From: Cirrosporium novae-zelandiae | Taxonomy: Eukaryota | NCBI GenBank assembly: GCA_026023565.1 | Contig: JAPETS010000003.1 | Span: 1,054,001-1,118,000, forward strand | DNA length: 64,000 bases | Direction of reading: 5' to 3' | Part shown: positions 1 through 64,000 of the stretch, one piece after another | Position numbering within the stretch: position 1 is the stretch's first letter | Layout of the letters: each line of letters begins with the position of its first letter | Notes under the pieces: model-generated | What the model saw: the letters and a program-made list of their open reading frames with translations, nothing else | What the model was told of the DNA's origin: nothing | Database searches by the model: none | Position numbers and translations under genes: made by a program

Positions 1-539
1 TAAGGATCTTCAAACATAATGTATGACAAACCTACGAAATAAAAACGGTGAAGCATACGGGTAAGTTGATATGTAATTATGTAGTAGTAGCAAATCGTAG
101 CAAATTTGCTATTTATTAGCCGATTGGATCTGAAAAAGAAAAACAAATGGTTTTTCTTAACGCTATTCGCTATACTTCTTGTATGCTTATCGTAAACCGT
201 TCCCTTCCCCGTTTCCCCCCCAAAAAATCAGAAGAAATCAAAATCCTTGGTAAGATAACTTCAACCATCAAACGAAAGTAAAATTTATACAAAGCCCTCC
301 CTAGATCGAGTTCCAATTGCCACTCCAATTAGGCGGCGGCTTCCCAGCAGACTAAACCGAGCTCGCATCATTATCCCTCCTAAGAACAGCCAAGATCTGA
401 TCCTGCTCATCAGAGAAAGGAGAGGACTAAAACCATGGACTATCCTTGGTTTTTCCCACCTTGATCCTCCCGCCAGTGCTGGAGTAGTTGGTCGTCGCCA
501 GATTCGTCATCCATCAGGACATCCTATGTCAGAATATGT

Positions 540-1176
540 CAGAACATGTGCTATTTTGCATCCCAAGGCCCAAACATCACCGTGTAGTTATAGCTGTTTA
601 AATCTACCAGCGACACTGGGGATTGGTATACCTTAATATCCACTTCACTCAAAAGCCGAGGTCGTTGATAAGAAACAGCCCTGAGCGAAATTTGGTAGGC
701 CAATCCTCAACCCGCCAGTTTTAAGCATCTGCTAACGTTGAGCTAGAAGTTTTCAGACTTCGCATCTCGATAGATGACTCCCCTAGAGTGGCAGCACGCG
801 AGACCCTCGACCACCTGGAGGACGATAGCTTTATGATAGTCACATCGTTCGATACCGAGAGTCTTGGGACGAGTTCGTACAGGTCGCTGTCGAGGTAGTA
901 CTCAAAGACGATGTTGAAATCCGTCCCGATGCTGAACGTGTCCAGCACCTTCAAGATATTGTTGTGGCTGAGCGTCCGGGGAATCGTTGCCTCGTGTCTT
1001 ACCTCTTCGTTGAAAGGCCTTCTAGAGGATGATACTCCAGCCCACTTGATGACCACTTCTGAAGGATTCAGGGCGATAAAAAAGTCGCCCAACTTTCGAC
1101 AGTGCAGTACCAGGGCCACATCCCCGAATTCTTCCCTGCCTAAAAGCTTGCAGGGAATGCACTTAGCCTCCAGCAT
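540..1176 (-). pseudogene. Ser/Thr protein kinase pseudogene (CMGC/CDK-like)
   Basis: The ORF gives subdomains I-V (LGREEFGDV, VVIK, HEATI.RTLSHNNILKVLD, IVFEY, DLYE). After a frameshift near 830 my reading continues QVVEGLACCHSRGVIYRDAKSENF*LN..LKLAG*GLA, and after further shifts DVWALGC. The HRD, KPEN and D(F/W)G motifs are degraded and there are in-frame stops. The 3' limit is approximate. Confidence 0.85.
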
Positions 1177-1901
1177 AGTCGACGATATGCATGTCGGTAC
1201 ATTAAAAAAAATAGGTGTGTTGTGGCTTAACTTACCCTATGGTACAATTTTAGCTATTGTACTCGTTCAGTTGGTCTTCATGCAGCCTACTTATGTTGGG
1301 TAGACCACGCCTTTGAGGAGGTATTCGGTTATAGTAAGTATTAAACGAGTTATCAAGGGCTGTTTCGGTGGTGGGGAGAAAGAAGTTGTAGGGGAGTAGT
1401 TATGATTAAATAGGAAAAATATTCTAGTTGAGTTCGATATCCTCACCAGTGTACTATGATACTCTGGACAACCAGTTCTAACCCTGGAACCAACGATGAG
1501 TGATATATTCAGTGCTGATGAATTAAGGGTATATAGAGCAAAAGCCCCGGGTCCAGTCCGAGAAATAACTGGTTCCAAAGGTTTTGAAGTTGTGAAAGAT
1601 GGATGTGGACAAATTTCAAAGCACTTGAGACTTAAGAAATGTAGAGCTAGCATATAGGCCGCTTAAGTAGAAAGAACTTACTACCATTCACTCGCATAGC
1701 CATTATTGTGTTGTGTTGTTGAAAGTTTTTAATAAAACACCCCTTCAGGCGAAATAGAGACACCTGAATCGATTTTTCCACGCCCGAAAATTGAAGCCCA
1801 AGCTGCTCTCCTCTCTGTTGCTTAACTGATATCGTACAGATCCTCCCTCTGATCACCCCCTGCTATTACAACGTCATAGTCCTACAAACCCCCAACTCAG
1901 T

Positions 1902-4900
1902 TTAACCCGCATACCTCCTTCCATCTCTCAACTTATGGATACTCGGCCTGCTATGTTTCTTTGGTGTTTCCCCTCGAGGAGAACTGTCTGCTGGATACCT
2001 AGTCCCGTTTCTGAGCTCGTGTACATAGATACGGTTCGATTTTCGCCGTCGATGGTTCTTACCATGATGTTTTCGGTCCTCGTGCCTGCCGCTACCGTCC
2101 ATATCAAAACTGCTATCTTCCCCACCCTCGGTGGTGGCAAGTTCGCTCTCTTGAGTGCTAGCAGTGCCTTCTCTAGCTTGTTGGGTATCGCTATTATTTT
2201 CATATTTCTCGAACATGGTATTTCCTGCCTTGTCCCACCATTTCCTTAAGCCGGTAGCGAAAGATCGCTCTTCCGCTCCGAATTCCAACGGTGGTCCATC
2301 TACGCGTAGTTTGGATCCTGGAGAGAACACTGCCCAAGCACTGCTTTCTGTACTTATGAGTGCTATTTCGTGATCCAAAGATTGGACCTTGAAATCGCGA
2401 AGGAGGATAGCGTCGCCCTTTTTAACTGATGGAAGAGCTTCTTTGCGGGGCCTAAATATTTGGGCGATGGTTACATTTGGAGAATGGGCCGGTACGGTGA
2501 GAAGGAGGGTAATTGTATAATCCTTTGGTCCAGATTTTGACCGTATCAATTCTGTTGAGTTGACAAGAATAGCGAGAACGTCAACTTTGGACGAGAAATG
2601 CTCCCCAAGAGCAGATAGATTGGTGAAATAGGCATAACGTGTCCGGAAGCCTGTTAGATCAGGGCCTGGTGAAGGAGATTGCTGCTTAACTTCTAAGGGC
2701 CAAGCAGCTTTGTTGTCTGGTAAATTGGAATCTTGTTTAAAAGGAGTTATCAAAGAATCTTCATCTTGTGCTTCTTGATCAGAAGGCTTGGTCACTTTGC
2801 TTTCATGCTCACTTTGGTCCTCATCATCCTCCGCTGATATTTGGCCTTCGCCTTCAGATTCACTTTCTTCCCGATTTTGTTGACTCTGTCGCTTTGGGAC
2901 AAACCAAGTGTTGATGCCTTCAGGTTCATTTTGCTTCATGGATACTTGATCTTCATTTTCAGATTCGCTTGCCTCTTGATTTACCTGAATCTGTCGTTTC
3001 GGTATAAACCAGGCACCAATGTCTTCTGGCTCGTTTGCCTCCACGGATACTTGGTCTTCCTCCATTGCCATTTGGTCTTCTTTCACAGATACTTGGTCCT
3101 TGTCTTCAGATTCATTTTCCTTCTGATTTTGCTGGTTCTGTTGTTTTGGTACAAACCAAGCACTGATACCTTTAGGAACATTATTCTCCATATCGGGATC
3201 TTGGGGGTATTCGATGTCGTTGACCAGAGATGTCAGTTCCTGAGTCGTCTCCGCAATAACAGTTTGCGATATTTGCGTGAAACTCTGCGTGAGTTGAGGA
3301 GTTAGTAGATCTTGTGGCTGCAATTGGGGCACTAAGCCACCTATTTGCAGTTCCTCGGGCTGATTTTGTTGTGATAGTTCTGGTGTAGCAATAGAATTTT
3401 TGAATCTCGGGTCTACGAGGACTTGATCAGAAAGGTCAATCTCGAGGTCGCGGTTGTCTCCCTGGCGAAGTGTTTCAAGTTGTTTGCCTGGACTATCTTC
3501 AAGCCGAGATGGATAGTGTACCTCGGTTATCAGATTTGAGGTTGTCCCTATGGTCTGTTGATTCTTCTCTTCTCTTTGTTGGTCACCCTGATAAGTAGAC
3601 TTCAACTCTAAGCTTTCTTCAATCTCTAAATTCGTACGTTGCTCCGATTCTTCGTGAGAGCCGATGACGAGATCTAGAGATTTATCGGACCTGAGTTTAT
3701 GATCATCCATAATTATCTCTTTTGATAAGCCTTCTTGGGTAGACTCGCCACCACGATCTTCCATGACTCCTTGTCTTGAACCTTCACTCTCGACGTTGTC
3801 TTCCAATTTTTCAGCAGATTGTTCATCTAACATTTCGGCATTAGGCTCAGTCTTAGAGTCTTGAATCGCCTGCTCTTGTGAGGCTCCACTATCCGATCCA
3901 TTCTCAGATTCTACAACATATTTTGAAGATAATGCTTTATTATCTATTTCGTCTCCAGCATAGTCATTTTCCAACCCCTCTTCGTCGTCTTCCTCAAGTC
4001 CTTCGGAGTCAGTATCTAAGGATTCGCCTTCTTCGGAATCGGGTTCAAGATCAATAATTCCCGACGACCTTTGTTGAGGTACCTTTTCTTGAATCGCAAT
4101 GTTCTCTTCCAACTCTTCGTCGCTTTCCTCCGAAGATTCAGATAAGTCCTCGTTGATTTCATCGCCTGAAAGGTTATGAATATTCGTGCCATAGCTTGGC
4201 TGTATCTCTTCACCCGAGACCTCAGCTTCGTCGGATTCGTCAATATCTTCTACGCTCTGTTTATCGTATATATCATGCTGTTCAGAGTAGACAGCATTAC
4301 TTTCATCATCGTCTCCGTCTGTAGCTTCATCATCGGACACTTCATCGTCAAACGGATAGTCTAAGTAAGTATTGCTCTCATCCTCATCACTATCTTCGTG
4401 GATTTCTTCCCGTTCAACTATTTCCAGATCCGAATCATCTTCTTGACTCGATACAGATGAATCCAACTCTTCCCTAAATGAGACGCCACCAGACTCCGGC
4501 ATTTCTAGCGTAACATTTTCAATTGGGTGACTAGTCGCAGCATAGCTTTGTCCCGCTCCGATGTGAGCCAGAGCTTCCATCGCCAAATTTTCATCTGTAA
4601 GCTTTATGTTAATAGTAGAATCTTGATCAAGTGATGTTATTTGAACCTCTGTGTCAAATTTGTGGGCACTTAAAGCGTGGGCGCTAGCTGCCGGATCCTT
4701 TAACTGATCGTGGGGTGTAAAATCGCCCTTCTGTAACGTTGAATTGATTCCCGATGCCCCGGCGGATGGGTCATCTTGGCCTTGTTCTTGAATATAACCG
4801 CTCATATCCAATTCGGATTCGTTCTCTTGGCCCTGATCACTAGCTAGAAGGTAGTCCGCTGGAGGCTTACGCTGCACAAGGGGAGAAATCAAGGGTAGAT

Positions 4901-6190
4901 TAGAAGAGTCAAGAGGATTGAGTCGAGGCGATTCAAACACGCCTAGCGTGACCGAAGAAGGATGCTGTGGAAGGGGAGAAATCGCGAAGCCATTGATTCC
5001 TATACTTTGTTGGATAAATAATGGTTCCGATGCTGACCGAAGGTCGTGTTCTAAAAGATCCGACCCACCCTGAGCTAGCTGGCTAAAGGTTTCCATTCCA
5101 GTCGGCGTAGAAGAGTTATCAACATCCATTTCTTTGTTGGCTACACTGCTCGGCTTCTCGGGGGCCGTTTTGCTGTTTGCGCTGGAATCTCCTTCAACAT
5201 CTTGATCTAGAACTGGACTATATTCCCGCGTCTCAACCTCTCTATCATTCTCAGCAAGATCTGGGGGCGAAACAGTGTCTAATTGCGCCTCGACTGCGAC
5301 ATTGACCATAAGAGTATCCAGTGCTTGTCCATCCGCTTGGGTCAATGGCGGAGAACGCGAAGAACGAGGTGCCTCATTTGCTTTATTTGACTCTGTATTT
5401 GTACTCTGTTCTTGACCTGAATATCCCCACTGTGAACTCCCCCAGCTAAGCCTTGCTTTCTTGTGTGGTCTGCCGTCCAAATAATCAACATTTTCTGCAA
5501 ATGGATCTACCTGACTCCCGAAAAGAGATCCTAACGATATTCGACTTCTTTTGAGAAAGGCCGGCGACGAGTATATGTAGGATCCTTCATCTGTCGGAAA
5601 TTGGAAAACTGAGCTATTTTCACGAACTGGTGAACGAGTAGGGGAAAAAAAAGGGCTAGTCGACTCAGAGAGAGCCTGGGGGGATGCCGGAGGGTGGTCG
5701 ATATCAATCGAAACGCCCAATCCGACATCTCTTGTAATCTAGGTCTGGAATCAGCAAGTAGTAATCGGCCTCGCGCGTTTCTTCATACCTCCAACTTCGT
5801 CCGTTCTGAAAATTGTAGGACCCAATCCACTTCCTTGCCAGGAGTTTTTATGGTAGAACCTTCTTGTTTCCACTCTACCCCAACAAGATATAATGTGACT
5901 CTATCACCATTGGTGATACCGGTTTTCGATAGCTCCTTCCCGCTGGGTCCAATGAACTTGACGCGGACTTGTCCTTTGTCCCGACGTAACCGTACATCAG
6001 GTTCTGCAATACGTAAGGTGATCGAGCGCTGAGAAGAGGAATATGGCCAAACTAAAGTAACTGTAGCTTTGATCGCTAAGGTTTCGACCTCGGGCAAAGA
6101 AGGCGACAGTTCTGCAATAGAGACAAGCTTGGGGGGCCTTGGAGCTACCTGGCCACTCTCAACATTATTCTCTCCCATGATGTCACTCAT
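1902..6190 (-). CDS. Large acidic protein with an N-terminal OB-fold and a C-terminal POT1/CDC13-type telomeric ssDNA-binding OB domain
   Basis: Exon 1 is 6190-5789, followed by a 50-nt intron (GTATGA...GCTGATTCCAGACCTAG, 5788-5739) and in-frame exon 2 at 5738-1902. The N-terminus has IKATVTLVWPYSSSQRSITLRIAEPDVRLRRDKGQVRVKF. The C-terminus has KVDVLAILV...GPKDY...AQIFRP..EALP.V..GDAILLRDFKVQ...SAWAVF...GPPLEFG, typical of POT1-like OB folds. Confidence 0.75.
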
Positions 6191-6901
6191 GCAGATGTCC
6201 TAGCATTTGGAACTTTTCTCTTGTCGGCAGTAATAATTATGGAAAAGAAGCTCTCGAGAGTCGATCTTGAGAAGGCGGAGGTAAGAATTCGTACATGGAG
6301 TTGGTTGTGAAGGAGTGAATTGTGGCCCAAAACCCGGAGGTCTGTCTCACTGGGATCCTGGACCGGGCAGCTTTGTTCAAATTAACATCTGGCTATTCAG
6401 GTGTTTTCAACACTTCAAAGACTTGAGGGTTATTTCTATGGTCGCTTTTATATACAATTAAAGTAATGACATGGTATTAACTTGCCATTAACCTCAAATT
6501 ATTATTCAATACCCCGGCATCCCTAGCACCCTAGCACCTACCCAGGACCGTGACACGCCTGATCATCGACCGTAGTGAGCATAGCGTGGATCTAATAACT
6601 AAATCTTATCTTATCTTCCTATCTCCGTCTATTTTCTGTTTGGTTGCGCCATCATCCACCAAATCTCATCAGTATCAGAGTGGATCGCCGAAGGACCTAT
6701 AATTGAAATGTTCTTAAAATTTGGGCCTATGTCGGACATACTCTTGCATGATCTGAGATTTATTAGTCGGAAATTTCTCCGTCTCTCTTTCATGACCCGT
6801 TGAATATATACAGTTTGTTCGTCTTACCACAATATCAAATTCTGAGTTTACCGAGAATTCTTATCTCATCATTATCCTTACAGGAGAACAAAGGCCAAAG
6901 A

Positions 6902-8507
6902 ATGACTCCCTCAAAGATCAAATCAGTGGCTGTTCTTGGAGCCGGTCCTTCGGGGCTGGCTACTGCCAAGTGCGTCCTCTGCAAGTAATTATATATATAA
7001 ATTTAACATATCTAACCCTCCAAAAGATATCTTCTTGCAGAGAACTATTTCGAGAAAATTGATGTCTTTGAGCAGGCTAGTCGCAGTGGTGGTGTTTGGA
7101 ATTACTCATCCCCTGGGAATGGCCATGGTCTTTCGGTACCCCAGACAAGCCCGCATGTTCCTCTTGAGGAGCCTCTCAAGCCGGAAGCTCATATTAATGG
7201 TGCCATGAACGGGGACGATACCGAAGTGACTTTTGTCTCCCCAATATATGACCGCTTGGAAACAAATATACCACATTTTCTGATGCAATTTCACGATAAG
7301 CCATTCCCAAAAGATATACAACTCTTTCCGCCCTATCCGGTTGTTACGCAGTATCTGCATGAATATGCTGAAGATATCCGCCATCTGATATCATTCCATG
7401 TTCAAGTGGTTGATGTTCGGCTTAAGAAGGAAGGAAGCGAAGATGTTTGGATAGTCAAGACTAAGAATCTCAAGACACAGGCTGTTACGGAAGGTTTGTA
7501 TGATGCTGTAGTCGTTGCGACTGGACATTATAGGTGAAGTTTCTTGTGGCAGTGTAAACTGATCAAGCCTTTACTGATTTAAAATTGATTGATATAGTGT
7601 TCCATATGTACCAGATGTCAAAGGAATTTCGCATTGGGATCATACTTACCCGGGAATAATCTCCCATTCCAAATTCTATCGTCGCCCAGAAACCTTCAAA
7701 GATAAGAAGGTAGTAGTCGTTGGAAATTCGGCATCTGGAATTGATGTTGCCGCTCAAGTTAGCCAATTTGCCAAAAAGCCCGTACTACAGTCGCAAGAAT
7801 CGGAATCGTATATGAATGTTGGACCTGTCCCATCATGGAAGGAGGAGCTTCCGCGAATTGTTGAATTCTTACCTCCTGAAACTTACAACAAGGCAATCCG
7901 TTTCGAAAATGGCCGGATTGAGGAAGGGGTCGATGCTATTGTATTCTGCACTGGATATTTCTACTCATTCCCCTTCCTTTCTTCTCTAGAGCCACCTCTG
8001 ATCAGCGACGGAACAAGGACACAACATGTTTTCAAACATTTGTTTTATATTGACCACCCGACCTTAGCATTCTCGGTGCTAATGTATAAGATCATCCCTT
8101 TCCCTCTTGCTGAAAGCCAGGCTGTAGTCTTGGCCCGTATATGGGCAGGACGGCTTTCTTTACCGGATAAGGCAGATATGTCTAAATGGGAACAGGCCGT
8201 CATATCTGAGAAAGGTGCTGGAAAACGCTTTCACGAAATGACATTTCCAAAAGATGCAGAGTATCTAGATGAAATGCATGATTGGGCAGAACAGGCTACA
8301 CTTAGAGACGGCTTAGAAAGAGAAGGGAAAGGTAAGGAAGGTCCCAAATGGAGCGATAAGCAAAGATGGTTCAGAGGGCGGTTTCCACTTATAAAAGCCG
8401 CTTTCCTTGCTCAAGGGGAGGGTCGACGTAACATAAAGACCATGGAAGAGTTAGGATTTGACTATGAAGCTTGGCAAAATAATGAACAGGAGGAGAATAT
8501 TGTGTGA
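6902..8507 (+). CDS. fmo1: Flavin-containing monooxygenase (FMO family, thiol-specific FMO-like)
   Basis: Exons 6902-6969, 7027-7533 and 7598-8507. Motifs: FAD-binding GAGPSG, GGVW, ATGHY, FMO signature YPGIISHSKFY, NADPH-binding GNSASG, and FCTGY. Confidence 0.9.
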
Positions 8508-8676
8508 CTTTAGATGTTGTTTGGCCATTTCAAATCAAAGCAGGCACGGAAGATACCATTTATAGATGAATAGCGAATCAAATCTCCTCTCTAAGATGCT
8601 AGATGATGTGGAACAGGAGAAGGTAGAATGAAATGAAGTGGTGGTAGATGTAGGTAATTGGATGTGGTGGGTACTT

Positions 8677-8949
8677 TAGAAATGAAAGCGACCAGAACTG
8701 AACGACTGCTTCACCTATTTTTGACCTATTTACCGGTTCTTCTACGTTTACAAAAAAAATCGCCCAACTACCATAAAAACTTAATATAATCTAGAAATTT
8801 TATAGAATATATCTATATATAATAATTGATAATAAAAAAATGTTTTTTTTTTCATTATTATAAATATTTACACGAGGTAGAGGCTACCTTAGACTTCTAC
8901 AACCGGTGTCAATGGGCATTTCGCTTAGTTCTGGTCGCTTTCATTTCTA
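8677..8949. mobile_element. MITE / non-autonomous Tc1-mariner-like element with TA target-site duplication
   Basis: Left end TA-GAAATGAAAGCGACCAGAACTGAACGA (8677-8705). Reverse complement of the right end TA-GAAATGAAAGCGACCAGAACTAAGCGA (8921-8949). They match at 27/29. The interior is very AT-rich and non-coding. Confidence 0.8.
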
Positions 8950-9261
8950 CCTATCAAAGTAGACTAGTCTAATGTAATTAACTTGAGCTGGTAATAAATA
9001 CGTAAGTGGCACGTGGTGGGTAACCCAGCAATACCGATAATACCAATAATACATGAAATCTATACATTAACCTTTAATCCATAGTCTAGCTACCTAGATA
9101 ATTAGCTAGCTCTCTCATTCTTCGTATTCCTCTTCAACCTTTCCCTACGTCCACACGTCTCGTTTCTAAGACTCGCTATTACATTAATATAATAGATTTC
9201 TAGTTATCAATTTCTCAAGTATTCTACACAAAATTAAAGTCGCCAACTCTTCACCCGCATT

Positions 9262-11823
9262 ATGGAAACTCCGAGCAGCGATATCAATAGAAATAATTCA
9301 CCGGGTACTCGAGATTTCAAGACTTCGAAAGAATTTTCAGTAGTTCATATACTAATTAAACTATCCAGGACCTTTAAAACCAGCACACCGTATTTCAAAA
9401 GCGTGTGAAGCATGTAGGAGCAGAAAGACTAAATGCGATGGGAAGGTATGTAATAGTTATTTGATAATTCCACAATTTGGAGCATCATGATAGCAAAGAT
9501 AACTTCAACCCATACACATACGAGCTTGGCTGGTGCTGACGAACCTGTCGTTATCAAGCGGCCATGTAGCTATTGCCAACAACGCAATGCTATGTGCACC
9601 TATCGAATTGCCACTCGTCGTCCTAAAAGGGCTTCAAATCTGGATCCTACAAAACGTGAATCTACCCCCCAAGAGCATGCTGACCATGGAGACGGAGAAC
9701 TTGATGACTCAAGCTTGGAGTATCAAGATGCGATGCATACTAGTATTATCGCCTCTCATGCTGCTACTCCCTCATGTATTATACAACTCTACTATGGCCC
9801 ATCATCAAATTTCTCATTCGTGCAACAATTACATCGTAGACTGGATCCGGATTATGATCTCTCTATTAGGGGCGGAGGCGAAGTTAAAGAAGGTGGAGCC
9901 GAATTGGATTTATTCAGGCATAGAGGTGTTTTCTTCGGTCGCCCTACCATTAATCAGAACCGTATGAAATCTACTCGTGGGGAAACACAGTTGACATTCT
10001 TGCATTACGACCTTGCGAAAACTTTTCTTCAAACTTTCTTGTCAACAACTTACTGTCTTTGCCCGATCCAGAGTCCACAACAACTAGAGATAAAACTCGA
10101 CACGTTGTATGGTCAAGTCGATGCAAGCCCTTTAAGTCTCTCAGACAAAGCAATGCTTGTTATGACTCTCGCTGTTGGGGCATCTCTGACTGAATACGAT
10201 GACTGGGGAAATTGCCTTTTCAAAGATGCTAAATCTGATATGGAAATATTAGATGACGTTGTCAACCTTCAAATGGTCCAACTCTATCTACTTTCGATAA
10301 GTCTCCTTGCATTTCTAGTCACCATAGAAAGCTTACTAACATTGGCTTTTGGGTTTCTTTTACGCACACTATCAGGTGAATGTGGGACGGCCAAATTCCG
10401 GATATCTGATGCTCGGAAACGCAGTACGTACAGCCTTTTCAGCAGGCCTTCATAAAACTATTCCTATTGTGGCCAACGATCCGGAAAAGGAGGCCCAAAT
10501 CCGAGAACGGAGCACAACTTTTTGGGCTCTCTATTGTTTTGAAACGTATGTTCCATTGCAAACTCATTAAGCTTATGTTTTTGCGCTGACTCTTATTCCG
10601 CGTTTTAGTTATCTCTGTTACACTGCTGGAAGGCCGAGCTCGATTCCTGAAAGTGTTATTGATATCAAGCTACCTGATAATCAACCCGTTCTCTTAGCAC
10701 TTGTACGAATATCCAAAATCATTTGGTCTGCCGCTCAGAAGATCTACTCCCATAGGCATGCTTCTGTTAGGTCCACTTGGAGATTGGTCCAAACAACTCA
10801 TCGAACATTGAAGACTTTCGCTGCCGACGTAGAAAATAGCCTTGGGTTTAACGTGGATGGTCCCCTTCTACCAGGTGAATTAGGTGTGGTTCAAATATTT
10901 ATCTCTTGTCGTAAGGCACCCTTCCCTGAAGTTACATGTTTAAATCAGCTCAGAAAATTTAACATAGTCTACCATCACACCATGCTTCTTAGCCTTCGTC
11001 CCTTCCTTGTACTTCACGAAGTATGGAGGAAACAGAACCAAAATTCAGACGATCCAGCGTGGTTGCTTGAAGCATGCCAGCATGCAGTCAACTCAGCACG
11101 GAGCCTTATATCCATTATTATTGATGGAAATGAGCTTCACCACCTACTCAGAGTGTGTTTCCCTTTGTAGTTCCAGTAAGTATGTCTACACTAACAACCT
11201 GCTAGGGATACGGCTATTTTATTTACTACATCGAAACTGCCTCTTATGTGCTTATGTTTGACATTCTCCGTGAAGAGAAATCTAGGTTGCAGAATGTCTC
11301 CACGGTCAAATCTGCACTAAAGTGTCTTTCTAATATGACAGTTCCGGGGCAAAATATTCGTGATGGTTATTTTGGTATTCAGCGTATGCTTGATGCCATT
11401 GAAGGTATACCAACACAAGATGAACAAATTCCTGAACGTAATACATTAGGCCATCGTTTTGTTTCCTCCATTCCTATGACATTAGAGAGCTCACCATCTG
11501 TTTCGAGTCAGGATGGTACCAAAACCACTGCAATAAATCAATATAACCTATGCTGGTCACAGAATCAAGCTCCTGATGCCAGCCCCAATGCCATTGGAGT
11601 GGACAGTCAGAACGTATCACAACTCCAGACAATGGCACCTTCGATGCCGAATCAAGTACCACCAGAAGCGGCTTACAATTTCCCCGCCCTTTCCGGGCCC
11701 TTTCTAGGTCATGATCTACCAAACTTTAGCTTCCCTGGCGGGGATTGGAACTTTGATTTATCAACAGCCGATCTTGAGTGTTTGATGTCAATAGATGAAA
11801 ATGAGGAATCAGGGCTCAGGTAG
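9262..11823 (+). CDS. Zn(II)2Cys6 transcription factor with fungal-specific TF (middle homology) domain
   Basis: The spliced N-terminus reads RISKACEACRSRKTKCDGK / RPCSYCQQRNAMCTY (six-Cys cluster split by an intron at ~9446). Further motifs: YYGPSSNFSF, GNAVRTAFSAGLH, ERSTTFWALYCFE, GRPSSI, YHHTMLLSLRPFL. It has several introns, and the start codon is inferred. Confidence 0.88.
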
Positions 11824-13229
11824 TTGAGCAAACTGTCTTATGTGGAATAGATGATTTGGATACTGGGCCTATCTTTCATACTAGAGGTTGGGCTTTTTCT
11901 CTCATTCGGATGATTTGACTTTGGCCTGATTTACATGCTCAATCGTTGAATCGATGCGAGCATGAAAATTTCGAACAGCAGTGTACAATGCGAGATCCAC
12001 CATTTTCTTTGGTATCAACTTCTTCATGGATTTGGTATCATAGTCCGACTCCCGAATTATCGAAGACTGCTAAGCCTCAAAATTGACAAACGAGCGAAAG
12101 CTTGATGCCTTCCCGCACGCATTAGCATGTATTTTCATACCTCCTTGAGATGACCTATCACCCTCCATGGGTATACAAGATGAGATCGGACGTTCGGAAT
12201 GTGAGTGTCAGGTCCTTTCGAGATCTAGGGATCTATTCCTAAGCCATGGGAAATTGGATACCATCACATCACATTTTAAGTGAAGGCAATCCACAGGTGG
12301 TCATTAATATTTGATAATCATCCGTAAGTTCGAGAGGCCGAAATCATCTGCTGACCTAACAGTGGTTCCCTCTGCTATCACTCCACAGAAGAGCCTCGTC
12401 GAACCCAGGATCCGAGCAAACCATTGCCCAAACATGACTTCTTTCATCATAGTCCATTATTAATAGCCTCGGATCCCGCTCTAACCTTAATTCAAGAACT
12501 CCTGACAAAATGGGCCGTACATATCCGACCAGATCGGCTCTAATTATCATCTTTTCAATCTCTAACTGGACTTGGAATCAATAACCACACTAGGTTATTT
12601 TGGACGACTTTGATCTGAAACCATGGAGTTATAATTATTCACTCAGTCCAGGCAGATAAAAAATTTTTGTGCAAGTTAAGCAAGTCGAAATAGACATTGA
12701 ACCTTAGTAGATTATTTAAAGAGCCGACCGAGAGGGTGAAGAAGAGATGCAGCAAGTTTGACCAGCCACCAGCCGTTTCAGAGATCAAACCTAACATCGC
12801 CCATATTTGGATTTCTGACCCAGTAGGTCAGCTTAACAATGTCTATATGTAGGCTGTTTCTATTCTTGTGCCTCATAGGCCTAAAGTGTTGTTTTTCTTT
12901 TATTTCTTTGCGTGTATTTGATATTCACTTTCTTGTTTGAACTTTACAACACTATTAATTTATTTATTCGATTGTGAACGGAGGATTAGGCCCCGTCAAG
13001 GAGACACTCCCCCTCAAAGATACGATATCTGGAATTTTTTATTCGTGTCTATCCTTCCATACCAAGCGTCTTAGTCATAGCTCTAGCTAAGTCCCGAGGA
13101 GAAAACTCTCTAAGACTTCGCCATCAAAAAATCCGGAAGAGGTTTTTATATTTAGGTCAAAAGACCTTTATAATATCCAGGCGATGAATTTCCACATCGA
13201 TTTCCTCAATACCCTCAACTTTTCCCAAA

Positions 13230-13560
13230 AAACTGCTCTGAGGCTACGTCGTCTAGTGATTCCTTTATATAGGATGATAATATGGATCGAGATATAGAGG
13301 GTTAGACAGATAACCCTAAACTAGGGTACATATGAATTGAATATTGAATATCCTATTTTGATTACCTTTACTGGATCCGACGACCCCGAAAACCCAAGCA
13401 ATTGATCAAGGAGCCAGCCAGTAGTCGTCGGGTTAGCATTATTTCTTCGGTTCTACTCTACTCTCACGGTTCCCTGGCAATCACTCTATCTTCGACTCTT
13501 CGGCCGAAGTTATCACGTTCGGAGTACTAGTCCTCTATTTTCCAATCACCTCTGGATAGA
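13230..13560 (+). pseudogene. Relic 5' fragment of a DHA1-type MFS transporter
   Basis: The + strand reads YPILITFTGSDDPENPSN*SRSQ (DDPENPxNW motif with TGG>TGA). It is preceded by DDNMDRDIE and followed, in a shifted frame, by FDSSAEVITFGVLVLY. No downstream helices are recognisable, and boundaries are approximate. Confidence 0.55.
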
Positions 13561-14688
13561 CCTACGCAATAAACCATTACATGAAATGGAGAAACAAACC
13601 CTCACTCACATCTATCTAGACAAATATTCAACAGACAGCAAACCACATTTGACGTCGATGCGTACATCCATCGTTTTGACAAAAAATCCTAAAAAATATA
13701 ATCGACATCAAGATCTCGTTTCTTTGCGAGCTATATCAAGTGCAGAATTCAAGAATTTCTTTTATCCTATCCTATCCTATCCTATCCATAGACAGGTAGG
13801 TATTACTTATTCCATGCATATTCTCGGCCACCATTTTCATCAGATTAGGCGCCAGTTTCACACTATGCGTGAATTAATGATGACTTTCTGTTAAAATTTC
13901 CCATCACTATTATTATTATTATCTCAAGCCTAAATCCTGTCTAGTTCTATTTTGTTTTATTATTAAGGATTGGCGGCGAAGAGTTACACATCTATCTATT
14001 ACATTTATTCGCCTCTAGAAAAAAATATTAAAAATAGTGAACATAGAAAACAATTGAATTGCACGTAGAATGATGGTTTGTTCTATTTAAGATACATACA
14101 TGCATAATATATTTCTCCATTTCAGAATAAACCACCTCTGTTCATCCCTACGTACGTACGACTTGAGGACACTAATTTCCATAGCTAAGTCACTAGGTAG
14201 TACCACCACCACCTAATTAGCTCTCCCCTCTGAGGAAATACATATACACACAGCAACAAAAACAAGCACAACTAGCAGCTTCAAAAAAGCGAATTATTTG
14301 TGTGTTAAAAGCATGTTATATCTATAAAACATAACATAACATAAAGATAATACGTGATCTATCTTAGTTCCTGCCTTCACTTTCTTTCTTTCATTGCTCA
14401 CGTGCCCAATATATATTGTACTGTACGTACCCAGCCTTCCTATAATAATACTATTATATTGAGCGTATCATTCGTAAACTCCATCATACTTAGATATATG
14501 CATATGCGTAACCAAGACGCAGGACGCAAGATATGCATTCGAACCCCCTATGCATGTACTGTACATGTACGCACACACGCACGCCAAAAACTCCTTCGAA
14601 TGTCTGAGTCCCATCACCATCATCGATTACATCACGTGGCATAATTTCCTCCTCAACTATCTCATCTTCCTTTCCTTAACGTCCCCCC

Positions 14689-17037
14689 CTAAGCTCCACT
14701 CCTATAGACCTGCGCCCCCCCGTTCCTAATCTGCACAACCTCCCTCCTTTGCAGCACAATCAACGCCCTATTTAATGCCACCTCACTAAATCCCCTCCCA
14801 GTAACAAACTCCCTCTTCAGCGTCGCCAAACTCGTGCTCCAACCCACAGGCAATCGTCTCCTCAACTCGTCCTCCACTTTCCCGGCCTCCTCTACCAGTT
14901 CTTGATTTCCACCCTCCCCGCCCCCCTGCGTGACAGCATCCATGGTACTGGCGAGGAATAGGCGGATGGCTTCGTCGACGTGGGCTTCGGTGGCGACGGG
15001 GGAGAGGGAGAGCTTAGCGAGGGATTCGGCGATACGGATTATGGCTTCCAGTTGGCGGATGGTGAGGGGAATGGCAGAGCGCGTGTTGGAGGTTAGTTCG
15101 GCGGCGTGGACGCGACGGCGGAGGGTTACGAAATGGGAAGAGAGTTTCTCAGCGGCTGTGGGGGAGATGCGTGGGGCGCAGCGGCTGGGAGGAGAGATTA
15201 GTGTTTTGTCTTGTAGGGTTGGGTTGGAAGGTAGTGAAAGGAAAGTAGGAGGGGAGCTTACGTTCTGCAGTAGGAAATGTAGCGTTTCATTTTGTCGACG
15301 GGGATTTCGGCTTCAACCTGTTCCTCAACACCTCGGCCGCCCATGTGGATCCCCATGACATGTCGCGCGATACGTTCGTCTCTAGCGCGGTCGTGCTCAT
15401 CTTTGACGATGAATATCATGTCGAAACGGGACAGGATGGTGGTCTGGAAATCGATATTCTCCCCAGGAGATTTCAGGTCATCGTAACGCCCGAAAATCGG
15501 GTTCGCTGCTGCCAGAACCGACGTCCGTGAATTTAGAATCGTCGTTATGCCCGCCTTTGCGATGGAGATGGTTTGCTGTTCCATTGCTTCGTGGATGGCA
15601 ACGCGGTCTTCGTCACGCATTTTATCGAATTCATCAATGCAGACGACACCACCATCCGCAAGGACCATGGCTCCACCTTCGAGATAGAACTCGCGACTTG
15701 TGGAGTCGCGTTGGACGGAAGCTGTGAGACCGGCTGCGGATGAACCTTTGCCGGAGGTATAGATGGCAATTGGAGCAACTTTCTCAACGAATTTAAGGAG
15801 TTGCGATTTTGCAGTTCCGGGATCTCCCAGCAATAAGACGTTGATGTCACCACGGAGTTTCATTCCATCGGGGAGAATTTTTTTCGAACCGCCTAGAAGT
15901 AAACAAGCGATCGCCTTTTTAATATCTGCATTTCCATAGATAGATGGTGCAATGCAATTGGCAAAGACTTCGTACAGATCTGGTCGGCGACTCATCTCTA
16001 GGAACTCTTGCTCCTCTTCTTCGCTAAATATAGCAGCCCCTTTGGCAGTATGGTCTACGTCACTATGAACGCCAATGGCACGGATATATGGGTTACGAAT
16101 TGCAACCGCGGAAGCAGCGTTCTTCTTTGAACCCTTGGCTTGATAAATGGAGAAAACGCCCATGACGGTGCAACGAGAGCCTGGAACGACTCGATTTGTG
16201 AGATAACGTTCCGCAGAAACGAGGATGTGCCGAGGAAGTTCACCGACAGGGACTTGATCGGGGGCTTCTTGAAGCTTCAGGACTTGCTGATCGATGAAAT
16301 GGCATTTTTCATGCACAACAAAGTAAGGATCAAGTGGACACTTGGGCTTGTCTTCCGCTTCTGACACAACTCTCCCACATATTCGTGGAAGAGATACACC
16401 GGAGAAGCCTCCATCAACCCGGATGTTAGTTGAAAATTGGCAGTTCCGGCACTGTATGTGGATTGTAGTTGCTTTAGATGTTAGAGTTGAGGCACCAATT
16501 ACAATGCCCGGTATTCGAACAAGATGTGAGATGTGGGTTGCATCGAGATCACGGATGGAGATTAAAGAAGCGGAGGAGTGAATGAGGAGTTGGTGGGCGG
16601 GAAGTTGTATGCTCTTTTGAGAGGGGTAGACTATTCGTTGTGTACATTCCTTCAATGCCGCTTCAAACTATACAAAGTCAATGGCATTCCCAAGAGGCTG
16701 TTTTCCAGCAGTTCCTACCAAGGGTATTATCTCTGATGGTTCGCTCGTGAGCCTATGAGCAAGCTCTTCGTTATAGGATATGAGATGGGCTACATCGACG
16801 TCGCAGTAATATTGCTTGACAAGGACATTCTCTCGAATTTGGTCGCTGCATCATGTTAGTTTATACCTCAGGCCCAATTATTATGATTTCATACCGATAA
16901 ATAAAGGCGTTATCGAGGCGGAACTCGAGCACAAATTCTCTTAAGCGGGCCTGAATCCGACTTCTTTGGGTTTCTTCATTTCCATCTATGTCGGGCAGGA
17001 GAACACCGCTGACAGTGTATGTTGATCTTCTATCCAT
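14689..17037 (-). CDS. MCM5: DNA replication licensing factor MCM5 (CDC46/Nda4)
   Basis: Starts MDRRSTY at 17037. Has a Zn-finger region (CRNC...CPLDPY), Walker [10 protein letters not shown], Walker [10 protein letters not shown], Arg finger SRFD and MCM5-typical [18 protein letters not shown]. At least 3 introns (~16893-16845, ~16717-16668, ~15261-15186). Confidence 0.97.
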
Positions 17038-17147
17038 ATTGAGAAGATTGTGAGGATTTAGTTGCCACGAGGAAGTGCAGTTAAATAGTTGAGTTAAAAA
17101 CTGGAGAGTTAAGCTGCTAGGCCTGGGCAAAACAACAGATCACGGAA

Positions 17148-17168
17148 ACGCGTACCAAAAACGCGAAA
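17148..17168. promoter_or_regulatory. MCB/SCB-like G1/S elements (ACGCGT and ACGCGAAA) upstream of MCM5
   Basis: ACGCGT at 17148-17153 and ACGCGAAA at 17161-17168, 110-130 bp upstream of the MCM5 ATG. These are the MBF-type sites known from ascomycete replication genes. Confidence 0.7.
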
Positions 17169-17667
17169 AAGGCGCTAGTAAAGTGTTTGCATCGGAGAAA
17201 CAAAATCCCCATACATATTTCATCTCTACTTATTTACACTCCTTTTTTATCCAACAAGGTTACTGTTACAGCACAGCCAGGTTATATATTCTAATACTAA
17301 GTATCCACTCAAGTAGCGGATAGAATAGGGTACCTAAGTAGTTAAGAAACAGGTATTAGATCATAAGATAGCGCTGTAAGAACCATGATAAACTGCTAAA
17401 GAAAAGGAAGTCTAAAGAGGGAATGTATATAACTTTAGATGGTAATCCTGATGGATCTTGGGAATCATTCGTAGTGAATATTCCACAACATGTTTTGTGT
17501 GTCCTGTCTAGGTTTAAATTAGGAATTATAGCTTAGAAAGACTAAATAAGCTTAGCGTACTTCAAGCCAAAGCCGATTTGTGGAATCTCTCATGCCTATG
17601 ATCATCACATCGAGGAGAGCTTTTTCAAACCCACTCTTAAAATTTCTTACTTCACATTCAACAAGAC

Positions 17668-18354
17668 ATGAGTCAGAGGCCTCGTAATCGCCAAAGTCGC
17701 CCACCGCGTAACGACAATCACAGGGCTAGAGGCAGAGGTGGTCGCATAGCCCATGCCGGGGATAGAGGCGAATACAATAATGACACCAGATCGCGAGCAG
17801 GGGGAGTACCAACAATCCAGCAGGTCATATCAGGAGCGGCTGTCTCTATCGTCCTAAAGATTGATCAACCCACAGGCCGGCAGGTACAGGGAATAGTCGG
17901 TGAGGTCTTAACCCATGGAAATCATCCTAGAGGCATAAAAGTGCGGCTCAGGGATGGTAGGGTAGGCAGAGTACAGAAAATGGTCAGCCAAGAGGAAGCA
18001 CAAGCTGCATCGGAAGGATTATGTAATTTGGGAAGGAATGGAGAGACTCTAGGAGAAAATGGTGAATATCCACAGCCAACAAGTTCTCGGGGATCAAGAG
18101 GAATTTTATATTCCGACTTGCGACATGACGAATTTTATTTGGAAAACTCTGTGGCGATACCCAGTTTAGGGCGTAGCCTTGGAGATTTTTTTCCAAGTAC
18201 TGATAACCAACAAGACTCATATGAAGGAAATTCGAATCCATCGCCCTTAGGAACAACAGATTTTTCTTCGACTATGAGCACTTGCCCAGTATGTGGGGAA
18301 TTCCAAGGCGATGAGACAGCCGTTTCCCATCATGTTAACTCTCACTTTGAATAA
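17668..18354 (+). CDS. DUF2196/YwbE-family protein with an RG-rich N-terminus and a C-terminal C2H2 (UBZ-like) zinc finger
   Basis: VSIVLKIDQPTGRQVQGIVGEVLTHGNHPRGIKVRLRDGRVGRVQ matches the YwbE pattern. The C-terminus is CPVCGEFQGDETAVSHHVNSHF. Confidence 0.8.
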   Translation: MSQRPRNRQSRPPRNDNHRARGRGGRIAHAGDRGEYNNDTRSRAGGVPTIQQVISGAAVSIVLKIDQPTGRQVQGIVGEVLTHGNHPRGIKVRLRDGRVGRVQKMVSQEEAQAASEGLCNLGRNGETLGENGEYPQPTSSRGSRGILYSDLRHDEFYLENSVAIPSLGRSLGDFFPSTDNQQDSYEGNSNPSPLGTTDFSSTMSTCPVCGEFQGDETAVSHHVNSHFE

Positions 18355-18683
18355 ACAATTTCGAAGTATGTTGATTGATCTACGGAACTTGATCATCACT
18401 TATCTGCAAATGGAGAGCCCCATCCACGCAATTGTGGCCGGACCAGTCACGGTTGTGTATGCCTCGTAAGTCACGTAATCGTTCCTATATCCTTTCTATT
18501 TCTCTTATATTCCCCAATCCTTTAATATAGGTTGAAACGAGTAACCAAAATGTGAAGTAATAGACTACGCCCACGAAAAATTATGATAGCCGGAGTAAAA
18601 TTGATATTGTATATCTAGACATTTTCATGTCTCTCCGTGCAGTACTCGACTCCACGACATCTATCTATTCATGTGCTCCGGCT

Positions 18684-19604
18684 TCACTCCACGATATCTG
18701 TACTCCTCCAAACATCCTCGTGCCCCTCTACCACCCTCTTCAGCCACTCAATCTGATTTTTCAGTGCTTCCCCACAATCACTCCCAATAAGTAACTTACC
18801 CAACTCTCCTTTTTTCTCTCTTAGCTTTTCCTTCCACATCCCAGTTCCCATAACAAACTCATACATTCGAGCAGCAGCCTTCTCAGGATCTCCAGCCTGC
18901 TTCCAGTTGGACTCCTTGATACGCTCTACCACTTGTCGCATCGACGTGCTATCATATGCCTTAATGAATGCAGGTGGCATATTTGTCCCGCTAGCATGGC
19001 TAGCCAAAAATCCTGTGCGGACCATGCCTGGATTCACGACTGCAACCCTAATATCAAAATCCGCAACCTCGATTGCCAGAGATTGTGAGAACCCTTCAAT
19101 GGCAAATTTAGAAGCGCTGTAAATGCCTCCTGGTGGTACGGCCCAGAACCCGGCCATACTGCTCAGATTGAGAATTGTGGTTGGTGGAGTGGTGAGATTG
19201 GCACGATGTGATTGCGAAGCCGTGCGCAGATACGGAAGTGCAGCACGAATCAGTCGCAACATTCCGAATACATTGACTTCGAATTGTCTTTTTGTTTCTT
19301 CGTCACTGATCTCCTCCAATAGTCCGAGGTAAGCATAGCCGGCGTTATTTACCAACACATCGACTTGGCCAAAGGCTGCAACCGCCTTTTCCATAAATGC
19401 TGACGTTTGTGATGGAGTGTAATGTGCATCGAAAGGGATGGTGACAACATTAGGATTGTTGAGGAGGGAGCTAGGGGCTTTAGAAGGAGTTCGCATTGCG
19501 GCAATGACTCGACCACCGTGGGATAGGACTTCAGTCGACAAGGCTAGGCCCAGGCCTGCGGAGGCACCTGTGATTATCCAAGTGAGGGGTTTCTGTTCTG
19601 CCAT
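18684..19604 (-). CDS. Short-chain dehydrogenase/reductase (17-beta-HSD-like classical SDR)
   Basis: TGASAGLG, DVLVNNAG, FEVNVFG, LSSMAG, catalytic YSASK, PGMVRT and GDPEKAA. Intronless, 306 aa. Confidence 0.93.
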   Translation of the reverse strand: MAEQKPLTWIITGASAGLGLALSTEVLSHGGRVIAAMRTPSKAPSSLLNNPNVVTIPFDAHYTPSQTSAFMEKAVAAFGQVDVLVNNAGYAYLGLLEEISDEETKRQFEVNVFGMLRLIRAALPYLRTASQSHRANLTTPPTTILNLSSMAGFWAVPPGGIYSASKFAIEGFSQSLAIEVADFDIRVAVVNPGMVRTGFLASHASGTNMPPAFIKAYDSTSMRQVVERIKESNWKQAGDPEKAAARMYEFVMGTGMWKEKLREKKGELGKLLIGSDCGEALKNQIEWLKRVVEGHEDVWRSTDIVE

Positions 19605-19850
19605 GACTACTAAGTGACTTAAGATCTGAAATGATTTGCTCTGCTGTTTTGGTGTAAAAAGGAGAAATGACTAGCGATGGGAAGAAGGATATGATTGAGA
19701 ATGGATGGGCCCTCGAAGCACAATTTATATTCTGCGGAGGCCTCAGAATTCCGGGGTTTGGGGCAAGGAGATTTCGGGTCTGGAGATAGTGTATCATTTT
19801 GCCAATAGCTGAATGAGAAAGAATGGAAATAATTGGCAATTAAGTCTGTA

Positions 19851-19991
19851 GACCATCCCCCGTGAAGTCGCTGGCATTGCGTTATATACTGCTGGGTATG
19901 GTGTGGTGAGTAAGGGATGTCTTAGTAATAAGGTAATAATTAAGGAAGTTTAATGAAATTTATGCGAGGAACGACTTGACGGGGGATGGTC
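19851..19991. repeat. 20-bp inverted repeat (19/20 identity, 101-bp spacer) in the SDR / chimeric-TF bidirectional promoter
   Basis: 19851-19870 is GACCATCCCCCGTGAAGTCG. 19972-19991 is CGACTTGACGGGGGATGGTC (reverse complement GACCATCCCCCGTCAAGTCG). No target-site duplication is seen. Confidence 0.85.
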
Positions 19992-20170
19992 CGTGCATGA
20001 GTTATGATACCGCAAAGTGCCATGGTGCGTGAATATGTTCTTATCCAAGTCCAAGAGTCCACCAAACATGGTTAATTAATTATCACTACTACTATTCATA
20101 TATGTAGCTGTAAGAGTTTTCGGGATCTTTTCATTTCCATCCTTCTCTATCTACTTGTATTCGTGTAATC

Positions 20171-22201
20171 ATGCCCACCCACGGCCACGAGATCCACGTC
20201 GGCGACACGTTCCCTAGCATATCATCCTTTGTACAGGCTCTTCATACTTGGGCTGCTGAAGCTCATTTTACGCCCAGGAAGAAAGAAAACCACCGTGGCA
20301 TAGTGCGATATGGATGTCGATCATCTGACTCCTGCACATTTGCAATCAATGCACACTGGAATGAAGACGTGCAGAAGGTTATTGTTACAATGCTCGTCCC
20401 CTCCCATACCTGTTCGGGGGCAGAGCATGTGGCAAGAAGGCCAGCTAGCAGCGTCGATTGGCTTACTGAGAAAATCCCATCGCTTATGACAGTTACGATG
20501 GACACTCCGACAAGGCAGATACAGCAGACGCTACGAAGACATATCGGTCTAGACATCAATATTCGTCAAATACAACGTGCCAAGAAAACAATCGTTCAAT
20601 CCGCAAACCCCAGTATCTCCCGGGCTCTCCCTTCCAACCCTGCACTCATAATTTCATCTCATTCTAGCGACAAGAAACCATATCTATTCCATCACTATGT
20701 CACCTATGTCGCACCTATCATGGTGCCTCTTTCTTCTCTCCACAATCCCTGGCAAACATACTACCCTCAATTAGCAAGCAGTGGCTCCTCCAAGGGAGAA
20801 ACTTCCCTATACCACTCCATGCTTTCTCAAGCAGCTGCAAACCTCTCCCACTTATATAGAGGTGAGCAAAAGGAGAACATGAAAACACTTTCTATGAGAT
20901 ATTATGGAGAAGCTGTAAAAGATCTGCGAGAGAGCATCATAGATGGGGAAAGGGACTTCAACGTTTTCGTGGCTGGTGTACTGACGCTTATAATGGCAGA
21001 GGTACGTTGCCTTTAATTGTATTTATAGTTCGCATGATGATGGACTCGTGGCTTGATCTTAAATCTTTGCTCTCTGCGCATTTGCGACTGCTTATTTCAC
21101 TATATGTTGCCTTCTTTATAAAGAATTTTGTCTCCTCGCATTTCCCGTCCCCAAGTTTCTTCTTTGTGCTTATTTCCTTGTCATATTCAGTTAGTGTGAT
21201 GATAGATTCCTCATTGGGTGAAGATAACTAACCTTCATTTATAGATCTATAGTGGAGGTGCCACATGTGGCCGTTCCAATGCATGGCGCCTTCACCTTGA
21301 GGGCGCATGGAGCTTCCTTCTCACCTATAAAGACGACAAACCTTGGTTATCTGATGACCTCACTTTGATGACTGCTCAGAGTTTATGTCTCCTGAAAATC
21401 AGAAGCCATTGTTTCGCCAGTGCCTATTGTCGCAGCTTCATTTCCTGTTGTCCTTACGCCAAGGACGATGATATGTCAGCCTACCTTGATCTCACAGCTA
21501 TGATAGCATCTACGCGGCTCTCATTTGGTTCCACGGTGGGTGCTACACCTGACCTCATGTCTTGCATTGCGGACATCGATTATGTTGTGTATCAGATCCG
21601 GGAAGGAAAACGTGGTTTTAAAGAGGCCAAAGAGTATTTCATCGGTATTTCTGAAAGACTCGAAAATTGCCTCCCCGTAAATGTGAATGGTGAAGATCTC
21701 GCGCCAAGTGTCGCTACTCTGGAAAATAGCCCCTCCATCAGCCATATAGATTCGAAACTTTCGATCAAGAGGTTAGAATCTCGGAGGGCTCGTATTCATA
21801 TCCGCATCTTCCAAATAGGGGTGCAAATTTATCTTTACAGAAACACAAGGAGCCCCCCGCCGTTTGACCTTGTTCCTTACGTATCCATGCTTTTTCATCT
21901 TGTGCAAACCTTTTCCAATCTCGGTAGCGATAGTGGTAGGGTTCCTAGCATCACGCTCTGGCCTGTTTTTATGGCAGCCATAGAAGTTTTCCGTGAAGCT
22001 GATAAGAGACTAACAAGGGAGTGGCTCAACACGGCAGATCAACTTGGAATTGGAAACCGGAAGGAGGTGAGACTAATTATTGAAGAAGTATGGCGGATCC
22101 GAACAGAGGTTGCACGCAGCACAAAAAGGGAAGAGGGCGAAATTGTGGTGGACTGGAGGCAAGTTATGGAAGACTTGAACTTAGATATTCTATTGGTTTG
22201 A
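20171..22201 (+). CDS. Chimeric transcription factor: MuDR/MULE transposase-type N-terminal DNA-binding domain fused to a fungal-specific TF (Fungal_trans_2-like) domain
   Basis: Exon 1 is 20171-21001, the intron is 21002-21244 (GTACGT...CTAACCTTCATTTATAG) and in-frame exon 2 is 21245-22201. The N-terminus has VGDTFPSISSFVQAL..WA, C-x5-C-x23-H-x-C and TPTRQIQQTLRRHIGLDINIRQIQRAKK. The C-terminus has LFHHYVTYVAPIM..NPW, YYGEAV, WRLHLEGAW, LWPVFMAAIE, GIGN, IEEVW and VDWRQVM..L..DILLV. Confidence 0.8.
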
Positions 22202-23155
22202 GGAACTGAATATTGTGCTTTTGTTGGTACCTCTGGGATCGATGCTTGCCGGCCAGATGAGCCGACTTGAATGGAGTGGATACTCGGATACGCCGAAATA
22301 CTCCAACATACTCCGTCAGACAATACGCAACACATACATACAAGTACCTGATAGTAGTAGATTTTTGATGCAGGTGATGAGATGAGATGAGATGAACACC
22401 ATAAGTCGATGACATGGATGGATCATGTGGTCCGTGTGTCCTGTGCGGAAACATTGTAAAAAGCTTAATTTTTGGATTTCCAACATATCCATCACCTTCC
22501 CGTCCTTGTCGTTCTACTGCCTGTCATCAATTCATTGGTAAAAATATTTGATTGTTCTACTAAAATATTGTTTGTTATTCAAATCATGGGTTTACTCCAA
22601 CCCAGTGACAATTACATGTTAATCCAAAAGGAGGGAAGGAGAGAAGTCATCTCCCGAAGAAAAGCCCGACCAAATAAAATGCTCAAGAAAAAAACACACC
22701 GTTGATTCTGACAAGGTATATGCTGAACTACCTGATACCAAACCATGCTCACCAGCGGAAGTTGCGATATCCGGGTTATGTTATCAAGTTATAGATCGGC
22801 TCATGGGCTGACTCGGAAATGTTGACGAACAATCTACCGGTTACACATTTCGCTTCTATGACCTGACTGGCGATCAAAATTTGCTTGTGATTAAGTCAAA
22901 TAGCTGTTACGCCATCACGAGAATTCTAACCAACATGGAGGGATGGCCGCATATTCCTAGATACCAAGTTGCACTTCAAAAGGACCAAGATTTCCCATTT
23001 GTTAACATTATGTCCATCAAATTATACCAGTTGGAGTTCGAAAAGGGTAAGCTATCTCTCAAAATCACCACAACTCTTCAAGTTCTTAGCTTTGGATTGC
23101 CCTTCTAATATTGATTGCTTGTATCAAGTTTCTGCAGTTGCAAAAGAGATTCAAC

Positions 23156-25231
23156 ATGTCCCTCACTACGACTAGTACTACGACGACGACAACAACACTG
23201 AAGCCGCTGTCATATTCAATCACTAGTGATGACTTGCTTAACTCGAGAGCATGCGACGCTCTCACGCTCGCTGCAAATTACTCCTTCGGCCAAGTAAAAC
23301 CTGACGGCCACTGGTGTGGCGAGCTTCTTTCTAACGCTACTATCACCGCTGAATATGTGTTTTTGCGGCAGGCCCTTGGCCTTGACTTGACCGTCGACCG
23401 TGAGGCTCTATGCCAGTGGTTCTTGTCTCAACAGAAATCGGACGGATCTTGGGCTATTGCGCCTGACTATCCAGGTGATATTTCAGCCACGACGGAGGCC
23501 TACCTCGCCTTGAAGATATTGAATATCCCAGCAGACAATCCCGTGATGCGTCGAGCTCGTAATTTTGTGATCTCGGTAGGCGGTGTTGCCAAGGTTCGTG
23601 TGTTTACTCGCATTTATTTGGCAACTTTTGGACTTTTCCCTTGGGCTGTTGTGCCACAGCTGCCACCAGAATTCATTATCATGCCTTCGTGGTCTCCCAT
23701 CAACATCTACAAGCTGGCGTCTTGGGCGCGTAGCACCATGATCCCTCTACTCATTGTGAGCCATCATCAACCTATATTTTCTTTACCGAATGGAACATTT
23801 GCGCAAAATGACTTCTTGGATGAATTATGGTGCAACCCGGCCGAAAAGATGACACCATGCACACCCCCTCTTTGGGATGCATGGAAAACTGATGGCGTAG
23901 CATTTACATTTGCAGCTAGCGACAAGATACTACACTGCCTTGGCGGCATAAGTCGGCGCATTCCCTTGCGAAAATATGCTCGCCGACGATGTGTGAATTG
24001 GATTTTGGAACATCAAGAGGAGTCTGGAGATTGGGCTGGAATCTTTCCACCAATGCACGTTGGTCTCCTGGCTCTGGTTTTAGAAGGGTTCAAACTTGAG
24101 GACGCGCCTGTGCGCCGTGGTCTTGAAGCTGTGGAACGATTTGCATGGCAAGATAAGGGCGGGAAAAGAGTTCAAGCTTGTGTTTCGCCCGTTTGGGATA
24201 CGATTTTAACAACTGTTGGATTATGTGACTCTGGATTATCTCTAGATGATGAGCACCTCCAACAAGCTGTCCAATGGATCAAAGCTCGTCAGCTACTAGG
24301 CCCACAAGGAGACTGGCGAGTCTACAACCCACGCCTAGCGCCAGGTGGCTTCAGCTTTGAATACTCCAACACCTGGTATCCTGATGTGGATGATACAGCA
24401 GCTGCCGTACTTGCTCTTATTAAGCAGGATCCACGGTCCATAGGTTCGCTCTGTGTTTCACGAGCCTGTGAGTGGATTCTTGGTATGCAAAATCGTGATG
24501 GAGGATGGGCTGCATTTGATCTTGAGAACAACAAGCTCTACCTAAACAAAATCCCTTTTAGCGACATGGACAGTCTCTGTGATCCATCAACTGCCGATGT
24601 GACAGGACGCATTTTAGAAGCATTTGGACTATTACTTCAGAACTCTCGCGATCACCCCGTCTCCAAAGATTTACTACGGCGTCTGCGGTCGGCATCTAAA
24701 CATGCTATTAAGTACCTTGCCCGTACACAGGAATCGCATGGTGGCTGGTATGGCAGGTGGGGTTCGAACTATATATACGGCACAAGCAATACACTTTGCG
24801 GTCTAGCTTACTTCGAGGGCGATTCGCGCGTCCAGGGCTTAGTAAATCCGGCAATGCAATGGCTTAAATCGGTCCAAAATACTGATGGAGGCTGGGGTGA
24901 AGGCCTAGACACATATAAGGATCCAGAAAGAGCCGGTTGCGGCGTATCGACGGCGTCGCAAACAGCTTGGGGAATAATGGCACTATTGCCTTATCTTCCT
25001 CCTAACGATCCAGTCATCACGAAAGGCATTTCCTTTCTGCTACGGTCGCAAACTGATAAGCAAGGGAATGGAGCGTCCTGGCCCGAGACACAGTACACCG
25101 GCACTGGGTTCCCTAAATTTTTCTACTTGGGTTATTCATTATATTCACATTATTTCCCCATGATGGCTCTAGGACGATATGTACGAGCGGCAGGACGCTT
25201 GGCGTTACAGGAGGCTAAGTTGTCATTTTGA
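23156..25231 (+). CDS. shc: Squalene-hopene cyclase (hopanoid/triterpene cyclase)
   Basis: Intronless, ~691 aa from the ATG at 23156. Catalytic DXDD motif in GGFSFEYSNTWYPDVDDTA (not the DCTAE of oxidosqualene cyclases). QW repeats (QKSDGSW, QEESGDW, QNRDGGW, QESHGGW, QNTDGGW), plus QACVSPVWDT, YGRWGSNYIYGT and TGTGFP. Confidence 0.95.
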   Translation: MSLTTTSTTTTTTTLKPLSYSITSDDLLNSRACDALTLAANYSFGQVKPDGHWCGELLSNATITAEYVFLRQALGLDLTVDREALCQWFLSQQKSDGSWAIAPDYPGDISATTEAYLALKILNIPADNPVMRRARNFVISVGGVAKVRVFTRIYLATFGLFPWAVVPQLPPEFIIMPSWSPINIYKLASWARSTMIPLLIVSHHQPIFSLPNGTFAQNDFLDELWCNPAEKMTPCTPPLWDAWKTDGVAFTFAASDKILHCLGGISRRIPLRKYARRRCVNWILEHQEESGDWAGIFPPMHVGLLALVLEGFKLEDAPVRRGLEAVERFAWQDKGGKRVQACVSPVWDTILTTVGLCDSGLSLDDEHLQQAVQWIKARQLLGPQGDWRVYNPRLAPGGFSFEYSNTWYPDVDDTAAAVLALIKQDPRSIGSLCVSRACEWILGMQNRDGGWAAFDLENNKLYLNKIPFSDMDSLCDPSTADVTGRILEAFGLLLQNSRDHPVSKDLLRRLRSASKHAIKYLARTQESHGGWYGRWGSNYIYGTSNTLCGLAYFEGDSRVQGLVNPAMQWLKSVQNTDGGWGEGLDTYKDPERAGCGVSTASQTAWGIMALLPYLPPNDPVITKGISFLLRSQTDKQGNGASWPETQYTGTGFPKFFYLGYSLYSHYFPMMALGRYVRAAGRLALQEAKLSF

Positions 25232-25689
25232 TTTATGGCATAATTATTGGGTTTTTGCATATCCTGGGATGGCCATGACACATAAGCATTGTTATATTTA
25301 TATTAATAAATAATTCGAGCTCAGGGATATTGTTTGTATCATTATCGATTAACCACCTATAACGATGAACATGGAATATGTTTCAATATCTCAGGACTTT
25401 TCCTATGCTAAACAAATATATAGATCTATCCCGCTGTTAACAAATCCCCATGTTTTCTCTATTAATACCCTATAGTACTTTATGCTCCGCGGCTGGATGA
25501 CTTGGAGGGCTTTGACGCTTGCTACATTTGCGGGAAATATTTCTTTGTCTGTCTATAGTGCCGATTCTCGATATCGATGTCGGGTGATACAAGAGGAACA
25601 CGCGCCTTCTTAAAATGGGAGAGGGGTTTATATCTAGGTTCACATGCCATTCTGGCCGGGTCTGAGATAATTGCCAAGCAAATAGTAGT

Positions 25690-25761
25690 CACATACATAC
25701 ACAGAAACAAAAACATACACATACACAAGCACATACACAGACACAGACACAGACACAGACA
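25690..25761. repeat. Compound (ACACAT/ACACAG)-type microsatellite
   Basis: cacatacatacacagaaacaaaaacatacacatacacaagcacatacacagacacagacacagacacagaca. Confidence 0.8.
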
Positions 25762-26792
25762 TCTGTTGTATGAGGATGTTTAGAACAACCCAGGCGATTA
25801 GCGAGCCCCCAGCTCAAAACCCCATTATTACTAGTGCGAGTGTCCATTAGCCAAAAACAACAATTCCATGTCAATATATATATGCAGCATGACACTAGCA
25901 TGAGTAGATATATCAGATATATCGCAGTCATCGATGTCCAAGGTCGCCCCCCTTCAAGCCAAGTGCCGAAACGTCGGGAAAACCCCGAAAGTCAAGATGC
26001 CGAAAGCCTTGACAGATCCGGAATGGAATGGATCTGATTGAGGGTTTCGGGAATTTGGCTTGGTTTGGCTTGGCTGCCGCCTCAAAACCAACGAGCCTCC
26101 GTCTGTTCTTGGCTGTAACCAACCAACCAACTAAGCCTCTTTTTCCCCCCTTCCTTCACATCCTTCCATTCTATCCTCCCCCCATCCCAGGGGTCAGTCA
26201 AGCAATCAATCAGTCTCCTGAAGTTAAGTTGAGTTAAGCTAGGCTTGTCGAATAAATTCTGCCTTGATGGATCCCATCCATCCATCGTCGGTTTTTTTCT
26301 GGAAATGAGTAGAGGAGCCAGTCAGCTTGTCGTATCTTCATTATCTTTTTTGGTTTTTTTGATTTCACGGTGCTGTGCTGTGTACCCGCAGTTGTTGCTG
26401 ATTTGTTTTAGCCTCTGTTTCGGTCAGTGCGTTACAGGCTCCTTCTTCTTTCAACCCTTAAGAGGTTGCTGGTTACAACAGGAAAAAAATAAACTGGGTA
26501 GTTAGTCGACTTTTGATTTCTTAATCGTGTCCTACCTGTTCTATCTGTGCTGCCTGTCTGTCTGCGATTATCTCGAGTAAGCAACTTTTTACCAAACAAC
26601 GCTATCAACGTCAATTGATTCTTCCCTCTCTCTCCCCCTATCGACACCGAAAAGCACCTTGGTCAAACTCTTCGTCAAGATCGAACTGTCTCTACCTCTC
26701 AAGTTTCCGACACGCTCGCCTCTGGATAGGCAGACATAAATACACTCTAAGATCACCTCCACATTACAACCTTTCCTCCGAGCCCTCTCAAA

Positions 26793-27227
26793 ATGTTGCT
26801 TAGCGCTCGCCTTATCCCAATAATCTCCCTCTTCGCAGCCTTTGGCTCCGCCGCCCCGGTGCCGTCACCCCCTCCCTCTACAATCCAACCTCGCGACGTG
26901 CATGTGGAGAAGGTTCTTGGCTGCGAGAGCAGCTTCTCGATAACCGACGATGACATGGATGCGCTCCGGAGCAGCTTGGAGTACGGAAGTCACTACGCTG
27001 GCGTTTGGACGGCCGAGGCCAAGGGATACCTAACATTTTACGGCGGAAACGCTCAGTTCCAGTTCATCAATACCTCCTGGAAGCCGCAGGAACGGCTGGG
27101 GAGCTACCTGGCGGATATGGCGCAAAAGATTTATGACATGCATGCGGAGTCGGGCACGTGCGGTGATGAGGGTATTTATATCTCCGATTCGGATTATCCT
27201 ACCGAATACAAGTTGTATTCGAGTTAG
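26793..27227 (+). CDS. Small secreted protein (effector-like), 144 aa
   Basis: Signal peptide MLLSARLIPIISLFAAFGSA/AP, a Pro-rich propeptide ending QPR, then a ~100-aa mature region with 2 Cys. GC-rich coding-like codon use against AT-richer flanks. Confidence 0.8.
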   Translation: MLLSARLIPIISLFAAFGSAAPVPSPPPSTIQPRDVHVEKVLGCESSFSITDDDMDALRSSLEYGSHYAGVWTAEAKGYLTFYGGNAQFQFINTSWKPQERLGSYLADMAQKIYDMHAESGTCGDEGIYISDSDYPTEYKLYSS

Positions 27228-28211
27228 GGCTGTGTATGTTAGTTGGGAGGATGGTTTGGGGGGATAGAGACTGGGAGGGATGGCGTTTTGGACCGGGCTG
27301 TGAGCGTTAAAAGCATGATGGTTTTTTTTTTTCCTTTTTTAGCCAGTTCATTCATACCCAAATCTTCTCCTATGTATGCATATCTAGGCGTCCACGTTGA
27401 TCGATTTTCGAAATCGAGACGCAATGAGGTAGTTTTGTGATTGATGGCAAGGCAACAGTATATCCGTTCTTCTTTTGACCAATCTCGATCCGGTTTTAGA
27501 GGGCAGGGATGCCCTCAGGTGTTTGTTTCTGTTCTTTCTATCGGGCTTCTGCAAACCATGGCACTTTCTATACTCGTCCTATGTTTGAACTTATGGAAGT
27601 CGCATATGAAATAATTCAATTCCTTTTTTTTTGCTGAGAATGCTCGCCTAGGAGACAGTCAACCATATATAGCCTCCTATGGACTGGTAGGCTTCGCAGT
27701 TTAAATGTCTGCGACTGCATTGTTATTGAATGCCATTGCAGCTTGTTCGGAGACTAGGCGCTAGCTGTTGGGTCTTTTGGTGGAAAGCACCACTTACTCA
27801 CCGAGTTTGCACCCACGTCCAAGAATGCATCACATCGAAGTGATTTCCTAATCCAAGTGAGGACAGCTTCGCCTCGATAGGCAACTGAAGGTCTACTATC
27901 TTCACTTCTTTCCCGCAGTCCGCCCGGGAGGAGGTGTTCGGAAATGGCTACGCTCTATTTTGATAGGGATATATACATACGTTATGGAGCATCTAGGATA
28001 ATACATAACTTTTGGAGAGAGGGAGAATGATGAATACTGACAGGCTACCTTTGGTGGTATGGATGGCGTACACAGCATACCGCTCATTCTAGCAGTAGCA
28101 ACATCACTGGCCTCGAAGCTGCAAGAATCGGAAATTCACATCCCCTCGTTTCCCTTTGCTTTTGGCCTGGGATGCATCAGCTGCTAGCTTTCCGGAAGCT
28201 GGCCACCACCA

Positions 28212-28949
28212 TCAAGAGAGCTCCACGCTCCCCTGTGGAACCCCCTTCAGACTCCTCAGTCTCCTGGCAAAGAACTGCATAATCGGGAGCATTTCCTGTC
28301 GATTTTTCGGCATGCTGTCGCCGGTCTTCTTCCACTGGTGATGGTGTACATCCTCGAAGAATGCTTTTAGCTTCTCCACGGTAGAAGATGTAATCAAGGT
28401 CTCTGAAGCGCCACCGAGTATCAGAACGGGGGTTCGAGCCTTTGGTTGAGATGGCGAGACGGGAGAGACAGATGAGGGGAGAGGCCCTCCGATTGATATC
28501 ACACCACCGAGTTCTTGCTTACTACCGAGAAGGGCAGATGCAGCTAGAGCAGCCATGCCGCCCTGGCCGAAGGCGAAGAACAATATTTCTCGAGGTTTAT
28601 AGTCGCATTTTTGTATCAGGGCCGTCTCGATGACATCGTGAGCTAACATCTTGGAGGATTTGCTGAACCCACTGTCGAAATCCATTCTCCCACTCATCTG
28701 ATCAAATTGGATGTCATCTCCCCAGTGGAAACCAGGGAGGTCGAAGGGGAGAGGTGTGGGTCCTTGGATGGATATGCAGGCAGTCTCTGGCAGAGACATT
28801 TGCTTGCCCAGGGTGGTGAAGGAGGCGATAGTATCCCCGAGGCCATGAAGGAGAATGAGGACATTGGTCGGTTGCTGTCCGGAAGGCGGAGGTGTGATGG
28901 TGAGGGTGAGACTTGCAGGAAAATGAGAAGGAGAGGGAAGGCGGGGCAT
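28212..28949 (-). CDS. Phospholipase/carboxylesterase-family (abhydrolase_2) protein with degenerate catalytic residues
   Basis: Likely start MPRLP at 28949. Motifs: NVLILLHGLGDT, GFHWGDD, FFAFGQGG (nucleophile elbow), GGVISIGG, TPVLILGG and GDSMP. Confidence 0.85.
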   Translation of the reverse strand: MPRLPSPSHFPASLTLTITPPPSGQQPTNVLILLHGLGDTIASFTTLGKQMSLPETACISIQGPTPLPFDLPGFHWGDDIQFDQMSGRMDFDSGFSKSSKMLAHDVIETALIQKCDYKPREILFFAFGQGGMAALAASALLGSKQELGGVISIGGPLPSSVSPVSPSQPKARTPVLILGGASETLITSSTVEKLKAFFEDVHHHQWKKTGDSMPKNRQEMLPIMQFFARRLRSLKGVPQGSVELS

Positions 28950-30261
28950 TTTGGGCTCCCCCCGGAATGATGGTCGAATGGTAGTGGTGGTGGATGTGTG
29001 ACGATCTTGGGATGATACAGAAGATGTGTGTTTAGCTGGTGATGGTACTGTACAACAGTAAAGAACAGGAAAAAAGAGGACAGAATCAGACCAAATAAAT
29101 TGGAGGTTACTAAGAAGGGTAATAATTGACAAAGGAAAAGTTGAATGTTGAGGGTTGAGGAAGAAGAACGACTGGAAGAGCTAACTAGCACGTCATGGTG
29201 GGGAGATTTTTAGATGAGTGGGAATAACGACGAGAAGGAAGAATAAGAATGAGAAGTAAAGAATAATGAAAGGGTGGTGTATTTGTAAAAGCGGGTTTAA
29301 GATGTGTTAAAGTAAGAAAAGGAAAAAAGCAAAAAAACAAAAAAACAAGCATCGCCAAGGCAGAGACAAGGAGCAACCACAAAACTTGGCTTTTGCCGAC
29401 TTCCACTGCACGGCTCAGGAACACCTTGGTATCGAGTAATTATAATAAACAGGTAAATGTGGATTGATCGATTCCACCTAGCTGATCTCTAGATATAATT
29501 ACTTGCTTAGCCACCTCCTAACTAGTTTTATCCTTTTTATCCAACTTCAAGCTTCACACTTCACAAACAACACAGACTCTCGGAGGAAATTGGCAAATGG
29601 GGGAAAGGAGGGGTAGTGTAATAATAATAGTATCCTTTCAGTAACGGACCAACTACAAGTGCCTCAGGTACACCTTGATGACCTTGGTGACCTTGTAATC
29701 CCTCTCAATTGGTTTTAGCTTCTTTATAGCAGCAAGTCGTTTGAGCTGCAGCTCTTTCTCATCAATCAATGCCATCCTCTCCATCTCCTCAGCTCCCACC
29801 CCTCCCAAACCCCAAATGGGCCTTTGTCCTTTCTAGTCTAAAGCATCATTGCGAGAGTGGCTTTTCCCTCTTCTCCCGGTTCCGATTGCTGTGACCATGT
29901 ACAGCTAGATGACGCCTCGCGTGGTGGGGCACAACTTGATTCACCATGAATTAAGTTGGCAAAGCCTGTAAGGACCTTTTATGCGTGTACACGGTGAGTT
30001 CAATCCAGTCGAGGTAGAAGGTAGAAAGGTAATTAAGTGAAGTGAAGTAAAGTGAAGTGGGGAGATGGCCTCAAATAGCTTAGACCGTGTCAGATGTGCC
30101 AAATATATAAGGACCCTCATCTTCCTTCTTCCAACCCTCTCTTTCTCTTTCTTCTTTCACAATCACAAGCAATCTCATCTACTATCTGCCATATTATCTG
30201 TCATATACTACCAACTAAACATTACCCTTTAAACTACCAATCTACCATATCATCTATCAAA

Positions 30262-30794
30262 ATGTTCGGCTGGGGTAAGCACTTGTCCCGGCTCCCCCGC
30301 CTCCTCAAGACCAGCCCAGCTAACCCTTCACCTTCCTACAGGAGACGCAGATGACGCTCACCGTCAAGTCTACCGCGAAGACGGTGGCCCTGAGCACCAA
30401 GCCAAATTATCCCATGAATTGATCGCCGGTGGTGCCGCCTTTGAAGGCTTCAAGAAATTCGAAGACCACCAGCGTGCCGAAGGTACCTCGCTTCCCCTTC
30501 CCCTTCCCCCCCCTTCGTAGTCTCCATTGAAGCCCATCAACTAATCCATCTCTTCCCCAAACAGGCAAACCAGTCAACCACGCCTTCGCAAAGGAAGTCC
30601 TCGTTGGCTTCGTCGGCGGCGAGGTTGACAGGCTCGCTGAGACCAAGGGCATGGACTTTGCCGACAAAGAAAGGGCCAAGCATCAGGCCAAGAAGCATGC
30701 TGAGGAGATGTATGATAGCCACTACGGCGAGAACGATCAATATGACCCCAGCATGCGTCCTCCAGACCATATTGATCGCTATGGAAACTACTAG
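30262..30794 (+). CDS. cipC: CipC-like antibiotic/stress response protein (DUF3759)
   Basis: Three exons splice to MFGWGDADDAHRQVY...EHQAKLSHELIAGGAAFEGFKKFEDHQRAEGKPVNHAFAKEVLVGFVGGEVDRLAETKGMDFADKERAKHQAKKHAEEMYDSHYG...GNY*. It is absent from the ORF track because of the introns. Confidence 0.92.
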
Positions 30795-31471
30795 AGGGTA
30801 GACAAAACTGGCCTCCCTTCTTTTGATGAATGATGCAGATCAAAAAGGGGAGATAAGAAGTTGAGGGTCAAGGGGAAGGAAATTTGATCTCCCCAGACTT
30901 CACTTCCATGCATGACTTTACAGCTTAGGATTGCGAGATGCATTAGCTAGGCACACGAAATGAAATGAAAACGGAACATGCAAATGAAAATAAAAAATGA
31001 GCAGAAAACAACAATTGTAGCCAACTATCGTAGGTAGTCTAAGCAATTATCAATTATCCAAAAAAATGCCACCTGGGACAATATAACTGGGCCCACTAAC
31101 TTCAAATACACTTTCTTTCTAGCATAGTTTAAGTAAGTAAGCTTGAAAAAGTAATTATTATTATTGAGAGATGTTCGGTTACTATGGTACGGTATCATTG
31201 GTATGGTATGTTCGTATAGATTTACTGGGTACCCCACTACCAACCAACAAACAACGAAGGCCTCAAAAGTCAAAGTCAAGCTTACAGTAGATATCGTTTC
31301 ATATCCCCCGCCAGGACCCCCCCCAACGGAATGGAATAATTACCCGTCGGAACCGTCATAGCCGTCGTCGCGGTTCCGAGCGTGGAACGGAACGCTAACG
31401 CTAAGGTGACATGTGACATGCACGTACATGACTATGCTATGTCGGTACTTATACTGTAGGTAAGGAATCCG

Positions 31472-31501
31472 TTGGAATTGGAATTGGAATTGGAATTGGA
31501 A
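31472..31501. repeat. (TTGGAA)5 microsatellite
   Basis: ttggaattggaattggaattggaattggaa, lying between the convergent cipC and SYG1 3' ends. Confidence 0.85.
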
Positions 31502-32036
31502 TTAAAATTGGAAAGGTAAAAGGCTTTAACTCATACCATACCATTCAAGCAAAATGCAATCAAATGATTCATTGTTATTGTTATTATTTCTGATAAAAAA
31601 TTTAATATATAGATATTAGTTCATTCCATCCTTGGTTAAATAAAAAAAAATATTTGATGGGATGTTGTTGTTGTTTGGGGGTGGGAGGGAGAGGATAGGA
31701 TAGGATAGAAAAGGGAAGGGGAGGTGGAAGACTAATCAGCACAGCTAATTTGTAGAGATGTATTTTATATAGTGATGGTTATGGTGATGGTGGTGGTGAT
31801 GATGATGATGTTTGTAAACCCGAAATGGAAGGGGGGGAGGAATTGAAAAAAGGAGACTCCGTCTGCGAAATGCGGATATATATGTATGAGTATGGGGAAG
31901 CCCGGAAAAGAAGAGGAAAAAAAAAACCCCCTAGGCTTTATGGGGTAGGGAAATAAAAAATCACAATCATGGCTGCTCTGAATGAGACAGGTTAAACCTA
32001 GAAATCAAAAATCCAAAAAAAAAAATCAAAGGTAAA

Positions 32037-35000
32037 TCATACATCCCGCCTCTCCTCCCTCCTCCCAATGGCTGCTTCTTCCACAACAAAATCCTCCGCG
32101 TCCTCCTGCTGTTCTTCCTCTTCTTCGTCACTACTCTTACTGTCGGATTCTCCCATCCCAGCATCTTCCACCGCCCCTTCAGGTCTCCTCTTCCTCTCAA
32201 AATCCTGCGCGTGCGCCCTCCACATCGCCTGGCCCACCCTTCCGATTCCCCGTGCCAATGGACTGCCCGGGCTCGGTTCTTGCACCGTTTGCGTAAGCCG
32301 TCTGCGCAGCGAGAGTGCCGCGGGGCTTACTTGACGTTCTAGGTCTGTGCCCGTGCCGCCGCATGGGGGTTGCGGAGCAGTGGCGCGCGATTCGGCTCGG
32401 GGACGGCGGGTTTTTGGTGATGGAACTGTGCTTGCAGTTGTGGACATGGTGGATGTGCGATTGGAGGACTGATCTTCTTCTTGTAAAGTTCTTGTGAGGG
32501 TTGGTGCGTTGGAAGAACAGGGGATCTCGTAGGGTAGTGGCATTTCCCGGCTAGCCCTGAACCGCCCCACGTTTGTGCAGTGTTCGTTTTCCACTCGGAA
32601 AATGGTCCAGAGGCCTCTTCGGCCGGCTTCGGAGAGCGCGACGATGAAGGAGAGCAGTGCACTATGTTGGACGTCATTGGAGAAGATGGCGTAAAAGATC
32701 CAGTTGAAGCGGAGGATGGGGTCTATGACCATAGCCACGTAATACATCCAGATGCGACGGTACCCAAGCACATCACGAAGGAAAGGGTGTTTGGCGTTAG
32801 GGTCTCCGAGAGACCAATCCATCATCAGATCCCAGATGGAGCTATAGATGGAATTGATAGTCGCAAGAAATATAAAAAGGGCACGGAGTTCGGAGGTTTT
32901 GTGGATACGGTAGAGAGAGAGTGTCATGTAATAGAGAATTGTGCAGCTATATTTTCCACAATTAACAAGGTGGGGGAATGCATTGCGCGTGTCATAGTAA
33001 CGGCGAATACATTGGAGGAAACGCCAGATAGCCGGAAGGGTGGAGAAGAAGCCGAGGAGGCGGGAGTGTGAAGAGTTACATTGAGGTGGGGATGACCAGT
33101 GTTGAGAGTAGAGGCAGAAGAATAATTCGATATTGCCCATGCTGTACGTCTCCGAGCCGAACATATCACCAAGAAAAAAATCCCGGAATTCGACAGGATA
33201 GAGGCCCGCGAAAAATAGTCGCCACTGCAGAAGTTTTAGCGATTGCGCTTCTTATGTTTCTTTTGAGGCATCGTACTAGAGAATAAGCCCACCACAACCG
33301 ACTCCGATAGTATAGCACCCGAGTTGGAAAGAACATTATGACCCCCGTCACCGCGATAAGGATAACTGGCCAATATAAAAACATTGTTCCCGTCCCGAAA
33401 TCTGAAAAGTTAAGCCAAACGAAAACCCCTTCTAGCAAATAGAAAAAACATGGCAACTGTTCCCCATATTAGCAAGACCCTTTGGATAGAGCGGATAGGT
33501 TCAAACCTCGGATAGTTGCTTCCAATCAAGAGCATGCCGGGTATCAAACTCGAAAATAAAGACATAATTAATCTTTGATTGTTTCCAAATCCTGCAATCC
33601 AAGCAAAATAGCAAGAAGAGAAATAGCATGAGAAAATAACCTCCATAAATCTAACGCAATCAGTCTCAGGAATCGATAAGATAATACTAGTATGTAAACC
33701 AACCTGTAAAAGATAGCTCGTCCTAGTTGTCATGGCAGGATCCGAATCAAATAAGAGACGAACTCCATACACAATCCCTTCAACCCCAAACAAGGTTCCC
33801 GCAGCAAGCATAAGGCCATTACGGAAGACACTGGATGTATAGTCACCTGGTTTTAGAGTCTTACTACGAAGTTTTCCGACTGCCACCTTGTGGTTACCGC
33901 GATAGAAATATCTTGAATACAAATCCTCGGCAGCAACGATATGACCCTCTAAGACTTCACTTTGGACGAACCATGCCTTTTTTACTTTTTCGTTCATGTA
34001 CCTGCCCGTAGGCCGGGCATAAACTGCTTTATCGTACTTTTTGTTAATCTTTCGAAAAGCAGTCCGATTAAGGAGTGCATAAGCTTTCAAGAGCTCAAGA
34101 CCTCGATAAAACTCTTGCAGGGCTAATTTGAGCTTTCTTTTCGCCGTTCGGTAAGGGATACGAGGTGTCTCAGGCCGACGCTCATAATCACGCCGAGAAT
34201 CGATTTGCCGGTCCTGCGCACTAAGAGACGGGGTCCCGAGTTCCTGCATGGCCTTGGATGTCTTGCCAAAGTGATCAATCTTCGATTTTACAGCGGACTC
34301 GATTGGTTTAATCCATCTCATTGCATTTGGATGAGCATGAGCATCCCCGTCTAGGGTACCATTAGGCTTTGAGTTGTCGAGGGCTGAAATATCTAAGCGG
34401 CTTCTATTCTTGGAGCTCTCTTTCCCTTTCTCTTTTGCCAGAAGTTCTTCCATTCTCTGGTTCTTCAATTGATGTAATTGAGCCCGGAGAAGTTGTAAAC
34501 GTTCGCTAGCCTCTTCCTCTTTTTCTCGGTAGAAGGTTTCAATCTTATCTAGCTCTTTATCAAGAAATTTGATAAACTCCTGCCGTTTTGTCTCAAACTC
34601 ACCATAAGAATTAAGAGGTACATCCTTGGTAAAAGGTGAACCGTTACCTGAACGGGCAGTCAGTACTCTTTGAAGGAATCGGGGCTTTGTAGCTGTCGCA
34701 TCGTCACCGGGATGTGACTTAATCCGGCGGGGAGGTATATGCCGCGAGCTTGAGGACCGAATGGAACCGTACTTGGAAGGGCTAATAGTTTTGCCAACCG
34801 CATAAGCATCGCCAATCCCACTCATTGCTCTTTTAGCTGACGCTTCTCTAGAAAGTGGTGATCCATTCCTCCATGGTACATCCCTATTTCCTTCTTGATC
34901 TAGATCCAATGCCGGACCTGGTAGCTCCAATGATGTCGATGCATCGCGTGGTGTTACATGTTGGGGAGGGGTAGAAACAATGCTTCCATACTTTGTTCGA

Positions 35001-35548
35001 GATGCATCGCCACTAAGTGGAGTCGAGGAGCTCCCATTTCTAGCCATTGATTGTCGATCTGGGATATCCATGGGACGCGCCCTAGGCGTGGTTTCATCCT
35101 CCCCATCAATTGATGTCCGGGGTTGGCTCCCACTGAAGGCTATTTGCTGCGGCGGTGACTGTTCGTCAACATTTTTACGTATACGGAGTGGACTCGAATA
35201 TGTAGGTGCTGACGGAGCAATTGGGGGTCTGGTGGATCCATTACTCTTTGTGAGATGAAGGGATGGAGAGAAGAGGTTTGCTGGCCGACTTGATCTTCCA
35301 AATACTCTAGGAGTTTCGTCAAGGTTTTGGAAAGCTCTGAAGACGGCCTTGACCTTCTTTTTGGCGGTCTATATTCATGTTTAGCAATTTATCTCAAAGG
35401 AGAAGTATATTTATTCAAAGGATACCTTATAGTCGAAATATTTAGCTCTCCATTCAGGAACTAGCTCCTCCTCAAGCTCTCTATGAATAGTTAGCACAAG
35501 GATACCGTTGAATTGATGGGGGGCAAATATATACTTGGCGAACTTCAT
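32037..35548 (-). CDS. SYG1: SPX-EXS domain protein (SYG1/XPR1/PHO1 family phosphate exporter)
   Basis: Starts MKFAK at 35548, then ELVPEWRAKYFDYK after an intron. SPX helices: [97 protein letters not shown]. Multiple introns; a further tiny 3' exon is possible. Confidence 0.93.
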
Positions 35549-37136
35549 ATTCAACGGAAAAGGAGTTCCGAAGCAGAATTGAAGTATTCAGCCGGCATAC
35601 TGGCGAGGAAACAAGAGGAAACAAGAGGAAACAATTTGTTTTGGTGTTTTTGGTCGACTGAAGAATAAAAAATTCCCTTTCTGGTTTGGCGTAACAGTTA
35701 ATTAACGCTCTCCCCCACACACCCACATTGTACAAGTGCCCGCATGAAGCCCCTTGTTGTGACATCACTGGTGTAACGAGTGAACTCCTATCTATTGACA
35801 TGTATGTTTTTAATTAACCATCGATATTTTCTGAAGAATTCTCATAATCTATACATTGGATTTATAATCATGCCCCGTTACAATATCATGTTTTATATTT
35901 CCGTGTCCTCAATTCTTACTTTTCGTTGGTCTGTGGCTGACGAGTTAATGGTTGTTAGGTGTGAATGGACTAATATCGTTAATTAGGTCAGGTGAGGTTC
36001 CTTGGAAGCTACTGTTGCCAAGTTAGCTAGCAATCCAACCCATACCTTGAATGATTGATATCCTAGATTAGGGCAGTCAATTGACTCCCCATTTCATGTT
36101 ATCCCTCAACAAACTGCAACCTCCAGGTGAATGCTTAGATCAAAAAGTTTTACCTTTCTACTTGAATGACTATCCTCCGGTTGGCGTTCAACCATAGGTA
36201 AAACATGCTTGTTCCCCGAAGGGACAAGGGACAATATCTCAAGCCCTGAGCTATAGAGAATCAGGTTTGATAAATTAACACCAGTCATGAACAAATTTGG
36301 AGATATACCTCTGACATGGTGAAAATGTTGACCGAAAGCTAGAAGAAAGGAGAAAATAACGTTGACCAATGGTACAGTACAACCATGCTATTCAGCGATA
36401 TTCCCAAGTTTCATAGTGTAACCTTTAAAATCTTATAAAAGTCAAGAGAAATATATTTCATTTAGCGGGAGGGAAAGATATGTTAAATATTTCACTCGGG
36501 GGTTTCCATAGAGTAGAAATCAAATAAAGGAATAGCATTTTGTTCCAGGACCAAACCCAAGGTAAGCCCTATGGTGTCCTGCATTCAACAAGATTCAATA
36601 CTTCTGCAGGTAATCTCAGCATGAGGGTAGAATATAGAATATCCATAGGCATATTTTGAAGGGAGAAGCTCTTCGGTGGCATGATGGAAAATGAGAGGAG
36701 TTATCGAGTTTTTCTTAACCAATAGCTAGGGAGTCAGGTAGGACGGATAGATAGGTAGATAGGTAGATACTACCGAAGGGTGAGACAGGCACAATAATCC
36801 GGTCAGGGGATATGCCGGACATATGAACCTTGGCAACTTGTAGCCTCGTAAAATACCATTCAGTATTATTAATACATCCATCTCCGAAATTCTTCCTCCA
36901 AATAATACCAAGATTTCAATATTCCCACTTCTCTGTACATCCCCCTCTCCCCCCACCCCAAAAATGGTATCATACATTCCTTCTAACAATATCGTCCAGC
37001 CATGTTAAATCACAATCTTTCAAACAACCCTTGGCAAGGGAGACGGTGCAGCTTTTCTAGAGATCTTGTATCCCCATTATTCCACTGAAAAGACTCGTAG
37101 GATAGTTGTAGCTCATTAGCACAAGAAAGGCTATAC

Positions 37137-38794
37137 CTACAAATCTCCAAATACCTTCTCTTCCATCTCCGCCACCTTTTCTGCCAATTGACGGACTTCT
37201 TCCCGACTCAGAGTCCCATACTCAGAAACATAGACATCCACATATTCCTTAGGTACCCATTCAAAGTATATGTTATGGATCTTGAGACCTCCGGCCAAGG
37301 CGTCTTGATATTCACTCTCCTTCTCAGACTTAAAAGACCAACTCTCGCTAACTTCTTCTGGGTTATTTTCCTCTACCACATGCTCGAGTGCTCCCGGCTT
37401 AGCAATCTTGTCAACTTCTGCCAGAATAACCACATCAACCTGCCTATCTCCAGCAAGCTTCTTGGCACAGAGCACTGCTGGAAAGCTCCCAGTCTTGTTA
37501 CTCACGTCTCCTTCTCCAGATATTCGATCAGCACCAAGTAGTACCATATCAATATCTTTGGCCATCATGGCAACATGGCTATCTGGAGCTAGTTTGACGT
37601 TGAGGCGATCGGGCCCGATGCCTTGCCCGCGGAGCTCAGAAAGGAATAAAGAGCCGAATGTGGCACCCTCGTTTCGAGGACGGGACTCTAACACCCGTAG
37701 CTCAACGCATAAGTTAGGAAATCGCAGAATTGCAGTTGATAGACAGTCTCTAACTGACAAGGATGATGAAAGGGTTAGAATTCTCAATGGTCGATTCTCT
37801 TCTTGGAGCGTGGAAAGCTTCGTCTCCTCTAGCCAGTTGATAAACTGCTGCGCAAGCTTTCCCCCACCCGTATATCGTTCATTAATGACCAGCTCTAACT
37901 TTTTGCCCGCATTATTTCGGAGACGGTCTAGACCTTTTTGACCCTCCATTTTATACCACAGAATGCTAACATTCTTCAACCAACCCTCGCGCACTGCGCC
38001 TAGGGCTCTCACGACAGCACTGGTTATTGCTGCTCCCATACTAGGTCGCGCATTTGAAAAATGCCAGCTTGATATTCTCAACAGATCCCACAACTCTTTT
38101 GCCGATGTTGCTTTTCCCCCTTCTTCCGGATCGACCAAGACTTTGCGAAGATAACTTACAGCATTAGTAGCTAATTCTCTCGCGCCACTATCATGATCAT
38201 TTTCCAAGGCGGTGATGGCTTCACTTGTAGTAGGTCCAATTATTACACGACTTAAACTTGTGTTTAGATGTGGAACAGTTTCTCCTTTTTTCCCACGCTC
38301 TATCACTTCTGCTGGAGAAACCCATTGGAATTCCGTGTGCTCCCAGTCAATAACGGGCTCCTTATCTTTGCCTTCTTCTGTAGCCGCCGGCCGCAGCATA
38401 AATGCAAAAGGATGGATAGTCCATCGCGTGCTAAGAGACTTGTCGATTATCGAGAAGGGTTTTCCGGCGCGGATAAATTCAAGGTCACTGGAAGTGTAGG
38501 CTGTTTCTTCAACAAGCTCTCGTTCTGCTGCAACTAGGGACGAGGCGTCTGTTTCCTCAATATGACCGGAGCAGGCAGCCCATTTCCCCCTAACGGATCA
38601 GGATTAGTACGAATGTGCCCGAATGAATTTCGGCTGTGAAAGAATAGAGCTTGAAATGCGCACTTGTATGAATGAACTTTCTCACTGCGCTTGAAAATCA
38701 AGACGTGAAGACCTTCGGGGGTATCTTTGCAGACGAAAGAAGAGACAACTAAGCGATGCTTAAGCTCCTGGGGAGGATTCGAGATGCCTGTCAT
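37137..38794 (-). CDS. Nudix hydrolase fused to an IF-2B family (eIF2B alpha/beta/delta, ribose-1,5-bisphosphate isomerase-like) domain
   Basis: Start MTGISNP at 38794, with one intron at ~38662-38591. Nudix part: VVSSFV...LIFKRSEKVHSY.GKWAACSGHIEETD...AAERELVEET...IDWEHTEFQWV. IF-2B part: DHDSGARELA, ARPSMGAAI, TLSSS, ESRPRNEG, LLGADRI, NKTGS, NIYFEWVP. Confidence 0.88.
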
Positions 38795-39185
38795 GGTGCG
38801 GGATGGGAAGTAAAAAGTTTCAAAAGGCCTTATCGATAAGGGCTTGGGGGAGATATTATATTGACATCCGGCAGAGCGGATCCTTAATATGTAGCCCAAG
38901 CTTATCTTGCGAGAGCAATTAATTAATTGCGTTGATTTATATACACAAGCGGGAAAGATTTGTTGATGGAAGGTGGGTATCATTGAGATTGGGTTCAATA
39001 AACAAATAAATGTCAAATCCTTGGCTGGATCGACGAGAATGATGAATCGAATCAACAACAGTTTAAATTAATTAATCAGGTGATCATCACCTTTGTTCTA
39101 TTTATCTATATCAAAAAATACCAATCTCATACCAGAGAAATATCTCTGTCCTTATTAGTCATTAAATCTATTCGAAAATTTGCAC

Positions 39186-40085
39186 TCATGTTAGCCTGTC
39201 TCCCTTTTCTGCCATAGCCCACCGGTCAACCGACGACCGGGCAGAACTACCATCACCGAACACATAATATTGTACACCCAAGCATATATCACAACCGAAT
39301 TGGAACATTCCACAAAGCTTGAAGGGCCAGGGGATTAATCCTTGTGAAAAGAAGAAAAATGACATCTTCATCATATCGCCAGCGAGCCAGTTTGCAAGAA
39401 CCGAGGCCCGGAAGCCTTTGCATGAGTGTGCGTTTTGGTTGGAGAGGATCTGAGGAATCGGAAGGATCGCTTCGATGGCAAGGCCAGCATAGCCGAGCAG
39501 GGCAATGTATAATGGAACAGATCCCACAAATAGTTGGAGAAGAGATAAGGTGAGGGTGAAGTAGGCAAGGAATTGCCAGTACCTGCAGTTTCAATTCGCC
39601 ATTAGTGGTCAATCCAAGCCAGAAACTTATATCTATGGACGTACGGTCTCGAGCTCCTCCATTGCCAAAAATTATAGGGTCGAACAATTCTTAATTCTCC
39701 TTCTTTGGAATCATGGAAAGGAATATGCTCGATGCCATCCTTCACACTAGCAACAGGGCGATTGTCGAGAGCGACTTTAAGGAGAACGATTTGCACGACA
39801 ACCATAATACACGCTTGGACTAGGAGCGATAAATCGAAATGCTCGCCGAACCAGTAATACACCCTATTAGAAAGCGAAGTTGGCAGCTAGTTTTTAAGGT
39901 AAAACATTGTCGGTAACATACTTCAAGACGGATGCAACAAGCATGATTAATGGGATGTCGAGCGAGAACCCAGCCGAGCTCTTTGAATTGTGCATACTCC
40001 ATATCTGATCCGAATAGCTCAATAACGGCGATGCCATGAGAAAAAGGGGAGCGACAGAGTCGAAAACTAAAGAAAAAAGACCCAT
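39186..40085 (-). CDS. PQ-loop repeat membrane protein (ANY1/PQLC1-like)
   Basis: SPLLSYSDQI...SAGFSLDIPLIMLVASVLK / YYWFGEHFDLSLLVQA...RPYNFWQW / LGYAGLAIEAILPIPQI..N....SCKGFR..VLANWLAGD. Two introns. Confidence 0.88.
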
Positions 40086-40418
40086 GATGCTGGCGGTGTG
40101 TTGTGGATGGGAGTGAATTTCAAGGCTTGTTCGTCAAAATTAGATAGCATTCATTATGACAATCAATATCACGTCAAAATCGAGTAAGTAGACATAAACA
40201 TAGGGGGTAGATTGTTTGCGGTGGAGGGAATGGTTTATATAGTTTCATGAGGAAATGAACATTTGATACTTTCTAAATCCGCGATTATCGGGAAGAACCA
40301 ATTTCCGACGCCGAGGCTAACCGGGCGTGCCGTGCTAAAAGACCTTCAACCTTTTACATTTAAGAAATTTAGATATTTATGGTATAGATTTATTCTATAT
40401 AACTCTTACTGGTTTCCT

Positions 40419-42460
40419 TCAGTGTACACCACTCATTTCTAGGTATCTCTTCACCATTCCCCAGTACGATTTCCTACTCCTCTCTCTCATTGCCTTTCCC
40501 CATTTTATCATAATCAAAAAAGCCAAACTCACCACCAAGCCAATAAAAGCAGCCGAGATAAAGCAGTTCTGGGTACCAAGGTTATCTATCCAAGGGGTGA
40601 TTCTGTTCGGTCTAAGTCAGAATAATCTTTCTATCATAAATACATCAAAGAACGAGAACACAACAAACCCGTAGTTAATCGCGAAACTCATTGTGTTTCG
40701 AACAATAATCAAAGTCGTCAATGCTTCACCGGCAACTTCTCTATAGCAATCGACTAAATAATTTGTGCTAAGACTAGCGCCGCACGTGTTTTGGAACGCG
40801 AGAGCAGCCATTGCAACCAGCAGGCCGAACCAATGAATATGATGTGCAGCCCCAACGCCCCAGAGGACGAGTGCGGCTGGAGTGACAACAGTACTGATCG
40901 CGAAGAACCAAAGACGTTGTTCTGGCTCATAGATTCCATTATTTCGGCGGCTAAGACGGATGATGAACTGGTCGCTAAAGTGGCCAACGAGTAAAAACCT
41001 ATTATGCTCGGAAGAGAAGTTAGAGACCAACACACCTGTGTAGAGGTGAGTACTAACGCTGAGATTACGCCGATGAGAGCCGAAACATAACTCAGTCCAA
41101 CAATAGAAGTGCTGAAGTTATAAGGAGGCTCGGACAAGATGATACTGGCAGTCCCGTTCAAGACGTTAAACCAAATGAGCGTGGACCCATATGCAAAGCC
41201 AGCTGGTTAATGGTCAGTATCGATTCCGAATAGTGAAATTTAGTATCTCACCGTAAACAACCACAGGCCAGGAGAAGAAATTAACCGTGAGTTTAAATCG
41301 TGGCCACAGCATATTTGGTCTTGGCCTATCCATCAACGACAATTTTTGCAGGAACGTCTTCTGCATATATATATTAACGACTGCAAGTTCTTTCCCCTCG
41401 GCAAGAGCAGACGCAGACTCAGGGGCAGCTTTGATTCCTTTCTCCGGGTCGAAAGCGGTACTTTTCGCAACTAGATCTGGAGCCGAGGTTTCTACGATAC
41501 CAACAGTTTTGCGATCGTAGTTTGTCTCTTCCATAAAGAGGAGTATGAAGATCAAACCAATTCCCAGAAATATGGCTGGCCAATAAAATACCCAATGCCA
41601 GCCTTGGCCGTCGTTAATAAATCCCGTGATTATGGGAGCAATAAAATTGCTCCCAACGAGCATTAAAGAGTACAAGCCCATATAGAATCCTCGCTCGTGC
41701 GCGAAGTACTAGTGGAAATATGAGCACAACAAATGGACAGGATATAGATGGTGAGGCCTACTACGTCTGTAATGGACATTTCGGGGAGAGCTTCGATGGG
41801 GGAGCAGAAAAAGCCAGCGAGAATGCTTCTTCCTATCCATTGACCGTTACCCTCCGAAAAAGGAGCCCAGAGTGTAGTAGCCTACCAGTAACTATCAGCT
41901 AGAAGGGACAAAGTATATCAATTTGAAATTCACTCATACGATTAGACCAACCGTAGATAATATATAAGTTAAACGCTTCCCATATTGCAATGCGAAGGGC
42001 TGCCAGAAAAGAAGACCCCAGCCCGCAAGCAAAAACAGGTAGCCGGTTCCAGAATTGAGATCAGACACTATATCCACTTCAATGAACTCTCTTAAAAGTG
42101 GTGGAAGGTAATCATAGGACCTACCCGATAGTCCCGTTGCATGCGAAAGTGGTACCATGACAGAATAAAGATTGGAATTGCAAATACCATTTACCAGGGT
42201 ATAACTATGAGGTTCAAATAAGTCGCCATTGCAACGAAAAATTGGAAGGTTACGGACATGGCCCAACATGCTGTACTCAAAGATTTTCTTCTCGATGACC
42301 AATTCAATGGGTCATCTGGATCGTCGGACGGTGTTGGGACAAGAACAATATCTTGTTGGCTTTGAGCATGTCTCGTGTGTAATGATTGCTCGATGTCGAC
42401 CAGCTGGACGGTCCCGGGTACCTTTGATTCATCAATTGCTGACGAATTCGGTAAAGCCAT
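40419..42460 (-). CDS. MFS transporter (HOL1-like, DHA1-related)
   Basis: Starts MALPNS...VPGTVQLVD...[16 protein letters not shown]. Further motifs: [63 protein letters not shown]. Ends [15 protein letters not shown]. About 7 introns. Confidence 0.9.
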
Positions 42461-43290
42461 GATGGCGACGAGACCAGTTACGAGATTCTCATCAAACAAC
42501 AAGATTTGTGGGTTATAGACTTCAGCACAATAAGAGAAGTTGGGGAATTTAAATTTATAACGTCATCGGCAGAATTTTCATAGCATTCCCTCGGTAAATG
42601 TTTTCAAAAACGTTGAACTTTCTCGACATGATATTACTGCTGACCCGTAAATTCAAAATAGTGGTCAGCTCAGAATAGATAATGTGATTAAATGGCCTCA
42701 GGCATTATATGCACCATTGCCGTTGCGTATCCTTATCAACCAACGGCAGCGGTCTCGTGTTAACGGAAAGCACAGATGATAACGAATCGGAAAAGTAATG
42801 TATGAGAGAATAAATAGGATAATATGTTGATGGCAAGATTTAAATTCCGGTTGTCGGACGTTTTCATCAAGGTAAAAGTGTCACAGGAACCCCTCTTGAC
42901 GACGGCAAATAATAAACCTTGGTGGGCAAACTAGGGCGGGGACATTTTTGTCGGAGTAAAAGCTACGAGATACGACATTGGAGATATGTGTGCGAGATCT
43001 GAGAGGTTGGATGGACTAGTCCGTCCGAGAGAGCCCACTTGGTCCCGGATTCATGCTAAATATCCGTAACTTATTTCAACGTCACAGGAAACTCCATCTC
43101 CATATATCGGCCCGCTACTATCTCTTCCAAGAATACTCATAGGCCCCCTTCCCCTCAAGATGATTTGAAACAATTTTTTTTATTCTCTTTCTCGTTGTAC
43201 ATATCACACTTTTTGTCTTCATTATATCATATATAAATCTTTCTATTGGCCTGGACTATATATATACTTGTTCGTTTATCGATTATCATT

Positions 43291-45032
43291 ATGACGGTTC
43301 CTGGTTGGAAGCTTGCAATTCAGAAGAGACGAGCGGAGCAGGCTGAGGCAATTCCTCCGGAGTGGCGCCTCAAATCCATTCCAGAATTTGTCAATGCTAA
43401 TTTTATTATTGGAGATTGTGGAATCCTTACCCCGGAGGAGGTTGAAATCACAAACATTACCGATGCAAAGGTTACCTTGTCAAAGATTGCTTCTGGCGAG
43501 TTATCCTGCGTTACCGTCACGACAGCCTTCTGTAAAAGAGCGGCTGTTGCTCAGCAATTGATAAAATGCTGCACCGAGATATTCTTCGACCGAGCCCTAG
43601 CCCGGGCGAAGGAATTAGATGAACATTTTGCTAAGACGGGCAAGACCGTAGGACCCTTGCATGGATTGCCAATGTCATTCAAGGATAGCCAGAATATCAA
43701 AGGCATCGATTCAACAATTGGTTGGGCTGGGTTAATAGGCAAGCCGGCCCAGGAGAACACCGAGGGTGTAGAAATTGCTTTCTCACTGGGTGCAATTGTA
43801 TATGTGAAGACTAATATACCACAATCTCTTATGATGTCTGATTCATATAATCATGTTTGGGGACAAAGCGTCAACGCTTTCAACAAGAACCTCATTTCTG
43901 GAGGGAGTTCCGGTGGTGAAGGCGCGTTGCTAGGTGCTCGAGGTAGTCTTGTAGGAATTGGCACAGATATCGGGGGCTCAGTCAGAATTCCTGCAGTTTT
44001 GCAAGGTCTTTATGGCTTGTGTCCCACCGTTGGCCGAGTACCGAATCCAGAGTCATGCAAAGTACAGCAATATCTTGTACCTCCAGTAACAGGACCACTG
44101 ACAAACACCATCTCGTCTCTTGAGACATACATGGAAGCCCTGACAGAGTCAGAGCCCTGGAAACTTGACGCACATCTGATCCCTATTCCATGGAGGAAAG
44201 ACCTTACCCTGCCACCCGAGAGAAAACTCAAAATTGCTTTCCTGGTTGACGATGGAATCCTCAAGCCGCAGCCACCCGTTGAGCGCACAACACTAGAAAT
44301 GATGGAGAAATTCAGGAACCATGGTCATGAAGGTACCGAAACCCTTTCCACTCTGTCCTAGAATATAATATTAATCAATCCACCAACGTAGTCATTGAAT
44401 GGGATCCTCTATCTGATTCTACCTCTCACCCCAAGGGCTATGATATTTGGCTTAAATGCATCCTTGCAGATGGTGGCGTTAAATGCCGCAGGTACTGCAA
44501 CTTTGTGTCGCCCGCCGAGCCTCTGATCGAGGGAATGCTTGTTGGCACTGCATCTGACCTTCTTTCCACCCAAGAACGCCAAGAAGCGCACGACATAAAG
44601 ACACGCTACCAGCTGGCCTACCTGAAGGCCTGGACGGCTAGCGGCATCGATGCCCTGATTATGCCGGTGCAACCGTGGGTTGCATTTCCACCGAAAGCAT
44701 GGGTGCGGAGTAAACATAAATGCTCGTATACTGCCATATGGAACTTATTGGATTATACTGCCTTGACCATCCCTGCTTCCAAAGTAGACCCAACGCTAGA
44801 CCAGATAGGGGAAGAATGGAAAGCGTATGAAGGGAAGTATCGGAGTGAAAGCGATGAGTTCATTTATAAGCAGTATGATGTTGAGCTGGTTAAAAACATG
44901 CCAGTGGGCCTGCAGGTTGTGACAGGACGATTTGGAGAGGAGAAAGCAGTTGGAATCGCCAAACTAATTGAATCATTTGGGATCAAGGGGGAATCAGAAA
45001 AAGTGATGAATGGAAATGAGTTGAAAAATTAA
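43291..45032 (+). CDS. Amidase-signature family enzyme (acetamidase/general amidase)
   Basis: GPLHGLPMSFKD (catalytic Lys), YVKTNIPQ, GGSSGGEG, GTDIGGSVRIP (Ser-cisSer), YTAIWNLLDY and PVGLQVV. One intron at ~44333-44391. Confidence 0.95.
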
Positions 45033-45636
45033 GAAATGATATAAATGAAATGGAAATGAAAACAATTATTATTATTTTGCTTTATGTGGGGTTATGTAAG
45101 ATAGTTATGTATGGCAACAAGGAAAATGGTTGTTAAGGAGGCTGGAAGGCTGGGAGGCAGGATGGTTAGAAGGTTAATAGTTGGATCTGTTTGGATACTT
45201 TTGTACCACAGTACTACGACAACTTGGAGACTTGGTGACTTGGCAGCGTTTAGACTCTAAATTTAGAGTTTGTCGGACCTGACAACAAGATACTCAGATC
45301 AACTAAACCTATTACGGTACAGAATATCAAGACAAAAACAACTACGCAACTCCAACTTCATGATAAAGTACAAGACATTCCCTCCTTGTGAACCTTCGTG
45401 ACCTTGCTTTTAATAAATAATTACCATAAAGTTCCCCCCTCCCACCCCACCTACGAGCTTTCTCCTGCTCGGCCTTCTTTCTTTCTTAACTTAGACGCCT
45501 GGAGCGGAGTTCAAATACCAAAGCACGTCACGAAGCCCCCATCCAATCCAATTCCAGATCATCTACGCGAAATCGCCAAATCACAACACAGGCTTCATGA
45601 CCCGTCAATTACCAACCAATTTACGTTCCTTGAAAA

Positions 45637-48600
45637 ATGGCAACTGCAGCTCCAGCGTTACCCTCTCGTTTTCCTTGCTGGTGTCGGGCAGTCTACTCCT
45701 GGGGCGGCGAAACGAAACGCGACCTGGGCTTCATCGAGGGGGATTTGATAGAATGTCTTAATGCTGGGGATGGATCATGGTGGATGGGGAGGTTGAGACG
45801 AGACAAAAGGATGATGGGCCTATTTCCTTCGAACTTTGTCGAAGTTTTGCCTGAAGATTTTCGGCCACCGAGCGGTTCTTTACGCCATAATGGGTCGAGA
45901 GCAACGAGCCCCCAGCCATCAAGTATCCCAAAGAAGGCAAAAACCTTTCGCAAGCCATTTCAGGCATACAATGAGGTCAAAGGGCCATCCGGGACGTCGG
46001 CTCGAACAAACGGCGCGGCTTCTTCATCTATCCCGCAAAAGACAAAAAGCTCATACACAAAACCATTCCAAGCATATGCCCGAGCAAACCATCCCAACCC
46101 AGCGGCCGTGGCACGCGAGAATCTCTCCCGAATGTCCTCATCCGATACCAAACAAACCCCCTTTCGACCATCCTCAAGAGACAACAGACAAGCTCCCTAT
46201 CGGACGTCTTCCAAGGACACTAGGGTGTCGCATTTGCGAGCATCCTCATTTGATAACAGACAATCTCCTTCCCGAAATTCATCTACCGATAATAGGCTTG
46301 TGCGACACCAGCCATCTTATTCAGATAGCAGGCAACCACAGCAGATATATCACCGACCGTCTTATTCGGAAAACATGGAAATACACCCCATACAGCATAG
46401 GCCATCCTATTCGGAAGACATGCAAACACGCCAAATACAGCACCGGCCATCTTATTCTGAAAATGTTGAGGTGCAACGCAGGCCATCTTATGTGGACAAT
46501 ATGCAGATACAGCCAATGCAACATAGACCATCTTATTCGGACAATATGCAAATCCAACAGATACAGCACCGACCATCTTATTCAGAAGATGCCGAACCAC
46601 AGCGCAGACCGTCTTATGTAGACAACATGCAGATACAGCAAATACAGCACCGATCATCCTATTCAGAGAACTTTGAAATGCAACGTAGGCCATCTTATGC
46701 GGACAACATGCAGATACAGCAGACACAACATCGGGCGTCCTCTTCAGAGAGCAGAATGGACATGGCCTTGGTTCCATATCGGATGCCTTCAACGGATAGT
46801 CGACAAATACCTTCACGAATGTCGTCAATTGATGATAGACAACAAATGCATTCTCGGATGTCGTCGTATGATGATGGGGAGCAGACTTCCAGAATGCCAT
46901 CGATAGATGACCGGCGGGTGCCCTCTCGGATGCCGTCCATAGACGACAGGCAAGTACCTTCGCGGATGAGTTCAATAGACGATAGGTCGTATAATCCAGG
47001 AGATGCATCTCCTACCGCGTTTGAAGGGTATCATTCTAGGAGTCACTCTCCTAGTCCTATGCTAGATCATGGCTCTTCGCCGCCTCCCCCACCGCCGCCC
47101 CACAGAGTAACCTACAGTTCTCAGCAGCGAGCTTCTGCTACGCCTTCTCCTACACCTTCAGCCATGAATGATCGATACCCTACAATATCACGGCAGCCTT
47201 CACCAGCACCTCCTTCCACCGAAGCATATGACCATACTCCTTCGCCTTTGAGAGATGCCATGGATGACGTTATGTCATCTTTGCAAGACATGGAACTTCG
47301 ACCTGGCCCTCCATCTCCCTCACCAGGCGCCCCCTCACCCGAACCCCTTGACCCTTGGTCACCATCTGCTTTCGATGATATTCATCGCCAAGCTTCTTCC
47401 AGAGCTCGTATGCGACCCCGAACATCATTAGGAATCGGAAGCAAAGAAGAAGAGGACGACTATGACGATTATGATTCAAATGAGCAGAACCAGGCCTTCG
47501 GGAATAATTATCAAGACAGGCCCCCAGAACTAAATAATTATGTGCAACGAATGGAAAGTAGGCTTCGACAGATGCAAGCACAGGAATCACATCCACCACC
47601 AACACCAACCCACGGAGATCCCAGCAGAGGTCCAGAACCGCCTCCAAAGGACTCTCCTTATTATGCGCGTCCATATTCAGCGATGGGTAAACCAACTTCG
47701 TCAAGCGCGGTTGAACTTAATAGCCGACTGAAACAAAAGATATCGGCCTGGGAGCTTGGTAGAAATTCTACGGTCAAGTCCAACTCCACAAACGCTTCAA
47801 GCGGAGTGCAAAGCAACGCGACGACTAGTACCAATTCCTCAGGGCCAAGTCTTATGAGTGGGCAATCTGCTGGAGGATTTAGTGCTACAAGCGCCGGAAG
47901 TCTTGCCAGACGGGCAGCCAGGTTCGGGAGCATGAGGAAGAGCAGGCCGATGAGCGCATTTGGGCACAGAAGTAATGACATGTATGATCGTGCGATGGCT
48001 AGCTCAAGGCCAGACACACCCATGACGGGTATTTCATATCATTCAAGCCATGACTCAAAAAGTGGTTCCACAGCTCATGCATCAGCCAATGTTTCAGAAA
48101 CGGCAGGGATATTTGGAGGACTTGCTGTGCCAAAACCGAAAAAGAGTGGCTTCTTCAAGAAGATCTTTGAATCCGCGAAGACAGGTGCAGCAAGCGCAAG
48201 AAGCAATATTAGTCAACATAGTCGACCGAATTCCCCCACAAAGCACATGGGACCCAACGGGATAACCGCCATTGCAGGTGGTACCACAGCAAGCAACATG
48301 GGACTTGGAGGAACGATGGATTGGATGGAGGTTAGGCGCGATGTGAATAGATCTAACTCTCTAAGTCTAATTGAGAAAAATGAACGAAAAGATAGATGCG
48401 CAATGATGGACCATCCAGTTATTGACCCTGTTGGGGTCTTATACGAAGCCGCAGAAGGCGATGAAAGTATTGATGGACTTCCTGTATCAGAACCGACCAA
48501 CTTCCAAGTTGTTGCGAACCTAGCCCTGGTCGACAAGAGTGCAAGATTTATTAATAGCATACCGCCAATGGTGAACGCTGTGAGCTTATCTCAGGGATAT

Positions 48601-50031
48601 ATCTGCAGGCCCTTCAGGAGTGAGGTCCAGAGACTCCGAGCCATTTTCACATGGGTCAGTGAGAAGATTTCTTGGGAGGAGGATTTTGAGGGTAAAGTTG
48701 ATACCAAAAGAGTCATTCAAAGTAAACGTGGTTCTGCACAAGAAGCTTCTGTGCTTATTCTGGAGATGTGTGACGCAGTAGGCATACACTGTGAAGTTGT
48801 CAGAGGATACCTGAAAACTCCAGGGGAAACATTAGAGTTTGATAACGCTGCGAGGCCAAATCATTGGTGGAATGCCGTTCTAGTTGAAGGGGAATGGCGA
48901 ATTATGGATTGCTCGCTCGCAAGTCCAACGAATCCATTAAGATGTCGCTATTCTGCCGCCTCCTCTCAAGCTGCAGAAAGCTGGTATTTCTTAGCCAGAC
49001 CCATGGAGATCTGCTATACCCATGTTCCTCTTCTTCCGGAACAACAACACATCTGCCCCCCGGTAACTCATGACATCCTAATGGCTCTTCCCTGTGCCTG
49101 CCCGCCTTTTTTTAAGAATAGTCTCCAGATGCATGAATTTGACACCAGCATGACCCGTATCGAAAACCTTGAGCTCGTGCACGTTCAAGTTAACGTTCCC
49201 GCCGATGTCGAATGCGTTGCGGAAGTTGAGGCCCGTGCATTTGAGCAGGATGCTGACGGGGACTTCTTCGAGAATGGTGATACAGTCACAAAGCGCGCCT
49301 TAGCTCAGGCAGACTGGATAAGCGGGATGAAACGCTATACCATCAAAGGGTGTCTACCTGGGGATGAAGGTGAAGGGATTTTGAAGGTATACGCGGGGAA
49401 AAGAGGGATGATGCACTCCATCAAGGATAATCCACATCCGCTCGCATTTGCACTACCAATTCTGCATACTGGGAAAAATCCCCCGTATGAATTCCTGGTG
49501 CGACATCCTACGCCCCATGCCCAGCGGCATGATCTCTATGTAATACAACCCCAATGCTCCAAACTCGCAGTCAACAACACCTTCGTCTTCGCTGTCCGTC
49601 AACATCCCTCTTCACTCTCTTCAATGTCCATATCATCCGAGACCCCCGGACGAACCTCCCCCATGCCATTTGGCCGCCCCACATCTGCCCTATCTATGAC
49701 CCCCTCCACCGTCTCCGCAGTCTCCTCCGCCTACAACTCCAACCCCTCCACCACCTCAACCGACTACTTCAACTCAAAACCCATTTCCGGAAATGGAATC
49801 ATGCAACAGTACAAGCCAGCCAAACTAGCAATTCAGGCGCCGGGAGGCAAGATCCTTCGGCTGATGCGGAAGGCCGAGAACACCATCAGCACCAGCGGTA
49901 ATGGCGAGGGCACCGATGGAAGCGTCTGGGAAACGATCATCAAGATCGGAGAGAGAGGCACGTGGAGGGGTCTAGTATTGGCCGACCGTAGCGCAAGATG
50001 GTGCGTCTTCGGTGAATGGGAATGCGTGTGA
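45637..50031 (+). CDS. CYK3: Cytokinesis protein Cyk3 (SH3 plus transglutaminase-like domain)
   Basis: N-terminal SH3 (CRAVYSWGGETKRDLGFIEGDLIECL...WWMG...GLFPSNFV). TGase-like core LRAIFTWVSE...CEVVRGYLKTPGE...NHWWNAVLVEGEWRIMDCSLA. C-terminus ARWCVFGEWECV. Confidence 0.93.
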   Translation: MATAAPALPSRFPCWCRAVYSWGGETKRDLGFIEGDLIECLNAGDGSWWMGRLRRDKRMMGLFPSNFVEVLPEDFRPPSGSLRHNGSRATSPQPSSIPKKAKTFRKPFQAYNEVKGPSGTSARTNGAASSSIPQKTKSSYTKPFQAYARANHPNPAAVARENLSRMSSSDTKQTPFRPSSRDNRQAPYRTSSKDTRVSHLRASSFDNRQSPSRNSSTDNRLVRHQPSYSDSRQPQQIYHRPSYSENMEIHPIQHRPSYSEDMQTRQIQHRPSYSENVEVQRRPSYVDNMQIQPMQHRPSYSDNMQIQQIQHRPSYSEDAEPQRRPSYVDNMQIQQIQHRSSYSENFEMQRRPSYADNMQIQQTQHRASSSESRMDMALVPYRMPSTDSRQIPSRMSSIDDRQQMHSRMSSYDDGEQTSRMPSIDDRRVPSRMPSIDDRQVPSRMSSIDDRSYNPGDASPTAFEGYHSRSHSPSPMLDHGSSPPPPPPPHRVTYSSQQRASATPSPTPSAMNDRYPTISRQPSPAPPSTEAYDHTPSPLRDAMDDVMSSLQDMELRPGPPSPSPGAPSPEPLDPWSPSAFDDIHRQASSRARMRPRTSLGIGSKEEEDDYDDYDSNEQNQAFGNNYQDRPPELNNYVQRMESRLRQMQAQESHPPPTPTHGDPSRGPEPPPKDSPYYARPYSAMGKPTSSSAVELNSRLKQKISAWELGRNSTVKSNSTNASSGVQSNATTSTNSSGPSLMSGQSAGGFSATSAGSLARRAARFGSMRKSRPMSAFGHRSNDMYDRAMASSRPDTPMTGISYHSSHDSKSGSTAHASANVSETAGIFGGLAVPKPKKSGFFKKIFESAKTGAASARSNISQHSRPNSPTKHMGPNGITAIAGGTTASNMGLGGTMDWMEVRRDVNRSNSLSLIEKNERKDRCAMMDHPVIDPVGVLYEAAEGDESIDGLPVSEPTNFQVVANLALVDKSARFINSIPPMVNAVSLSQGYICRPFRSEVQRLRAIFTWVSEKISWEEDFEGKVDTKRVIQSKRGSAQEASVLILEMCDAVGIHCEVVRGYLKTPGETLEFDNAARPNHWWNAVLVEGEWRIMDCSLASPTNPLRCRYSAASSQAAESWYFLARPMEICYTHVPLLPEQQHICPPVTHDILMALPCACPPFFKNSLQMHEFDTSMTRIENLELVHVQVNVPADVECVAEVEARAFEQDADGDFFENGDTVTKRALAQADWISGMKRYTIKGCLPGDEGEGILKVYAGKRGMMHSIKDNPHPLAFALPILHTGKNPPYEFLVRHPTPHAQRHDLYVIQPQCSKLAVNNTFVFAVRQHPSSLSSMSISSETPGRTSPMPFGRPTSALSMTPSTVSAVSSAYNSNPSTTSTDYFNSKPISGNGIMQQYKPAKLAIQAPGGKILRLMRKAENTISTSGNGEGTDGSVWETIIKIGERGTWRGLVLADRSARWCVFGEWECV
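46297..46990 (+). repeat. Two coding tandem-repeat arrays within CYK3 (HRPSYS-type and RM[PS]SIDD-type)
   Basis: About 11 units of Q[HR]RPSY[SVA][ED]N spaced 11-15 aa apart, followed by about 6 units of SRM[PS]SIDDRQVP. Confidence 0.9.
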
Positions 50032-50595
50032 TTTTGAAATTCTGTGTCGTTGCATTCTTTGGGCGAGGACGTCTGGCGTTGCTCAACTGCGGGTTTGTCC
50101 CAACCGCTTTGCATTTTTTAGGTGTTTCTCTAGGTACATGTCCAAAAGTTCTTGGTTTGTTACACTCCCTAGGCATTTTATATCTTGCCGTATCTGTTTA
50201 CATATAGACGGAGTTGTATTTTTTTCTTTCTGGTTTCTTATGTGTGAGGGCTTGAAGGAACCTTTTTATGCATGGCATGTGCATTTTCATGATGAGCGGG
50301 ATAAATCTCTTGGAAGAGGGAATCGGATTCTAAGGAGATGGAAGGGATTGTATGGAATGGGGGTTTGGTGTACGATATCCATTGAGCTGAACCTTTCCTG
50401 GGTCCAGGATCTCAATTACAATTGGGCAATCAGGGCCGCAAACGAGGGTATAATAACTTTACAAGAACGAATATACTTAATATTACAATTTTTAATCTTC
50501 ATATCGCTGTTTGGTGACGGTCGTGCCATGAGAGAAGGAGTGTGCATGCAGGTGAACAAGGCTTCAAACGTAAATATCCCCAAACAGGATTATAA

Positions 50596-52553
50596 CTAGT
50601 CACTTGGCTTATTTTCGGCAAGCCAGAAAATATCGCCCTCGTCATCTTCGTAGAGATCAATTCCCGCACTCTGTGCAGCTTCAACAAATGTACGGAGGCA
50701 GTCGCCTCCAATTTCGTTTGCAAGGTCCCATGGTGACTCGGTGAGTTCTGCTGGGAATGCTGCCCCGGCCCCCATGTGGTGATATACCTTCCAATATACA
50801 TTGGACGGGGCACCTTTCACATGGGGATCTGCACCTTTACGAAACAAACATGTCAAGACCTCCTTTGATGCTGCTCTCGTCGCAAGGTGTAGGAATGTCT
50901 ATCTACCGGAGTCTTGATAATTGATGTCAAACTCAGCTGGAAGTAACTCGTTCAGGACCGTATGCCTTTTTTTGTCAACAGCTTGATGAGCTGGAATCCA
51001 GCTCCCAAGACGCTCGGTTGGGTCGGCTCCTTGAGCTATTAGTAGCCTAACCATTTCGAGACTTCCGAATGCTGCAGCGCGATGGAGAATGGTCCAACCG
51101 TCCGCATCCCGTGTTACTAAGGGAGGAAAACAGCATTCCATAACCAAGATTCTCAAGCAATCTAGGCCAGCTTCATCATCGCCTCTAGTCACTGCGAAAA
51201 GATAGAACATGTTTGTCCAGCCTGTTGAATCAGTTTGCCATGGGCAGGCCTCGTAACTGAGCAGGAGTCGCACAATATCTACGTCTCGATGGTAAAGTGC
51301 CAATTGCAAAACGGTCCTAATCTGGATTAGAAATGTGGTATATTCATATACATCAGAACCACAGAACATACTTACATCCCAAAAACTTCATTTACTATCG
51401 TATTAGGATCTGTCCCGTTTTCGAGTAGGAAAGCCACCAAATTAGCATTGGCACTTTCTATCGCAAGCTACACGGGTTGTTAGGACGTTCATTGTTGGAA
51501 ACACATGAATTGATTACCTCTAGTGGAGATTCTCCGTGTTCCGTAAGATCAAAGGGACTCGCTTCTCGACTTTCAAATAACTTCTGAACGGTTTCTAGAT
51601 CACCATTCCGACAAGCGTTCATTATCCGAGATTGTTCTCGCACAATCCTTTGAGTGAATAGAGTGCATTCTAGTCTTGATATGGGAAATGTCCGCATACC
51701 AAACCCTATTACTAGGATATAGCGGAACGGAAGAGAAATCATCACTCTATATTGATATCGTGTTCCTCTACGATATATGGAGGAGATGAACGACCAACGG
51801 ATTCTTCGAGTATACAGCTGCCCATCCTCTACAGTATGAGAACATGTCATTGCTAGCATGGGGGCGAGTGATCCAACTCTAGCGTTAGGTAAATTAGCTG
51901 CAATGCTAATTTATCTCTTGGGGGACTGAGAAAGATGATGCGCCAGTGATTGTGTTGTGTTTTTTTCATGGCGTCCAGCTACACTAGCCATGTCGATGGC
52001 CATACGGCTCTCAGGACGTAATTCGAGCCTATTGACAAGTCTCGACAGTAACGAAATGGTAAGCATCTGAATCCGCCTATTATTTCATAAGATGGTAATT
52101 TGTAGCAACGCCAGAGAATTGTGTTTACCATTGTATAGAACTTATAGCTAACATAAGGTCCGCCTCTGCATTTTCCAAAGATGATGAAAGGCGGCAGCTC
52201 GATGATCTGCCTGATATTACCCATTTAAGTTTAGTTCGTTGTCTCTGAGAATTGTTGTACTAGTTGCTAATTCCTTTAATTTCCTTAGCGATATTTGATG
52301 TCGTCTCCAGGGCCTGGGTTAAAGGCTCCTAGCATTGATGCGAAGTATCTTTGCCCGTGGTGACGGATGATTGAAGCTGAACCTGGTGAATATCTTCCAA
52401 AAGGGATTGTAGGAATGTTGCTTTTGTCGATATATCCTGGATTTGCTTGGGAGCATTCACAAAGTCATGGGAGAGTTCGGTGATTCCTTTTGTAGCCTTG
52501 CAGATTAAGTCCACTAGAGCTACAATAGATGCTGCTTCTCCAACTACCGCCAT
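50596..52553 (-). pseudogene. Pseudogenised protein with a fungal N-terminal helical (HeLo-like / STAND N-terminal type) domain and ankyrin repeats
   Basis: N-terminus MAVVGEAASIVALVDLI...FVNAPKQIQDI...RTKLKWVI. Ankyrin repeats LAIESANANLVAFLLENGTDPN, GWTILHRAAAFGSLEMVRLLIAQGADP and TFLHLATRAASKEVLTCLFRKGADP. In-frame TAG stops at 52331-52329, 52262-52260 and 50901-50899, plus an apparent frameshift at ~51860-51900. Confidence 0.8.
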
Positions 52554-55500
52554 AGAAGTGATATTTTATCATTCGAATAGCCTCAAGTGTGAGGTTTGTA
52601 TGCTTCGGGGAAGTTGGAGTCGCCTTATTCTATTATGTTAGTAGGCTACCCAGCCTTGCCAAGGAAGGAGCTGGATGTTTGGAAGAAACGGAACGGGAAA
52701 GGGCAAAACAGACAAGGCAAATACAGCAGCCCCTCAACACAATCATCACGTTCGAGGGATTATCATACCTAACCCGCAGTTGATTAACATCATTCTAACT
52801 CTCATCATCTTTCAACTAGAGATTGTTCCTTTACATCTCCAAACTTCCAAGAATCCTAACTATCCCCCATAAATAGCTATGTATTGCGACGGTTGGGGTA
52901 AAACTATCGTCCAGGGCTGGACCTGCGTAAGCTTTAACGGTTACGAATAGTAAATTTTCAATACTGATAACTTTAGTGTTGTTGTGGCAGCAGCGGTATC
53001 ATTCCGGCTAATACATTGTCATGTCCAGTTTGTGGACACAAGCGTTGCGCGTATGGAGATTATTCGACTTATCTACGGCATCGCTAGAAAAGGTTAATAT
53101 ACGCAGGTTTTGCGCAATGCAACGGATACTCTTGCCTAGAGGAGCTACATGTGAGGGTAAACAGGTAGCAGAGGGTCTATTAGCAAGATGGGATACGGTA
53201 TTAAATTTGGGCGAAGTGATAAATGAATATTTGGTTAGTACCGGATTAGCCTATGATAATAACACCCAGGGGCTTGGAAGGGGAATTTGTTGGTGGCATG
53301 ATGATAATGATGATAAGAACGTCTTTCAGAGGAGGGTAAGGATGTGAGCACTGTGAAGATGGCTGCGAGGGAGCAAAGTGGCCAGTTCAGGATTCAATGA
53401 AAGAAATTGAATGACCAGAATAGCTGTTGATGAATTTAAAGTAAAGAAATATCAAAGCTGATGAAAACAAAGTTTCTCCAGCTGCAGTGCCTCCCCACAA
53501 ATTGCCAACTCTAAAAGCTTGATAGTTCAAGTCTCGGGACCATGACCAATTCGGTTTGGCTGATGATGGAACCGACGGCTTAGGCTCCTGAGGGAGTTTC
53601 TAGAAATTCAATTTTCTATAACAATCTAGATTGAATGGAGTGGGGGCTAAGAGCTTTCTATGTAGTCTCATCGTGACTTGTATAGGGCTATGTCTAGATT
53701 TTTGAAGTCAGCTAGAATGGTCTAAGAGAGAGGCTTGGACAGGAACTCAGCATCTCCATTGAAACAAACCATGAAACAATCATGTTATTGATCTTGCCGC
53801 ACGTGTGTAGCCAATTCTGATATTTGGCATACTATGTGAAACATCATGTCTAGAGAATCATCGTTGCAATAAACTCTAGCATATTAATGTCTGTCAATGA
53901 TGGTCGATTTCGCCTCAAAATACGTTGAAAGGGTATGTCAAGCTCGACAAGCTTTTTAGTGCTCTCAAACCATCTCCTTGGATCAGTCAATGTTGCACGG
54001 ACAAATCACCTTTAAATTCATATGAGTACCACAGATGACGACAAGAAGATTGCACGGTTGCTGTATTCAACCATGTGCATTTATTAGAGAGTCATCTACA
54101 AACAGCATCATTGTTTCCTCACGGCTTCATCCGCGAAACATCGCATACCATTGCACTCCTTTTCCCATTGAACGATAGGCAGACGGTTAATGGTCTTAGA
54201 AAGATTGTGAGACATCCACTTGACCCGGCAGCAATCACCTTCGAAAGTCGATGAGCGAAAGATAGAAAATTTCCGCTACTAGAGATATCGATTGGCGATA
54301 CTAAAGTAAATTTTCGATGAGGCGGAACCTTGGATGTTATCCTAGTGGTGCCATGACTATTAAAGAAGGGTGCAATAGTCAACACTTCGGGTAGTAGTAA
54401 CGGTACCAGCTCTCACTGCAGTTTTTGGTTTGATTCAGTCTATTGAAGGGGAATTTCGAGGGTATAATACATATCATCCATCATAATTGTCGTAATGGGA
54501 CAATCTAGGATCTGCAGAAAATTTGAAAGAGAATTTTCGAATCCCGACGATGAGCGAAGACTAAAAATACTTCCGTATACGTTCTCTGGTACAAGAAATC
54601 GGTATTAGCATTTGCATCATAAACATCGGGTGGGGGCAAGACTAGGCTTCCCATCTACTCCACGAGCTTGCTCTCCAGGCTGAATCAATATGGTGACGAA
54701 GGTGGATGACGAACACGGGAAATGCTGGCCAAGCACCGTTGGCCGTTAGTTGTATCCGTTATCTTAATTGAGCCTGGATACAATGGTCGGGATCCACACA
54801 TATCAACCCATGAGAGACATCCATCAAGAGATACAAGGGCAGAAAGCGGAAAAACAATAGCCAAGGCCACACCAAAGCACTTAAAATGGTGGTCATTATA
54901 AGCTAGCTATAGTAAATGATTCTATTGACTTGAAAGAGAATAAGAAATAAAATAGATATTAAAAGGGAACCCTTGATGGTTAAAAAATCACCCTTGTGGA
55001 CAAATGGAGAGATGTTAGTTAGCCAGACGATTAAGACGAACAAGCAAAAGATTCACAAATAGCACCATCATTATTCCCACCCTTCCCCATTGACGTAAGA
55101 GGTAATCTATTTTGATGATATTCTGCAAGTCTAGAGAGATTCAAAATCCTACCGCATCCACCCACATGCTAGAAGCATCATTGGGGTATTGTAGGAATTC
55201 CGGAACCAAAGCATATTCAATAAATCTATTATGTGGATGCACGAAAACGTAGTTGGATGATCTTCAACAGATTTAGATAATATCATAGCGGCCAAACCAC
55301 TCTTGAGCTAATACTTGGAAAAGGATTGACAGTAGATCTTACCCTCCCACATGCCAAATTGCCGCCCACGACGCATTGCCGTCTACAATCTGGGGTCATT
55401 GGCGTCTACCGTGATGCACGTTATGATTAAGTACTAACAAATGTGAAGAAAAGCCTTGGTCAGGGATGGATCAGTTCTAAACTTAAGATGTCTTAGATGG

Positions 55501-56921
55501 CAGATATGTGATAAGTAGATAAGTACCCATAGTCCAGTACTTCCTTGTATGCTCCAGGAAGGGTTCTCCAGGTCAAAGTGGAGAGGGTGAGTAGATGCCC
55601 AAAACTTTAGCAATATTAGTATCCCTATTTGGGGCCAGCTCTTAGATTGATTTTAGACGTTGTGATGACAATATATGAGAGCTAAATATTTTTTTTTTCC
55701 ATATTCATGTTTCTACATTAAGGGGGGGAGAAAAAGGATGTTTTTTTTGGTGGGTTTAATCTATTAAGATCTTCAATGGAGCGGATTAATGTATTCAAGG
55801 TGTTGATCGGAGAGGAGCTGTAAGGTGATACTGGATGATTTGAACAAAAACAGTAATTGTACATTATGCAAAGTATTGGATGCATAGATGCATTATTGTG
55901 GTATGCAGAGTCCAAAGACTTCGAAACGGCCCCAAGATGACGATGGACCCTGGGGGGCTCCTGAATCAACAGGGCTGCGTCATTGGACCGATAATAGGCG
56001 AGCGGCTCATCCTTGAATTTTATCACAGCCCCGGCACTTTTTGACATCACTCAACGTCAGTCATTTTCTTTTCTCTTTACTCTCTTTCTCTTTGTTTTTT
56101 TTTTTACTTTTCTTTTCTTTTGTACAAAGTACTTGTCCGCTGTATCATCTGAATTAACTAATTCCTATAATAATGACCTCATCGCTTTACAACAGTACCG
56201 TGAACTCGGTCTTCAGGGTCTCTTTCATTTGTAGGTTATTCAATGGGTGTCCAACTTTATCTATGAACTCTATTGCTTTCAGGTGCTTTGTTACGCTTGT
56301 ATCCACCGTTGATGACCAGTTGATGTAGTTACCCGGGACCCTGATTCTTTGTTGATTGATTATAAGCCAATCAATGAAGTACGATCCGTGAACCCTTGCT
56401 TAACTAGGATGCTAGGCCCTCTAGGACAGCCGGACTACTGTGTAGGGGATTGGAGGAATACTGAAGTCGAGGCAGAATTTAGACTAGACGTCAGGAATGA
56501 TGAGAAGGTTTTGGTGGAAAACAGTTGAATGCAAGAGGCACAGTTAGTGGTGGCGGGAAACTTTCATGGTTGGATGGAAATGCCATGCATTGGTGGCCTA
56601 AAGAGTGTCAAGAATGCATCAACTATGCTTGAAAGAGGATTGATCGACTAAGTCTCATCATATCCTTCACTCTATCCATGAAACCATTTGAATCATCCTA
56701 TCATTTTCCCGTTTCCTTCCATCAACCTAACCTTTGGTGCCCTTTTCTTGGACCCTGTAGTCATCATTCTTTCAGCCCATACATCACCGAACACTGCAGC
56801 AAAATTTCCTATGCTTAGATCATTCCCTAATTTGGCCCCCCTACTTTTTCATTAGACCACATCATATATATTCTCGACACCCCTTCCTGACTTTCCACCT
56901 TCATATTCACTCAATATTTCG

Positions 56922-56922
56922 C

Positions 56923-56960
<38 letters not shown>
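56922..56960 (+). repeat. (CAA)13 microsatellite in the probable 5' UTR of the small gene at 57103
   Basis: Perfect CAA run about 140 bp upstream of the ATG. Confidence 0.9.
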
Positions 56961-57102
56961 CCAAATATTTTCACCAACCCGCTTCCTGTGCTTCAGAATT
57001 GACGTTACCCTGCTGTACACTAAATATTTCTTCTATCATATTTTGTTGAGTGGCTAGTCTATCAGCATTTAGCCTAAGTTCTTGTCATCAATATCGTCTA
57101 TC

Positions 57103-57443
57103 ATGTCTACTACCGCCATCTACCATACTTCAGATATCACCAGCCCTACAGCTGCGCAGCAGAACTTTGCTCAACATCGAGAATATGTTGATCCTATGCA
57201 AGCTATGACTTCCTATGCTCGGTATGGCTTGAGAATCCTAAGCATAATACATGTCTATTTCCAAAGATTGGTTGACTAATGCATTATGATAGGACAATGC
57301 ACGAGCATACCAAGCACCAAATGGAAAGTGCTACTCGACCTTCCAGGCGTCGCTCTCCACAAAATGCTGCCGTCGATGCTATGAACAGTCATGGTCTCCT
57401 TACAGAATCCAGTGCTTCAAGTATATCATCACACGCTTCCTAG
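57103..57443 (+). CDS. Small hypothetical protein, 89 aa
   Basis: Exon 1 is 57103-57221, the intron is 57222-57292 (GTATGG...GACTAAT...ATAG) and exon 2 is 57293-57443. Translation: MSTTAIYHT...DPMQAMTSYARTMHEHTKHQMESA...SISSHAS*. Confidence 0.72.
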
Positions 57444-58986
57444 CGTCAAAACTTCAGCACGCAATGATGAACAACTGCACATATATTCTGAATACATGAA
57501 TCCCATATTGTCGCGATATTAGCATTGAATTTGTGTTTTACAAGAGCAGGAGCGCGGGAGCGAGCATATGACTGAAAATTCCGGCGTTATTCACTTGCTT
57601 ATACAATACTACCCCAAAACTGCGAGCACTTAGTTGACTCGCAGCGAGTTACAAACGGACCAATATGTCCGTATTTGTATTTGCCAGCAAATAGTCTGGC
57701 TATGTTAAGGCGTCAGCAACATAATGCCCTTGGGTGGTCGTTTTTCATCTTGTGTCTCTTTGGCATGACGACGACAGAGATGGGACGATACAGAGTATGA
57801 TGATCTATCAGGACCTCCAGCCTGAGAAATTATCTTCAACTCTCTACTCATTTTGAAATCGGTAGGGGGGAGATGATGGTGGCCGAGGAGAGTTGCATGA
57901 CAAAACTAGGGGAGGGGTTGGGTATCGTGTATCCATGAACCTACCCCATTTAGCCATGAGTTAAATGACTCCAATGATGATTGACCAAATACATTTCATA
58001 TTATTGCGGTTCACCCGGACAGGACCGTGTAGATGGGCATATTAATGATTATTGATAGTCTTGGCAAGTTTAGAAGGTATACGGGCCCTTCCGATATGAC
58101 GATTGCCAGTATACGTAGGCCAAGTAGCTCCCCGACACATATCCATCAGACATTTTGAGACATTTTCAAAGCCTCGGCACGTGCTCGGATATGGGAAATG
58201 TTATCTGCTTGAAGCGTGTTGCCTAAGGCTACAAACTTGGTCTAACGCTTCCAGGTCTAGTCCCATTTATATAACTAGCGTAGAATTGAGAATACAATCA
58301 ACCTCAACTACACGACCAAATATAATTATCTACCTGGGTAATTACTCTCATGTTCATGAACGGAATAGATATCAATTTTGTGTCACTAGTTCCATGATCA
58401 GCATTTCTAGCCTGTATTCTCCAAATCCCCGAGTGCCTGACGCCTTATTGTTCCGTGAGTGGATAGCAACCTTTCATCTACCAAAGAGGGCGTTCTTAAC
58501 CCTATATCTTGGCATTGGAATACTCGCAGCCTACACAGCCTCATTCAAAAGGCAGTGTATGTGTAGGCAGGATAATACTCACCAGTATTTTAATCCTCGA
58601 GGGCCATTGAATCTTGAGAAGCCTTTTTGCGACCAGCTGATTCCGGTTGCCCACTTTGATTTGCAATTATGAACGTTTGACTCCTGCCAACCCCTCAGCC
58701 ACCTAGTTAAAATCCTTATAATAGCCTTTCAGCATGCGATTGTCTCTTCACTATTTAAATCTAGCTGCTATCACTGCTGCTACAAGTGTCTACTGACACT
58801 TTCTGGGGTTTAATCAATCGTACGCAATCAATTTCAACAATTTCAGCAACCAGGCATTTCCATACAAACTTCCAGAGCCAAAAACAATAACCACATGCAC
58901 CATCGCAAACCTATAATTACAGCTATTGCAATTACAAACGAAATCCAATCACTCCTCAAAGATTTCATTTTTTACTTCTCTTCGAC

Positions 58987-60162
58987 ATGGGTTATGGCAC
59001 ATTCAACGAACAAAACCGGGCTCCGTGCCCCTCCAAAACCCATCTCGCGTCTCGCTGCAAAAATGGGTATACACGACAATCCATTCCCAAAATACACATT
59101 TCCTGTTCAACCACAGAGTCACAAGATGGCGAAGAACCGAGTAGAGACTCGGCCATCTCAATGAGCCCAGATGACCACCCGTTTTCTCCAACTCTAATTC
59201 GGCCCGGAAGTAGTCAGTCTAGCATCAACCTCTGGGCTGAAGAGACGAATCAGAATCAGCTTGAGCAAGAAGAGGAGGAAGATGAGGAAGCATCACTCAC
59301 TTCCTCCCCTTTTCCTTCTTCCTCTTCTTCAGAAACAGATCCCCTAATCTCTCACGCCGAACCCTCAAACGCAAGATGGTACCGGCGCCTTTCGAATATC
59401 TACAGCGCCTTTTTTTATACCACCACATCCCAAACCCCCAAACCAGCCTCAACTCAATCCCTAGGATACACATTCACCCAACCCGCAAGCATTGCGCTCT
59501 CAAAACCCACCGACCTCACCATCACCCTCACATACGGAACCCTGCACGAATTCCTGAGCCATTCCAAGATCAACCACCTACTAAGAGACACAAAACCCCG
59601 AAAAACGGGTCAAAAATGCATTGGAACATCCCCGCGAACTACCTCCTCCTCCTTCATCACATACAGGTCCTCCGCCCCGACAAGCGAAAACCGCAGATAC
59701 AATTTCACAGTCACCACAGACTTAACAGTCCACAGGTACGGAAAACCGCTCGAGTACTATGGCAAGGATTTCCTACACGTACGGAAAACCGTAGAGGATA
59801 CAAGAGACGAGAACCCGGAGGCTGATGCCGAGGCCTGGAAAGTGCAACAGCAACAGCAACAACTTCGAGAGGCTGAAGAACAACAGCAAGCGGCGGCAAC
59901 AACAAAAACGGGAAGAAAGAAATTATCCTCCTTTGAATTAGACGAGATGACAGCTTCATCTTCGTCTTCGTCCTCTTCTACTTCCTTTAGTGCTTTACCC
60001 TCCTCCTCCTCCCCATCCCTCCTCGATTCCCCACAACCTTCACTCACTACCGCCAAGACCAAGACCAACCTTCCCCTCTCCCCAACCCCAAACGACCTAA
60101 ACTACATACCGTTCAACATCTCCTCTAACCCTGGGAAGCGCTCTCTAATCTCTACAATATAA
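58987..60162 (+). CDS. Hypothetical low-complexity (Ser/Thr/Gln-rich) protein
   Basis: 391-codon open frame with acidic, poly-Q and poly-S tracts and no recognisable domain. The start is uncertain. Confidence 0.55.
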   Translation: MGYGTFNEQNRAPCPSKTHLASRCKNGYTRQSIPKIHISCSTTESQDGEEPSRDSAISMSPDDHPFSPTLIRPGSSQSSINLWAEETNQNQLEQEEEEDEEASLTSSPFPSSSSSETDPLISHAEPSNARWYRRLSNIYSAFFYTTTSQTPKPASTQSLGYTFTQPASIALSKPTDLTITLTYGTLHEFLSHSKINHLLRDTKPRKTGQKCIGTSPRTTSSSFITYRSSAPTSENRRYNFTVTTDLTVHRYGKPLEYYGKDFLHVRKTVEDTRDENPEADAEAWKVQQQQQQLREAEEQQQAAATTKTGRKKLSSFELDEMTASSSSSSSSTSFSALPSSSSPSLLDSPQPSLTTAKTKTNLPLSPTPNDLNYIPFNISSNPGKRSLISTI

Positions 60163-61197
60163 CGAAAGAAAAAAAAAGAAACGATAATGAGATGTTTGTT
60201 TGTTTGTTTTTTTAGAAAACGATAACGGGTGGATATGTGGATATGTGGATATGTGTATATGACATACAGTACATACAGCAGTGCATATATATAAAAGTTG
60301 GATGGGATTTAAATGCGATGCGGTTATATATACGTGGGATATAGAATCGAAGAAATGGGAGGGGTTTTTGTTTTTTTGTTTGATCGAGTTATCTGAAGGA
60401 AGAGGAGGAGCACAAGGGGCAGGCGTTCCAAGGTTTATAAAGAATTCCCCATCCCAGCGTTTTCGTTTCAAGTGGATATTACATATCTAGAAACTTGATA
60501 AGATAAGATATAGACCCATAATATCGGTTTGGAGGATGCACTCTGCTTTTATCTATTAACATTATATTCTATACCTTTTGAGATTTAGGTTATTTATTTA
60601 TTTATAATTACTTATTTTATTGTGTGGTTGTATGGTTATATGCTTTATAGAGATGGGTGATAGATAAAGATGATTGATGGTCTACCCTACCATATTTTGT
60701 CTAGATATACACACAAGCACACAAAGAAAAGAAACATTTAAATAAACTTGACCCCAATTTTTTTTTGGTTCATGAAAACACCCGGAGATATGGAGATAAA
60801 ACAAACTTTAAAAAAATCCTTCTCCGCTTTCTTCCTCCTGCTTAAAGCAGCTCAGTGAAACAAGCTTTATAGGATTTCGGGTGAAGTTTTGGGGAGATTT
60901 ACTGGGAGGATAGTAGTAGGTTTGAGAGGGAGAGGAGTGGAGTGTCTGTCTTGGTTGTTCATCTCGGTTCAACAACAACAACATATGAGGGCCGGTTCCA
61001 ATCTTCGTATCCAAGCCTATTTTATCCCCAGTCCAGTCCAGTCCAAGTCCAGTCCAATCCAACCTAATCCAGCCCGCAGCCGTTCCGTGTCATATGTAGC
61101 ATCAAACATGTGTGAAAAAACAGTATGAAAAGAACACAAAAGGCAGATTTTCAAATATCAATCTACATAAGTGAGAATAGTACAGGGTAATAATTGC

Positions 61198-62637
61198 CTA
61201 GGACCAAAACCATCCTTTCTTTCCCTTTGGCGTTTCTCGATCCTGGGGATCTCTCTTACCTACCGCTTGTGATGGCGTCTGCTGCTGCTGTAGCTGCTGT
61301 TGTTGCAAGGAAACCCCATCGGACGCATGCGATGTATGCACGGTCTCGGAGCTCTCTTCTCGGCCGTCCGCAAAGCGCTTTTTTAATACTATCTTTGTGT
61401 GGACAGAGCCGTCCGGCATCACGGTGCGTTCGGTGGTTGTAAGTGTGGAAATAATTGAGGGCGTTTTGGTTGGGTCGCTGGAAGGCTCAGCTGTTGGCTT
61501 TGGTGGGAGTGCAAGTTGTTGCTGTTGTTGCTGTTCCTGTTCCTGTTGTTGGTTTCCGAGCATGTGTTCATATGCGTCCAATTCGGTCTGGGGGGAAGAG
61601 TTGGCTTCATCCTCAATGCGGTCGTTCTCGGGCTGTCTGGTAGAAATGCCATCATCGTAATCATACTGTTCGTCTTCTTTCCATGGTGGTGGTAGTTGTC
61701 CTTGAGAACTGTTAGGCCGCTCTTCCTCCTTTGTCCGAGAAGAACGCTTATGGCATCCCCACTGTTTCTCCCAGTGTTTATGGCAACCCCATGGCCTATT
61801 TGAGTGCCGGGGGCGAGAATTTTCTTGCGTGGAGTCGGGTTCTACTGTTTTCCAGTTTCCAAGACTTCCACGTTCCATCATGCGCCCAATCCAGAGTGAT
61901 CCGTCCTGAAATCTGTTTAGACCTCGGGGTGTTGTTTCTTGCCTCCTTGTTTCAGGATCAACCATTCCGTTTCCTCCTTCTACGGCACCCATAAGATCCT
62001 CGAATGCGTCGCGCCATTTATAACCAAAGTCCCGGAAACCAGGTTGGCGTTCTAGGAAGAGTGGAGAGTATGGCGAGAATATGATAAAGGGGACAGTCCA
62101 GGCGGGGGAATCATTAAAGTTGCGTGAGGAATTCTGGAAGAAGCCGGAAAACCCATCTTCAAAAAACGACCGGAAATGATCATGGTGGTGGAAATGATGA
62201 TGCCCAAAAGGAAAGGGAGGGCGTTTACGTTCCTCGGGATCCCTCTCGTACCACTTTTTGACAGGTATTACAGCCTCTTGGTCTTGGTCTTGGCTTCTCT
62301 GAGCTCTTGCATGTTGTTCCGAGGAATTACCAACACTTTCAGGTGAATTATAGACATTTCCTAACTGTCGGTTGAAGTCCTCCCAAGGATCCCAATATTT
62401 ATCTTGTTCATTTTGCTGTTGATCCTTGGGTTGATCGGGCGAGCGGAGAAAGCGTGAATCGCGAGGGGGAGGAACGAGGGTAGAAGGAAGGCCGACTATA
62501 GATTGTAGGAATGAAGATATTTGTTCATCGGCATAACGTCGAAAGGCGATGAAAGGATTATTCTCGTGCTGGGTATTGTTTTGAGTATTGTTTTGAGAGT
62601 GGTCGGAGCTACGGTCGGAGCTGTCCGATGGAGCCAT
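61198..62637 (-). CDS. Hypothetical protein with conserved-looking motif blocks
   Basis: 479-aa intronless ORF. Blocks NPFIAFRRYADEQISSFLQ, SPYSPLFLE, WRDAFEDL, TELDAYE, IISTLTTTERTVMPDGSVHTKIVLKKRFADGREE and KKGWFWS are separated by disordered linkers. Confidence 0.8.
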   Translation of the reverse strand: MAPSDSSDRSSDHSQNNTQNNTQHENNPFIAFRRYADEQISSFLQSIVGLPSTLVPPPRDSRFLRSPDQPKDQQQNEQDKYWDPWEDFNRQLGNVYNSPESVGNSSEQHARAQRSQDQDQEAVIPVKKWYERDPEERKRPPFPFGHHHFHHHDHFRSFFEDGFSGFFQNSSRNFNDSPAWTVPFIIFSPYSPLFLERQPGFRDFGYKWRDAFEDLMGAVEGGNGMVDPETRRQETTPRGLNRFQDGSLWIGRMMERGSLGNWKTVEPDSTQENSRPRHSNRPWGCHKHWEKQWGCHKRSSRTKEEERPNSSQGQLPPPWKEDEQYDYDDGISTRQPENDRIEDEANSSPQTELDAYEHMLGNQQQEQEQQQQQQLALPPKPTAEPSSDPTKTPSIISTLTTTERTVMPDGSVHTKIVLKKRFADGREESSETVHTSHASDGVSLQQQQLQQQQTPSQAVGKRDPQDRETPKGKKGWFWS

Positions 62638-63053
62638 GACCTTATCAAGATGATTATAGGAGCAAGGCTTTGAGGTTGAAAATGAATTGTAGGTGGTGGT
62701 TTATTGGGTTATTGGATTATTGGAAAGAAAGAAGGAGAATATATAAAGTAGTAGATGGGATATAGAACAAAGGAGTAGAAAGTAAAGAGGTTAAGAAAGG
62801 ACAAGATGGAGCAATTAAATTGAGCTGCCTAGAAGTAGACGAGTGAGATGGGGGAACGCGGGGTGGCACGCCAATTGATTGGATGGCACGTCATACAGTT
62901 ATCCGGCCTTGATCGGCTTATCGAGCTATCACTCCATCTACATGTAATTGTATATCTAATATTCTTTCAAACCATTTCTAAATAATGCAATCCCCTGTTG
63001 GCATTGCTGTTTTATTAAAGTCATTGTTATCATCATAATAAATCCATCAAACA

Positions 63054-64000
63054 TCAATTCATCATGGCATTCCAGCTCGTCGGATATTGAACTTCTTTCA
63101 CGCTAACCTTTCCAGTTTTACTTACCGTAAGGATATGGTTTTTTGGAATCAAATCCCATTCCTCCTTTTTATAAGTGGATGGCTCACTAGCAATGATGAC
63201 ATGGTCTCCATGTTCCTCGGTCTTCTTATAAGCATCCGGATTTTCTTCTCCGTTTGGATGATCCGGATACTTGCGATTCAAGGTCACACCAGCGCTCGTA
63301 GACCAATATAGGGACGGTGGTTGCTCGATCGCATGATTCCGGAATCGAATAGCAACGACTTGGGAACCATCAGTCACAGCCACATTCAAGCTATTCGGTT
63401 CAGCCTCCTCGCCCAAGACCTTCTTTTGGATTTTGAGTACGTCAAAGATTGCGGTGCAGAGAGCATCTTCCATCTTGTTAACTGGATATTCTTTTTCCCA
63501 TGAAGTATTTCCCTTCCTATCTGTTAGATGTGATATGTACAATGCAGCAAGATGTTCTGAATCAGTTGCCCCATTGACATTGGCATAGCTGTCGTCATCC
63601 AGCAAGTGTACCATATCTCGTTTAATAGCAGTAAAATCGGAGATGACTCCATTATGCATGATAGCATGTCTCCCAAATACGAACGGATGGTTGTTAACAG
63701 ATATAGTTGCCGTTGACGATGCTGCTCGAATATGGGCAAAACATGCCTTGGTTGTGGTATTTGCACAAATACTTTGGAAATTAGTATCATGCGTTGGAGG
63801 TTGGCTAGTCTTGTAAAGTGCAGGCCTTATGCCATTGCTTTGATTGAACTCGTTTCTAGCCATTGTATACCAGGCGACGCCGAAACCATCGACGTTGAAG
63901 AGACGATTTCGGGCAGAAACCTCGTGTGCTGAGGTTATGTTGCTAGGATCATGGGAGAAGAGTTTAGGAAGGTAGTGGTCATGGACTTGTTTTGTCAGAG
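63054..64000 (-). CDS. DUG3: Class II glutamine amidotransferase, Dug3-like (5' end lies beyond the window)
   Basis: Upstream of the ORF-track start the frame reads LTKQVHDHYLPKL...NVDGFGVAWYT. It continues CFAHIRAAS, NNHPFVFGRH..MHNG, GATDSEH, NSLNVAVTDG, PPSLYWS and VIIASEP. Confidence 0.85.
   Translation of the reverse strand, partial: LTKQVHDHYLPKLFSHDPSNITSAHEVSARNRLFNVDGFGVAWYTMARNEFNQSNGIRPALYKTSQPPTHDTNFQSICANTTTKACFAHIRAASSTATISVNNHPFVFGRHAIMHNGVISDFTAIKRDMVHLLDDDSYANVNGATDSEHLAALYISHLTDRKGNTSWEKEYPVNKMEDALCTAIFDVLKIQKKVLGEEAEPNSLNVAVTDGSQVVAIRFRNHAIEQPPSLYWSTSAGVTLNRKYPDHPNGEENPDAYKKTEEHGDHVIIASEPSTYKKEEWDLIPKNHILTVSKTGKVSVKEVQYPTSWNAMMN

Follow-up and report, generated by a model that had tools for sequence, protein, structure and literature searches.

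A gene for a Mutator-type DNA-binding module fused to Fungal_trans_2, located between a dehydrogenase gene and a squalene-hopene cyclase gene in Cirrosporium novae-zelandiae

RESULTS

Layout of the locus

The window, by which we mean the whole stretch of 64,000 nucleotides that was analyzed, contains three genes in a row whose open reading frames are all intact: a short-chain dehydrogenase/reductase (SDR) gene on the minus strand, followed on the plus strand by genes for a transcription factor (TF) and a squalene-hopene cyclase (SHC) (Table 1). An initial annotation of this DNA had reported three consecutive intact genes at 18684-25231, with 566 bp separating the divergent SDR and TF genes and the SHC gene about 950 bp downstream of TF; reading frames and coordinates were reproduced as given, and the two spacers measure 566 and 954 bp. 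A pathway-type factor gene directly upstream of a terpene cyclase gene, with an SDR gene divergent from it, is what one would expect to see in a small fungal gene cluster.

Among the 28 larger ORFs of the window that were scanned, those flanking the three genes are of the housekeeping type (POT1, MCM5, DUF2196, SPX-EXS, CYK3, and others). As the annotation had stated, no cytochrome P450 or glycosyltransferase was found among them. The scan likewise found no oxygenase within about 10 kb of the trio, the closest oxygenase-like ORF being an FMO-like one at 7016-8507, more than 10 kb away and beyond MCM5.

Table 1. Positions of the genes, domains, and intergenic features at the locus, numbered from the first nucleotide of the window
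Feature	Position	Strand	Description
SDR	18684-19604	-	Classical short-chain dehydrogenase/reductase, 306 aa, intronless
SDR-TF spacer	19605-20170	.	566 bp, divergent intergenic region
Inverted repeat I1	19851-19991	.	Arms 19851-19870 and 19972-19991, 20 nt, 95% complementary, 101 nt apart
TF gene	20171-22201	+	Two exons, 595 aa (277 + 318)
TF exon 1	20171-21001	+	277 codons; DNA-binding (DBD) module and first ~107 residues of Fungal_trans_2
MULE-transposase N-terminal module	20171-20665	+	TF residues 1-165: WRKY-GCM1 (HxC-type) zinc finger and helical region
TF predicted zinc-ligand codons	C49 20315-20317, C55 20333-20335, H79 20405-20407, C81 20411-20413	+	Conserved columns
TF intron	21002-21244	+	243 nt, GTACGT...TAG
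TF exon 2	21245-22201	+	318 codons and stop; remainder of Fungal_trans_2
TF-SHC spacer	22202-23155	.	954 bp, TF stop to SHC start; putative SHC promoter
SHC	23156-25231	+	691 aa, single ORF, intronless; DVDD codons 24383-24394

The cyclase and the dehydrogenase

The identification of the cyclase as an intronless DXDD-type SHC held up. Its single ORF matches both Pfam halves of the family (SQHop_cyclase_N, 3.5e-106; SQHop_cyclase_C, 2.3e-117), passes the TIGR01507 hopene_cyclase equivalog model (604.7 bits against a cut-off of 431.1), and carries DVDD at residues 410-413 together with three Q..GGW motifs. Residues 36-680 align to the Alicyclobacillus acidocaldarius enzyme 1gsz (1.1e-137), and the segment YPDVDDTA is identical in the two. 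Relatives at E<=0.001 number 3780 among the 7999 candidates scored; the best 120 of these, at 59-74% identity, belong to Lecanoromycetes, Eurotiomycetes, Leotiomycetes, Sordariomycetes, and a basidiomycete. In a quick tree the protein sits within the fungal clade on a short terminal branch (0.27). The host lineage is thinly sampled, the best SHC other than the protein itself being 72% identical. Judged by sequence, the enzyme is an ordinary, canonical class II cyclase from a clade that is conserved in fungi, many of which have relatives of it at 60-72% identity. It would protonate squalene through the DVDD acid, without O2, and the predicted product is most likely hop-22(29)-ene and/or hopan-22-ol. 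By analogy with the cyclases of membrane-hopanoid producers, it would act, and probably does act, alone.

The SDR (Pfam adh_short, 5.4e-42) has the attributes of the classical type: a cofactor motif (TGASAGLG at residue 12), NNAG at 86, and the catalytic Ser-Tyr-Lys, within NLSS at 146 and YSASK at 162. No subfamily could be assigned, since none of the best 25 of the 203 NCBIfam models that it matched reached its cut-off, the top one, PRK06180, scoring 198.7 bits where 298 are called for. The closest solved structure is annotated as a "putative dehydrogenase" (3m1a, 3.5e-29), and the best relatives are 49%, 47%, and 45% identical; the remainder, at 44% or less, align in part and have bacterial sequences intermixed. 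By these sequence comparisons the protein is a generic NAD(P)-dependent oxidoreductase.

A transposase-type module joined to Fungal_trans_2

The spliced TF gene reproduces the deposited protein P0121 exactly, exon 1 corresponding to residues 1-277 and exon 2 to residues 278-595 (318/318), and stops lie in frame upstream of the ATG. Its Fungal_trans_2 domain is complete (residues 171-594, profile positions 1-383/384, 1.9e-44), and the exon 2 portion is still recognized by itself (4e-19). Fungal_trans_2 normally pairs with a Zn2Cys6 cluster, and the structural neighbors of this domain are Zn2Cys6 factors, the nearest structural cluster being 92% Zn_clus-bearing. Despite this, P0121 has no Zn_clus match, even at E<=1, and the Zn2Cys6 motif (CX2CX6CX5-16CX2CX6-9C) is absent from all six frames of the window between 17 and 27 kb. 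The binuclear cluster that defines a Zn2Cys6 factor is thus missing from the protein and from that interval. The hallmarks of an active MULE transposon are missing as well: P0121 lacks a MULE/SWIM domain, and no inverted repeat brackets the gene.

Ahead of Fungal_trans_2, residues 8-70 match DBD_Tnp_Mut (PF03108) at 22-23.2 bits. This falls below the Pfam gathering score of 25, so the homology rests on zinc ligands, relatives, and fold. A phmmer search returned 179 relatives at E<=1e-3, 54 of them at E<=1e-10. Of the 150 members aligned, 125 carry PF03108 and 15 the MULE domain, and the relatives comprise true MULE transposases carrying MULE/SWIM (P0158, P0205, P0258, and P0266) as well as stand-alone DBD proteins; among the matches listed, the closest is a stand-alone paralogue from the same genome, at about 40% identity. 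Across the 150 sequences C49, C55, H79, and C81 are the sole nearly invariant columns, and in the alignment and the AF2 model (pLDDT 85.7, four strands) they form the ligand pattern C-x5-C ... H-x-C on a four-stranded sheet. Foldseek placed the Aft2-DNA complex 4lmg first in the PDB (3.5e-4), followed by WRKY18/WRKY1 and FLYWCH, and the structural neighbors in the Atlas are MULE+SWIM transposases (TM 0.68-0.80). Architecture, ligands, and modeled fold thus identify a predicted Zn-binding WRKY-GCM1 domain akin to that of yeast Aft1/Aft2 and, after it, a helical region. The retained ligands, the MULE transposases among the relatives, and the Aft2/WRKY fold bear out the proposal that the factor is chimeric and Mutator derived, with a transposase-type module where Zn2Cys6 is expected.

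A Mutator N-terminal module fused to Fungal_trans_2 appears to be a new regulator architecture. Fungal_trans_2 occurs in 1 of the 150 aligned members of the module family, the query itself, and in none of the 149 relatives listed; among longer proteins (1119 candidates) the TF found only itself. No such system is known to have been described, and the literature searched yielded no account of a protein that combines a MuDR-DBD with Fungal_trans_2. In this arrangement about 150 residues from the N terminus of a Mutator-like transposase would fill the slot usually held by the Zn2Cys6 cluster.

The protein is a singleton, known as one member sequence on one contig, and the source named for it is a MAG of C. 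novae-zelandiae. These facts and the subthreshold Pfam score would also fit a young fusion that is non-functional or mis-modeled, in which a transposase fragment precedes a Fungal_trans_2 gene stripped of its Zn2Cys6 exon, perhaps with an internal ATG, or else an artefact of MAG assembly. However, the junction between the two domains falls inside one exon whose reading frame runs through it free of stops, the intron has canonical GT..AG ends, and base composition is uniform. Neither a transposase catalytic domain nor terminal inverted repeats survive around the gene, and the AF2 model is a confident one. Across the divergence that separates it from its closest paralogue, the TF has kept all four zinc ligands and the nearly invariant core of the family, which argues for purifying selection after the two separated. 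We regard a dead or artefactual fusion as highly improbable, and interpret the TF as a lineage-specific chimeric regulator that presumably binds DNA and regulates transcription.

The intergenic regions

When up to 3 mismatches are allowed, the two arms of inverted repeat I1 are the only two matches in the window (0 expected), and a search at the same tolerance found no copy of the 20-nt arm upstream of the SHC gene. The 566-bp and 954-bp spacers have 20 8-mers in common, compared with 20.8 +/- 5.9 in shuffled sequences, so that no shared motif exceeds chance.

This pattern bears on the possibility that the factor is functional but acts elsewhere, or on the divergent SDR gene only, and that the SHC gene is constitutive or controlled by sterol or oxygen, its position being coincidental. 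The TF and SDR genes are joined by a bidirectional promoter to which the repeat is confined, while SHC has an upstream region of its own, and the strong sequence conservation of the SHC clade suits a role in core lipid synthesis. The repeat, however, may be a functionless relic, and we consider such a division of targets rather unlikely.

DISCUSSION

The initial annotation read the locus as a compact triterpene pathway. In such a model the scaffold would come from the SHC and be tailored by the SDR, with the chimeric factor activating both genes through sites in the two spacers. Several considerations are in its favor. The genes are consecutive and the SDR and TF genes are transcribed from a divergent promoter; Fungal_trans_2 factors are established as the usual pathway-specific regulators; and the fumihopaside cluster of Aspergillus fumigatus, in the available part of its description, provides an example of clustering around a fungal SHC (PMC11051388). 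SHCs 50-52% identical to the one in the window are encoded at two metagenomic fungal loci, L004 and L005, where they are surrounded by P450s, SDRs, and a Zn2Cys6 + Fungal_trans_2 factor; clusters of SHC, SDR, and TF genes therefore do occur in fungi. The SDRs and TFs of those loci, compared with the window's proteins, are marginal matches at most (best E values, 0.001 for one SDR and 0.36 for the TF).

Conserved linkage in relatives, examined indirectly through the hit lists, the TF orthologue search, and L004/L005, received no support. No named species appears both among the SDR hits and among the 22 named SHC rows; among the matches listed, the best relatives of the SDR and the closest cyclases belong to different species, and this comparison disclosed conservation of no gene pair. 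We infer from these sequence data that synteny is absent. The lack of TF and SDR orthologues may in part reflect sampling, because the lineage is poorly represented.

The chemistry raises a further difficulty. Neither hopene nor diplopterol, a tertiary alcohol, has a group that an SDR could oxidize or reduce without the prior action of an oxygenase. Because no oxygenase lies within about 10 kb, no secondary alcohol or ketone is provided on which the SDR could work. SHC-type enzymes can themselves yield 3-hydroxy-hopanoids, judging from the accessible text of a study that measured hopane-3beta,22-diol in shc mutants of A. fumigatus, and a 3-hydroxy group would be a substrate for an SDR (PMC13556965). 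Of the elements of a terpene cluster, the locus has the core cyclase, and the sole candidate for tailoring is an SDR of a generic family that passes no specific model.

Set against a TF without an orthologue, disjoint hit lists for SDR and SHC, housekeeping genes on the borders, and spacers that resemble each other only at the level of chance, with no I1 arm before SHC, the compact pathway was not sustained, and we think it improbable. What stands of the hopanoid-cluster reading is the identity of the genes, the chimeric nature of the factor, and the DXDD character of the cyclase; the pathway, and the TF as its regulator, gained no support. A joint function, for which adjacency is the one argument, is unsupported. 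Our preferred reading, held with modest confidence, is that these are three independent intact genes of a filamentous ascomycete, a canonical SHC, a lineage-specific chimeric TF, and a generic SDR, whose adjacency most likely reflects no conserved hopanoid pathway. There is a small chance that, after a Mutator module took the place of the Zn2Cys6 cluster in a Fungal_trans_2 factor, the new factor came to control O2-independent hopanoid synthesis by the adjacent SHC, and perhaps the SDR.

The significance of the locus depends on the activity of the chimeric factor. If active, it would be a clean natural case of replacement of the DNA-binding domain in the largest family of fungal regulators, a third independent recruitment of the MULE WRKY-GCM1 domain as a fungal TF, after Aft1/2 and Rbf1, and a convenient test case of how a new DNA-binding domain rewires a Fungal_trans_2 regulator. 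Should it also control SHC, a eukaryote would have a switch of transposon origin for a sterol-surrogate lipid. A three-gene pathway would be of consequence only if linkage or co-regulation were shown. The SHC itself, in other respects ordinary, adds one data point on hopanoid capacity in a little-sampled class of fungi.

Relation to known systems

The nearest known systems for the cyclase are the bacterial SHC of A. acidocaldarius (PDB 1gsz/2sqc; TIGR01507) and, among fungal SHCs, A. fumigatus shc1/AfumA and Schizosaccharomyces japonicus Shc1. Like the bacterial enzyme, the window's cyclase is a full-length, two-toroid protein with YPDVDDTA and QW repeats. It differs from shc1/AfumA in its surroundings, since the fumihopaside (afum) cluster, as far as its available description extends, provides the adjoining P450 and glycosyltransferase genes that are missing here (PMC11051388).

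For the factor, three comparisons are informative. Aft1/Aft2 of yeast, Rbf1 of Candida, and FAR1/FHY3 of plants are TFs derived from the WRKY-GCM1 domains of MULE transposases, and fungal MULE copies in which the transposase domain is truncated or lost (Coccidioides, Aspergillus) were already recorded (Babu et al. 2006, PMC1702500, in the portion available). The TF has the same DNA-binding fold, MULE origin, and HxC ligand pattern as these regulators but differs in its Fungal_trans_2 effector, a fusion of which that portion of PMC1702500 makes no mention. With the stand-alone MuDR-DBD proteins of ascomycetes (M1834_003751 of the same genome and those of Stictis, Ramalina, Lambiella, and Loxospora) it has in common an N-terminal module of about 145 residues at 30-43% identity; unlike the TF, those proteins run on into a CCHC knuckle, low-complexity sequence, and a C-terminal coiled coil, without Fungal_trans_2. 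Finally, like the Zn2Cys6/Fungal_trans_2 regulators of gene clusters, it has a complete Fungal_trans_2 domain and an adjoining terpene cyclase gene, but carries a WRKY-GCM1 finger at the place where their Zn2Cys6 cluster would be.

Gene Models and Domain Architecture of the Regulator

The three consecutive genes lie where the initial annotation had placed them: a short-chain dehydrogenase/reductase (SDR), a chimeric regulator (TF) and a squalene-hopene cyclase (SHC). The deposited protein, P0121 (595 aa; source label, hypothetical protein of Cirrosporium novae-zelandiae MAG), equals the residues of the two joined TF exons. The spacers measure 566 bp between SDR and TF and 954 bp between TF and SHC.

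Features of the window, with coordinates in nucleotides
Feature	Coordinates	Strand	Description
FMO-like ORFs	7016-8507		on the far side of MCM5
ORFs without a Pfam family at E<=0.001	9457-11823 and 58100-62700	+ (9457-11823)	several, 190-500 aa
SDR	18684-19604	-	306 aa; adh_short (Pfam), 5.4e-42
Inverted repeat, 20 nt	19851-19870 and 19972-19991		SDR-TF divergent promoter; arms 95% complementary, 101 nt apart
TF exon 1	20171-21001	+	277 residues
TF intron	21002-21244	+	243 nt, GT..AG
TF exon 2	21245-22201	+	318 residues
SHC	23156-25231	+	single ORF, 691 aa
Microsatellite	25695-25761		imperfect, ACA/ACAG type, just 3' of SHC
Stop-to-stop ORF	37137-38597	-	NUDIX and IF-2B-family domains

Residues 171-594 of P0121 form a complete Fungal_trans_2 domain (Pfam, 1.9e-44) whose structural neighbors are Zn2Cys6 factors, one cluster of them being 92% Zn_clus-bearing. 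No Zn2Cys6 motif occurs in P0121 or in the six frames of 17-27 kb, and an upstream Zn2Cys6 exon was rejected on the same grounds and because stops lie 5' of the ATG. This architecture is most simply explained by a swap of domains, in which a DNA-binding domain derived from a Mutator (MULE) transposase replaced the binuclear cluster.

The Pfam match of the full protein to DBD_Tnp_Mut is sub-threshold (22 bits versus a gathering score of 25). An exhaustive phmmer search of 1.84 billion cluster representatives with TF residues 1-165 returned 179 relatives at E<=1e-3, 54 of them at 1e-10 or better. When the query and the 149 relatives listed were aligned and scanned with Pfam, DBD_Tnp_Mut was matched in 125 of the 150 members, MULE in 15, AFT in 13 and SWIM in 9; Fungal_trans_2 was found in the query alone, so that the fusion is absent from all 149 listed relatives. 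The sole nearly invariant columns of this alignment are C49, C55, H79 and C81, which make up the C-x5-C...H-x-C ligands typical of HxC-branch WRKY-GCM1 fingers. An AlphaFold model built from the alignment was confident (mean pLDDT 85.7) and had as its top PDB match the Aft2-DNA complex 4lmg (E 3.5e-4), followed by WRKY18, WRKY1 and a FLYWCH domain. An ESM Atlas feature search with residues 1-165 gave no usable match; the ESM Atlas model of the same residues superposes on plant MULE+SWIM transposases with TM values of 0.68-0.80, and the extension of this superposition over ~150-160 residues indicates that the helical region C-terminal to the finger is of transposase origin too. The conserved zinc ligands, the MULE-bearing relatives and the Aft2/WRKY fold uphold the earlier proposal of a chimeric factor with a Mutator-derived DNA-binding domain.

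The closest relative of the module is P0122, a stand-alone protein of 311 aa encoded on a different contig of the same genome (43% identity by phmmer, 40% by BLASTP), whose similarity to TF ends near residue 150 and which is possibly the donor or a sister of the module fused in TF. A quick tree placed the TF module in one group (SH-aLRT 94) together with P0122 and a handful of short proteins, among them one that runs on into MULE-catalytic-like sequence, and set this group apart from a large clade of lichen-fungus proteins that stand alone as DNA-binding domain, CCHC knuckle and coiled coil. A recent transposon insertion was rejected as the source of the TF DNA-binding domain: there are no flanking terminal inverted repeats, and the closest relative is merely 40-43% identical. 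Relatives P0126-P0162 make up a coherent stand-alone family of 300-430 aa from lichen-forming ascomycetes (Stictis, Ramalina, Lambiella and Loxospora). Each combines a MuDR DNA-binding domain with a helical region, a CCHC knuckle and, at the C terminus, a coiled coil with many EAARLMQEAA repeats; none bears a transposase domain, and they look like a domesticated transcription factor family.

A word-based search for TF orthologues among longer proteins (1119 candidates) matched P0121 alone, and literature searches on PF03108 with PF11951 and on domesticated MULE factors of Ascomycota gave, among the papers listed, none on a fusion of this type. TF belongs to a known kind of regulator, the transposon-derived WRKY-GCM1 factors; its domain combination is new, with just one instance, from a single MAG. 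We are somewhat inclined to predict that it works as a DNA-binding regulator of something.

A Conserved Cyclase

Judged by its sequence, the SHC is a textbook squalene-hopene cyclase, ordinary for its family. Both Pfam toroid domains were matched, and the TIGR01507 equivalog scored 604.7 bits against a cut-off of 431.1. Residues 36-680 align with the SHC of A. acidocaldarius (1.1e-137), with YPDVDDTA identical in the two; three Q..GGW motifs are present, and DVDD at residues 410-413, together with the TIGR01507 score, agrees with the DXDD type originally assigned. Of 7999 candidates scored, 3780 were relatives at E<=0.001, the best 120 of which are 59-74% identical to the window SHC. Named ascomycetes among the matches listed, lichen-forming species included, were Trapelia (70%), Elaphomyces, Leptodophora, Pseudevernia, Cladonia, Penicillium and Aspergillus, alongside one basidiomycete. 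Orthologues listed by name include Trapelia coarctata MMC30_004883, Pseudevernia consocians Q9161_003171, Imshaugia aleurites IMSHALPRED_005856, Leptodophora ACEPPN_006710 and that of Elaphomyces granulatus. In a quick tree the window SHC sits on a short branch (0.27) inside the fungal group. Because the enzyme is slowly evolving and widely kept, we infer that it resembles a lipid-making housekeeping function more than a fast-diversifying natural-product cyclase.

Linkage among the Three Genes

The initial annotation had proposed that the three genes form a compact hopanoid pathway, with SDR tailoring and the chimeric TF in control. The layout, with TF upstream of the cyclase and the SDR divergent from TF, resembles that of a small cluster, and the gene content of L004 and L005, two metagenome loci with a diverged fungal SHC, shows that clusters of SHC, SDR and TF do occur in fungi. 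Against such a pathway stands the pattern of relatives: TF has no orthologue found, and no species is shared between the named SDR relatives (best 120) and the 22 named rows of SHC matches listed. Fungi with an SHC ~65-70% identical and with proteomes in the database had no comparably close SDR among the matches listed. The closest of those were from Phialocephala subalpina (49%), a Naviculisporaceae species (47%) and Aspergillus filifer (45%), the further ones being about 34-44% identical with bacterial proteins interspersed; the SDR, which has the motifs TGASAGLG, NNAG, NLSS and YSASK, is generic. Absent orthologues are weak evidence, however, because the lineage is so sparsely sampled.

The surroundings point the same way. 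Products of the window's 28 larger open reading frames (ORFs) are POT1, MCM5, DUF2196, CYK3, an SPX-EXS protein, an esterase, an amidase and others of this sort; none adjoining the trio is a P450, glycosyltransferase or transporter, as had been noted for the first two, and the FMO-like ORFs are the only oxygenase-like ones. The ORF with NUDIX and IF-2B-family domains could reflect either a fusion or two exons belonging to adjacent genes. Nor does the chemistry favor a pathway. To our knowledge, neither hop-22(29)-ene nor the tertiary alcohol hopan-22-ol is a substrate for an SDR unless hydroxylated first. The exception is the 3-hydroxy-hopanoids, which would offer the SDR a substrate, and hopane-3beta,22-diol has been measured in shc mutants of A. 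fumigatus (PMC13556965).

The promoters share no more than chance would give: 20 8-mers are common to the two spacers, versus 20.8 +/- 5.9 in shuffles, and control spacers yield similar sharing. The inverted repeat is restricted, within the window, to the SDR-TF spacer, its arms being the sole two copies, where 0 are expected. The W-box core, TTGAC, occurs in one of the arms, and the repeat may be a binding site or the relic of a small element. A MITE was rejected, as no target-site duplication was seen in the flanks and no further copies occur in the window.

Adjacency therefore stands, while conservation (indirectly assessed), context, chemistry and promoters lend the pathway no support, and we regard it as improbable. 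We lean slightly toward a chance or loose neighborhood around a stand-alone SHC.

Comparison with Known Systems

MULE WRKY-GCM1 domains gave rise to the transcription factors Aft1/Rcs1, Aft2 and Rbf1, and Coccidioides and Aspergillus have HxC-type copies from which the transposase domain is gone (Babu et al. 2006, PMC1702500). The passages of that paper drawn on here do not mention a fusion to Fungal_trans_2 such as that of the window TF.

SHC loci of other fungi also differ in content from the trio. The fumihopaside cluster of A. fumigatus includes a P450. Its SHC lies together with the glycosyltransferase afumC and other genes (PMC11051388). One metagenome scan yielded six loci, of which only L004 (1-14230) and L005 (2466-14496), near-identical fungal loci from one metagenome, hold a fungal-type SHC with flanks. 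The SHCs of these two loci share 50-52% identity with the window SHC and sit on a long branch in a quick tree. P450 genes, a Zn2Cys6 + Fungal_trans_2 factor and two SDRs surround them, and one SDR ORF additionally bears a polysaccharide-deacetylase domain. In pairwise comparison the similarity of the SDRs of L004 and L005 to the window SDR is no more than marginal (best E 0.001, for one SDR), and their TFs gave pairwise E values of 0.36 and 0.39 against the window TF. With similarity in SDR and TF marginal at best, the two loci and the window trio are not the same cluster, and L004 and L005 likely represent an uncharacterized hopane- or fernane-type triterpenoid cluster.
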